A stretch of 45,337 nucleotides of DNA from a virus (lineage: Duplodnaviria; Heunggongvirae; Uroviricota; Caudoviricetes): IMG/VR virus record IMGVR_UViG_2721755660_000004; one strand, 5' to 3'. This document shows positions 1 through 45,337 of this stretch, piece by piece. Positions within the stretch are counted from its first letter, which is position 1. Each line of letters begins with the position of its first letter. Position numbers and translations under genes: made by a program. The notes below the pieces were generated by a model, which saw only the letters and a list, made by a program, of their open reading frames with translations, did no database searches and was not told the origin of the DNA.

Positions 1-1314
1 CTAACTTACTGATTTTAATAGACCTCTTGTGTCACTTTGGTGATTATGGGACATCATTGGGACATAATCTGCCAGCTTCTGATTCAGCATGGCGATCTGT
101 TCTGCATTGCTGTCAGTCATCCATGCTCCGTATACATTGAACACCATCTGGGCACTTGCATGGCCCATCTGGCTGGCAATGAAGCTTGGATTTGCTCCGG
201 CAGATAATGACCAGCACGCATAAGTGTGTCGTGACTGGTATGCCTTTCGATACCTGATGCCAGCACGCTTAATGGCTGTTTCCCATGAGTCGCCAATGGA
301 ATCTACCTTGTAGATAAAACCTACCTGTTTGCTTTTTCTAACCACCTGGGGGTTAAATACGAAAGTACATTCATGATTCACTGAACGTCCATATTCACGT
401 AGTTGCACCTTGATGTGGTGCTGCTTACCCAGTCTTGTCATTTCAGCCTGATTTTTCAGGACACTGATAGCGGGCTGGATAAGATGCACAACCCTGTTTG
501 TACTTGCTTCAGTTTTAGGTAGAGTGAACTCACCGAGTTTCGTATAATTGCGCCTGATAGTAATTGTTCCTGCTTTCAGATCGATATCTTCCCAGGCCAG
601 GGAGACCAGTTCACCATGACGCATTCCTGTGTACACAGCCAATGACCACAGGTTTTTTGTCTGCTGATGCCGGCAAGCATCTATCAGGCGAATAAATTCG
701 TCACGAGTTAGCGGATCTGGCTCTGCCCTGGCTTTTTTAAGAGGCTTAATTCTCTCGAAGGGATTTGCTTCTAAGTAACCGTGATCTGCAGCAAACTGGA
801 ACATTCCAGCGATTGTCGTCATGTAATAATTTACTGTGACAACGCTTCGTCCTTTTACTGGAGCTTTACCTTTTGTTGGATTTTGGTATCCGGTCAGCAA
901 ATCTTTCCTGATATACAGCAATTCCTCTTTGGTCACCGTTGACACCAGTCTGCTACCTCCAATTTTCGGAACCATCGTTCTTGCAACGGATTTATAGCGA
1001 TTGAATGCATTTGCAGAGATTTCCATGCGTTTCAGATCCAGCCACTTTTCTTCAAGTTCTTTCACCGTAATTTCTTTTTTATTTACCCCAAAAGCCTTGA
1101 GGTTAGGAGAGTCAGGGAACTGCGCAGCATAATCAAAGTTTCCTGTACGAATGGCAAAACATACAGATGTCCGCAGCTCTCCGGCGATCTTCCTGTTCTT
1201 GACAGTGTCAGGGACACCAAGATTTTCCCTGACACGTTTACCTTTAAAATTAAACCAGATGCGTAATGTGCCGCCGTGGTTTTCGACGCCTGTTGGATAT
1301 TTGACTTTATCCAT
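1..1314 (-). CDS. int: Phage integrase, tyrosine recombinase (437 aa, complete; stop codon at 1-3)
   Basis: Full ORF. The C-terminal region has tyrosine-recombinase residues (YTGMRHGEL; SRHTYACW; GHAS..VYGAW). It sits next to an excisionase at the prophage end. Confidence 0.95.
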   Translation of the reverse strand: MDKVKYPTGVENHGGTLRIWFNFKGKRVRENLGVPDTVKNRKIAGELRTSVCFAIRTGNFDYAAQFPDSPNLKAFGVNKKEITVKELEEKWLDLKRMEISANAFNRYKSVARTMVPKIGGSRLVSTVTKEELLYIRKDLLTGYQNPTKGKAPVKGRSVVTVNYYMTTIAGMFQFAADHGYLEANPFERIKPLKKARAEPDPLTRDEFIRLIDACRHQQTKNLWSLAVYTGMRHGELVSLAWEDIDLKAGTITIRRNYTKLGEFTLPKTEASTNRVVHLIQPAISVLKNQAEMTRLGKQHHIKVQLREYGRSVNHECTFVFNPQVVRKSKQVGFIYKVDSIGDSWETAIKRAGIRYRKAYQSRHTYACWSLSAGANPSFIASQMGHASAQMVFNVYGAWMTDSNAEQIAMLNQKLADYVPMMSHNHQSDTRGLLKSVS

Positions 1315-1369
1315 TGATACCTCCAGACGCCCAAGAGCGATACGAGCTTACATATTTCATGGTATTAAA

Positions 1370-1606
1370 TCACCCAGGTTGTTTGTTTTTCATTGAAGAG
1401 ACCCAGGCATCTATTGCTTTTCTGTTATACATACATTCACTGGAAGGTTTTGGATTACCGTCTGGCGATACGTGAATATACTCTCTTCCTACCATCCAGC
1501 ATTCTTTCCGGGCTCGGAGAATTGTGCCAGGTTTGAGCCCGGTAATTGCGATAAGAACGCTTTCACAAACCCATTCATTGGGAGCCAGTTGAATCACATT
1601 GCCCAT
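1370..1606 (-). CDS. xis: Excisionase-like DNA-binding protein (78 aa)
   Basis: Small ORF directly upstream of int on the same strand. GAGG SD lies 6 nt before the ATG. Size and position are typical of lambdoid Xis. Confidence 0.75.
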   Translation of the reverse strand: MGNVIQLAPNEWVCESVLIAITGLKPGTILRARKECWMVGREYIHVSPDGNPKPSSECMYNRKAIDAWVSSMKNKQPG

Positions 1607-1614
1607 GTATTACC

Positions 1615-1761
1615 TCACACAACACTCAGCCCACGGCAGTGGCACCACACTTCAAACATTCGTTTCACAATTTCACGACAGTAGAAACCGTCAACATCTC
1701 GCGTCAGGTCATAGCGATTGCCGTAACGCTGGCGTACCCATAGTTCAAACGCTTTATTCAT
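1615..1761 (-). CDS. Small hypothetical protein (48 aa, below the ORF-track cutoff; translated by hand: MNKAFELWVRQRYGNRYDLTRDVDGFYCREIVKRMFEVWCHCRGLSVV)
   Basis: ATG preceded by an AAGGAAG SD. It fills the gap between the neighbouring genes, and its stop lies 8 nt before the xis start. Confidence 0.45.
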   Translation of the reverse strand: MNKAFELWVRQRYGNRYDLTRDVDGFYCREIVKRMFEVWCHCRGLSVV

Positions 1762-1764
1762 TCT

Positions 1765-2007
1765 TTACTTCCTTTTCATGGCTCGTAATTTTTTCAGATG
1801 AGTTTCCTGCTCTGCTTCTGCCCGAATTTGTCGGTATTCCTGGTGATCGAGTCGTTCAAACATTTCATTAAAATCGTTTATTTTTACCGACTGTGTTCGC
1901 CCATCCATTCTTCTGTACAACACGGTGTTATTTATGCAGCGAATAATTTTTACCGGGTAACCGGCACTGTCGGTATACAGTTGCCCTTGATTAATCAAAG
2001 CGAACAT
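1765..2007 (-). CDS. Small DUF4222-like protein (80 aa)
   Basis: The internal ATG at 2007 has an AGGAG SD 5 nt upstream; the longer ORF-track start at 2130 has none. The sequence pattern YTDSAGYPVKIIRC..VLYRRMDG...F..MFERL recurs in two other small ORFs of this phage. Confidence 0.65.
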   Translation of the reverse strand: MFALINQGQLYTDSAGYPVKIIRCINNTVLYRRMDGRTQSVKINDFNEMFERLDHQEYRQIRAEAEQETHLKKLRAMKRK

Positions 2008-2038
2008 TTTTTCTCCTGCTCTCTGAATAGTGAGAACT

Positions 2039-2410
2039 TCAGAGCCGTATGTTTGTAGCGGGTTCAATACTGATAATTTCTGCTGAGATAAGCATCCCGG
2101 CAAGCCAGAGTTCTCTGGACAGGTCTTCATCCTGACATATCAGTTCGCCAATATTAATGGTGGCCATGATATCTGTTTCCCCTGTGCGCTCATCCTCGAC
2201 TTCTTCATAAGGCAGCGTTGCGTACAGGCTTTCAATAGCGCAACTGATAACATCCAGTCCGGTCAGATTGCCGCCGACAGTAACTTCGAATGTTTCGCGG
2301 TATTCCCATAGTCCGAAAGTTAATCGAACGGTTTGTTTTGCCATGCGTCCGCATGACGTCAGATTCGGGTCATAGTTCATTATTTGCGGTTGAGTATTCT
2401 GGGTGTTCAT
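2039..2410 (-). CDS. Hypothetical protein (123 aa from MNTQNTQ)
   Basis: Long ORF in operon orientation. The ATG at 2410 lies 8 nt after an AAGGGA SD. No family recognised. Confidence 0.6.
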   Translation of the reverse strand: MNTQNTQPQIMNYDPNLTSCGRMAKQTVRLTFGLWEYRETFEVTVGGNLTGLDVISCAIESLYATLPYEEVEDERTGETDIMATINIGELICQDEDLSRELWLAGMLISAEIISIEPATNIRL

Positions 2411-2424
2411 CTGCATTTCCCTTA

Positions 2425-2443
2425 GCCCGGCGGCCTGCCGGGC
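2425..2443 (-). other. GC-rich hairpin (GCCCGGC-N5-GCCGGGC) just downstream of the SPFH gene
   Basis: Perfect 7-bp inverted repeat seen directly. There is no U-tract, so it may be a weak terminator or an RNA-stabilising element. Confidence 0.35.
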
Positions 2444-2450
2444 ATATAAG

Positions 2451-3278
2451 TTATTTAACCTGGATAAATGGTGTATTTGCACCGCTGGTCATGTATTGCG
2501 GCAGTGTGCCGTTCCATTTATTGATGGCTTCCAGCTCCATAACACCGGGGTTCTGGCGCAGAGCTTCACCGCGTAAACGAATAGCATCGGCTTCGGCCTG
2601 GGCTTTTGTGCGAATCGCATCAGCCTGTCCGGCAGCTTCCGCGCGCAACATGTTGGCCTCCGCTTCACGTTGCTTGACTTCCTGCTCGCGCTGCAGGGTT
2701 TTCTGGTTTGCCGTGACTTTGGCGTTAATGCTGTCGATAACGGTTGGAGGGTATTCCGGTTTACCTACATAAGAGAGGCTCATTACCTGAATGCCGATGG
2801 GTGTCATCTCTTCCTGAATGTCTTTAAGTGCGGCATCCAGTAGTTCAGACTTGCCGCCGTCGATAAATTTGTCAGTGGTCATTTTGCTGGCCAGCCGATT
2901 GAGTGCGTCGGCAATTTTCTGGCGCAGGTCAGTGTCGGTAATGTCATCCACGCCTTTGCGGTAGGTCTGAAACACCGTGGTAACTTTGGATGGATCAACT
3001 TTGTAGGCCACACCGATGTGATAGCCGATGGTTGTACCGTCACTCATCTGGAAACTGAACGGTTCATCGTAGGTCTTCATTTGTTTGAAGGTGGGGAAGA
3101 TATAAACTTCAGTATTCCAGCCAGTCCAGTAGCGACCAACACCGACCACCTCACCGACGCCTTTGTCGTCGCCTAGTTTATTTACCTTGATGCCAACATT
3201 ACCTGGTTCAACGCGATCGCAACCGACAAGGCCAATAGTCGGCAGAACAATGGCTAAAGCAAAAATAATTTTTTTCAT
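2451..3278 (-). CDS. SPFH/Band-7 (prohibitin/HflC-like) domain lipoprotein (275 aa)
   Basis: Signal peptide with lipobox LVGC at residue 20 and Asp at +2. SPFH-like core, then an Ala/Glu/Arg-rich coiled coil (REQEVKQREAEANMLRAEAAGQADAIRTKAQAEADAIRLRGEA). AAGGA SD. Confidence 0.85.
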   Translation of the reverse strand: MKKIIFALAIVLPTIGLVGCDRVEPGNVGIKVNKLGDDKGVGEVVGVGRYWTGWNTEVYIFPTFKQMKTYDEPFSFQMSDGTTIGYHIGVAYKVDPSKVTTVFQTYRKGVDDITDTDLRQKIADALNRLASKMTTDKFIDGGKSELLDAALKDIQEEMTPIGIQVMSLSYVGKPEYPPTVIDSINAKVTANQKTLQREQEVKQREAEANMLRAEAAGQADAIRTKAQAEADAIRLRGEALRQNPGVMELEAINKWNGTLPQYMTSGANTPFIQVK

Positions 3279-3463
3279 CTTTTATCCTTAGTGAAAGAAA
3301 GACCCTTGTAAATGGCATAAATGCAGGGCGGGGTCAGAAACGCCAGTGCAAAGCAAGAAATAACTGCTATCGTATCCTTCATGGATATAAGGAACGGAAC
3401 GAGTAATCCGTAAATGCATGCGATAATTGCCAGTAAAATTACTATTGTGAAATACAGTCTCAT
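3275..3463 (-). CDS. Small 2-TM membrane protein (62 aa) coupled to the SPFH gene
   Basis: Two hydrophobic helices. Its stop overlaps the SPFH start (ATGA). The SD is weak. Confidence 0.6.
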   Translation of the reverse strand: MRLYFTIVILLAIIACIYGLLVPFLISMKDTIAVISCFALAFLTPPCIYAIYKGLSFTKDKR

Positions 3464-3615
3464 TGGTCTGTGGTATCCCGATATTTTTAACCGACTGACA
3501 GCGCAATAAAGAGAATAATGATTTCAGTTAGTGTCAGTACTGTGGCAAGGATTAAAATCAGTTTTACTCTGTTTAATTCACGGTTGCTTTTTATATAAAC
3601 GGTTAGTAAAAGATG

Positions 3616-3632
3616 GAAGAATTATATTCTTC
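3616..3632 (-). terminator. Hairpin GAAGAAT-TAT-ATTCTTC with T-rich flanks on both strands
   Basis: Perfect 7-bp stem 8 nt after the stop of the 3640-4221 gene. It separates that gene from the SPFH cassette. Confidence 0.4.
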
Positions 3633-3639
3633 TTAATAT

Positions 3640-4221
3640 TTAATGTGTCACTGGCGCTTCTGGCATACCATGAGTATTCAGGTCGTTCATCATTTCATCC
3701 AGAAGGAGTTCAAGCCCTTCGCGCCCCATAGCAGAGACAATGAAACCATTATTAGGATCTGCGATGAGCATTTTTTGATAGAGAAACAGAACTCGCCCCA
3801 TGCCTTCAGCTTCACCATATTTTTCAATAAATCCCCATTCGACATGGTTTTGCAGGGCAATGCGAAGTGGTCCTGGGTATATACTCATGCAACCATGCTT
3901 CCCCTTATAAATAACTGCGCGATCTGTAGTTCCGTTATCGTTAGGGATATCAACAGTGCCGTTCTTGTCTTCCTCTTCATTTATAAATGTTGTCACATAC
4001 AGCCATCGCCATTGAGCAACCTTCATATCGACTGAAAATCGTCCCAGTAATCCGGCATCATCGGCTTCAGCAATACATTGCATAATTCTTAAACCGTGAG
4101 AATTTGGATAATCGTATTCACCATCATTAAGTCGCTGTACGGCCTCAACATAATCAATGGTTGTATTGCCAATTTTTATGCCATGTGGCGTAACTTCTGG
4201 TCGGAAATCTGAATGATTCAT
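3640..4221 (-). CDS. Hypothetical protein (193 aa from MNHSDFRPE)
   Basis: AAGGAA SD 8 nt upstream of the ATG at 4221. ATGA overlap with the upstream ORF. AT-rich by eye. No family recognised. Confidence 0.7.
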   Translation of the reverse strand: MNHSDFRPEVTPHGIKIGNTTIDYVEAVQRLNDGEYDYPNSHGLRIMQCIAEADDAGLLGRFSVDMKVAQWRWLYVTTFINEEEDKNGTVDIPNDNGTTDRAVIYKGKHGCMSIYPGPLRIALQNHVEWGFIEKYGEAEGMGRVLFLYQKMLIADPNNGFIVSAMGREGLELLLDEMMNDLNTHGMPEAPVTH

Positions 4222-4406
4222 AATGTTTGTTCCTTTGCTGGTGGAATAATCGTGTAGCCAGCTCTTTTTGCCATCCACAGAAATGTATCCATGCAGCCAA
4301 CGAATTCATTATCCAACAGATGTTTTGAGTAAATTACTTCACCATTTTCAATGGTTAGCAACACTCTTACTTTTTTATGTGTTATGTTTTGTTGTTTTTC
4401 TTTCAT
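4218..4406 (-). CDS. Hypothetical protein (62 aa)
   Basis: GGGAG SD 8 nt upstream. Translationally coupled (ATGA) to the downstream 193-aa ORF. Confidence 0.6.
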   Translation of the reverse strand: MKEKQQNITHKKVRVLLTIENGEVIYSKHLLDNEFVGCMDTFLWMAKRAGYTIIPPAKEQTL

Positions 4407-4410
4407 TTAT

Positions 4411-4524
4411 TTATCTCCCATATGCTTTGCGCAAATACAGGTTGGCTATATGAAGATAAGAATCTCCATGTTGTGCAATGAGGCAGGCAGTTTTATACGA
4501 TGCCTTATGTTTCAGGAAAGTCAT
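4411..4524 (-). CDS. Possible small basic protein (37 aa, hand-translated: MTFLKHKASYKTACLIAQHGDSYLHIANLYLRKAYGR)
   Basis: AGGAG SD 7 nt upstream. Its stop lies 4 nt before the next start and contains that gene's SD. Confidence 0.3.
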   Translation of the reverse strand: MTFLKHKASYKTACLIAQHGDSYLHIANLYLRKAYGR

Positions 4525-4602
4525 AACATAATCTCCTGCGAATAAAGGTTGCAACAATCCCCGGCGATAAAACCGTAATAAACATTCAGGGAATATTTAT
4601 TG

Positions 4603-4974
4603 TTATTGCGCTAATTCTTTTTCGGCAGCAGATTTTGCATATTCACATGCAAAATTCAGAATTTCGCTGCCAAGTGTTTTTGTTTCGTGATTACTGGACA
4701 TATGTAATACCTGTGTTGCATGCAATAAATGATAAACATTTACCGCAAATGAATCAGGCTCCAGACAAATGCCTTCATAATCATCTTGTTGTGAGGTTGT
4801 TTCTGTCATTGCTCCTGAAGTGCATGCGAGCCTGTTTTTGACAATTCTCTTTCCTCTAAACACGATATCGGCAACTTCTATTGCTTTTATAACCTCCGGG
4901 AGAAGATCCGGGTTTGCATAATCAAAGTCATCAACATGGAGAGCAGTTATGTTTTCGAACTTTTTCGTGCGCAA
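4603..4974 (-). CDS. Hypothetical protein (123 aa, TTG start)
   Basis: ORF with a TTG start preceded by GGAG. The start lies 28 nt inside the 3' end of the upstream HTH gene. No family recognised. Confidence 0.55.
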   Translation of the reverse strand: MRTKKFENITALHVDDFDYANPDLLPEVIKAIEVADIVFRGKRIVKNRLACTSGAMTETTSQQDDYEGICLEPDSFAVNVYHLLHATQVLHMSSNHETKTLGSEILNFACEYAKSAAEKELAQ

Positions 4975-5381
4975 GTATCTCCAGCTGTTGGTTTACCGGT
5001 TAACAGCCACATCGGGTCGCAACCAAGAACATTTGCCAGCGGGATAAGCATACTGATAGTTGGTTCATGCTCTCCGCTCTCCCACTGGATTATGATGTCT
5101 TCATCGAGATCGAGCAGCCTGGCGAGTTCGGCGGTTGTTAAGCCGCAGGATTCGCGTTGGGTGCGAAGACGGTTGTTGATTGCAGAATTTTTGTTCTGTA
5201 AAAGCATTGCTGACGATAGCTTTCTGGATATGCTATTTGTCATATCCCATGCCAGTCCTGCGCATGACTCGATATCGCCAGAGAGCGTAGCATCTGGCGT
5301 TGCTTTGGCTATTAGTGTAATGAGACTGCCGAGGTTTTTCAGTTCTTCAAGACAGTCAAGAGTTGTAGCTTTATTGATCAT
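4947..5381 (-). CDS. XRE-family HTH protein with an unknown N-terminal domain (144 aa); first gene of the leftward operon
   Basis: The C-terminal half matches the Cro/C1-type HTH pattern (LRTQRESCGLTTAELARLLDLDEDIIIQWESGEHEPTISMLIPLANVLGCDPMWLLTG). GAGGT SD 8 nt upstream. Confidence 0.8.
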   Translation of the reverse strand: MINKATTLDCLEELKNLGSLITLIAKATPDATLSGDIESCAGLAWDMTNSISRKLSSAMLLQNKNSAINNRLRTQRESCGLTTAELARLLDLDEDIIIQWESGEHEPTISMLIPLANVLGCDPMWLLTGKPTAGDTCARKSSKT

Positions 5382-5412
5382 GAGATGATACCTCAGTTAC
5401 GAACTTTGTTTT

Positions 5413-5460
5413 ATGGTAACTAAGGTATCAAGGCGTGGCAAGTGATTTTTGATACTTTGG
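5413..5460 (-). promoter_or_regulatory. Putative PL promoter with OL-type operator half-sites
   Basis: On the minus strand: -35 TTGCCA (5441-5436), 17-nt spacer, -10 TACCAT (5418-5413). Inverted 7-mers GTATCAA (5425-5431) and TTGATAC (5449-5455). The 12-mer TTGATACTTTGG (5449-5460) is repeated exactly at 6188-6199. Confidence 0.5.
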
Positions 5461-5484
5461 TTTCTTTTTGTGTTTTGAGTCTGG

Positions 5485-6141
5485 TCAGAAAATATCCCAC
5501 CTGGCATCAACTACAACACCTACTATTTCGCAATCATTGTCCATTTCTATGATTGGATATTGTGGATTAAGGGGCTTTAGAAACGCCTTTCCCATTTCAG
5601 AAATATATTTTTTGAATGTTGCTTCATTGGTGGATTTTTTTCTGGCGATGACGTAACACCCTGAAAAAACTTCTTTATCTGGGTTGACAAGGATCGACAT
5701 TCCTTCAGGAAATGTTATTCCTACGGGCGAAGTCATTGAGTCTCCGTGCACTTCCAGCCAGAACCCCCTATCACCAGCGTATTTTACAGAATGCCTCCAG
5801 TTATCCTGATCATACATGTTGTAGTCATCACCAGCAGTTGCGAATAATCCTGCCTGAACCCAGTTAATTACAGGGTAAGAGTGTGCTGTGTCTCTCTGTG
5901 GGCAGCTCTTAACATTATTTTCCCAATGCTTATCTTTTTCATCTCCGCTCTGAAGCCACTGCGGTGAACACTGCAGTGCAGCTGCGACTTTAAAAAGGGT
6001 GTCACCGTTGAAACTTTTTGTAAGGCCTTGCTCGGCTTTACTGATTGCAACTCTGGTGACCCCTGCTTTTTTAGCCAACGCATCTTGCGTTAACCCAGCT
6101 TTTTGTCGTGCGTTGATGAGGCGTTCACCTAAAGATTTCAT
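5485..6141 (-). CDS. cI: CI-type prophage repressor: N-terminal HTH plus C-terminal S24 (LexA-like) autopeptidase (218 aa)
   Basis: HTH (GLTQDALAKKAGVTRVAISKAEQG) and S24 motifs (GDSM..., later KK). AAGGAG SD before the ATG at 6141. Divergent from a cro-like gene. Confidence 0.9.
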   Translation of the reverse strand: MKSLGERLINARQKAGLTQDALAKKAGVTRVAISKAEQGLTKSFNGDTLFKVAAALQCSPQWLQSGDEKDKHWENNVKSCPQRDTAHSYPVINWVQAGLFATAGDDYNMYDQDNWRHSVKYAGDRGFWLEVHGDSMTSPVGITFPEGMSILVNPDKEVFSGCYVIARKKSTNEATFKKYISEMGKAFLKPLNPQYPIIEMDNDCEIVGVVVDARWDIF

Positions 6142-6163
6142 TTTTCTTCTCCTTTCATGGCTG

Positions 6164-6236
6164 CTGATACTAAAGTAACAGAATCTCTTGATACTTTGGA
6201 TTCTCGCGTTTAACATTCTTGGATAACAGAGTATCC
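6164..6236. promoter_or_regulatory. OR-type divergent control region (putative PR, with operators)
   Basis: On the plus strand: -35 TTGATA (6188-6193), 17-nt spacer, -10 TAACAT (6211-6216). TTGATACTTTGG (6188-6199) is identical to the OL copy. A related CTGATAC lies at 6164-6170, and GGATA-N6-TATCC at 6221-6236. Confidence 0.5.
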
Positions 6237-6252
6237 GGTGTGAGACTAAAGA

Positions 6253-6480
6253 ATGACCCTTTATGAAATATTAAAAACTCAATTTAAAACCAATGCCGCT
6301 ATTGGCCGCAGGTTCCCAAAGAAAGGAAAGCCTCGTGGCAGTCAAGGTGTTGGAAAGTGGAAAACGAGAGGTGTTCCAGAGGACGTAGCTATTCTCTGCC
6401 ATCTGGATCCAAGTATCCCGTATATCCATCCTGATTTAGCGCACACAGAAGAGGGGCAAGGTAAGCAATCGGAGGTGTGA
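6253..6480 (+). CDS. cro: Cro-like small DNA-binding regulator (75 aa)
   Basis: Small basic ORF divergent from cI across the operator region. Function is assigned mainly from position. Confidence 0.7.
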   Translation: MTLYEILKTQFKTNAAIGRRFPKKGKPRGSQGVGKWKTRGVPEDVAILCHLDPSIPYIHPDLAHTEEGQGKQSEV

Positions 6481-6481
6481 T

Positions 6482-7228
6482 ATGTCACAGTGCTTAGCGA
6501 TGCTTCAGAAACTTAATCAGCGTGTTAAGGCTGGGAAGAATTTCTGCGGGAGTTTTGATAACCGGAACAATCCGCCTGTCTTCATAGAGCTCACTAGCTT
6601 TCAGTGCGTTAAAAAAGTTATCTACGGCTTGTTGGTAACTTCGTGCTTGTCTGCTGCTCAGGTGAGGGCGCAGTCTTCTGAAATCGTCTCTGGATATATG
6701 TGGCATATCCCGTTTTCCGTCTCGGCAACCCTCGCGGAAGGCGTCAAGGATCAGGAACAATTCATCAGCGACGGCATTGAACTCTTTCCGCTTATCTCGA
6801 TTTTTGGCAAGCCAGTGTCCGAGCCAGGCGCCAAGTCCAAAAGCACTAACCGTCCAGATGAAGGTAACAAGGCGCGGGTTGGTATTGAACAGAAGAACAA
6901 ACTCACTCCAGATGATTCCCATAATTTCTGGCGACTCCTTTTTGTTCAGGTAGCGGCATTTCTTGTTGCATTTCCTGTTGGTGCTTATTTCAGCATGCGG
7001 GCAAATCTTCGCAATGACTGGCGTAAGCATATCCAGAAAGGAAGACGCCTGAAAGTACCCGTACTGGCTATGTTCTCCATCACAGGCATCAGCGATCGCA
7101 TTAAACCTCGATCTTGGCAGATATGGGAACGGAAGCATTGGTTTCAGGATATGCGGATATGCCATGGGATCGAGGCTGCTTATAGGGATGCATGGCTCTG
7201 GAAAAAGCGCGTAACTGAGAAGTGCTGA
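6482..7228 (+). CDS. Hypothetical protein (248 aa), possibly membrane-associated. Strand assignment is uncertain (see findings).
   Basis: The ATG lies 1 nt after the cro stop, with a GGAGG SD 6 nt upstream. It ends 38 nt before the next gene. An equally long codon-aligned antisense ORF (6494-7300) competes with it. Confidence 0.45.
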   Translation: MSQCLAMLQKLNQRVKAGKNFCGSFDNRNNPPVFIELTSFQCVKKVIYGLLVTSCLSAAQVRAQSSEIVSGYMWHIPFSVSATLAEGVKDQEQFISDGIELFPLISIFGKPVSEPGAKSKSTNRPDEGNKARVGIEQKNKLTPDDSHNFWRLLFVQVAAFLVAFPVGAYFSMRANLRNDWRKHIQKGRRLKVPVLAMFSITGISDRIKPRSWQIWERKHWFQDMRICHGIEAAYRDAWLWKKRVTEKC

Positions 7229-7265
7229 ACCGTGATCCCAATAATTTATCCGTAAGGAGGTATCA

Positions 7266-7973
7266 GTGAACACCGCAATTTTTAACGATAAAGCATCCAT
7301 GACCAGCGTTGAGATCGCAGAGCTGGTGGGTAGTCAGCACTCAGATGTTAAACGTAGTATCGAACGCCTGGTTGCTAAAAACGTCATCCGGAAACCGCCA
7401 ATGGCTGTTTCCGAGAAAATCAATAACTTAGGTTTTAAAGTTCAATATGAGCATTACCTGTTTGAAGGAGAACAAGGTAAGCGCGACAGCATCATTGTCG
7501 TCGCACAGCTCTGCCCTGAATTCACTGCTCGCCTGGTAGATCGCTGGCGCGAACTGGAAGAACAGATCCGTAAGCCAATGAGCGAAATCGAAATGGTTGC
7601 TGCGATGGCTCTTGAAGCCGTTCGTCAGCAAAAACGCCTCGACCAGATGGAAGAGAAAGTCACCCACGTTACTGAAACCGTCGAGCAAATCAAAAGAGGC
7701 ACCATACGCGATGGTTATGCAGGCTATCGTCAGCTGGTGGCGAAAACGGGTATGTCAGATGCGAAATGCCGCAATCCGGTGAACGCATATCAGATCCCTA
7801 CCGACACCCATGAATTTATGACGCCGGATGGATTGTTGTCTCGTCGCGCGATTGTTGCAGTAGAACCCTTCATGTCTGCTTTTCATCGCATGATGAGTGA
7901 AGCAGAACCACGAGGTACTCGCTGGTATCACCCGAAAATGGGGTTGTTCCAGGCGCTGGGCTGGCAGGTGTAA
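7266..7973 (+). CDS. Rha-family phage regulatory protein (235 aa, GTG start)
   Basis: N-terminus matches the Rha pattern (MTSVEIAELVGSQHSDVKRSIERLV). AAGGAGG SD 5 nt upstream of the GTG. Confidence 0.8.
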   Translation: MNTAIFNDKASMTSVEIAELVGSQHSDVKRSIERLVAKNVIRKPPMAVSEKINNLGFKVQYEHYLFEGEQGKRDSIIVVAQLCPEFTARLVDRWRELEEQIRKPMSEIEMVAAMALEAVRQQKRLDQMEEKVTHVTETVEQIKRGTIRDGYAGYRQLVAKTGMSDAKCRNPVNAYQIPTDTHEFMTPDGLLSRRAIVAVEPFMSAFHRMMSEAEPRGTRWYHPKMGLFQALGWQV

Positions 7974-7992
7974 TTATGCTCACAGGTAACAC

Positions 7993-8166
7993 ATGCAAGT
8001 ACTCAATCGCTGGTTCCGTGATGGAAGGGGGCGTCGCGTCCACGTTATACGCTGGGAGCCTGAAACACAGCGGGTTATTTACCTGCGTGATGGTTATCCG
8101 CATGAATGCTTCAGCCCGCTGTGGTTGTTTCGTCGTGATTTTGTTGAGTGTGAAGCACCAGCATAA
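7993..8166 (+). CDS. Small DUF4222-like protein (57 aa, hand-translated: MQVLNRWFRDGRGRRVHVIRWEPETQRVIYLRDGYPHECFSPLWLFRRDFVECEAPA)
   Basis: Below the ORF-track cutoff. It shares its pattern with 1765-2007 and 9475-9699. It replaces the implausible 5' part of the 500-aa track ORF. Confidence 0.5.
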   Translation: MQVLNRWFRDGRGRRVHVIRWEPETQRVIYLRDGYPHECFSPLWLFRRDFVECEAPA

Positions 8167-8229
8167 GCTTGAACTGCTTGAAAAACCTGGATATATCATT
8201 CTGATATCTAGAGTAATGGAGAATGGTAT

Positions 8230-8622
8230 ATGGGAAGAAAAGCAAGGCATCTTGCAAATAAAGAAATCATTAAAGTATTGGCTGAACGCTATCCAGAAAG
8301 CTTCTTTGTTATTCCATACAAAGTGGTTCCGCTTGTTCACGATATCGTTCATGAGCTCTTTGCCGATCTCGGACATATACCTAAGGAATACAAAAACAGC
8401 CTTCGAAGAGCCATCTATCAGTACAAAAGCTCAGATTCATACCTTCAGTCAGTCGCGTTTGGAGAATATCGCCGCAATCTGGCGGGAAATCGTATTGTCA
8501 GAACATCCGTATCTGAACGCGAAGAAGCCAGAGCACAACTCAAAGAACGTGGTATCTGGACTCGTCGTATGGAGCTCTTGTTCAAAGTTAATATGGGTAG
8601 AAAAGAAGCGTCTAATCGCTGA
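8230..8622 (+). CDS. ProQ/FinO-family RNA-binding protein (130 aa)
   Basis: Collinear with the remembered E. coli ProQ N-terminal domain: NKEIIKVLAERYPESF vs SKEVIAFLAERFPHCF; SLRRAIYQYKSSDSYL vs QLRSALRLYTSSWRYL; ...RRNLAGN...EEARAQLKE. GGAG SD 8 nt upstream. Confidence 0.85.
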   Translation: MGRKARHLANKEIIKVLAERYPESFFVIPYKVVPLVHDIVHELFADLGHIPKEYKNSLRRAIYQYKSSDSYLQSVAFGEYRRNLAGNRIVRTSVSEREEARAQLKERGIWTRRMELLFKVNMGRKEASNR

Positions 8623-8671
8623 ATTTTATCAAAACATTGATTCCTTAATTTCGGAACGTTACACTGTTCAG

Positions 8672-8748
8672 GCACCTTATAAAACGGGTGCCGGGATTGG
8701 CGTCCTGAAATTCAATATAGAGCATAACCGCGCTCATGCGGTTTTTTC
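8672..8748 (+). ncRNA. Candidate small RNA (about 75 nt) between a sigma70-like promoter and an intrinsic terminator
   Basis: -35 TTGATT (8637-8642), 17-nt spacer, -10 TACACT (8660-8665). 5' hairpin GGCACC-N10-GGTGCC (8671-8692). Terminator hairpin plus U-tract at 8726-8748. No credible ORF. Confidence 0.35.
8726..8748 (+). terminator. Rho-independent terminator (AACCGC-GCTCAT-GCGGTT + T6)
   Basis: 6-bp GC-rich stem followed by TTTTTT, seen directly. Confidence 0.6.
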
Positions 8749-8914
8749 GTGTCATGAGCATTGCTACGCCCAAATTATGGTGGGGCGTGCAGGGGCATCG
8801 CAAGATGCGCCGGGTTCTATGTTGACCGGTTACGCCAACCCTGTACGTCTCACCACCTCTGTGATTGGCGTCCCATGTGGTGAGTTCTTTGAATTCAACA
8901 TAGGGGCTGTCACC

Positions 8915-9478
8915 ATGACTACTCTCCCAACCCTCTCTCAACCTGAAATTGCGATCGTTGATGGTCAGGCTGTTACATCTTCTTTGGCTGTTGCTGACTT
9001 CTTCTCTAAACGTCATGACGATGTTCTGAAAAAGATCCGCATTTTGGATTGTTCTCCAGAGTTTTGTGCCCGCAATTTTGCGGAGACATCAATTTTGGTA
9101 CACCAGCCCAACGGCGGTACTCGCAAACTTCCTTGCTACCACATCACCCGCGATGGCTTCGCGTTCCTGGCAATGGGCTTTACTGGCAAACGTGCAGCCC
9201 GGTTCAAAGAGGCATACATCAACGCCTTTAACCAGATGGAGAAGAATTTATCTGGTGCTGACGCGGTTGATATGTCAGCTGTTGCACGAAACGCCAGAGG
9301 CGTATACCTGCATTTGCGTGAAATCCATCAAATCTGGAAAAGCCAGCTTTACCCCATGCTTAAGGCCGTTGAATCTCCGCTGGCGAGCAAGCTGTATGAC
9401 CGTGTAGGAGATGCTGTTTTTGGCGCTGCACTTGTTGATTCCAGACTTAATGGTTCTGACAAGGAGGCGCACCCATGA
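8915..9478 (+). CDS. Second Rha-family phage regulatory protein (187 aa)
   Basis: The internal start MTTLPTLSQPEIAIVDGQAVTSSLAVADFFSKRHDDVLKKI is the typical Rha N-terminus. The track's 500-aa ORF upstream of it crosses a terminator and the ProQ-like gene. Confidence 0.75.
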   Translation: MTTLPTLSQPEIAIVDGQAVTSSLAVADFFSKRHDDVLKKIRILDCSPEFCARNFAETSILVHQPNGGTRKLPCYHITRDGFAFLAMGFTGKRAARFKEAYINAFNQMEKNLSGADAVDMSAVARNARGVYLHLREIHQIWKSQLYPMLKAVESPLASKLYDRVGDAVFGAALVDSRLNGSDKEAHP

Positions 9479-9699
9479 TTCGCCGCATCGTTAATTCCCT
9501 GTATCACCGATACAACCGTTGCCCCCGTGTGGGGCAGTGGTTCGCCACCAGCAACGGTCACGTTCTGCGGGTTTGCCTAGTCAACGCTGAAAGCCAGAAA
9601 GTCGTGTGCGAACTACAGGGGCGTAGCTACACCATCAGTTACCCGCTGGCGGTATTTCTGTCTGGAAAAATGTTTAAGCGTCTGGGAGGTGCCGTGTGA
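9475..9699 (+). CDS. Small DUF4222-like protein (74 aa)
   Basis: ATGA overlap with the upstream stop. Same sequence pattern as 1765-2007 and 7993-8166. Confidence 0.6.
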   Translation: MIRRIVNSLYHRYNRCPRVGQWFATSNGHVLRVCLVNAESQKVVCELQGRSYTISYPLAVFLSGKMFKRLGGAV

Positions 9700-10688
9700 G
9701 CCGTTACGCTCCTACACCTGAAGTTATGGCTATTGGCCAACTCAATATTTCTGGCAATGTCACACCAGCGAACTGGTGGAAACATATTCGGCTACCAAGT
9801 GGTCGTCCGGATGCGACTGCCATTGCGCTGCTTTCAGAGATTGTTTACTGGTACCGCCCGACAGAAGTCAGGGATGAGCATACCGGGGCTTTACTGGGAT
9901 ATCGCAAGCGTTTTCAGGGTGACAAGCTGCAAAGAAGCTATCAGGCGTTTGCTGAACAGTTTGGCTTTGGGAAAAGGGAAACCGCAGATGCGCTGAAGCG
10001 TCTTCGTGATGCTGGGTTTATTACTCTGGATTTACGTACGGTGGAAATGCTAGACGGGGTGAAATGCAGCAATATTTTGTTTGTCGGGATCAACCCACAG
10101 GCAATTGCTGCCATCACCACACCTTCTTCTGTTTCGCCAGAAAGTAACAGCAATAACTCAATCAGCGATACAGCTATTACGTTAAAACGGAACACCCCCC
10201 AACGTCATAACGGAACAGGGGATACGCCGAATGTTGATACAAATACAGAGATTACTACAGAGATTACAACGGAGACTAAAAACACTATTGGCGCATCCGC
10301 TGACGCGTCTGCACCAGCGCGTTCTGCCCGACAGGAATATTCACCGGAATTTGAACAGGCCTGGCAGGAATATCCCAAACGTGCTGGTGGCAATTCCAAG
10401 TCAGCAGCCTTCAAAGCCTGGAAAGCCCGTATCAGGGAGGGAATAAAACCGGAGACCATGCTTGATGGTGTGAAGCGGTATTCCGCCTGGGTACGCGCTA
10501 CAGGAAATACCGGCACACAGTTCGTGAAGCAGGCAGCGACGTTCTTTGGCCCCGATCGTCACTTCGAAGAATTCTGGCAACAGCCAGCCGCTCCCGGAGG
10601 TGGGCGACAGCGACAGGTCGATGTCCTGTCTGGCCTTGGTGCCATGTCTGACAAATTCGGTAAATCCAGTGACAAATTGACATTCTGA
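9696..10688 (+). CDS. Replication initiator, O-like / DnaD-type winged-helix protein (330 aa, GTG start)
   Basis: Sits immediately upstream of the DnaC-like and DnaB-like genes. The N-terminal wHTH-like region ends ...KRETADALKRLRDAGFI. A low-complexity linker precedes the C-terminal EFEQAWQEYPKR...AAFKAWKARI motif. Confidence 0.7.
   Translation: MSRYAPTPEVMAIGQLNISGNVTPANWWKHIRLPSGRPDATAIALLSEIVYWYRPTEVRDEHTGALLGYRKRFQGDKLQRSYQAFAEQFGFGKRETADALKRLRDAGFITLDLRTVEMLDGVKCSNILFVGINPQAIAAITTPSSVSPESNSNNSISDTAITLKRNTPQRHNGTGDTPNVDTNTEITTEITTETKNTIGASADASAPARSARQEYSPEFEQAWQEYPKRAGGNSKSAAFKAWKARIREGIKPETMLDGVKRYSAWVRATGNTGTQFVKQAATFFGPDRHFEEFWQQPAAPGGGRQRQVDVLSGLGAMSDKFGKSSDKLTF
10245..10280 (+). 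repeat. Tandem 12-bp repeats ACAGAGATTACT / ACAGAGATTACA / ACGGAGACTAAA inside the initiator linker
   Basis: Seen directly. The repeats encode TEITTEITTETK. Confidence 0.8.
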
Positions 10689-10698
10689 GGTGACAGCG

Positions 10699-11577
10699 AT
10701 GATGACGTTTAACCTGCGTGAACAACAAACAAGACTACAGGCGCGAATGGATGAGTTACGGGCAGAGATTGCATTTGCTCAGAAGGGCGAAAAACCATGG
10801 CCTTATCGTTCCTGCCTGATGCGTGAAGGTCGCGGGTATTGCGAAAAACACGGTAAATACCATACGCATATACTGGTGTGGAGCGATCGCAATGGCGAGG
10901 ACAGAGAAAAAATTTCATGCTGCCCTGACTGCTTGATCGCTGAGGCCAACGATTTGACCATGGAGCTGTCGTCCCTCAAGGCGGAAGAGCTGACTGATAA
11001 CGCCGGAATTGCCCTGCGTTTTCGGGACTGTGAGTTTGATAACTATCTGGAGGTTAATCCTGACGCAGCCAGAAATCTTGCAGCCTGTCGCCGCTATGCG
11101 GAGAACTGGCCAGATATGCTGGAGAACGGCACCAGTCTTGTTATGACTGGCAGTTGCGGTACCGGGAAAAATCATCTGGCGGTATCAATGGCAAAACACA
11201 TCATCCGTAATCATCTGGCCAGCGTGGAGATCACCGACGTGATGCGCCTTACCCGTGCTGTGAAAAACTGCTGGCGGAATGACAGCGAAAAAACAGCGGA
11301 TGAAGTTATTGAGCATTATGCGTCAATGGATTTGCTGATCATCGACGAAGTTGGTGTTCAGTTTGGCAGCGCGGCTGAAATGGCTATTTTGCAGGAAATT
11401 ATCAATGCCCGGTACGAAAGCATCCTGCCCACCATCCTGATCAGCAACCTTTCACCGGAAGAGTTGTGGGCGTTCATCAGCCCCCGCATTGCCGACAGGA
11501 TCACAGACGGGGGACGCAACTGGTTGTCGTTTAACTGGCCCAGCTATCGTGCGCATATTGGAGGTGTGGCTGCATGA
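10699..11577 (+). CDS. DnaC/IstB-like AAA+ helicase loader (292 aa from the ATG at 10699; the track start at 10690 is a GTG)
   Basis: Walker A (GSCGTGKNHL) and Walker B (LLIIDEVG). The N-terminal Cys/His cluster is CEKHGKYH...CCPDC. GAGG SD 8 nt before the ATG at 10699. Confidence 0.85.
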   Translation: MMTFNLREQQTRLQARMDELRAEIAFAQKGEKPWPYRSCLMREGRGYCEKHGKYHTHILVWSDRNGEDREKISCCPDCLIAEANDLTMELSSLKAEELTDNAGIALRFRDCEFDNYLEVNPDAARNLAACRRYAENWPDMLENGTSLVMTGSCGTGKNHLAVSMAKHIIRNHLASVEITDVMRLTRAVKNCWRNDSEKTADEVIEHYASMDLLIIDEVGVQFGSAAEMAILQEIINARYESILPTILISNLSPEELWAFISPRIADRITDGGRNWLSFNWPSYRAHIGGVAA

Positions 11578-12965
11578 CCACTCCAGTATGGCGTAACGAT
11601 GATCTGGAAGGCGCTGTCATTGGCGCGTTTTTTCTGCGTGGGGCAGATCATGAAGTGATGGATATTCTGGCCACACTGCCAGCGGACGTTTTTTCTGTAC
11701 GAGCGTATAGGGATATCTACACAGGCATCTGCCGACAGGCTCGTGTTTCAGGTGTGATTGATCCTGTGCTGCTGTGTAATGAAATGCCGGAACTTGCTCC
11801 GGTGATTACTGATACCGGGCGTAAAAGCTGGGTGAAGTCGTCACTGGAGCACTATGTTGCAGCGTTGCGTCGCAATGCCGCACTGCGTGATGCAGAAAAG
11901 ACGCTGAATGAGGCGTTGCAGAAATTACGTGATGCGCATACCTGTGAAGCAGCTGAAGATGCCCTGAAGGATGCGCAGAACATGATGGCCTCATTGTCGA
12001 TGGAAAAAGGCGCAATTCAGCCGGTACATATTGATGATGTGCTTCCGGAAGTGGTTGACCGTGTTGAATGCCGGAATCAGGGGCTGGAGAAATCCAGGAC
12101 GTTGATGACCGGTATTGATGAACTGGACGCAAAAACAGGCGGCATGGAGCCCGGCGACCTGGTATTTATTGCGGCTCGTCCGTCAATGGGCAAAACCGAA
12201 CTGGCGCTGGATATCATCGACAAAGTGACTGAACAGGGGCGCGGTGTTCTTCTGTTCACAATGGAAATGGCGAACATTCAGATCGGTGAACGCATGGTGT
12301 CTGCTGCCGGAGGAATGCCTGTATCGCGCCTGAAATCTGTCTCTCACTTTGGTGACGAAGACTGGGCGCGTTTCATTAAGGGTGTGGAGCTGATGACCGG
12401 ACGCAATATCTGGATGGTGGACCAGGCGAACCTGACCATTGACGAGATATGCGTAACAACGAAACACCATTTGATTAAACATCCGGAAACGGCACTGGTG
12501 GTGGTTGATTATCTCGGGCTGATAAAAACCCGAACCACGGGGCGTCATGACCTTGCCGTGGGTGAAATCTCAAAGGGGCTTAAAGGCCTGGCAAAATCCG
12601 GCGGATTACCGGTGGTTGCGCTGAGCCAGCTTTCCCGTGGTGTGGAGTCCAGGCCCAATAAACGCCCTATGAACTCAGACCTGAAAAACTCCGGAGAAAT
12701 AGAGGCGGATGCAGACATCATTCTGATGCTTTACAGGGATGAAGTGTACAACCCGGATACGCAGGCCAGAGGCATTGCAGAAATCAATATCACGAAACAA
12801 CGTAACGGTTCTCTGGGGACGATTTACCGACGTTTTTATAACGGACATTTTCTGCCTGTAGACCAGGAAAGCGCGCAGGTTCTTTCCACATCAATGCAGC
12901 CGTCCAGACCGCGCAGATACAGTAACAAACGAACTGACAGCAGTAAGATGGAGCGTTTCTTTTGA
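11574..12965 (+). CDS. DnaB-family replicative DNA helicase (463 aa)
   Basis: Walker A (ARPSMGKTE), a VVVDYLGL Walker-B-like motif, and ALSQLSRGVESR. ATGA overlap with the loader gene. Confidence 0.9.
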   Translation: MTTPVWRNDDLEGAVIGAFFLRGADHEVMDILATLPADVFSVRAYRDIYTGICRQARVSGVIDPVLLCNEMPELAPVITDTGRKSWVKSSLEHYVAALRRNAALRDAEKTLNEALQKLRDAHTCEAAEDALKDAQNMMASLSMEKGAIQPVHIDDVLPEVVDRVECRNQGLEKSRTLMTGIDELDAKTGGMEPGDLVFIAARPSMGKTELALDIIDKVTEQGRGVLLFTMEMANIQIGERMVSAAGGMPVSRLKSVSHFGDEDWARFIKGVELMTGRNIWMVDQANLTIDEICVTTKHHLIKHPETALVVVDYLGLIKTRTTGRHDLAVGEISKGLKGLAKSGGLPVVALSQLSRGVESRPNKRPMNSDLKNSGEIEADADIILMLYRDEVYNPDTQARGIAEINITKQRNGSLGTIYRRFYNGHFLPVDQESAQVLSTSMQPSRPRRYSNKRTDSSKMERFF

Positions 12966-12976
12966 ACAACCAGACA

Positions 12977-12999
12977 ATGACTTTTACCCCTGAACAACT
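12977..12999 (+). pseudogene. 5' fragment (MTFTPEQ...) of a small nin-region ORF interrupted by the IS
   Basis: ATG at 12977. After removing the IS plus one TSD copy (2712 bp, divisible by 3), the reading frame continues at 15704. Confidence 0.5.
12992..12999. repeat. Left copy of the 8-bp target-site duplication GAACAACT
   Basis: Identical octamer flanks the other IS end at 15704-15711. Confidence 0.85.
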
Positions 13000-13084
13000 G
13001 TAAGCGCATCATTTAAACCGTCTTTCGCCTCCCTTTCCTGTTTCCGATACTAATGTCCATTTTCGCAGTAAAAGGACATTTAAG

Positions 13085-13735
13085 ATGAATGCACGAAAGG
13101 CGGTATTGGCAGATAATCCGGAATTGATCCTGCGTGTGCTACAGCTGAGATTTGACGAGTCACTGTCGTACCCGCGCATTTCTGCGCAGACTGGTGTCAG
13201 CAAAACCGCCATTTTTTCTCTGGTGAGGCGATTTCACCAGGTATTCACTGACTGGCCCCTTTCCGGTGAATATTCCTGCGGGCAACTGGCCCGGGCTCTT
13301 TTCCCGGGGCGATATCCTTCAACCCCGACCGTGACTCAGCCTGTGAAAGCAGAGAAACCCCGCCGGAACCGATTTTCACCGGAGTTTAAATGGAGACTTG
13401 TTCAGCGGACTCTTTTACCCGGTGCCTGTGTCGCACAAATAGCTCGTGAGAACGGAATCAACGATAACCTGCTCTTTAACTGGCGGCATCTCTGGCGTAA
13501 CGGCGGCCTGCAGCCGCCCGGCGAACATGAAACATCGCTACTTCCCGTGACGTTAACTCCGGAGCCGGATAATAAAATCCCGGCACCAGTGCAGATACCT
13601 GAACAGATAAATACACTGCCAGACAGTCTGTGCTGCGAGCTGGTTCTGCCGGCCGGAACTCTCAGGCTGAAAGGTGAACTGACACCGGCGTTATTACAGA
13701 CACTTATCCGCGAAATGAAAGGGAGCAGCCACTGA
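13085..13735 (+). CDS. IS66 accessory protein TnpA (orf1; 216 aa, HTH)
   Basis: Contains the IS66 orf1 pattern RFSPEFKWRLVQRTLLPGACVAQIARENGINDNLLFNWR. Confidence 0.85.
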   Translation: MNARKAVLADNPELILRVLQLRFDESLSYPRISAQTGVSKTAIFSLVRRFHQVFTDWPLSGEYSCGQLARALFPGRYPSTPTVTQPVKAEKPRRNRFSPEFKWRLVQRTLLPGACVAQIARENGINDNLLFNWRHLWRNGGLQPPGEHETSLLPVTLTPEPDNKIPAPVQIPEQINTLPDSLCCELVLPAGTLRLKGELTPALLQTLIREMKGSSH

Positions 13736-14082
13736 TGATATCTCTCCCTGCCGGTTCACGTATCTGGCTGGTTGCCGGTATCACCGACATGCGAAATGGT
13801 TTTAACGGCCTGGCATCAAAAGTTCAGAACGTCCTGAAGGATGACCCGTTCTCCGGGCATCTGTTCATCTTCCGCGGACGCCGGGGTGACCAGATAAAAG
13901 TGTTGTGGGCTGACAGCGACGGACTGTGCCTCTTCACCAAACGCCTGGAGCGGGGCCGCTTCGTCTGGCCGGTCACCCGCGATGGAAAGGTTCACCTTAC
14001 TCCGGCTCAGTTGTCCATGCTTCTTGAGGGCATCAACTGGAAGCACCCGAAACGAACGGAACGCGCTGGAATCCGCATATAA
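13735..14082 (+). CDS. IS66 accessory protein TnpB (orf2; 115 aa)
   Basis: Hallmark IS66 orf2 sequence: IWLVAGITDMRNGFNGLASKV...FIFRGRRGDQIKVLWAD..GLCLFTKRLERGRFVWP. Confidence 0.9.
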   Translation: MISLPAGSRIWLVAGITDMRNGFNGLASKVQNVLKDDPFSGHLFIFRGRRGDQIKVLWADSDGLCLFTKRLERGRFVWPVTRDGKVHLTPAQLSMLLEGINWKHPKRTERAGIRI

Positions 14083-14101
14083 CCCGATGTAAAGTGAGGA
14101 T

Positions 14102-15673
14102 ATGGACACCTCACTTGCTCATGAGAATGCCCGCCTGCGGGCACTGTTGCAGACACAACAGGACACCATCCGCCAGATGGCTGAATACAACCGCCTGCTC
14201 TCACAGCGGGTGGCGGCTTATGCTTCCGAAATCAACCGGCTGAAGGCGCTGGTTGCGAAACTGCAGCGTATGCAGTTCGGTAAAAGCTCAGAAAAACTTC
14301 GTGCAAAAACCGAACGGCAGATACAGGAAGCACAGGAGCGAATCAGCGCACTTCAGGAAGAAATGGCAGAAACGCTGGGTGAGCAATATGACCCGGCACT
14401 GCCATCCCCCCTGCGCCAGTCTTCTGCCCGTAAACCGTTACCGACCTCACTTCCCCGTGAAACCCGGGTTATCCGGCCGGAAGAGGAATGCTGCCCGGCC
14501 TGTGGTGGCGAACTCAGTTCTCTGGGATGTGATGTGTCAGAGCAACTGGAGCTTATCAGCAGCGCCTTTAAGGTTATCGAAGCACAACGTCCGAAACTGG
14601 CCTGTTGCCGGTGCGACCATATCGTGCAGGCACCAGTACCTTCAAAACCCATTGCACGCAGTTATGCCGGAGCGGGGCTTCTGGCCCATGTTGTCACCGG
14701 GAAATATGCAGACCATCTGCCGTTATACCGCCAGTCAGAAATATACCGTCGCCAGGGCGTGGAGCTGAGCCGCGCCACGCTGGGGCGCTGGACAGGTGCC
14801 GTTGCTGAACTGCTGGAGCCGCTGTATGACGTCCTGCGCCAGTATGTGCTGATGCCCGGTAAAGTCCATGCCGATGATATCCCCGTCCCGGTCCAGGAGC
14901 CGGGCAGTGGTAAAACAAGGACTGCCCGGCTGTGGGTCTACGTCCGTGATGACCGTAACGCCGGTTCACAGATGCCTCCGGCGGTCTGGTTCGCGTACAG
15001 CCCGGACCGGAAAGGCGTCCATCCACAGAATCATCTGGCCGGTTACAGCGGTGTGCTTCAGGCCGATGCTTACGGTGGTTACCGGGTGTTATACGAATCC
15101 GGCAGAATAACGGAAGCCGCGTGTATGGCTCATGCCCGGAGAAAAATCCACGATGTGCATGCAAGAGTGCCCACCGACATCACCACGGAAGCCCTGCAGC
15201 GTATCGGTGAACTGTATGCCATAGAGGCAGAAGTCCGGGGATGTACAGCAGAACAGCGTCTGGCGGCAAGAAAAGCCAGAGCTGCGCCACTGATGCAGTC
15301 ACTGTATGACTGGATACAGACTCAGATGAAAACACTGTCGCGTCACTCGGATACGGCAAAAGCGTTCGCATACCTGCTGAAACAGTGGGATGGCCTGAAC
15401 GTGTACTGCAGTAATGGCCAGGTGGAAATCGACAACAACATCGCAGAGAACGCCTTACGGGGAGTGGCCGTAGGCCGGAAAAACTGGCTCTTCGCGGGTT
15501 CCGACAGCGGTGGCGAACATGCGGCGGTGTTGTACTCGCTGATCGGCACATGCCGTCTGAACAATGTGGAACCAGAAAAATGGCTGCGTTACGTCATTGA
15601 GCATATCCAGGACTGGCCGGCAAACCGGGTACGCGATCTGTTGCCCTGGAAAGTTGATCTGACCTCTCAGTAA
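14102..15673 (+). CDS. IS66-family transposase TnpC (orf3; 523 aa)
   Basis: N-terminal leucine-zipper region, CPACGG zinc motif, HLPLYRQ motif, and a DDE core ending ...[25 protein letters not shown]. Confidence 0.92.
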
Positions 15674-15703
15674 ATATCAATACGGTTCTGGCGAGCCGCT
15701 TAC

Positions 15704-15711
15704 GAACAACT
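15704..15711. repeat. Right copy of the 8-bp target-site duplication GAACAACT
   Basis: Matches 12992-12999 exactly. Confidence 0.85.
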
Positions 15712-15932
15712 ACGTAAACAGGCACAGGAAATGTTGCGACAGGCGGAACAACTGGAAAAAAACAGGTGTAACAAAAGATGCCATTCGTAAGGATATGGTG
15801 CCAGCGCTCAGGGAACTGATGCAGGCGAAACACCGCGCACAAAAAGCAGTGGATGAGCTGGTGGATTGTGTGGCAGAGCTGGAAACCAAAGTTGGAAAGT
15901 TTGAAAAACTGGTGCAGGAGGTGCTGCGCTGA
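15704..15932 (+). pseudogene. 3' remainder of the IS-disrupted small coiled-coil ORF. It also changes frame at an A7 run (15756-15762).
   Basis: The restored frame stops after 33 codons. The +1 frame then reads ...GVTKDAIRKDMVPALRELMQAKHRAQKAVDELVDCVAELETKVGKFEKLVQEVLR, with its stop overlapping the rusA ATG (TGATG). Confidence 0.5.
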
Positions 15933-16291
15933 TGCGCCATGAGTTTATTTTACCTTATCCGCCGACGGTAAATACTTACTGGCGACGTCGTGGCAACACA
16001 TATTTTGTATCAAAAGTCGATGAGCGTTATCGCCGTGATGTGGCGCTAATTGTTCGCCAGCAGCGGTTGAAATTAAACCTGTCCGGAAGGCTGGCGATAA
16101 AGATTATTGCAGAGCCACCGGATAAGCGCCGTCGTGACCTGGACAATATCCTGAAAGCACCACTGGATGCACTGACACATGCGGGATTGCTTATCGACGA
16201 CGAGCAGTTTGATGAAATCAATATTGTGCGCGGTCAGCTCGTTCCTGGTGGGCGGCTGGGCGTGAAGATTTACAAAATTGAAAGTGAGTGA
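15932..16291 (+). CDS. rusA: RusA Holliday-junction resolvase (119 aa)
   Basis: RusA hallmarks: PPTVNTYWRRRG..., DLDNILKAPLDALTHAGLLIDDEQ. Confidence 0.92.
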   Translation: MRHEFILPYPPTVNTYWRRRGNTYFVSKVDERYRRDVALIVRQQRLKLNLSGRLAIKIIAEPPDKRRRDLDNILKAPLDALTHAGLLIDDEQFDEINIVRGQLVPGGRLGVKIYKIESE

Positions 16292-16836
16292 GCGTAAATA
16301 TGATATACCCGGAAATTACAGGCAAAAGCGGTGAGCATTTACGCCTGAAAACTCTGGAAAGTGTCTGGCTCCAGGGGAAACTGCGTATGTGGGGGCGTTG
16401 GTCGTATATAGGTGGTGGCAAAACAGGAAATATGTTCAATCAGTTGCTGGCATCCAAAAAACTGACAAAAACCGCGATCAATGAAGCCATGCGCAAAATC
16501 AGGGAATCAGGGATTGATAAACCTGAACTGGAAGCATTCTTGCGTGAGATGATCGAAGGAAAGCAAAAAAGCTGGTTAACTCACTGCACTGATGCAGAGG
16601 CACTAAAAATTGATAGTGTTATAGGTGAAGTTCTGGCGGATCATCCAGGACTACTAAATGTCCTGAGTCAGCGTTATGTGGGGCGAGGGATGAGTAAGAG
16701 AAGGATGGCCGAGTTATTAAACGAACAGTACCCAGAGTGGGCGTTGATTACATGCCGACGTCGTGTTGATCAGTGGTTGCGTGTTGCTGAGTTCATTTTG
16801 TACTCACCTATGAGAGAAGCGTTCGATTATACTTAA
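16288..16836 (+). CDS. Putative late-gene antiterminator Q (182 aa). The start is ambiguous: GTG at 16288 or ATG at 16300.
   Basis: Position after rusA and before a promoter plus terminator pair. The LRMWGRW motif resembles the WGxW motif of Q82-type antiterminators. Confidence 0.6.
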   Translation: MSVNMIYPEITGKSGEHLRLKTLESVWLQGKLRMWGRWSYIGGGKTGNMFNQLLASKKLTKTAINEAMRKIRESGIDKPELEAFLREMIEGKQKSWLTHCTDAEALKIDSVIGEVLADHPGLLNVLSQRYVGRGMSKRRMAELLNEQYPEWALITCRRRVDQWLRVAEFILYSPMREAFDYT

Positions 16837-16843
16837 AAAATCA

Positions 16844-16872
16844 TTGCAAAATGAGCCACAAACTGCTTCAAT
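16844..16872 (+). promoter_or_regulatory. Putative late promoter PR'
   Basis: -35 TTGCAA (16844-16849), 17-nt spacer, -10 TTCAAT (16867-16872). It starts 8 nt after the Q stop. Confidence 0.45.
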
Positions 16873-16930
16873 TCCGGTACGCTCCGCATAGCTGTATCGC
16901 GAGGCGAATCAAGCGCATGAACTTTGATAC

Positions 16931-16955
16931 AACCCGCCATTGAGCGGGTTTTTTA
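16931..16955 (+). terminator. tR'-like intrinsic terminator (AACCCGC-CATTGA-GCGGGTT + T-run)
   Basis: 7-bp stem plus T6, about 75 nt downstream of the putative PR'. This is analogous to lambda 6S RNA/tR'. Confidence 0.65.
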
Positions 16956-17076
16956 TGTCCGAAAAACGGCAGAGAACATAAAACGTGCTGGTGGTTGCGA
17001 ATACTGGTCTTTCGGCTTGTATTTTTGTAAATCGATATATACTTATCTTGTGACCAGTAATGTCAGGGCAATTGAT

Positions 17077-17820
17077 ATGAATGAAGCCTGTTCTGTTGTT
17101 TTTGTTCATTCCCCGTTTGTTGTGCTCTTTGAAGGAAAAGAGCTCTCTCTTGAAAGTGGTAGTGCACTTCTTGTCAGGGGGGGAGCTGGATCGTTATTGC
17201 CCTTTTCGGAATGTTTTCGGCGAATAAGTCTCAGTGAATCGACAATTAGCCGTTACCTGTTGTGTGGAGACGAAAAACAGGATGTAGTTTTAGTCCGGCA
17301 AATACCACGATATCTTTGCGTGAGTTTTCCCAAGGCAGAATTGATGGGCATCCTGATTGATTATCTTTGTGAGGAAAAGATTCATACGGACAATTTAGCG
17401 GAAATGCTTTCCTTTTCGTGTCTGGCGTTTTTCTCATCAGAGAAAATGTTTTCGTCGTTTCTGACCGCGTGTATTAGCAATATTAGTGACAGGCTTAGTG
17501 CATTGTTTCGCACGGACATTGCAGCAAACTGGACTCTGAGAGATGTGTCTTCGCGGTTATGTATCAGTGAAAGTTTGTTAAAAAAAAGACTGAAAGAAGA
17601 AGGCACCTGTTTCAGTGAGTTGTTGCTTACAGAGAGAATGAGAATGGCAGCAATGCTGTTGAATCAATCTCGTTGCGCCATCAACAGAATCGCTGCCCAG
17701 TGCGGCTATAATTTTACATCTTATTTTATCAGCGTATTCAGGAGTTATTTTGGTGTTACACCGGCAGGTTACAGGATGGCTGCATTCAATGAGATGAGTT
17801 TAAGTGTTACTCAAGAATAA
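17077..17820 (+). CDS. AraC/XylS-family transcriptional regulator (247 aa from MNEACSV)
   Basis: C-terminal dual-HTH AraC signature (WTLRDVSSRLCISESLLKKRLKEEGTCFSELL...INRIAAQCGYNFTSYFISVFRSYFGVTPAGYR). The track's upstream extension crosses the tR' hairpin. Confidence 0.85.
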   Translation: MNEACSVVFVHSPFVVLFEGKELSLESGSALLVRGGAGSLLPFSECFRRISLSESTISRYLLCGDEKQDVVLVRQIPRYLCVSFPKAELMGILIDYLCEEKIHTDNLAEMLSFSCLAFFSSEKMFSSFLTACISNISDRLSALFRTDIAANWTLRDVSSRLCISESLLKKRLKEEGTCFSELLLTERMRMAAMLLNQSRCAINRIAAQCGYNFTSYFISVFRSYFGVTPAGYRMAAFNEMSLSVTQE

Positions 17821-17844
17821 TTGAATTTTGCACTCATTGAAAAC

Positions 17845-17869
17845 AGGCTCGCTGCGGCGGGCCTTTTTC
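17845..17869 (+). terminator. Intrinsic terminator after the AraC-family gene
   Basis: AGGCTCGC-TGCG-GCGGGCCT (one G.U pair) followed by TTTTT. Confidence 0.6.
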
Positions 17870-18005
17870 ATATCCGCGCCACGCCCGGCGCATATCAAAA
17901 ACCACAGAGCCTTTCAGGGGTGAGCTTACGGGATGGTCAGTGTGACTTTCTCTGTGGGCTGGTCACCCCAGGGCGCAGGCTCACCCACTAAAAGGAAAAG
18001 TCACG

Positions 18006-18431
18006 ATGTTTGGTATTTTCAAAAAGAAAACACGCAAGGCCATTACCGAAGTGAAGAAGATGGAGAATCGCGATGCAGTGGAGGCGACCGTCTGGGGTGC
18101 GTATTCCATTGCATATGCTGACGGCACCTGTGACGCGAAAGAAATCGCGGTACTGGAGAAAACCATTGCAGCACTTCCTGCCTTTGCGCCGTTCTCGGGT
18201 GAGATTGCACAAATGAGTGCAAATATCCGCGCCCGTTATGAAGCATCGCCGCGTTCTGCCAATGCCGAAGCCCTCCGCCAGCTGGCTGATATTGCAGGTA
18301 CTGATGACGCAGTTAATGTGCTGTGCCTGTGTCTGGATATCGCTGACCAGGATGGTATTGGTCCGGATGAAGAAGCACAGCTCAAGAAAATTGCTCAGGC
18401 GCTGCAGCTACCACTGGAGCAGTACCTGTGA
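18006..18431 (+). CDS. TerB-like (tellurite-resistance TerB fold) protein (141 aa)
   Basis: Two DGxxDxxE-type repeats (YADGTCDAKEIAVLEK; DQDGIGPDEEAQLKKIAQAL), as in the TerB family. SD AAAGGAAAAG. Confidence 0.7.
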   Translation: MFGIFKKKTRKAITEVKKMENRDAVEATVWGAYSIAYADGTCDAKEIAVLEKTIAALPAFAPFSGEIAQMSANIRARYEASPRSANAEALRQLADIAGTDDAVNVLCLCLDIADQDGIGPDEEAQLKKIAQALQLPLEQYL

Positions 18432-18592
18432 AAAGTGCGCGCCTTGTGCTGGCTGCCATCCTGCTGTTTCTGGTAGTGGCAGTGGATTTCACCGGACGGC
18501 TGATGTCGGTACTGGCAGATGGTGTGCTGGTGGCGGGGATGGTGATAATGGTGTTGCCTTTGCTGAAGAGTGTAAAAAATACACAGACGTGA
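18428..18592 (+). CDS. Possible small 2-TM membrane protein (54 aa, GTG start, hand-translated: VKSARLVLAAILLFLVVAVDFTGRLMSVLADGVLVAGMVIMVLPLLKSVKNTQT)
   Basis: GTGA overlap with the TerB-like stop. GGAG SD 8 nt upstream. Two hydrophobic helices. Below the ORF-track cutoff. Confidence 0.45.
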   Translation: MKSARLVLAAILLFLVVAVDFTGRLMSVLADGVLVAGMVIMVLPLLKSVKNTQT

Positions 18593-18786
18593 AATGTTAA
18601 ATCCATCACAATTAAGTTGATTGGGCATTGCTGGTTGACGGAGCTTTTGTTAGAAAAAATTTGCATGGTGGATCCCCCCGGGTGGTGGGCATATGAGTGA
18701 TGTATGTTTCTGTTCTGCTCCTTTATTATGCTGATTCGGGTACTGATACTGAATTCATCGGGAGGCACCCGGCACCATGCAAGCAT

Positions 18787-18809
18787 GCCCCTCTCCTGAG
18801 GGGCTTTTT
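18787..18809 (+). terminator. Intrinsic terminator (GCCCCTC-TCCT-GAGGGGC + T5)
   Basis: Perfect 7-bp GC-rich stem plus T-run. Confidence 0.65.
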
Positions 18810-18853
18810 ATATAAACAGGTTCTACAGATTCTATCAGACATGCGTAAACTTA

Positions 18854-19189
18854 TTATGGCCTGTGTCGTTTTAGTCCGTAGGGGCATATTTGCAGAATGC
18901 AACGGTTATTAAAGCATTCATTAAATACGTTATCTGAATTTGCAGGGCATTCCTGGCTGTTTTTGATTAAATCCCAGAATCTTTTATTGAATGGTACAAC
19001 GTTGTAAATGGTTACAGGTAGCACTTTGTTATTGAGTACGATACCTGTGTGAGTCAGCGTAAATATACTTTCAGGAGGTAAGAAAACATCCGATTGATAC
19101 CAGATTATTAATTTTATTTTACTCCATATGGCTGAAAAAGATATTCCACATGATGGCTGGATAACTGTATCAATCACAATCCACTTCAT
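18854..19189 (-). CDS. Hypothetical protein (111 aa) with a Cys-rich C-terminus, in a very AT-rich region
   Basis: AAGGA SD 6 nt upstream of the ATG. Orientation is opposite to the late operon. No family recognised. Confidence 0.6.
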
Positions 19190-19450
19190 TTAGTTTCCTT
19201 ATTTATGCCTTGCTGGTGATGTTCTGAAAAGTATAAATGATAATTTTGAATGTAAACCATAGAGCAGAACTGTTTTTCTGATTTTGTTTATTGTTTATTT
19301 AAAATGCAGGGTGGTTTATATCTCGTCTTGTAGTTTATCCATGCATATCTGCTTTATGATGAGGTTTTATTTAAGGTATGGTTTTGTGTTTTTTTCTGTA
19401 TTGCATGTCAGGTATTTTAAAGAATTATTTTTTAGATGGTGGAAAGAACC

Positions 19451-19786
19451 ATGGCATTTAAACACTATGATGTTGTCAGGGCGGCGTCGCCGTCAGATCT
19501 TGCGGAAAAGCTGACACACAAACTGAAAGAGGGCTGGCAGCCATACGGCGGACCGGTTGCCATTACGCCGTACACACTGATGCGGGCGGTGGCTATTGAA
19601 GGAGAGCCACAGGTCGGCCCTTCATCTGAGCCGGACTGGTTCTACGTGGTTGTGCTTACCGGACAGTCCAACAGCATGGCCTACGGTGAAGGGCTTCCGT
19701 TACCGGATTCTTACGATGCTCCGGATCCGCGCATTAAACAGCTGGCGCGCCGCAGCACGGTAACTGGCATTTTTAGCAGAGCCTGA
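19451..19786 (+). pseudogene. Truncated nanS-p-like gene: DUF1737 N-terminal domain plus the start of a sialate O-acetylesterase domain (111 aa remnant)
   Basis: MAFKHYDVVRAASPSDLAEKLTHKLKEGWQPYG (DUF1737-type) and LTGQSNSMAYG (GQSN esterase motif). It then terminates early after ...RRSTVT; full-length homologues are remembered as about 600 aa. Confidence 0.7.
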
Positions 19787-19813
19787 ATGCCATAATCACG
19801 GCTCCCGGAGTTG

Positions 19814-19850
19814 GCCGTCAGTGGGTGACACGGGCGGCTTTTTGTTTTTC
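19814..19850 (+). terminator. Imperfect hairpin plus T-rich tract upstream of the holin gene
   Basis: GCCGTCA-GTGGG-TGAcacgggCGGC followed by TTTTTGTTTTT. The structure is irregular. Confidence 0.35.
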
Positions 19851-19893
19851 TTTACTTTCATTTTCTGTCGGCGGGGACGGAGACATACATCAT

Positions 19894-20100
19894 ATGGAAA
19901 AAATTACAACAGGTGTGTCATACACCACGTCAGCGGTGGGGACGGGATACTGGTTACTGCAGCTGCTGGACAGGGTTTCCCCGTCTCAGTGGGCGGCAAT
20001 AGGCGTGCTGGGGAGTCTGCTGTTTGGTCTGCTGACGTACCTGACGAACCTGTATTTCAAAATTAAAGAAGACCGGCGTAAGGCGGCGCGGGGAGAGTAG
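19894..20100 (+). CDS. S: Phage-21-type class II holin (pinholin S21-like, 68 aa)
   Basis: [68 protein letters not shown] is near-collinear with the remembered S21 sequence. Confidence 0.9.
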
Positions 20101-20103
20101 ACG

Positions 20104-20745
20104 ATGAACCATGAAGAAATGAATCAGCGCATAAGTTGCCTGGAAAATGAAATCACTGAACTGAATAAAAAACTGTCGGTGCTGATGGTTTCTGAAGATG
20201 AAAAAAAACGCCGCGATGAGCAGGAAGCAGCGTTTTACGATGATTGCATCAAAATTGCTCGCAGGACCTTTGCGAAGATTTTGCAGGAAAAGTTTTTACC
20301 GACCGCATTGTCAGAAAAGCACTCCATTACAGTTAAAAGTGCCGGAGAGGAAGGCAATAAACGTTATTTTATTGCGTCTGCACCGGATAAAGACCAGGAA
20401 TGGGGGGGGAATCGGCCATCTTTTATTGTGACAAGCGATGACTGGAATATCACGATCCGTGAAGATGGAAAAGTAACACCAGCATCGCACCAGCACAGTG
20501 AGGCGCTCATTGAATTTGCCATTGATTACCTGAAGAACAATAAAAAGCAGGGACTAATGAAGCGCATTGGTCGTTGCATGGGATATCTGCAGGTAGCTGC
20601 TGAGATTGAAGCGCTGGCCAGTGGTGCGGACAAGGATGCAGTTGTGCGGGAGGCTCTTCTTCGTGATTTTGATAATCCACCCTTTAAAAAAGTGCCGGCT
20701 TACTGGTTTCATCCAGGACTGACTTATCTTAAAGGACGTATATAA
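20104..20745 (+). CDS. Hypothetical protein (213 aa) with an N-terminal coiled coil, inserted between holin and endolysin
   Basis: The ATG lies 4 nt after the holin stop, with a GGAGAG SD. No family recognised. Confidence 0.7.
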   Translation: MNHEEMNQRISCLENEITELNKKLSVLMVSEDEKKRRDEQEAAFYDDCIKIARRTFAKILQEKFLPTALSEKHSITVKSAGEEGNKRYFIASAPDKDQEWGGNRPSFIVTSDDWNITIREDGKVTPASHQHSEALIEFAIDYLKNNKKQGLMKRIGRCMGYLQVAAEIEALASGADKDAVVREALLRDFDNPPFKKVPAYWFHPGLTYLKGRI

Positions 20746-20754
20746 GCTGGCTCG

Positions 20755-21069
20755 TTATCTGTTGCCGGATAATCGACGGAAGATGCGTTCTTTTTGTGAT
20801 TTGGCGTAATGATGATCCCACTCACATTCAAGGTAGTTTAATTCTTCGTTTAACCAGTCATTTATATTGTCTTTCAGACGTAGAAGCATGGCTGGTGTTA
20901 ATATTCTGGACATAATGTCGAGAGTTGGTGGTGTGAGGTGTCCATACGGTTCAGCCTGAATGGATTTTACTGCTTCGTGGTTTTGCTGAATGAGTTTAAG
21001 GAATGCTGATTTAAATTGTTCATTCATGGCCTGCATGCAGGCGGTATATTTATGTTCATCGTTATACAT
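20755..21069 (-). CDS. Hypothetical protein (104 aa from MYNDEHKY), convergent with the 213-aa ORF
   Basis: GAGGAT SD 8 nt upstream of the internal ATG at 21069. Its stop lies 10 bp from the stop of the plus-strand ORF. Confidence 0.6.
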   Translation of the reverse strand: MYNDEHKYTACMQAMNEQFKSAFLKLIQQNHEAVKSIQAEPYGHLTPPTLDIMSRILTPAMLLRLKDNINDWLNEELNYLECEWDHHYAKSQKERIFRRLSGNR

Positions 21070-21197
21070 TGCTAAATCCTCGACGGGAATTGTCAGATAT
21101 ATTTCAGCCATCAGGTAAAACACCAGTGCCCACCACTGGCGGGCTGAAGACTTAACATATCCAGGGATTCGGAACCGATAAATCCTGATAAATATCC

Positions 21198-21731
21198 ATG
21201 AACACCAAAATCAAATACGGTCTGTCGGCTGCCGTTCTGGCGCTGATTGCCGCAGGTGCGCCTGCGCCTGAAATCCTCGACCAGTTTCTGGATGAAAAGG
21301 AAGGTAACCACACAACGGCATACCGCGATGGTTCCGGCATCTGGACCATCTGTCGGGGTGCCACGATGGTGGATGGAAAACCCGTTTTTCCCGGTATGAA
21401 ACTGTCGAAGGAAAAATGCGACCAGGTCAACGCCATTGAGCGTGATAAGGCGCTGGCATGGGTGGAGCGCAATATTAAAGTACCACTGACCGAACCACAA
21501 AAAGCGGGTATCGCGTCATTTTGTCCCTATAACATTGGCCCCGGTAAGTGTTTTCCATCGACGTTTTATAAGCGGCTGAATGCTGGTGATCGTAAAGGTG
21601 CATGCGAGGCGATTCGCTGGTGGATAAAAGATGGTGGGCGCGATTGCCGCATACGTTCAAATAACTGCTATGGACAGGTTATTCGTCGTGACCAGGAAAG
21701 CGCATTAGCCTGTTGGGGGATAGATCAGTGA
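21198..21731 (+). CDS. R: SAR endolysin (R21-like lysozyme, GH24; 177 aa)
   Basis: N-terminal signal-anchor-release helix ([14 protein letters not shown]). The catalytic E...D...T region is [20 protein letters not shown]. Confidence 0.9.
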
Positions 21732-22195
21732 GCAGAGTCGCCGCGATTATTTATGCTCTGGTTATCTGCATCATCGTCTGCCTGTCGTGGGCGGTCAATC
21801 ATTACCGTGATAACGCCATCGCCTACAAAGAACAGCGTGATAAAAAAGTCAGTGAGCTGAAGCAGGCGATCGCCACCATCGCTGACATGCAGCAGCGTCA
21901 GCGTGATGTTGCTGCTCTCGATGCAAAGTACTCGAGAGAATTAGCCAATGCGAAAGCTGAAAATGAAACTCTGCGCGCTGATGTTGCCGCTGGTCGTAAG
22001 CGCCTGCGGGTCAATGCCAGTTGCTCCGCAGCCGTGCGTGAAGCCACCGGACCCACCAGCGTGGATAATGCAACCAGCCCCCGACTGGCAGACACCGCTG
22101 AACGGGATTATTTCACCCTCAGAGAACGGTTGATGACGATGCAGAAGCAACTGGAAGGGGCGCAGGAATATATTCGCACCCAGTGCATTAAGTAG
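21728..22195 (+). CDS. Rz: i-spanin Rz (155 aa from the GTG at 21728)
   Basis: Near-collinear with lambda Rz ([30 protein letters not shown]...[19 protein letters not shown]). The GTG overlaps the endolysin stop. Confidence 0.9.
21948..22133 (+). CDS. Rz1: o-spanin Rz1 lipoprotein (61 aa), embedded in Rz in the +1 frame
   Basis: Lipobox LVVSAC. The Pro-rich mature part is nearly identical to lambda Rz1 ([30 protein letters not shown]). Confidence 0.9.
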
Positions 22196-22218
22196 CCTTT
22201 TTGTTATCAGGAGAATGT

Positions 22219-22485
22219 ATGAAGAAATTACTGGTAACCGCAAAGCTCTTTAATGGAAGAATCCCGTTCCGGATTTTACAGCGTTGTCGTGTTCTGGCTG
22301 AAGGTACATTCAGTGGTAAATGCACGGAATGTTATTCACGAATATATGAAGTGGATGCCACGGATGAAGATATAACCGTTGAGTGTAATGCCGGGATTGT
22401 ATCGGCCACATTGCTTCATGGGCGAATTGGGTTGTCGCAGGAGGATGCAAATGAATTACCAACTGGCAAAACTTTATCGTGGTAA
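22219..22485 (+). CDS. Hypothetical protein (88 aa from MKKLLVT)
   Basis: AGGAG SD 5 nt upstream. No family recognised. Confidence 0.55.
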   Translation: MKKLLVTAKLFNGRIPFRILQRCRVLAEGTFSGKCTECYSRIYEVDATDEDITVECNAGIVSATLLHGRIGLSQEDANELPTGKTLSW

Positions 22486-22651
22486 ACATTTCGCAGGGTA
22501 TGGGATTGCAGTTAATGGTGAGTTACTGGAAGGGCAGCTTTCCGCCAGGACAGAGTCACGCGGAGGCGAGCCACCAACCGTCACTGTGACTTTCAGACTG
22601 ACAGCAGAACATATCGAGAATCAGCCCGTCATTAAACTGAACAGGGTGTGA
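22451..22651 (+). CDS. Hypothetical protein (66 aa from MNYQLAK)
   Basis: AGGAGG SD 6 nt upstream of the ATG at 22451. The start lies 35 nt inside the preceding ORF. Confidence 0.55.
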   Translation: MNYQLAKLYRGKHFAGYGIAVNGELLEGQLSARTESRGGEPPTVTVTFRLTAEHIENQPVIKLNRV

Positions 22652-22660
22652 GGTATATTT

Positions 22661-23011
22661 ATGCCATCACGAATCCCACGCGCCTGCCGTAAGCGTGGAT
22701 GTGCAGGTACAACCACAGACAGTTCTGGTTACTGCGATAAACATCGTGGCGAAGGATGGGTACAGCATCAACGCGGACTGAGCCGCCACCAGCGTGGCTA
22801 TGGCTCGAAATGGGATGCCATACGTGCGCGCATACTGAAGCGTGATAATCATCTGTGTCAGAACTGTCTGCGCAATGGACGAGCCGTTGAGGCCAGGACT
22901 GTAGACCACATTATCCCAAAAGCTCATGGTGGCACTGATGATGATTCCAATCTTGAGTCGTTATGCTGGGAATGCCACAGAGTGAAGACAGCAAGAGAAC
23001 ATATTCGATGA
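22661..23011 (+). CDS. HNH endonuclease (HK97 gp74-like, terminase-associated; 116 aa)
   Basis: HNH core DHIIPKAHGGTDDDSNLESLCWECHRVKT, plus an N-terminal Cys cluster. Confidence 0.9.
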   Translation: MPSRIPRACRKRGCAGTTTDSSGYCDKHRGEGWVQHQRGLSRHQRGYGSKWDAIRARILKRDNHLCQNCLRNGRAVEARTVDHIIPKAHGGTDDDSNLESLCWECHRVKTAREHIR

Positions 23012-23104
23012 TAATATTCACTGCTGTAATGCATAAAAATAGTTTCTACATTCATGCAGATACCCGGAAGGAATTTTGGGTTGTTTTAAGTAAAAAGCTG
23101 GGGT

Positions 23105-23130
23105 GGGGCAAATTTGAGTTAATTCGCCCC
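23105..23130 (-). terminator. Hairpin downstream of the reverse wHTH gene (10-bp stem with one G.U pair on the minus-strand RNA)
   Basis: GGGGCGAATT-AACTCA-AATTTGCCCC on the minus strand. A T5 run starts 9 nt later. The stem carries an A.C mismatch on the plus-strand RNA. Confidence 0.35.
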
Positions 23131-23146
23131 TCAGATGAGTTTAGCC

Positions 23147-23662
23147 CTACTGGAGGGTTGTTTGAATTAGTCGAAGTGCGTTCGGCAGATTCAGAGCCCC
23201 CTGAGTCAGTAACTGTAGGGTCAAATGTTTTATGGCGTCTCCCGGAAGCTCTCGGAGTTTTGAAATCAATCCCTTCTTCTGATCTTCAGGTATATTTGCA
23301 ACACGGATTATATCCTCAAGGGCAACAATCGTGTCATTGTGTAACCGAACGGTTTGAACTTTAAGGATCGCACTTAAGCCGCCATCATCAAGAAGAAAAT
23401 CAATTCCTTTCTCTGTAATGTTGCAGTACGGGGCATTGAAGATAAAATCAACGCCATCCATGGTATCGCTGCGTACGAAGGGTGTAGAAACGAGACCATG
23501 CATTTCAAGGTATAACATGCACGCCACAAAGTGATCATAGCTGTCAAATTTCTCAATAAGGTCTTGTTCCTGTGCCTTGTTTAAAGAGTTAGGAGCACAA
23601 TCTATAAGGGCGTTGAGGATTTCAAGTTGTAAGGTTCTGTCATATTTTCTGGTTTTATCCAT
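23147..23662 (-). CDS. Winged-helix (DUF2513/YjcQ-like) protein with an extra C-terminal helical domain (171 aa)
   Basis: The pattern LQLEILNALID...HFVACMLYLEMHGLV...ITEKGIDFLLDDGG resembles DUF2513. GGAG SD 8 nt upstream. Orientation is opposite to the flanking genes. Confidence 0.7.
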   Translation of the reverse strand: MDKTRKYDRTLQLEILNALIDCAPNSLNKAQEQDLIEKFDSYDHFVACMLYLEMHGLVSTPFVRSDTMDGVDFIFNAPYCNITEKGIDFLLDDGGLSAILKVQTVRLHNDTIVALEDIIRVANIPEDQKKGLISKLRELPGDAIKHLTLQLLTQGALNLPNALRLIQTTLQ

Positions 23663-23904
23663 TTCTTAGACTCCATCGTTTATTTATTGAGATTAACTGA
23701 AGACATCATGCTGAGCATCCTGATGGATGACCAGTATCTTCTTTTTGCGTGATTTCTTGCTGCCATCTTCAGGGGGGAGGGGGGGATCAAATCCCTGACG
23801 CCTTTCGCGCTTCAGGACCGCCGCCTGACCCTTCCTCATATCGCCGCAGGTTCGAAAACTTTTTTTTGGAAATGTGAACAAACGATTGATAGGTAAGACC
23901 GATT

Positions 23905-24387
23905 ATGTCAGGACCTCCGAAAACCCCGCCACGCCTGCATTTGATTCGAGGCAACCCCTCAAAGCGCCCCGTTAAAGACCACAAAAAAACCGCTAAAAAG
24001 GATGAAAAAGGTCTTCCTAAAATTCCGCAGCATTTAGGGGCTCAGGGGAAGTACTGGTTCAGGCGAATGGCGGAAGAGCTGAATGCGGAAGGGATCATTT
24101 CTCAGCTTGATGCGCGTGCGCTCGAGTTGCTGGTGGAAGCCTACACCGAATATCGGCATCACTGCGAAACACTCGATGTTGAGGGGTATACCTACCGCAC
24201 GGAAACGCAGAGCGGTGATGTACTGATTAAGGCGCACCCCGCGGCGGCAATGAAAGCGGATGCCTGGAAGCGGATCCGGGCAATGCTTGCAGAGTTTGGT
24301 ATGTCACCGGCAAGCCGGGCTAAAGTAAATATCGCCGGACCGGATGATGTTGATCCGCTGGCGGAGCTTTTAAAAGCGAGAGACTGA
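23905..24387 (+). CDS. Terminase small subunit, P27 family (160 aa)
   Basis: Signature of P27-type TerS: PPRLHLIRGNPSKRP...PKIPQHLGAQGKYWFRRMAEEL. Confidence 0.88.
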   Translation: MSGPPKTPPRLHLIRGNPSKRPVKDHKKTAKKDEKGLPKIPQHLGAQGKYWFRRMAEELNAEGIISQLDARALELLVEAYTEYRHHCETLDVEGYTYRTETQSGDVLIKAHPAAAMKADAWKRIRAMLAEFGMSPASRAKVNIAGPDDVDPLAELLKARD

Positions 24388-26144
24388 TGGCAAAAGTGGC
24401 TGACGGGATCCGCTACGCCGAACGTGTTGTTGCAGGAGAAATTGTTGCTGGCGAATTTGTCCGCTTGGCCTGCCAGCGTTTTCTTGATGATCTGAAGTAC
24501 GGCGAAGAGCGGGGGATTTATTTCAGTGAACCCCGTGCGCAGCACATCCTGAATTTCTACAAATTTGTGCCTCATGTAAAAGGGGCGCTGGCAGGCCAGC
24601 CCATTGAACTGATGGACTGGCATGTATTTATCCTCATTAATATTTTTGGTTTTGTCATTCCGCTGGTGAATGAAGAGACCGGGGAAGTTGTCATGCGCAG
24701 CGATGGCAGCGGACGTCCGGTGATGGTGCGCCGGTTCCGGACGGCGTACAACGAAGTCGCCCGTAAAAACGCAAAATCAACTCTGTCATCGGGTATCGGC
24801 CTGTATATGACGGGGGCAGATGGTGAAGGCGGTGCTGAGGTGTATTCAGCCGCCACCACGCGTGACCAGGCCAGAATTGTGTTTGAAGACGCCAAAAATA
24901 TGGTCAGAAAAGCCCGGTCGACACTCGGGCGGTTGTTTGATTTCAACAAGCTGGCGATTTACCAGGAGCAGAGCGCATCAAAATTTGAACCGCTTTCCTC
25001 GGATGCAAACAACCTGGATGGTCTGAACATCCACTGCGCCATTATTGATGAGCTGCATGCACATAAAACCCGCGACGTGTGGGACGTTCTGGAAACGGCA
25101 ACCGGTGCCCGCCTGCAGTCCCTGTTATTTGGTATCACCACGGCAGGGTTTAACAAGGAAGGGATTTGTTACGAGCAGCGTGATTACGCCATCAAGGTAT
25201 TGCGTGGCTATAACAGCGATGTGGAGGGCGCTGTAAAAGACGACTCCTACTTTGCGATTATTTACACCCTCGATGAGGGAGATGATCCGTTTGATGAAAC
25301 GGTCTGGCAGAAAGCGAATCCCGGCCTGGGCATCTGTAAACGCTGGGATGATCTGCGTCGCCTGGCGAAAAAAGCGAAAGAACAGGTCTCTGCGCGGGTG
25401 AATTTTTTTACCAAACACATGAATGTGTGGGTAACAGCAGAGTCTGCCTGGATGGACATGATTAAGTGGGAGAAGTGCGAATACATTGCCCCACGACATG
25501 AGCTGAAAACGTATCCCATGTGGGTCGGCGTTGACCTTGCTCATAAGATTGATATCTGTGCGGCGGCAAAACTCTGGCGAACGGATAACGGGCATGTTCA
25601 TGCCGATTTTAAATTCTGGCTTCCGGAAGGACGGCTGGAACGATGCTCGCGGCAGCAGGCAGAACTTTACCGGAAGTGGGCGGAGATGGATAAGCTGATT
25701 CTGACGGATGGTGATGTTATCGATCATGCTCAGATAAAAAGTGACTTACTGGAATGGATTGGTGGTGAAAACCTCAGGGAACTGGGATTTGACCCGTGGA
25801 GCGCGATGCAGTTCAGCCTGGCACTGGCTGAAGAAGGGATACCGCTGGTGGAGGTTCCGCAGACGGTTCGCAATCTGTCAGAGGCCATGAAGGAAACGGA
25901 ATCACTGGTCTATGCCGGGCGTTTCCATCACAGCAATCATCCGGTCATGAACTGGATGATGTCTAACGTTACGGTAAAACCGGACAAAAACGACAATATC
26001 TTCCCGAATAAATCCACGCTGGAAGCCAAAATCGACGGCCCTGTTGCGATGTTTACAGCAATGAGCCGGATGCTGGTCAATGGTGGTGAACCGGAGCTGG
26101 ATCTGTCTGAACATCTGGTCAGCGTGGGCATCCGTTCGCTTTAA
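24387..26144 (+). CDS. Terminase large subunit (585 aa)
   Basis: Size, position after TerS with an ATGA-type junction, and ATPase/nuclease-like motifs (e.g. [10 protein letters not shown]). Confidence 0.92.
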
Positions 26145-26155
26145 CCGAGGTCATT

Positions 26156-26338
26156 ATGTTTCTGATAATTCTCGCGCCACTGGTGGGCGTGCTGGGTGCG
26201 CTTTTGCTGGCGTATGGTGCCTGGCTGATTTATCCCCCGGCGGGTTTTGTTGTTGCCGGGGTGCTGTGCCTGTTCTGGTCGTGGCTGGTGGCGCGATATC
26301 TCGACCGTACACAGCCGTCTGTCGGCGGAGGTAAATAG
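26156..26338 (+). CDS. Small membrane protein (60 aa)
   Basis: GAGG SD 7 nt upstream. Two hydrophobic helices. It fills the TerL-portal gap. Confidence 0.55.
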
Positions 26339-27579
26339 TGTTCTTTTCGGGGTTATTTCAACGAAAAAGTGACGCGCCGGTGACCACGCCAGCAGAGCTG
26401 GCGGATGCCATCGGGTTGTCTTACGACACCTATACCGGAAAGCAGATCAGCAGTCAGCGGGCCATGCGACTGACGGCGGTTTTTTCCTGCGTCAGAGTGC
26501 TGGCAGAGTCGGTCGGGATGTTGCCCTGCAATCTGTATCACCTGAACGGCAGCCTGAAACAGAGAGCCACCGGCGAACGTCTGCATAAGCTGATCTCCAC
26601 GCATCCCAATGGCTATATGACGCCGCAGGAGTTCTGGGAGCTGGTGGTCACCTGTCTGTGCCTGAGGGGAAACTTTTACGCCTACAAAGTGAAAGCATTT
26701 GGCGAAGTGGCTGAACTGCTGCCCGTCGATCCCGGTTGTGTGGTACCGAAGCTTAACAGTCGCTGGGAGCCGGTCTATCAGGTCACATTCCCGGACGGTT
26801 CCACGGATGTACTGAGCCAGGAAGATATCTGGCATGTGCGCACGCTGACGCTGGACGGTCTGGTGGGACTGAATCCCATCGCCTATGCCCGCGAGGCAAT
26901 ATCGCTGGCAGCAGCGACCGAAGAGCACGGGGCCAGACTGTTCAGCAATGGTGCGGTGACGTCCGGTGTGTTGCGTACAGAACAGACGCTGTCGGATCAG
27001 GCTTATGAGCGCCTGAAGAAAGATTTTGAGGAGCGTCACACCGGGCTTGGCAATGCTCACCGCCCGATGATCCTTGAGATGGGGCTGGACTGGAAGTCGA
27101 TGGCGCTGAACGCCGAGGACAGCCAGTTCCTGGAAACCCGCAAGTTTCAGCTTGAAGAAATCTGTCGTCTGTTCCGGGTGCCGTTGCACATGGTGCAGAA
27201 CACCGATCGCGCCACCTTCAACAATATCGAAGAGCTGGGGCTGGGATTTATCAACTATTCACTGGTGCCGTATCTGACCCGCATCGAACAGCGGATCAAC
27301 ACCGGACTGGTACGAAAAAGTAAGCAGGGCGTTTATTACGCCAAATTTAACGTCGGGGCGTTACTGCGCGGGGATATGAAGTCCCGTTTTGAAGCCTACG
27401 CCACCGGGATCAACTGGGGAATTTACTCTCCCAATGACTGCCGCGACCTGGAAGATATGAATCCGCGTCCCGGTGGGGATGTCTATCTCACACCGATGAA
27501 CATGACCACGAAACCATCCGATGGCAGTAAAGCCGGTAAGCAGAAGGATAACGCCAATGCAGACGAAACAACGTCTTGA
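26338..27579 (+). CDS. Portal protein, HK97 family (413 aa, GTG start)
   Basis: GGAGG SD 6 nt before the GTG. Length and position fit. HK97-type portal-like sequence features (e.g. RVPLHMVQN). Confidence 0.9.
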   Translation: MFFSGLFQRKSDAPVTTPAELADAIGLSYDTYTGKQISSQRAMRLTAVFSCVRVLAESVGMLPCNLYHLNGSLKQRATGERLHKLISTHPNGYMTPQEFWELVVTCLCLRGNFYAYKVKAFGEVAELLPVDPGCVVPKLNSRWEPVYQVTFPDGSTDVLSQEDIWHVRTLTLDGLVGLNPIAYAREAISLAAATEEHGARLFSNGAVTSGVLRTEQTLSDQAYERLKKDFEERHTGLGNAHRPMILEMGLDWKSMALNAEDSQFLETRKFQLEEICRLFRVPLHMVQNTDRATFNNIEELGLGFINYSLVPYLTRIEQRINTGLVRKSKQGVYYAKFNVGALLRGDMKSRFEAYATGINWGIYSPNDCRDLEDMNPRPGGDVYLTPMNMTTKPSDGSKAGKQKDNANADETTS

Positions 27580-28207
27580 TGTACCGCTGAGTCTGAAATC
27601 TGTCAGTGACTCCGGTGAGTTTGAAGGGTATGGCTCCGTCTTTGGTGTAAAGGACAGCCACGATGATGTGGTGATGTCCGGGGCATTTGCTGCTTCCCTG
27701 CGGGCGTGGAGTGACAGAAAAGCGTTACCTGCGCTGCTCTGGCAGCACCGCATGGATGAACCCATCGGTGTTTACACCGAAATGAAGGAAGACGATGTCG
27801 GGCTTTACGTCAGGGGACGGTTGCTTATTGATGATGATCCCCTCGCAAAACGCGCACATGCACACATGAAGGCCGGTTCGTTAACCGGCCTTTCTATTGG
27901 GTACGTCCTGAAAGACTGGGAATACGACCGGAGCAAAGAAGCCTTTCTGCTGAAAGAAATCGACCTCTGGGAAGTCAGCCTGGTGACGTTCCCGTCTAAC
28001 GACGAGGCGCGGATCAGCGACGTCAAGAACGCACTGGCCCGCGGGGAAATCCCCGAACAGAAAAAAATCGAAAGAGTCCTGCGTGATGTCGGACTCTCCC
28101 GTACCCAGGCCAAAGCATTCATGGCCGGGGGCTATGGCGCACTGTCCCTGCGCGACGCTGAGGATGTGGGCTCTGCACTGAATGCACTGAAAAATCTAAA
28201 CTTCTAA
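27557..28207 (+). CDS. Prohead maturation protease, HK97 (S78) family (216 aa from MQTKQRL)
   Basis: The GYGSVFGVKDSHDDVV motif is typical of HK97-type proteases. It lies between the portal and capsid genes. Confidence 0.88.
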   Translation: MQTKQRLDVPLSLKSVSDSGEFEGYGSVFGVKDSHDDVVMSGAFAASLRAWSDRKALPALLWQHRMDEPIGVYTEMKEDDVGLYVRGRLLIDDDPLAKRAHAHMKAGSLTGLSIGYVLKDWEYDRSKEAFLLKEIDLWEVSLVTFPSNDEARISDVKNALARGEIPEQKKIERVLRDVGLSRTQAKAFMAGGYGALSLRDAEDVGSALNALKNLNF

Positions 28208-28221
28208 TCAGGAGAAATACG

Positions 28222-29427
28222 ATGGCGGTTGATATTAAAGATGTCGAACAGGTCGCGCAGGAGCTGCAGCAGAAGTTTGACGACTTCAAAGCAAAGAACG
28301 ACAAGCGCGTGGATGCGATTGAGCAGGAAAAAGGCAAACTTGCCGGGCAGGTGGAAACCCTGAACGGGAAACTCAGCGAGCTGGAAAACCTCAAAAGCGA
28401 TCTTGAAAAAGAGCTGCTTGAGCTGAAACGTCCGGCAGGTGGTGCGCAAAATAAACTGGCCACCGAGCATAAAGAAGCGTTTGTGGGCTTCCTGCGTAAA
28501 GGCCGTGAAGATGGTCTGCGCGATCTGGAGCGCAAGGCATTACAGGTGGGCTCCGATGAAGACGGCGGCTATGCCGTGCCGGAAGCACTGGATCGCAACA
28601 TTCTCACCCTGCTGAAAGATGAAGTGGTGATGCGCCAGGAAGCCACGGTGATCAGCGTTGGTGGTTCCGACTACAAAAAACTGGTGAATCTGGGCGGCAC
28701 GGCTTCCGGATGGGTTGGCGAGACTGACGCGCGCTCCCAGACTGCCACCTCAAAACTGGGCCTGATTGAACCTTTCATGGGGGAAATCTACGGTAACCCG
28801 CAGGCCACCCAGAAAATGCTGGATGATGCCTTTTTCAACGTGGAAGCATGGATCAACAGCGAGCTGGCAACCGAATTTGCCGAACAGGAAGAAATTGCCT
28901 TTACCACCGGCGATGGTACCAAGAAGCCGAAAGGGTTCCTGGCGTATGAGTCCACGGATGAAACAGACAAGGTCCGGGCGTTCGGCAAACTTCAGCATAT
29001 TGTATCCGGCGAAGCGACGGCGGTGACCGCAGATGCCATTATCAAACTGATTTACACGCTGCGTAAGGCACACCGCACTGGCGCGAAGTTCATGATGAAC
29101 AACAACAGTCTGTTTGCCATCCGTCTGCTGAAAGACAGTGAGGGTAACTATCTGTGGCGTCCGGGGCTGGAGCTGGGGCAGCCGTCCTCTCTGGCGGGTT
29201 ACGCTATCGCTGAAAACGAACAGATGCCGGATATTGCCGCTGATGCGAAAGCCATTGCATTTGGTAACTTCAAACGGAGTTACACCATCGTTGACCGTAT
29301 CGGTACCCGCATTCTGCGTGACCCGTACACCAATAAACCGTTTGTCGGTTTTTATACCACCAAGCGCACCGGCGGCATGCTGGTCGATTCGCAGGCCATC
29401 AAACTGCTGAAGATTGCAGCGGCGTAA
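28222..29427 (+). CDS. Major capsid protein, HK97 fold (401 aa) with an N-terminal coiled-coil delta domain
   Basis: AGGAG SD. Coiled-coil N-terminus followed by a capsid core. Follows the protease. Confidence 0.92.
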   Translation: MAVDIKDVEQVAQELQQKFDDFKAKNDKRVDAIEQEKGKLAGQVETLNGKLSELENLKSDLEKELLELKRPAGGAQNKLATEHKEAFVGFLRKGREDGLRDLERKALQVGSDEDGGYAVPEALDRNILTLLKDEVVMRQEATVISVGGSDYKKLVNLGGTASGWVGETDARSQTATSKLGLIEPFMGEIYGNPQATQKMLDDAFFNVEAWINSELATEFAEQEEIAFTTGDGTKKPKGFLAYESTDETDKVRAFGKLQHIVSGEATAVTADAIIKLIYTLRKAHRTGAKFMMNNNSLFAIRLLKDSEGNYLWRPGLELGQPSSLAGYAIAENEQMPDIAADAKAIAFGNFKRSYTIVDRIGTRILRDPYTNKPFVGFYTTKRTGGMLVDSQAIKLLKIAAA

Positions 29428-29434
29428 TCATTCA

Positions 29435-29456
29435 GGGGGCGCAGAAGTGCGCCCCC
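29435..29456 (+). terminator. GC-rich hairpin after the capsid gene (GGGGGCGCA-GAAG-TGCGCCCCC)
   Basis: Perfect 9-bp stem. The downstream tract is only weakly T-rich, so it is probably a partial terminator or stabiliser. Confidence 0.4.
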
Positions 29457-29478
29457 TGTTCTGACAGGTGAAAGAATC

Positions 29479-29667
29479 ATGATCCTGAAACAAGATCTGA
29501 AATGGTCACCGGACGGTATGCGTGTTGAGATTATTCGGGCCGGTGAGTATGAAGATAAAGAATTACCCGAACGGGTACGCGAAATTGCCACTGCAGCTGG
29601 GATTGTCTCTGATAAGAGAACACCTGTTGCGCGGGGGGCTGATAAGTCTAAAAAACAGCATTCATAG
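29479..29667 (+). CDS. Small hypothetical head-module protein (62 aa)
   Basis: AGGTGA SD. It lies in the operon between the capsid and connector genes. Confidence 0.5.
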   Translation: MILKQDLKWSPDGMRVEIIRAGEYEDKELPERVREIATAAGIVSDKRTPVARGADKSKKQHS

Positions 29668-29678
29668 AGGTTGCCCAA

Positions 29679-29984
29679 ATGATGCCCACTCTGGAAGAGC
29701 TTCGTGTTCAGTGCCGGATTGATGATGACAATGAACAGGAGAATTCTCTTCTTATGATGTATCTGGCTGCTGCCAGGGAAGAGGCTGAAAAGTTTTTAAA
29801 CCGGACGCTTTACGATGAAACTGTTTCTGAGCAGGATACGACCGGGCTTGTAATAACACCTCTGATAAAACTGCGTCTTATGCAACTGGTTGGCTACTGG
29901 TACGAGAACAGGGAAATGCAGGATGCAGTGCCTGATTTTTTCTATACCGGACTGCGGATGTATCGATTTCATCCCGGAACATAG
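29679..29984 (+). CDS. Head-tail connector protein (gp6-like; 101 aa)
   Basis: LEELRVQCRIDDDNEQENSLLMMYLAAAREEAEKFLNRTL is typical of the gp6-like connector family. Confidence 0.75.
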   Translation: MMPTLEELRVQCRIDDDNEQENSLLMMYLAAAREEAEKFLNRTLYDETVSEQDTTGLVITPLIKLRLMQLVGYWYENREMQDAVPDFFYTGLRMYRFHPGT

Positions 29985-29992
29985 GAGGATTC

Positions 29993-30331
29993 ATGCAGGC
30001 AGGAAGATTACGTGATCGTGTGGTTATTCTGAATGCCACCACCGTTCGGTCTCCGTCAGGGCACCCTGTGGAAACAATGACGGAGGGGGCAACCGTATGG
30101 GCAGAAGTTAAGGGGATCAGTGGCAGGGAGAGAATATCCGGAGGCGCAGAAACTGCTCAGGCTACAGTGAGGGTCTGGATGAGATTCCGGCGAGATGTAA
30201 CAGCAACTTCATGTCTGAAAGTGCTGACTGGTGCATTCAAAGGCGCGATTCTGAGTATAGACGGTCCGCCGATACCGGATGCTCGTGCCACACGGCTTGA
30301 GATACTCTGTTCTCAGAAGGGGAATGTGTGA
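29993..30331 (+). CDS. Head closure / head-tail adaptor protein (112 aa)
   Basis: The RLRDRVVI...G....W....VWAEVKGISGRE pattern matches the head-tail joining family. Confidence 0.75.
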   Translation: MQAGRLRDRVVILNATTVRSPSGHPVETMTEGATVWAEVKGISGRERISGGAETAQATVRVWMRFRRDVTATSCLKVLTGAFKGAILSIDGPPIPDARATRLEILCSQKGNV

Positions 30332-30777
30332 TGGATTTCAGTCTTGATTTTTCAGGTCTGGCGGATATTGCACGGGATCTGGAGACGCTCAGCAGGGCAG
30401 AAAACAATAAGGTACTGCGCGATGCCACCCGTGCCGGTGCTGAAGTTATGCGGGATGCAGTTGTTGAACGTGCGCCGGAGCGAACCGGGAAACTGAAGAA
30501 AAATGTGGTTGTTCTCACTCAGCGTTCAAAGCGTCGGGGGGAAATTATCTCGGGTGTCCACATTCGTGGACGGAACCTGCGAACCGGAAACAGTGATAAC
30601 AGCATGAAAGCCAGTGATCCCCGAAATGCGTTTTACTGGCGCTTTGTGGAGCTGGGAACGATAAACATGCCCGCGCATCCGTTCATTCGCCCGGCTTTCG
30701 ATACGACAGAGGAACTGGCAGCACAGATTGCCATACAGCGAATGAATCAGGCTATTGATGAGGTCTTAAGTAAATGA
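30328..30777 (+). CDS. HK97 gp10-family tail-joining protein (149 aa)
   Basis: Family-typical sequence: LRDATRAGAEVMRDAVVERAPERTGKLKKNVV...HPFIRPAFD. Confidence 0.8.
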   Translation: MMDFSLDFSGLADIARDLETLSRAENNKVLRDATRAGAEVMRDAVVERAPERTGKLKKNVVVLTQRSKRRGEIISGVHIRGRNLRTGNSDNSMKASDPRNAFYWRFVELGTINMPAHPFIRPAFDTTEELAAQIAIQRMNQAIDEVLSK

Positions 30778-31118
30778 GAGAGACCACACTGTATTCCCTG
30801 CTGTCTCAACTGGCCGGAGGACAGGTTTATCCTTATGTGGTCCCGCTGACGGAGGGAAAGCCTGCGGTATCTCCGCCATGGCTGGTATTTTCTGTGGTGT
30901 CTGACACTGCGTCTGATGTGCTTGATGGTCAGGCTGAATCCAGAATTACCGTGCAGATCGATGTCTGGGCAACAGTACCTGATGACGCAGATGATATCCG
31001 TGAGCAGGCGCTTGATGCGGTAAGGCAACTTGCACCCTCCGTTATTTCTAAAACTCAGGGTTATGATCCTGATTCCCGTCTGAGCAGAGCCACGCTTGAA
31101 TTTCAGGTAATAGCCTGA
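30774..31118 (+). CDS. Tail completion/terminator-like protein (DUF3168-type; 114 aa)
   Basis: Position before the major tail gene. The pattern LYSLL...VYPYVVP.......PWLVFSVVSD resembles DUF3168. Confidence 0.7.
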   Translation: MRETTLYSLLSQLAGGQVYPYVVPLTEGKPAVSPPWLVFSVVSDTASDVLDGQAESRITVQIDVWATVPDDADDIREQALDAVRQLAPSVISKTQGYDPDSRLSRATLEFQVIA

Positions 31119-31138
31119 GGTCGTTAATGATTTTACCC

Positions 31139-31160
31139 ACCCGCCGCTGGCGGGTTTTTT
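31139..31160 (+). terminator. Intrinsic terminator-like hairpin before the major tail gene
   Basis: ACCCGCC-GCT-GGCGGGT followed by T6. Confidence 0.55.
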
Positions 31161-31177
31161 ATTTTCAGGAGACGAGT

Positions 31178-31882
31178 ATGTCCTCTAATTTTGAGCGTTC
31201 GCAACTGACGAAAATTATGATTTCGTCTGCACCGGTAACAGCAGAAACCCTGGATTCTGCCAGCTATCTTGGCCTGAGCTGTACAATCAAAGAGGTGCAG
31301 TTTACCGCAGGACAAAAGCAGGATATTGATGTCACCACGCTGTGTTCTGTTGAGCAGGAAAATATTAACGGCCTTGGTGCCGCGTCAGAGATTTCCATGT
31401 CAGGCAACTTTTACCTCAATGCTGCCCAGAACGCGTTGCGCAGTGCCTATGACAATGACACCACGTATGGCTTTAAAGTTATTTTTCCGTCAGGCAACGG
31501 ATTTACCTTTATGGCAGAGGTGCGTCAGCATACCTGGTCTGCAGGAACTAATGGTGTTGTGGCTGCAACGTTTTCCCTGCGCCTGAAAGGTAAACCTGTG
31601 CTGACGACAGAGCCGCTGAAAGTGAAGGTCGATTTAAACAGCACGCTGCAGGTTTCTGCCGGAGCGAAACTCGAAATGGTGGTTGAGGCTGCCGGTGGTG
31701 TGCCGCCTTATTCTTATGTCTGGAAGAAAGGTAGTTCTCCTGTTTCCGGACAGACGGCGGCAACATTCAGTAAGGCATCAGCAGCATCAGGTGATGCCGG
31801 TGCGTATACCTGCGAGATTTCTGATTCAGCAAGCCCTGTTAACAAGGTGACCTCCACTTCCTGCACTGTTACCGTCAGTTAA
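31178..31882 (+). CDS. Major tail tube protein with a C-terminal Ig-like domain (234 aa from MSSNFERS)
   Basis: AGGAG SD before the ATG at 31178. The C-terminus has an Ig-like signature (PPYSYVWKKG...DAGAYTCEISD). Confidence 0.85.
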   Translation: MSSNFERSQLTKIMISSAPVTAETLDSASYLGLSCTIKEVQFTAGQKQDIDVTTLCSVEQENINGLGAASEISMSGNFYLNAAQNALRSAYDNDTTYGFKVIFPSGNGFTFMAEVRQHTWSAGTNGVVAATFSLRLKGKPVLTTEPLKVKVDLNSTLQVSAGAKLEMVVEAAGGVPPYSYVWKKGSSPVSGQTAATFSKASAASGDAGAYTCEISDSASPVNKVTSTSCTVTVS

Positions 31883-31896
31883 TGAGGATAGATGTG

Positions 31897-32268
31897 ATGA
31901 CTAAAAATATCCGCAATCTGGCACTGGCAACGATGTCGGGGTTTCGCCATAAAACTGTTGATGTGCCTGAATGGGAAGGGGCAACGGTTGTATTACGGGA
32001 ACCTTCTGCAGAAGCCTGGTTGCGCTGGCAGGAGATCGTTAAAGCAAAAGATGATGAGACACCGTTATCCGTTGCGGAGCGCGCCCGCCGAAATCTGGAG
32101 GCAGATGTTGAACTGTTCATTGATGTTCTGTGTGATACCGGACTGCAACCTGTATTTTCAGAGGATGATCGTGAACAGGTGATTGCCGTGTATGGCCCGG
32201 TGCATGCGCGGCTTCTTCGGCAGTCTCTGGAACTGATCAGTGATGCCGGCGAGGTTAAAAAAAAGTAG
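31897..32268 (+). CDS. Tail assembly chaperone (gpG analogue; 123 aa from MTKNIRN)
   Basis: Position between the tail tube and tape measure genes. It ends in the slippery run A AAA AAG. Confidence 0.8.
   Translation: MTKNIRNLALATMSGFRHKTVDVPEWEGATVVLREPSAEAWLRWQEIVKAKDDETPLSVAERARRNLEADVELFIDVLCDTGLQPVFSEDDREQVIAVYGPVHARLLRQSLELISDAGEVKKK
32259..32265 (+). other. Programmed -1 ribosomal frameshift heptamer A AAA AAG (G to GT fusion)
   Basis: The -1 frame is open from 32259 and continues VALPGMRFLMML... to 32570. This is the canonical arrangement in long-tailed phages. Confidence 0.75.
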
Positions 32269-32570
32269 CGCTTCCGGGGATGCGTTTTCTGATGATGCTG
32301 GCGCTCAGGATGGGGCGCACATTGTCAGAGTTACGCCGGGAAATGTCCGCATCAGAAATCATGATGTGGGCAGAATTTGACAGGTTCAGCCCGCTGGGTG
32401 ACGAACGGGCTGATATCCGGGCTGCCCAGATAGTTTCTGCGGTTTACGGTGCGCAGGGTGTCAAAGTCACACTGAATGATGCGCTTCTTCAGTGGGAACA
32501 AGAGCAGACAGAAGGCGTCTCAGATCCATTTGCCGGACTGGAAAACGCGCTTTTAATAGTGTCTCAGTGA
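32259..32570 (+). CDS. gpT-like extension of the tail assembly chaperone (expressed as the G-T fusion by -1 frameshift)
   Basis: The -1 frame ORF contains the DUF4035-like sequence RTLSELRREMSASEIMMWAEFDRFSPLGDERADIRAAQI. Confidence 0.75.
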   Translation, partial: KKVALPGMRFLMMLALRMGRTLSELRREMSASEIMMWAEFDRFSPLGDERADIRAAQIVSAVYGAQGVKVTLNDALLQWEQEQTEGVSDPFAGLENALLIVSQ

Positions 32571-32578
32571 GTCAACAT

Positions 32579-32599
32579 AACCGCTTCGGCGGTTTTTTT
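32579..32599 (+). terminator. Intrinsic terminator-like hairpin before the tape measure gene
   Basis: AACCGC-TTCG-GCGGTT (a tetraloop) followed by T7. Confidence 0.5.
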
Positions 32600-32609
32600 C
32601 GTCCGGAGA

Positions 32610-35600
32610 ATGAGTGTGGCGACATTACGTGAACTGATTATTAAAATCTCGGCAAATTCCCGGTCATTCCAGTCAGAGATCTCCCGGGCTTCGCGTATGG
32701 GGCAGGATTACTACCGTACCATGCAGAACGGAGGCCGGCAGTCCGCTGCTGCATCCCGTGAAATGCGGCGTGCACTGGCAGAAGTGACGGATCAGATAAA
32801 TACAGCTAAATCTTCGGCACTGAATATGGCGGGGGCATTTGCCGGAGCTTTTGCTACCGGTCATCTTATTTCTCTCGCCGATGAGTGGAATTCAGTAAAT
32901 GCCCGTCTGAAGCAGGCTTCACAGTCCAGTGATGATTTTCAGGTATCACAACGTGAATTAATGGCAATCAGCCAGAGAACGGGAACGGCGTTTTCTGATA
33001 ACGCCAGCCTTTTTGCCCGCTCTGCAGCTTCCATGCGGGAGTATGGCTACAGTTCTGAGGAGGTACTGAAAGTCACCGAGGCGATCTCCACGGGCCTGAA
33101 ATTATCCGGTGCCAGTACAGCAGAAGCCAGTTCGGTGATCACGCAGTTCAGTCAGGCACTGGCGCAGGGAGTGCTGCGCGGTGAAGAATTTAACTCTGTG
33201 AATGAGAACGGCGATCGTGTTATTCGTGCGCTGGCTGCGGGAATGGGTGTTGCCCGTAAGGATCTGAAGGCCATGGCGGATAACGGAAAACTGACCGCCG
33301 ATAAGGTTGTTCCTGCACTGATTAGTCAGCTTGGGGCGTTGCGTGATGAATATGCAGCAATGCCTGATACTGTTTCATCCTCTGCAACCAAAGTTGAAAA
33401 CGCCTTTATGGCCTGGGTTGGTGGTGCGAACGAGGCAAGCGGAGTGACAAAGACACTCACCGGGGTGTTGAATGGTGTTGCAGACAATATGGATACCGTG
33501 GCTGCTGCAGCTGGCGCACTGGTTGCCGTCGGGGTAGCCCGATATTTTGGCAATATGGCGTCGTCTGCTGGATCTGCAACTGCCGGATTAATTACTGCAG
33601 CCAGAAACGAAGTGGCTCTTGCTGAAGCGCAACTTCGGGGGACACAGATAGCAACCGCCAGGGCGCGTGCGGCGGTTTATCGTGCGCAACAGGCGGTTGT
33701 TGCTGCTCGCGGTACCGAAAGGCAGGCCGCAGCAGAAGCGAAGCTGACAGCTGCCCAGGCGTCACTTACCCGTAATATTGCGGCCAGAACAGCGGCACAG
33801 ACAACGCTGAATACTGTCACGTCAGTGGGGAGTCGTCTGTTAAGTGGTGCGCTGGGGTTGGTTGGTGGTGTGCCGGGACTCGTCATGCTGGGGGCGACGG
33901 CCTGGTACACGATGTATCAGAATCAGGAGCAGGCCAGAGAATCTGCACGCCAGTATGCCGCAACAATCGACGAAATTCGCCAGAAAACGTCGGCAATGTC
34001 GCTTCCTGAAGCGTCAGATAATGAGGAAAAGACGCGGCAGGCACTTGATGAGCAAAACAGGTTAATTGACGAGCAGAAAAGTAAGATTAAATCCTTACAG
34101 GAAAAAATTGCTGGCTATCAGTATGTGCTGGCAAACCCGGGCTGGACAACCGATAACGGTTTTATGATTAACCACATGACGTCGGTAAAAACTGTCACAG
34201 AAGGGCTTGCAGAAGCAACAAATCAACTGGCAGTTGAACAGTCCCGTCTCACACAAATGCAGGGCAAAGCGCAATCCATTCAGGATGTGCTTGCCGGGCT
34301 GGAGGAGCGACGGGTGGCGTTGATCCGTCAACAGGCCGCGGAACAAAACAAAGCGTATCAGTCCCTGTTGATCATGAATGGGCAGCATACCGAGTTTAAT
34401 CGCCTTCTCGGGCTCGGTAATGAATTACTTCAGCAGCGACAGGGGCTGGTGAATGTACCGTTACGGCTACCACAGGCAACCCTGGATGATAAACAGCAGA
34501 CCGCACTGAATAACAGTGAGCGCGAACTGGCTCTGTCCCGCCTGAAGGGGGAAGCCCGTGAGCGTGCCCGCCTGGGTTATGCTGCGGATGATCTCGGCTT
34601 TGTGGGAGAGGCGTATCAGACAGCCAGACAGAATTATATCAATAACTCACTGGATGCCTGGCGAAATAACCAGGCAAATAAACCCAAAGCGCATAAAAAG
34701 ACCGAAGCGGAAAAAACAGAAGATATTTATAAACGGCTGATTAAACAGCAAAAAGAACAAATAGCACTGGCAGGGCAGAATACTGAACTGGCTAAGATGA
34801 AATATCAGGTCAGTCAGGGCGAATTATCAACCCTGTCAGAAGCGCAGAAAAAAACGCTTTTGCAGAATGCAGCACTCATCGACCAGAAAAAGATTCGTGA
34901 GCAGCTTGCTGCGTATGAGAGCAGTCTGGCGGACAGTAATGCCAGTGCCCGGGCATCTGACGAAGCGCAGTTGCTGGGATATGGTGAAGGCTCACGGATG
35001 CGTGAACGACTCCAGGAAATGTGGAGTATCCGGCAGGCGTTTGAGCAGAAAAATAACGAGCTGCTGAGACAGTATCAGGCCGGAGAAATTGAAGAAGCTC
35101 TGTGGAAACAGGAGAAAGAACTGAATAAAAAATATCTGGAAGAGCGTCTCAGCGATCAGCAGGATTATTATGCAAAGGCCGATGCTTTACGTAATAACTG
35201 GAATGCCGGACTCCAGGAGGGACTGACCAACTGGGCAGACAGTGCCACCGATTATGCTTCACAGGCGGCAGATGCTGTCGTTTCCACGATGGACGGGCTG
35301 GTATCAAATATTTCCGATGCACTGGCCGGGAATGTTGTGGACTGGAGGAACTGGGGGAGTTCAGTTCTCCGGGAAGTTTCAAAAATTCTGATGAATGCAG
35401 CCATTGTTAACGGACTGAAATCACTCTCCGGTGCCGGAGGGTGGCTTGGTACGGTCGGCGGATGGATTTCGGGGGCAGTGGCAAACGCAAAAGGTGGTGT
35501 TTACACATCGGCAAATCTGAGTGCTTACAGTAACACTATTGTGGATACACCGACGTATTTTGCTTTTGCGAAAGGTGCCGGGTTGATGGGCGAGGCCGGG

Positions 35601-35843
35601 CCTGAAGCAATCATGCCACTGACACGGGCAGCGGACGGCTCTCTTGGGGTCAGGGCCATTGGAAATGTGAATGGTGGCGGTGGATTTGTTTATTCTCCCG
35701 TGTATCACATCAGCATTCAGAATCAAGGGAGCAATGGCGAGATAGATGCGCGCTCAGCCAGGGGACTGGTGGATCTGATCGACAGCAGGGTTGTGTCAAT
35801 TATGCAGTCATCGCGTCGGGATGGAGGATTGTACAGTGCCTGA
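32610..35843 (+). CDS. Tail tape measure protein (1077 aa)
   Basis: Length, Ala/Gln-rich helical composition, and position after the G/GT genes. Confidence 0.92.
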   Translation: MSVATLRELIIKISANSRSFQSEISRASRMGQDYYRTMQNGGRQSAAASREMRRALAEVTDQINTAKSSALNMAGAFAGAFATGHLISLADEWNSVNARLKQASQSSDDFQVSQRELMAISQRTGTAFSDNASLFARSAASMREYGYSSEEVLKVTEAISTGLKLSGASTAEASSVITQFSQALAQGVLRGEEFNSVNENGDRVIRALAAGMGVARKDLKAMADNGKLTADKVVPALISQLGALRDEYAAMPDTVSSSATKVENAFMAWVGGANEASGVTKTLTGVLNGVADNMDTVAAAAGALVAVGVARYFGNMASSAGSATAGLITAARNEVALAEAQLRGTQIATARARAAVYRAQQAVVAARGTERQAAAEAKLTAAQASLTRNIAARTAAQTTLNTVTSVGSRLLSGALGLVGGVPGLVMLGATAWYTMYQNQEQARESARQYAATIDEIRQKTSAMSLPEASDNEEKTRQALDEQNRLIDEQKSKIKSLQEKIAGYQYVLANPGWTTDNGFMINHMTSVKTVTEGLAEATNQLAVEQSRLTQMQGKAQSIQDVLAGLEERRVALIRQQAAEQNKAYQSLLIMNGQHTEFNRLLGLGNELLQQRQGLVNVPLRLPQATLDDKQQTALNNSERELALSRLKGEARERARLGYAADDLGFVGEAYQTARQNYINNSLDAWRNNQANKPKAHKKTEAEKTEDIYKRLIKQQKEQIALAGQNTELAKMKYQVSQGELSTLSEAQKKTLLQNAALIDQKKIREQLAAYESSLADSNASARASDEAQLLGYGEGSRMRERLQEMWSIRQAFEQKNNELLRQYQAGEIEEALWKQEKELNKKYLEERLSDQQDYYAKADALRNNWNAGLQEGLTNWADSATDYASQAADAVVSTMDGLVSNISDALAGNVVDWRNWGSSVLREVSKILMNAAIVNGLKSLSGAGGWLGTVGGWISGAVANAKGGVYTSANLSAYSNTIVDTPTYFAFAKGAGLMGEAGPEAIMPLTRAADGSLGVRAIGNVNGGGGFVYSPVYHISIQNQGSNGEIDARSARGLVDLIDSRVVSIMQSSRRDGGLYSA

Positions 35844-36177
35844 GCCTGAAGTTTTTAACTGGATCCCCCGTGAGGGGATGGAGACGACACGAAAGCCATC
35901 AGTTATTACGGTAAAGTTTGGTGACGGATATGAACAGCGACGGGCTGGTGGTCTGAATGCGGATCTGAAAACGTTTAAACCGGTATTTCGTGTCACAGAT
36001 GAATATTCCCGTGCCGCGCTGGACAGTTTTTTATCCCGTCATGCCGGGATTCGTGCTTTTTTGTGGCGTCCGCCAAAACACAACAGGACTGTCCGGGTTG
36101 TCTGCAGGGAGTGGAGCATTTCGGATAATACCATGTATACCGATTTTAACTGTACCTTTGAAGAGGTCACTCACTGA
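35836..36177 (+). CDS. M: Minor tail protein M (113 aa, GTG start)
   Basis: Collinear with lambda M (VKFGDGYEQRRAGGLNADLKTF...FLWRPP). GGAGG SD 8 nt before the GTG at 35836. Confidence 0.88.
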   Translation: MPEPEVFNWIPREGMETTRKPSVITVKFGDGYEQRRAGGLNADLKTFKPVFRVTDEYSRAALDSFLSRHAGIRAFLWRPPKHNRTVRVVCREWSISDNTMYTDFNCTFEEVTH

Positions 36178-36875
36178 TGCAGGATATACAGCAGGAAACA
36201 CTCAATGAGTGCACTAAAACGGAGCAATCCGCGCTGGTCGTGCTCTGGGAAATTGATCTGACAGAGGTCGGCGGAGATCGTTATTTCTTCTGTAATGAGC
36301 AGAACGAAAAAGGTGAACCAGTCACCTGGCAGGGGCGGCAGTATCAGGCTTATCCCATTCAGGGAAGCGGATTTGAGATGAACGGCAAAGGAGCCAGTGC
36401 AAGGCCAACGCTTAAAGTCTCTAATCTGTACGGCATGGTCACCGGGATGGCGGAAGATCTGCAGAGTCTGGTCGGCGGAACGGTGGTCCGGCGTAAGGTT
36501 TACGCCCGTTTTCTGGATGCGGTGAACTTCGTCAACGGAAACAGTGACGCCGATCCGGAGCAGGAGGTGATCAGCCGCTGGCGCATCGAACAGTGCAGCG
36601 AACTGAGCGCGGTCAGTGCCTCTTTTGTGCTGTCCACACCGACGGAAACGGACGGTGCTGTTTTTCCGGGGCGCATCATGCTGGCCAACACCTGCACCTG
36701 GATCTACCGCGGCGATGAGTGCGGTTATGATGGCCCGGCGGTCGCGGATGAATATGATCAGCCGACGTCCGATATCACGAAGGATAAATGCAGCAAATGC
36801 CTGAGCGGCTGTAAGTTTCGCAATAACGTCGGCAACTTTGGCGGCTTCCTTTCCATTAACAAACTTTCGCAGTGA
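36177..36875 (+). CDS. L: Minor tail protein L (232 aa)
   Basis: Lambda L-like, including the C-terminal Cys cluster (CTWIYRGDECGY...CSKCLSGCKFR). Confidence 0.92.
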   Translation: MQDIQQETLNECTKTEQSALVVLWEIDLTEVGGDRYFFCNEQNEKGEPVTWQGRQYQAYPIQGSGFEMNGKGASARPTLKVSNLYGMVTGMAEDLQSLVGGTVVRRKVYARFLDAVNFVNGNSDADPEQEVISRWRIEQCSELSAVSASFVLSTPTETDGAVFPGRIMLANTCTWIYRGDECGYDGPAVADEYDQPTSDITKDKCSKCLSGCKFRNNVGNFGGFLSINKLSQ

Positions 36876-37624
36876 ATCCCATGACAGAGACAGAATCAGC
36901 GATTCTGGCGCACGCCCGGCGATGTGCGCCAGCGGAGTCGTGCGGCTTCGTGGTGAGAACACCGGAGGGGGAAAGATATTTTCCCTGCGTGAATATCTCC
37001 GGTGAGCCGGAGGCGTATTTCCGGATGTCGCCGGAGGACTGGCTGCGGGCAGAGATGCAGGGTGAGATTGTGGCGCTGGTCCACAGCCACCCCGGTGGTC
37101 TGCCCTGGCTGAGTGAGACCGACCGGCGGCTGCAGGTGCAGAGTGATTTGCCGTGGTGGCTGGTCTGCCGGGGGGCGATTCACAAGTTCCGCTGTGTGCC
37201 ACATCTTTCCGGGCGGCGCTTTGAGCACGGGGTGACGGACTGTTACACGCTGTTCCGGGATGCTTACCATCTGGCGGGGATTGAGATGCCGGATTTTCAT
37301 CGCGAGGATGACTGGTGGCGTAACGGTCAGAATCTCTATCTGGATAATCTGGAGGCCACAGGGCTGTATCAGGTGCCGTTGTCAGCGGCGCAGCCGGGCG
37401 ATGTGCTGCTGTGCTGTTTTGGTTCATCGGTGCCGAATCATGCCGCCATTTACTGTGGTGACAGCGAGCTGCTGCACCATATTCCTGAACAACTGAGCAA
37501 ACGAGAGAGGTACACCGACAAATGGCAGCAACGCACACACTCCCTCTGGCGTCACCGGGCATGGCACGCATCTGCCTTTACGGGGATTTACAACGATTTG
37601 GCCGCCGCATCGACCTTCGAGTGA
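36872..37624 (+). CDS. K: Tail tip assembly protein K (JAB/MPN plus NlpC/P60 domains; 250 aa)
   Basis: Almost collinear with the remembered lambda K sequence (ESAILAHARRCAPAESCGFVV...HSHPGG...DCYTLFRDAYH). Confidence 0.92.
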   Translation: MNPMTETESAILAHARRCAPAESCGFVVRTPEGERYFPCVNISGEPEAYFRMSPEDWLRAEMQGEIVALVHSHPGGLPWLSETDRRLQVQSDLPWWLVCRGAIHKFRCVPHLSGRRFEHGVTDCYTLFRDAYHLAGIEMPDFHREDDWWRNGQNLYLDNLEATGLYQVPLSAAQPGDVLLCCFGSSVPNHAAIYCGDSELLHHIPEQLSKRERYTDKWQQRTHSLWRHRAWHASAFTGIYNDLAAASTFE

Positions 37625-38169
37625 AAACGGGGGCCGAAGCCATCCGGGCGCTGGCCATGCAGATCCCGGCGTTTCGTCAGAAACTGAGTGACGGCTGGTA
37701 TCAGGTACGGATTGCCGGGCGTGATGCAGGTGAAACCGAATTGTCTGCCCGTCTTAATGAGCCGCTGGCAAATGGTGCCGTGATCCACATCGTTCCGCGT
37801 CTGGAGGGGGCCAAAAGTGGCGGTGTGTTTCAGGCGGTGCTGGGTGCGGCGCTGATTGCGGTGGCATGGTGGAACCCTGTGGGCTGGCTGGGGGCCGCGG
37901 CTGTATCGGGTATGTATGCAGCAGGGGCCAGTATGATCCTGGGTGGTGTGGCGCAGATGCTGGCACCGAAAGCCAGGACGCCCACGGCAGCCAGTACAGA
38001 TAACGGCAAACAGAACACGTATTTCTCGTCACTGGATAACATGGTTGCCCAGGGCAATGTTCTGCCCGTTCTGTACGGTGAAATGCGTGTGGGGTCGCGG
38101 GTGGTATCTCAGGAGATCAGCACGGCAGATGAAGGTGATGGTGGTCAGGTTGTGGTGATTGGTCGCTGA
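37522..38169 (+). CDS. I: Tail tip assembly protein I (215 aa)
   Basis: N- and C-termini match lambda I (MAATHTLPLASPGMARICLYGDLQRFGRR...; ...GEMRVGSRVVSQEISTADEGDGGQVVVIGR). Confidence 0.92.
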   Translation: MAATHTLPLASPGMARICLYGDLQRFGRRIDLRVKTGAEAIRALAMQIPAFRQKLSDGWYQVRIAGRDAGETELSARLNEPLANGAVIHIVPRLEGAKSGGVFQAVLGAALIAVAWWNPVGWLGAAAVSGMYAAGASMILGGVAQMLAPKARTPTAASTDNGKQNTYFSSLDNMVAQGNVLPVLYGEMRVGSRVVSQEISTADEGDGGQVVVIGR

Positions 38170-38188
38170 TGAAAAATGTTTTATGTGA

Positions 38189-38210
38189 AACCGCCTCCGG
38201 GCGGTTTTGT
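38189..38210 (+). terminator. Terminator-like hairpin between I and J
   Basis: AACCGCC-TCCG-GGCGGTT followed by TTTTGT. Confidence 0.45.
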
Positions 38211-38229
38211 CGTTTATGGAGCGTGAGGA

Positions 38230-41200
38230 ATGGGTAAAGGCAGCAGTAAGGGGCATACCCCGCGCGAAGCGAAGGACAACCTGAAGTCCACGCAGTTGCT
38301 GAGTGTGATTGATGCCATCAGCGAAGGTCCGGTTGAAGGTCCGGTGGATGGATTAAAAAGCGTGCTGCTGAACAGTACGCCGGTGCTGGACAGCGAGGGG
38401 AATACCAATATCTCCGGCGTCACGGTGGTGTTCCGGGCAGGTGAGCAGGAGCAGACTCCGCCGGAGGGATTTGAATCCTCCGGCTCCGAGACGGTGCTGG
38501 GTACGGAAGTGAAATACGACACGCCGATCACCCGCGCCATCACGTCGGCAAACATCGACCGACTGCGCTTTACCTTCGGTGTGCAGGCACTGGTGGAAAC
38601 CACCTCAAAGGGGGATCGGAATCCGTCGGAAGTCCGCCTGCTGGTTCAGATACAGCGTAATGGTGGCTGGGTGACGGAAAAAGACATCACCATTAAGGGC
38701 AAAACCACCTCGCAGTATCTGGCCTCGGTGGTGGTGGGTAACCTGCCGCCGCGCCCGTTCAGTATACGGATGCGCAGGATGACGCCGGACAGCACCACAG
38801 ACCAGCTGCAGAACAAAACGCTCTGGTCGTCATACACCGAAATCATCGATGTGAAACAGTGCTACCCGAACACGGCACTGGTCGGCGTACAGGTGGATTC
38901 GGAGCAGTTCGGCAGCCAGCAGGTGAGCCGTAATTATCATCTTCGCGGGCGCATTCTGCAGGTGCCGTCGAACTATAACCCGCAGACGCGGCAATACAGC
39001 GGTATCTGGGACGGAACGTTAAAACCGGCATACAGCAACAACATGGCCTGGTGTCTGTGGGATATGCTGACCCATCCGCGCTACGGCATGGGGAAACGTC
39101 TTGGTGCGGCGGATGTGGATAAATGGGCGCTGTATGTCATCGGCCAGAATTGCGACCAGTCGGTGCCGGACGGCTTTGGCGGCACGGAGCCGCGCATCAC
39201 CTGTAACGCTTACCTGACCACACAGCGCAAGGCGTGGGATGTGCTCAGTGATTTCTGCTCGGCGATGCGCTGTATGCCGGTATGGAACGGGCAGACGCTG
39301 ACGTTCGTGCAGGACCGACCATCAGATAAGGTGTGGACCTATAACCGCAGTAATGTGGTGATGCCGGATGATGGCGCGCCGTTCCGCTACAGCTTCAGCG
39401 CCCTGAAAGACCGCCATAATGCCGTTGAGGTGAACTGGATTGACCCGAACAACGGCTGGGAGACGGCGACAGAGCTTGTGGAGGACACGCAGGCCATTGC
39501 CCGTTACGGTCGTAACGTCACGAAGATGGATGCTTTTGGCTGTACCAGCCGGGGGCAGGCACACCGCGCCGGGCTGTGGCTGATTAAAACAGAACTGCTG
39601 GAAACGCAGACCGTGGACTTCAGCGTGGGCGCAGAAGGGCTTCGCCATGTGCCGGGCGATGTCATTGAAATCTGTGATGATGACTATGCCGGTATCAGCA
39701 TCGGCGGGCGCGTGCTGGCGGTGAACAGCCAGACCCGGACGCTGACGCTCGACCGTGAAATCACGCTGCCATCCTCCGGCACCACGCTGATAAGCCTGGT
39801 TGACGGAAATGGCAATCCGGTCAGCGTGGAGGTTCAGTCCGTCACCGACGGCATGAAGGTGAAAGTGAGCCGTGTTCCTGACGGCGTTGCCGAATACAGC
39901 GTGTGGGGGCTGAAGCTGCCGACGCTGCGCCAGCGCCTGTTCCGCTGCGTGAGTATCCGTGAGAACGACGACGGCACGTATGCCATCACTGCCGTGCAGC
40001 ATGTACCGGAAAAAGAAGCCATCGTGGATAACGGGGCGCACTTTGACGGCGACCAGAGCGGCACGGTGAATGGTGTCACACCGCCAGCGGTGCAGCACCT
40101 TACCGCCGAAGTCACCGCAGACAGCGGGGAGTATCAGGTACTGGCCCGCTGGGACACGCCGAAGGTGGTGAAGGGCGTGAGCTTCATGCTTCGCCTGACC
40201 GTGGCAGCGGACGACGGCAGTGAGCGGCTGGTCAGCACAGCCCGGACGACGGAAACCACATACCGCTTCAGACAACTGGCGCTGGGGCGTTATATGCTGA
40301 CGGTCCGGGCTGTAAATGCCCGGGGGCAGCAGGGTGATCCGGCGTCGGTATCGTTCCGGATTGCGGCACCGGCAGCGCCTGTCACTATTGAACTGATACC
40401 GGGGTATTTTCAGATAACGGCAGTCCCGCGTCTTGCGGTGTATGACCCGACGGTACAGTTTGAGTTCTGGTTCTCGGAAAAACGGATTGCTGATATCAGG
40501 CAGGTTGAAACCACAGCCCGCTATCTTGGCACGGCGCTGTACTGGATAGCTGCCAGTATTAATATCAGGCCGGGCCATGATTATTACTTTTATATCCGCA
40601 GTGTGAACATCGTCGGTAAATCAGCGTTTGTGGAAGCTGTCGGCCGGCCGGTTAATGATGCTGAGGTGTATCTCAATTTTTTTGAAGGGAAAATAAACAG
40701 CACCCTGCTGGGGCAGGAGCTGAACGATCGTATTAATGCCTCGGCATTGCGCAGTGAAGTTGAGCAACTGGAGGATGAGATCAATCAGCAGATAGAGAGT
40801 GATATTGCTGAAGTGACCCAAAAAATCGGGGAGACAGAAAACAGCCTCACACAGCTGGTTGCGAAAAAAAATGATGAGCTGTCACTGGGTATATCACAGG
40901 TGAGCCAGAGAGTGGATAACGTCAGCAGCGAACTCACGCAGACGGTCAGTCAGAGTAATGAGGAGAATGCACGCCAGATAGCGCAGGTTCGCCAGTATGT
41001 GGATCAAAAAAGCAGTGAAATCATGACGACAACGGACCAGAAGCTGGGAGATCAGGAGGCCACCATCCAGCAGATACAAAAGGTTCAGACGGACACCAGT
41101 AATAACCTGAACAGTATGTGGGCCGTGAAACTGCAGCAGATGCAGGATGGTCGCCTTTATATTGCGGGTATCGGTGCCGGTATTGAGAACACCCCTGACG

Positions 41201-41928
41201 GCATGCAGAGCCAGGTGCTGCTGGCGGCAGACAGGATTGCGATGATTAATCCTGCGAATGGCAACACAAAGCCGATGTTTGTTGGTCAGGGCGATCAGAT
41301 ATTCATGAACGACGTGTTCCTGAAACGCCTGACGGCTCCCACCATTACCAGCGGCGGCAATCCGCCGGTATTTTCCCTGACACCGGACGGGCGGCTGACG
41401 GCGAAAAATGCCGATATCAGCGGTAACGTGAATGCGAACTCCGGGACGCTCAACAACGTCACGATTAACGAGAACTGTCGGGTTCTGGGAAAACTGTCCG
41501 CCAACCAGATTGAAGGCGATCTCGTTAAAACAGTGGGCAAAGCTTTCCCCCGGGACTCCCGTGCACCGGAACGGTGGCCATCAGGGACCATCACCGTCAG
41601 GGTTTATGACGATCAGCCGTTTGACCGGCAGATTGTTATTCCGGCGGTGGCATTCAGCGGCGCTAAACATGAGCGGGAGAATAACGATATTTATTCGTCA
41701 TGCCGCCTGATAGTACGGAAAAACGGTGCTGAAATTTATAACCGTACCGCGCTGGATAATACGCTGATTTACAGTGGCGTTATTGATATGCCAGCTGGTC
41801 GCGGCCACATGACGCTGGAGTTTTCGGTGTCATCATGGCTGGTAAATGACTGGTATCCCACAGCAAGTATCAGCGATTTGCTGGTTGTGGTGATGAAGAA
41901 AGCCACCGCAGGCATCAGTATCAGCTGA
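38230..41928 (+). CDS. J: Host-specificity / central tail fibre protein J (1232 aa)
   Basis: The N-terminus is lambda J-like ([34 protein letters not shown]). Size and position fit. Confidence 0.95.
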
Positions 41929-41947
41929 ATTTTATAACCCATATACG

Positions 41948-41971
41948 GGCGCCAGAAATGGCGCCTTTTTT
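41948..41971 (+). terminator. Intrinsic terminator after J
   Basis: GGCGCC-AGAAAT-GGCGCC followed by T6. Confidence 0.65.
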
Positions 41972-41995
41972 ATTGCAGAAAAGCGAGAGGTAATT

Positions 41996-42595
41996 ATGCG
42001 TAAATTATGTGCTGTTATTTTGTCCGCAGTAGTCTGGCAGATCGCCGCTGCTACGCCAGCGAGTGCAGCAGAGCATCAGTCCACACTAAGCGGCGGGTAT
42101 CTTCAGTCCCATACTGATATGCCCGGAAACGATGACCTGAAGGGCATTAACGTGAAATACCGTTATGAATTTACGGACACGCTGGGGCTGGTGACGTCAT
42201 TCAGCTATGCAGGAGACAAGAATCGCCAGCTGACCCGTTACAGTGATACCCGCTGGCATGAAGATTCCGTTCGTAACCGCTGGTTCAGCGTAATGGCGGG
42301 GCCGTCTGTGCGCGTGAATGAATGGTTCAGCGCGTATGCGATGGCGGGTGTGGCTTACAGCCGTGTGTCGACTTTCTCCGGGGATTATCTCCGCGTAACT
42401 GACAATAAGGGGAAAACGCACGATGTGCTGACCGGAAGTGATGACGGTCGCCACAGCAACACGTCTCTGGCGTGGGGAGCTGGCGTGCAGTTTAACCCGA
42501 CCGAATCCGTGGCCATTGATATTGCTTATGAAGGCTCCGGCAGTGGCGACTGGCGCACTGACGGTTTCATCGTGGGTGTCGGTTATAAATTCTGA
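41996..42595 (+). CDS. lom: Lom/Ail-family outer-membrane beta-barrel protein (199 aa)
   Basis: Signal peptide, alternating beta-strand pattern, and C-terminal ...GFIVGVGYKF. Lies at the lambda lom position. Confidence 0.92.
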   Translation: MRKLCAVILSAVVWQIAAATPASAAEHQSTLSGGYLQSHTDMPGNDDLKGINVKYRYEFTDTLGLVTSFSYAGDKNRQLTRYSDTRWHEDSVRNRWFSVMAGPSVRVNEWFSAYAMAGVAYSRVSTFSGDYLRVTDNKGKTHDVLTGSDDGRHSNTSLAWGAGVQFNPTESVAIDIAYEGSGSGDWRTDGFIVGVGYKF

Positions 42596-42621
42596 TTAGC
42601 CAGGTAACACAGTGTTATGAC

Positions 42622-42648
42622 AGCCCGCCGGTTCAGGCGGGCTTTTTT
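42622..42648 (+). terminator. Intrinsic terminator after lom
   Basis: AGCCCGCC-GGTTCA-GGCGGGCT followed by T6. Confidence 0.7.
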
Positions 42649-42659
42649 GTGGGGTGAAT

Positions 42660-44750
42660 ATGGCAGTAAAGATTTCAGGTGTCCTGAAGGACGGAGCGGG
42701 TGAGCCTGTCGTAAACTGTGCGATTGAATTGCGTGCCAGAAGAACCAGTCCGACAGTTGTGGTTAATATTGTGGCAACCTGTCTTACGGGAAGTGATGGC
42801 GGGTATACTATTAATGCTGAGCCGGGATTTTATGATGTATTTTTGTCCCGCTCAGGGCATCCTCCTGTAAAGGCGGGGGAAATTTATGTTGCACCGACAG
42901 ATGAGCCGGATACGCTGAATGCTTTTCTGGATGCACCAAAGGAGGGTGATTTACGCCCTGAGGTAATGAAGCGTTTTGAGGAAATGGTAAATACCGTTGT
43001 TCGCTTGTCTGAGCAGGTGGTCAGTGACAGGGAGAGAGCAGAAACAGCTGCTGATGATGCAATCAATGCAGCAACATCTGCGGCGGTTAGTAAGGATGAG
43101 GCAGAAGAGCTAAAAAATCAGACACAGCAGAGCGCCGAAGCTGCAGCCGGAAACGCACAGCAGACGGCACAGGATGTGACGACAACCGCAACGGCCCGTG
43201 ATGATGCGGAACGTTTTGCGGGTGAGGCTGAAAACAGCGCACAGACATCAGGCACAGCGCGGGACGAATCAGTCGATGCCGCCGAACGTGCCCGCCTTTA
43301 TCATAATACCGCATCATCAGCAGCGACCAGTTCAGAACTGTCGGCAAATGCTGCGCTGGGGCACAAAAACAGTGCCGCCGAATACGCCCGACAGGCTAAA
43401 GCCAGCCAGGATGCAGGTGCAGACAATGCGCAGGAAGCGAAACAGTACAGGGATGAGGCGCAGCAGATAGTTGATGACCTGAATGCAACAAATGCCAGCA
43501 CGACAGAAAAAGGTCTGGTGCAACTCTGTAGTTATACGGACAACGACAGCGAGGAACTGGCTGCCACGCCAAAGGCTGTCAAAGCCGTCATGGACGAAAC
43601 GAAAACAAAAGCGCCACTGGACAGCCCGGCCTTCACCGGCACCCCAACCACCCCAACCCCACCGGATGATGCCGCCGGTCTGGAAGCAGCGAACGCAGCG
43701 TTTGTGCGCAAACTGCTTGCTGCGCTGGTTGGCTCATCACCGGAAGTTCTGGACACCCTGAACGAACTGGCAGCGGCGCTGGGCAATGACCCGAACTTTG
43801 CGACGACAATCACAAACGCGCTGGCAGGCAAACAACCGCTTAATGACGTCTTAACGGCAATCAGCGCACTGACGCAACGGGCAGATAATCTTCTGTACTT
43901 CAATACAGACGGGAATGCCTCACTGTCTCTGCTGTCAGAGAAGGGCCGCGCATTGCTGGCGCATGACACGGCTGAAGCCATGCGCACGGAGCTTGAGCTG
44001 AGCGCGGCTGCGACGATGGAACCCCAGAGTGATATCCGTGACCGCACACCGGGCAGGCTGGCCCTGTCCGGGATGTATGGGTTTGGACAGGCATTCACCA
44101 GCGCCGAAGCTCTGTCATTTAACGGACAGGCTGATTTCGTTATATGGCTGCAGACAGTCACCCCGGGGCGGTATGCGGTCAGTATTGCGGACTCCTCCAC
44201 GCTGCTGGTGGGCACCACGAAATTTAACGGTATCATTGATGTGATGTGGTCACCCTCTGATAACAATGGTTCAGACTCAGCGCGTAAATTCAAAACGCTG
44301 CTGTACTACAACCAGTATTACGAGGATGAGCACAGCATACATTGTATGCGTTATCGCTACAGTGGTAACAGCTGGAATGCAACATCAAGCCTTATTGTGT
44401 ATGACGGCAACTCCCTGGCATATCTGATGTCCTCAACCGCCGGTAATGGCCCGTTCTCATATTACCAATACCCGGCCGTCGGTGTGCCGATTATGGCGGT
44501 ATATCAGGGAGAAAGTTTTGGTGAAAATGCTTCTCTGGGACTCGGTGATACTGTGCCGGGTTCCCGTCTTGGTCCTCTGGCCATGAGTGCACAGGTTAGT
44601 GATACAGGGACATACGCATCCTCACCGCAGGTTGTGATTGGCGGTGCCGGTGAATACAACTTCCCCGGTCGTTACACGGCGCTTTCGGGCCTGGGTAACA
44701 ATTATGGTACTCAGCGTGGCTTTATCGGTCTTTTTGTACGCATTGAGTAA
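42660..44750 (+). CDS. stf: Side tail fibre protein (Stf-like; 696 aa from MAVKISGV)
   Basis: The N-terminus is lambda Stf-like (MAVKISGVLKDG.G.PV.NC.I.L.ARR). Ala/Ser-rich shaft, conserved TEKGLVQL...LAATPKAVKAVMDET and LNELAAALGNDPNFATT, then a divergent C-terminal domain. Confidence 0.9.
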   Translation: MAVKISGVLKDGAGEPVVNCAIELRARRTSPTVVVNIVATCLTGSDGGYTINAEPGFYDVFLSRSGHPPVKAGEIYVAPTDEPDTLNAFLDAPKEGDLRPEVMKRFEEMVNTVVRLSEQVVSDRERAETAADDAINAATSAAVSKDEAEELKNQTQQSAEAAAGNAQQTAQDVTTTATARDDAERFAGEAENSAQTSGTARDESVDAAERARLYHNTASSAATSSELSANAALGHKNSAAEYARQAKASQDAGADNAQEAKQYRDEAQQIVDDLNATNASTTEKGLVQLCSYTDNDSEELAATPKAVKAVMDETKTKAPLDSPAFTGTPTTPTPPDDAAGLEAANAAFVRKLLAALVGSSPEVLDTLNELAAALGNDPNFATTITNALAGKQPLNDVLTAISALTQRADNLLYFNTDGNASLSLLSEKGRALLAHDTAEAMRTELELSAAATMEPQSDIRDRTPGRLALSGMYGFGQAFTSAEALSFNGQADFVIWLQTVTPGRYAVSIADSSTLLVGTTKFNGIIDVMWSPSDNNGSDSARKFKTLLYYNQYYEDEHSIHCMRYRYSGNSWNATSSLIVYDGNSLAYLMSSTAGNGPFSYYQYPAVGVPIMAVYQGESFGENASLGLGDTVPGSRLGPLAMSAQVSDTGTYASSPQVVIGGAGEYNFPGRYTALSGLGNNYGTQRGFIGLFVRIE

Positions 44751-44764
44751 TGAGGAAATCAGGC

Positions 44765-45337
44765 ATGAAAATCAGAGCGGTGAAAGGTATCAGAAACGCA
44801 CATTATCTTGAAAATGGTGCGGTTGACTGCGAGGTGTTATTTGAAGGTGAAACGGAGTTCGCCCTGTATACTGCCATACAGGATGATATGGCCCCGACAG
44901 GCCAGCATGTCTGGCAGGAGCTGCAAAGCGGGAAATGGGGCGAAATCGCCCCGTTCACCGTCACGCCGGAACTTATTGCAGCGGCAAAGGATGCCAAAAG
45001 GCGGGAAATTGAGGCATGGCGCGACAGTCAGGAAAACGTTGAGTTTATTTTCACGTTTGATGGCCGTCGTTTTGATGGCGGAAAAACCTCGCAGTCACGC
45101 CTTGCCCCCGTGGTTGCAACAGCACAGGCCGGACTGCTTCCGGATGGTTTTTTCTGGACTGATGCGGATAATAACAACGTCGTACTGACCAGGGAGAAAC
45201 TTATTGCGCTGAACGATGCCATGATGGTGGCCATGGTGGCGGAGGGCTTTAAAATCCACGAACGCCAGCGCGAGATGAAGGAACAACTGAATAATCTGAA
45301 TGACTTGGCTTCAATTCGAGCGCTTGACGTTACGTAA
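44765..45337 (+). CDS. Tail-fibre accessory/assembly-type protein (DUF4376-like; 190 aa; stop at 45335-45337)
   Basis: Position immediately after stf. The pattern AKRREIEAWRDSQ...FTFDGRRFDGGKTSQSRL resembles DUF4376. Confidence 0.6.
   Translation: MKIRAVKGIRNAHYLENGAVDCEVLFEGETEFALYTAIQDDMAPTGQHVWQELQSGKWGEIAPFTVTPELIAAAKDAKRREIEAWRDSQENVEFIFTFDGRRFDGGKTSQSRLAPVVATAQAGLLPDGFFWTDADNNNVVLTREKLIALNDAMMVAMVAEGFKIHERQREMKEQLNNLNDLASIRALDVT

Follow-up and report, generated by a model that had tools for sequence, protein, structure and literature searches.

A YdfR-family relative and a separable, moron-like gene as probable cargo of a variable slot between holin and lysozyme in a Caudoviricetes prophage

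The closest described counterpart of the locus considered here is found in the Qin prophage of Escherichia coli K-12, where the gene order essQ-ydfR-rrrQ places ydfR (b1555) upstream of a lysozyme gene, with its start 4 nt past the stop codon of a class II holin. YdfR, essentially a DUF1327 domain, binds the catalytic half of RNase E via its residues 1-72 and co-purifies with RNA (PMC13232886); this study is the sole source of functional data that we found in the literature on YdfR. Layouts closer to the one described below are present in Stx2-converting phages. In the Stx2a phages Stx2_12E129, a 213-aa plus-strand gene and a 104-aa minus-strand gene occupy a segment showing 85% DNA identity to ours over its full length, and in phage 86 (NC_008464) gp05 and gp06 display the same two-gene arrangement between holin (S) and endolysin (R), with the 104-aa gene being 68% identical to ours at the amino acid level but gp05 being a 268-aa DUF1327-fused form. 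All these genes are annotated as hypothetical, and literature searches returned nothing on the S-R slot or on either of the two genes. Two further classes of systems offer points of comparison, namely the lambdoid morons of the Hendrix type, such as bor and lom of lambda, which classically have their own promoter upstream and a terminator downstream, and the pairs of small adjacent prophage genes that constitute type II toxin-antitoxin (TA) or abortive-infection systems.

The window analyzed here is a 45,337-nucleotide stretch of a Caudoviricetes virus (IMG/VR record IMGVR_UViG_2721755660_000004), in which 1,097 nt separate an S21-type holin gene from a SAR lysozyme gene. This gap is filled by a plus-strand gene for a 213-aa protein (hereinafter ORF213) and a convergent gene for a 104-aa protein (ORF104), with 9 nt between their stop codons. 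The features of the region, in window coordinates, are as follows:

19894-20100, plus strand: class II (S21-type) holin gene S (Pfam PF04971, 'phage P21 holin S', E 3.5e-33)
20090-20097, plus strand: GGGGAGAG in the 3' end of the holin gene, a ribosome-binding site for whatever gene comes next
20104-20745, plus strand: ORF213 (full-length profile match to PHROG 1085, E 1.7e-101, labelled 'unknown function')
20755-21069, minus strand: ORF104 (full-length profile match to PHROG 1853, E 1.5e-45, labelled 'unknown function')
20768-21177, no strand assigned: segment of about 410 bp lost in relatives without ORF104, from comparison with loci L149, L162 and L173
21076-21081, minus strand: GAGGAT, Shine-Dalgarno sequence of ORF104, read directly and kept in allele types A, B and B'
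21120-21197, plus strand: backbone leader upstream of R, common to phages with quite different cargo
21121-21144, minus strand: conserved hairpin CGCCAGTG-GTGGG-CACTGGTG followed by TTTT, about 50 nt upstream of the ORF104 start
21198-21731, plus strand: SAR-type phage lysozyme gene R (PF00959, E 1.4e-24; PHROG 7, endolysin)
21728-22195, plus strand: Rz spanin gene (PF03245, E 1.1e-49), probably starting at a GTG that overlaps the R stop
21948-22133, plus strand: Rz1 lipoprotein gene, an ORF embedded in Rz and annotated by PGAP

Every sequence feature listed in the initial annotation, i.e., the holin, the lysozyme, the two convergent ORFs and their Shine-Dalgarno sequences, is thus confirmed: the spacing of about 1.1 kb and the near-abutting stops stand as measured above, the ATG of ORF213 begins at the fourth nucleotide past the holin TAG with GGGGAGAG inside the holin 3' end serving it, and GAGGAT lies 6 nt ahead of the ORF104 ATG. 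The N-terminus of R is Ala/Gly-rich and SAR-like. The impression, gained by eye, that the insert is AT-richer than its flanks is also borne out, with a GC content of 0.436 for the whole insert (0.445 for ORF213 and 0.397 for ORF104; insert 0.44 against 0.52-0.55 overall) as compared to 0.546 for the holin, 0.517 for R and 0.538 for Rz, and a GC3 of 0.40-0.43 as compared to 0.51-0.65 in the flanking genes.

The insert had been viewed as splitting a cassette in which S, R and Rz are normally contiguous. This premise does not hold. Among 68 related viral contigs anchored on holins with 97-99% identity, a sample that is redundant and biased to close relatives, S and R are contiguous in only 17, while the gap is occupied in the other 51, mostly by DUF1327/YdfR-type genes, and the K-12 Qin prophage has ydfR in the same place with the same 4-nt spacing. 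The junction itself, ...GGGGAGAGTAx-nnn(n)-ATG, is identical ahead of R, ydfR or ORF213-type genes in all loci compared. The position of ORF104 is likewise variable: at least five unrelated small minus-strand genes use it in other loci, each with its own PHROG of 'unknown function', whereas the K-12 slot has no minus-strand gene. One of these alternatives, coding for a 95-aa protein, shows a weak partial match to the PADLOC candidate PDC-S51 (E 2.5e-5), and the 'DUF1823' label carried by the minus-strand gene of PhiR12_1 found no support in our Pfam scan. Genes between S and R are the rule in such prophages and no anomaly.

Neither protein is without a family, as had initially been supposed. 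In addition to its membership in PHROG 1085, ORF213 shares three modules with long proteins of the YdfR family: N-terminal coiled-coil helices (residues 1-62), a middle module with a small β-hairpin and helix core (63-150), and a C-terminal module (151-213). Judged by sequence, it is a soluble relative of that family without the DUF1327 domain. Of its 189 homologues 120 were listed, among which every named one is from E. coli and those of 268-333 aa carry PF07041; in alignment, ORF213 corresponds to these longer YdfR-family proteins minus DUF1327, with 58-86% identity over the common modules. Consistently, a Pfam scan of ORF213 recovered no PF07041 match at E≤0.1, nor anything else at this threshold except one weak match far under its cut-off. 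K-12 YdfR, on the other hand, has none of the modules of ORF213, and the N-terminal module is common to other cargo proteins (PHROGs 36381, 15975 and 2091). The coiled coil proposed earlier agrees with the AlphaFold model, in which residues 3-26 and 31-64 form long helices; the confidence of the model as a whole is low (AF2 pLDDT 53.8), rendering fold comparison for this protein uninformative. The most conserved part is the C-terminal tail, in which Pro, Phe and Trp abound and F189, P193, F194, K195, P198, W201, P204 and G205 are invariant; the model predicts this tail to be disordered by itself (pLDDT 28-37). The family has a narrow distribution: ORF213 relatives occur in just three species-representative genomes, all Escherichia or Shigella, and the YdfR family is present, by DNA match, in about 18% of complete E. 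coli genomes.

ORF104, a member of PHROG 1853, is a small soluble five-helix protein of an orphan family, with a confidently predicted fold (pLDDT 85.6, pTM 0.79) for which structure comparison of the model returned no match among solved folds. Thus, while structure prediction, which the initial annotation had recommended, did yield a good model of ORF104, it provided no fold assignment for either protein. The gene is found in 94 of 5,426 complete E. coli genomes, in up to four copies per genome, and the scan of species-representative genomes found no relative. PGAP annotates a longer, 118-aa version; the 104-aa start is better supported, since all family members, distant ones included, begin at that methionine. 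Neither protein has a transmembrane segment, SAR domain or lipoprotein signal by hydropathy, with maximal 19-residue Kyte-Doolittle values of 0.76 (ORF213, GRAVY -0.62) and 0.94 (ORF104, GRAVY -0.75). Scans of both against Pfam, NCBIfam and PADLOC gave nothing significant, and profile searches against PDB sequences nothing below E 0.1. In PADLOC-DB 2.0 neither ORF213 nor the 104-aa ORF104 has a match at E≤1, while a 122-aa extended version of the latter has a chance-level match to Cas6b (E 0.015). Accordingly, no toxin, antitoxin or defence model matches in any of these sequence searches or in the fold comparison. Both ORFs remain intact across alleles down to about 45-65% identity, and their dN/dS values, computed from dozens of synonymous differences, are 0.25-0.49 for ORF213 and 0.19-0.47 for ORF104. 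Hence, to judge from these alignments, both are real genes under purifying selection (dN/dS about 0.2-0.5).

Do the two genes always travel together? In one direction they do: ORF104 lies beside an ORF213-type gene in 37 of 37 loci. The reverse is untrue, as ORF104 is absent from 46 of 76 ORF213-anchored loci, in which the ORF213-type genes are intact. Three of the loci (L149, L162 and L173) preserve a clean and identical deletion scar, ...TAAGCTGGCTCGTTATCTGTTGCC|GATAAATCCTGATAAATATCCATG, next to intact ORF213-type ORFs; it retains the ORF104 stop and about three codons, joined directly to the 21 nt that precede the start codon of R, and the lost segment is edged by the microhomology of GCCGGATAA (20764-20772) and CCGATAA (21175-21181). 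Moreover, ORF213 modules at 90-97% identity are found beside ORF104 alleles at 47-50% identity, with dS exceeding 2 between these alleles as against about 0.2-0.3 for the adjoining ORF213 modules. These comparisons indicate that ORF104 is lost and exchanged independently of ORF213, with their alleles recombining independently.

The region between ORF104 and R belongs in part to the phage backbone. Positions 1020-1097 of the query recur in many E. coli genomes and in Stx1, Stx2 and H-19B phages with other cargo or none, placing 21120-21197 outside the insert proper. Within it, the hairpin upstream of ORF104 resembles a terminator or leader element; it is kept in allele types A, B and B' with a stem change from G.T to G-C, and its stem, without the T-run, also occurs in PhiR12_1, whose minus-strand gene is different. 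Folding z-scores of the R/ORF104 leader are weak (-2.0 and -1.65), and a putative stem, predicted in a stretch with little sequence variation, would sequester the ORF104 Shine-Dalgarno sequence. Rfam has no match in 19300-22400. No consensus sigma-70 promoter was recognized between R and ORF104, nor did consensus scans find one upstream of alternative minus-strand genes in four other loci.

Taking together the observed gene order, modularity, selection, separability and narrow distribution, we consider it probable that Escherichia lambdoid prophages have a recurrent, variable slot between S and R, with the 1.1-kb segment as its present cargo rather than an unusual disruption of the cassette, and that this segment combines a late-transcribed accessory gene, ORF213, with a separable moron-like gene, ORF104. 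Under this explanation, ORF213 would represent one arrangement of a modular YdfR family built from an optional DUF1327, a coiled coil, a middle and a C-terminal module. Situated directly after the holin and using the ribosome-binding site in the holin 3' end, it would be made late, sharing the antiterminated transcript of S, R and Rz, and the earlier proposal of late co-expression with the holin fits this position well. This prophage also carries an IS66 element between its regulatory region and the lysis genes, along with a truncated nanS-p gene; the former may impair late expression in this particular prophage. The ORF213 product would be a soluble cytoplasmic, probably oligomeric, protein, whose conserved tail, as modelled, might dock onto a partner protein. 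Given the fusion of the ORF213 body to DUF1327 in longer paralogues and the YdfR-RNase E data, the activity of the family is, by analogy, most likely host-directed and cytoplasmic, perhaps concerning RNA turnover late in infection, rather than directed at the envelope. However, carrying the RNase E/RNA idea over to ORF213 itself is a weak step because DUF1327, the sole module with experimental data, is the one it lacks.

ORF104, in turn, would be a separate, opposite-strand accessory gene that neither ORF213 nor the lysis genes need. We agree with the initial annotation that its orientation would call for separate transcription. It resembles morons in being small, oppositely oriented within the late region, lower in GC than its neighbours, dispensable for lytic functions, and present or absent between close relatives. 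In contrast to the classic moron, it has no recognizable promoter, and the sole terminator-like hairpin lies upstream of the gene. The preferred explanation treats its occurrence next to ORF213-type genes as simple linkage, although the 37 of 37 contexts could reflect functional dependence. The value of this explanation is mainly one of clarification and no new mechanism is demonstrated; nevertheless, a compact slot with clear bounds, in which at least five unrelated small antisense genes occur, offers tractable candidates for prophage accessory functions, and these concern STEC and EAEC lineages, including 55989 and O104:H4.

A stronger claim for ORF104 would be that it acts alone as a moron that the prophage expresses for lysogenic conversion, defence or anti-defence, with its position by R being a hotspot of diversity for small genes of this kind. 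We regard this as unlikely, even if its low GC (0.40), its presence or absence among near-identical prophages, its highly diverged alleles next to conserved neighbours, its up to four copies per genome, the variety of at least five unrelated genes at its position, and the weak partial PDC-S51 match (E 2.5e-5) of the 95-aa alternative all point in that direction. The gene shows no recognizable promoter, no PADLOC or fold match, and an average dN/dS below 0.5, which gives no sign of diversifying selection.

Alternatively, the two genes might form a single module, in which ORF104, from its own transcript (e.g., one made in the lysogen), would bind or gate the ORF213-type protein or depend on it, whether as a toxin/antidote-like, an abortive-infection or a superinfection-exclusion pair triggered when late genes fire. 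That every ORF104-type gene (37 of 37) converges, within the S-R gap, on a gene with the middle and C-terminal modules of ORF213, the persistence of this linkage over at least four diverged ORF104 allele classes, the 9-nt spacing of the stops, and a conserved, apparently disordered ORF213 tail that could be a docking peptide are what one would expect of such a module. On balance we find it doubtful: in 46 of 76 loci, some of them bearing the scar, ORF104 is missing while the ORF213-type gene remains intact and under selection, the alleles of the two genes do not co-diverge, neither protein matches PADLOC or Pfam, and unrelated small genes replace ORF104 beside other YdfR-family arrangements. 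While type II TA and abortive-infection pairs also consist of two small adjacent prophage genes, and ORF104 is never found without an ORF213-type gene, here the genes are convergent, unlike a type II TA operon, and the presumed toxin persists alone. The toxin/antidote pair suggested initially is therefore not upheld, given the 46 of 76 loci without ORF104, the three scars, the independent recombination of alleles, the convergent orientation and the lack of PADLOC matches; nothing supports either such a pair or a lysis component. A role in superinfection or defence is neither favoured nor contradicted by these results. In the most explicit form of the single-module idea, likewise doubtful to us, the S-R junction of Escherichia lambdoid prophages would be a dedicated hotspot of diversity with a fixed layout, in which a modular YdfR-family effector is transcribed late and a small antisense gene open to exchange comes after it. 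Proteins of the ORF104 type, expressed in the lysogen, would then act as partners or gatekeepers of the C-terminal module found in ORF213-type proteins. If true, this two-part system would be new; it could, for example, exclude superinfecting phages or abort infection, being armed when the late genes switch on, or else control host RNA decay just before lysis.

The location within the lysis cassette might also suggest that one or both proteins tune lysis, as antiholin-like or endolysin-regulating factors, or that the S:R expression ratio is altered by 1.1 kb and an antisense gene parting the two cistrons. ORF213 takes the holin-coupled translation start that serves R where S and R are contiguous; the leader left to R is AU-rich and has no clear Shine-Dalgarno sequence, and an ORF104 mRNA would be antisense to the ORF213-R portion of the late transcript. 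Such a role is, in our estimate, highly unlikely because both proteins are soluble and without transmembrane segments, whereas pinholin/SAR-endolysin control is exerted at the membrane and in the periplasm; a direct membrane role in lysis timing, as once envisaged, finds no hydrophobic segment in either (all 19-residue maxima below 1.0). Further, the slot is empty or holds unrelated genes beside the same S and R, and some relatives have deleted ORF104, the hairpin and most of the leader while keeping R. Finally, that the segment is decaying or non-functional filler with spurious ORFs or pseudogenes is hardly credible and largely refuted: both genes carry no annotation beyond 'hypothetical', PGAP treats long relatives in the YdfR family as pseudogenes, and the prophage has the IS66 element and truncated nanS-p gene, but the ORFs are intact over 45-100% identity with dN/dS well under 1, ORF104 has a confident predicted fold, and the flagged 'pseudogenes' translate as intact 268- and 296-aa ORFs.

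The last observation points to a systematic mis-annotation of intact long YdfR-family genes as pseudogenes in RefSeq. E. coli 55989, which we had considered as a case of ORF104 being kept beside a dead partner gene, was rejected on the same grounds, as its partner ORF is intact and the PGAP pseudogene call is an artefact.

The lysis region of the window, a lambdoid prophage of E. coli, is 100% identical to that of strains GB089 and OkiPb01715, and the annotated gene order around it runs integrase, repressor, replication genes, IS66, TerB, IraM, a truncated nanS-p, lysis genes, terminase, head and tail. The coordinates which the initial annotation assigned to the holin, the lysozyme and the two ORFs between them are all correct:

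19894-20100, S, S21-type holin (PF04971, E 3.5e-33)
20104-20745, plus strand, ORF213, encoding 213 aa
20755-21069, minus strand, ORF104, encoding 104 aa
21198-21731, R, SAR-type lysozyme (PF00959), with the spanin genes Rz and then Rz1 downstream

Likewise, the ATG of ORF213 opens at the fourth nucleotide past the holin stop, with its proposed Shine-Dalgarno sequence (GGGGAGAG) sitting in the 3' end of the holin gene, that of ORF104 has GAGGAT 6 nt ahead of it, and the two stop codons lie close together with 9 nt between them. The impression of an AT-richer insert is borne out by a GC content of 0.445 in ORF213 and 0.397 in ORF104, as against 0.546 in the holin, 0.517 in R and 0.538 in Rz. PGAP gives ORF104 118 aa; every relative, including the distant ones, begins at the methionine of the 104-aa form.

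ORF213 and ORF104 are real genes. An indexed search recovered 189 homologues of ORF213, the named proteins among the matches listed all being from E. coli, and 12 clusters for ORF104, in which all named proteins are again from E. coli. Pairwise Nei-Gojobori dN/dS values, each resting on 20-65 synonymous differences, range over 0.25-0.49 for ORF213 and 0.19-0.47 for the intact ORF104 alleles. From only seven sequences, the ORF104 fold is predicted confidently as five helices (pLDDT 85.6, pTM 0.79). The ORF213 model is poor (pLDDT 53.8), with N-terminal helices at residues 3-26 and 31-64, a β-hairpin and helix core of moderate confidence at ~103-175 and a low-confidence C-terminal tail.

The two genes had been seen as splitting a cassette in which S, R and Rz are normally contiguous, an arrangement that only a minority of close relatives show. 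Viral contigs were fetched by three anchors (holin, ORF213 and ORF104) and their S-R content tabulated. Among the 68 holin-anchored loci with both S and R, whose holins are 97-99% identical, S and R are contiguous in 17 (1-4 nt from the holin stop to the R start), while the gap is occupied in 51, mostly by DUF1327/YdfR-type genes; the middle and C-terminal modules of ORF213 occur in 19 and ORF104 in two. Every class displays the same holin junction, ...GGGGAGAGTAx-nnn(n)-ATG, and therefore whichever gene comes to lie next to the holin inherits the same ribosome-binding site. A precedent for the slot exists in the Qin prophage of K-12, where ydfR lies between the holin and lysozyme (essQ-ydfR-rrrQ) and begins 4 nt past the holin stop. 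At the other end, the last ~75 nt ahead of R (21120-21197) are common to phages with quite different cargo and are backbone rather than insert. The last ~20 nt of this leader (21176-21197; CTGATAAATATCCATGAAC) resemble the K-12 ydfR 3' end overlapping the rrrQ start (CATAAATATCTATGAAC), which suggests that this leader arose from the tail of a ydfR-type gene whose translation was formerly coupled to that of R. We found no obvious Shine-Dalgarno sequence for R in the window.

In other loci the position of ORF104 is taken by unrelated small minus-strand genes:

90-aa gene, L091:~4650-4880 (-) and 12 similar loci, PHROG 2411
95-aa gene, L004:3405-3692 (-), PHROG 10490
86-aa gene, L002:2599-2859 (-), PHROG 2572
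70-aa gene, PHROG 18136
210-aa gene, same position in other loci

The 90-, 95- and 86-aa genes lie beside the R leader, each with a strong Shine-Dalgarno sequence; ORF104 shows no similarity to the 86- and 95-aa genes, the two directly compared with it. The only signal among these occupants is a weak partial match of the 95-aa protein to the PADLOC candidate PDC-S51 (E 2.5e-5). The "DUF1823" label of the minus-strand gene in PhiR12_1 was not reproduced by Pfam.

The linkage between ORF213 and ORF104 is asymmetric. In all 37 ORF104-anchored loci having S and R, ORF104 converges on a gene that has the middle module of ORF213, and in 36 of these also the C-terminal module (the exception, L047, has a truncated ORF104); conversely, ORF104 is missing from 46 of 76 ORF213-anchored loci. 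A one-way dependence of ORF104 on an ORF213-type module is still conceivable. The initial annotation had also considered a toxin/antidote-like pair, an obligate form of which is argued against by this asymmetry together with deletion scars, allele histories and the alternative occupants. Three loci (L149, L162 and L173) share an identical junction, ...TAAGCTGGCTCGTTATCTGTTGCC|GATAAATCCTGATAAATATCCATG, in which the ORF104 stop and ~3 codons are fused to the final 21 nt before the R start codon, corresponding to a ~410-bp deletion between the microhomology GCCGGATAA / CCGATAA. The scar is found behind both a DUF1327-less and a DUF1327-fused gene, both intact. Further, the alleles of the two genes do not co-diverge: ORF213 modules 90-97% identical to those of the window adjoin an ORF104 allele only 47-50% identical, with a dS >2 for the latter versus ~0.2-0.3 for the most similar ORF213-type genes compared. 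Taken together, these results lead us to favor, over an obligate pair, a slot in which the late gene on the plus strand and the small antisense gene are each exchanged independently of the other.

ORF213 matches PHROG 1085 (E 1.7e-101), labeled as of unknown function. Its homologues of 268-333 aa, named "YdfR family" or "DUF1327 domain-containing" in their sources, combine an N-terminal DUF1327 (PF07041) with the same coiled-coil, middle and C-terminal modules in alignment; ORF213 itself lacks DUF1327. In strain FHI_NMBU_10 an ORF213-type gene adjoins a separate DUF1327 gene, and in PhiR12_1 DUF1327 is fused to the coiled-coil module only; hence, the modules split and fuse freely. Conservation is highest in the C-terminal 25 residues (invariant F189, P193, F194, K195, P198, W201, P204, G205, L209, K210 and R212), modeled at pLDDT ~30, a combination that would fit a docking peptide. 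Just three of 185,579 species-representative genomes have the family (an Escherichia sp., Shigella flexneri and E. coli). The long fusion genes of E. coli 55989 (L211:1685-2491) and DS566 (L210:2464-3354) are annotated by RefSeq/PGAP as pseudogenes, called "incomplete, missing C-terminus" and spanning the DUF1327 part only; translation yields intact ORFs of 268 and 296 aa. Such mis-annotation probably explains the hundreds of genomes with an unannotated ORF213-like 3' region. That 55989 keeps ORF104 beside a dead partner was rejected, its 268-aa ORF being intact and the pseudogene an annotation artefact.

ORF104 matches PHROG 1853, also labeled as of unknown function. When 1.84 billion representative proteins were searched exhaustively with a profile, only 19 relatives emerged, and none was found in species-representative genomes. 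Among 50,697 phage records it is carried by three distinct sequenced phages, namely Stx2 phage 86 (two accessions) and two Stx2a phages, and, of 5,426 complete E. coli genomes, 94 have it (55989 and an O104:H4 strain among them), with as many as four copies in one genome. The GB089 chromosome (NZ_CP013663.1) has four copies and, therefore, several resident lambdoid prophages with the same S-R cargo, offering ample opportunity for inter-prophage recombination.

ORF213 appears to occupy a classic late-operon position. No consensus sigma-70 promoter was detected between R and ORF104, or, in four other loci, ahead of the minus-strand genes that stand in its place; the diverged type C allele of ORF104 has two perfect TATAAT hexamers upstream, neither with a matching -35 element. 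On the minus strand, a hairpin (21121-21144) followed by TTTT lies ~50 nt upstream of the ORF104 start. Allele types A, B and B' retain this hairpin, with one stem pair changing from G.T to G-C; its folding z-score is only about -2, and it matches no Rfam family. Across 21045-21100 and the hairpin, the minimum-free-energy fold of the minus-strand leader pairs the ORF104 Shine-Dalgarno sequence (GAGGAUU) with AGUCUUC beside the hairpin, a hint that the ribosome-binding site is occluded. R can probably do without the hairpin and most of the leader, since the deletion variants lack both and keep the R ORF.

The analysis establishes position, modularity, selection, solubility, separability and narrow host range. 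ORF213 would be made late, alongside the holin; it would be a cytoplasmic protein with a coiled coil, and its conserved tail might bind a partner. In two-hybrid and co-purification experiments, K-12 YdfR interacts with residues 1-597 of RNase E, and RNA comes down with it (PMC13232886). As K-12 YdfR is essentially DUF1327, to which the ORF213 body is fused in paralogues, our best guess for the family would be an activity in the cytoplasm that is aimed at the host, perhaps at RNA turnover; for ORF213 itself, which lacks DUF1327, this guess is weak. Neither protein is likely to act directly in lysis at the membrane, as both are devoid of membrane segments.

The two-gene arrangement is already in the public record in Stx2 phage 86 (gp05/gp06), the Stx2_12E129 phages and ~94 complete genomes. 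The insert belongs to a kind of prophage accessory cargo that is known but uncharacterised, and does not amount to a novel class of lysis or toxin-antitoxin system. What remains of interest is the slot itself, whose layout recurs and whose antisense occupants are many and unrelated, and the fact that ORF104 is tied strictly, in one direction only, to ORF213-type genes.

Just upstream of the cassette, an AT-rich island (18800-19430, 33% GC) contains a 111-aa gene annotated by PGAP as the anti-adapter protein IraM (18854-19189 (-)), a further opposite-strand accessory gene of the late region. It is followed by a 116-aa DUF1737-domain ORF (19436-19786 (+)), annotated as a truncated pseudogene, which is what is left, at the N-terminal end, of the nanS-p/SASA esterase gene; Stx phages, phage 86 among them, have this gene ahead of the holin. 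An IS66-family element (tnpA, tnpB and tnpC; ~15281-17869) has inserted between the early/regulatory genes and the TerB-DUF3927-IraM-lysis region, where it may cut the lysis genes of this particular prophage off from the late promoter. The interval between Rz and the terminase genes holds an HNH endonuclease gene (22661-23011 (+)) and another opposite-strand ORF, a 171-aa hypothetical gene (23147-23662 (-)).
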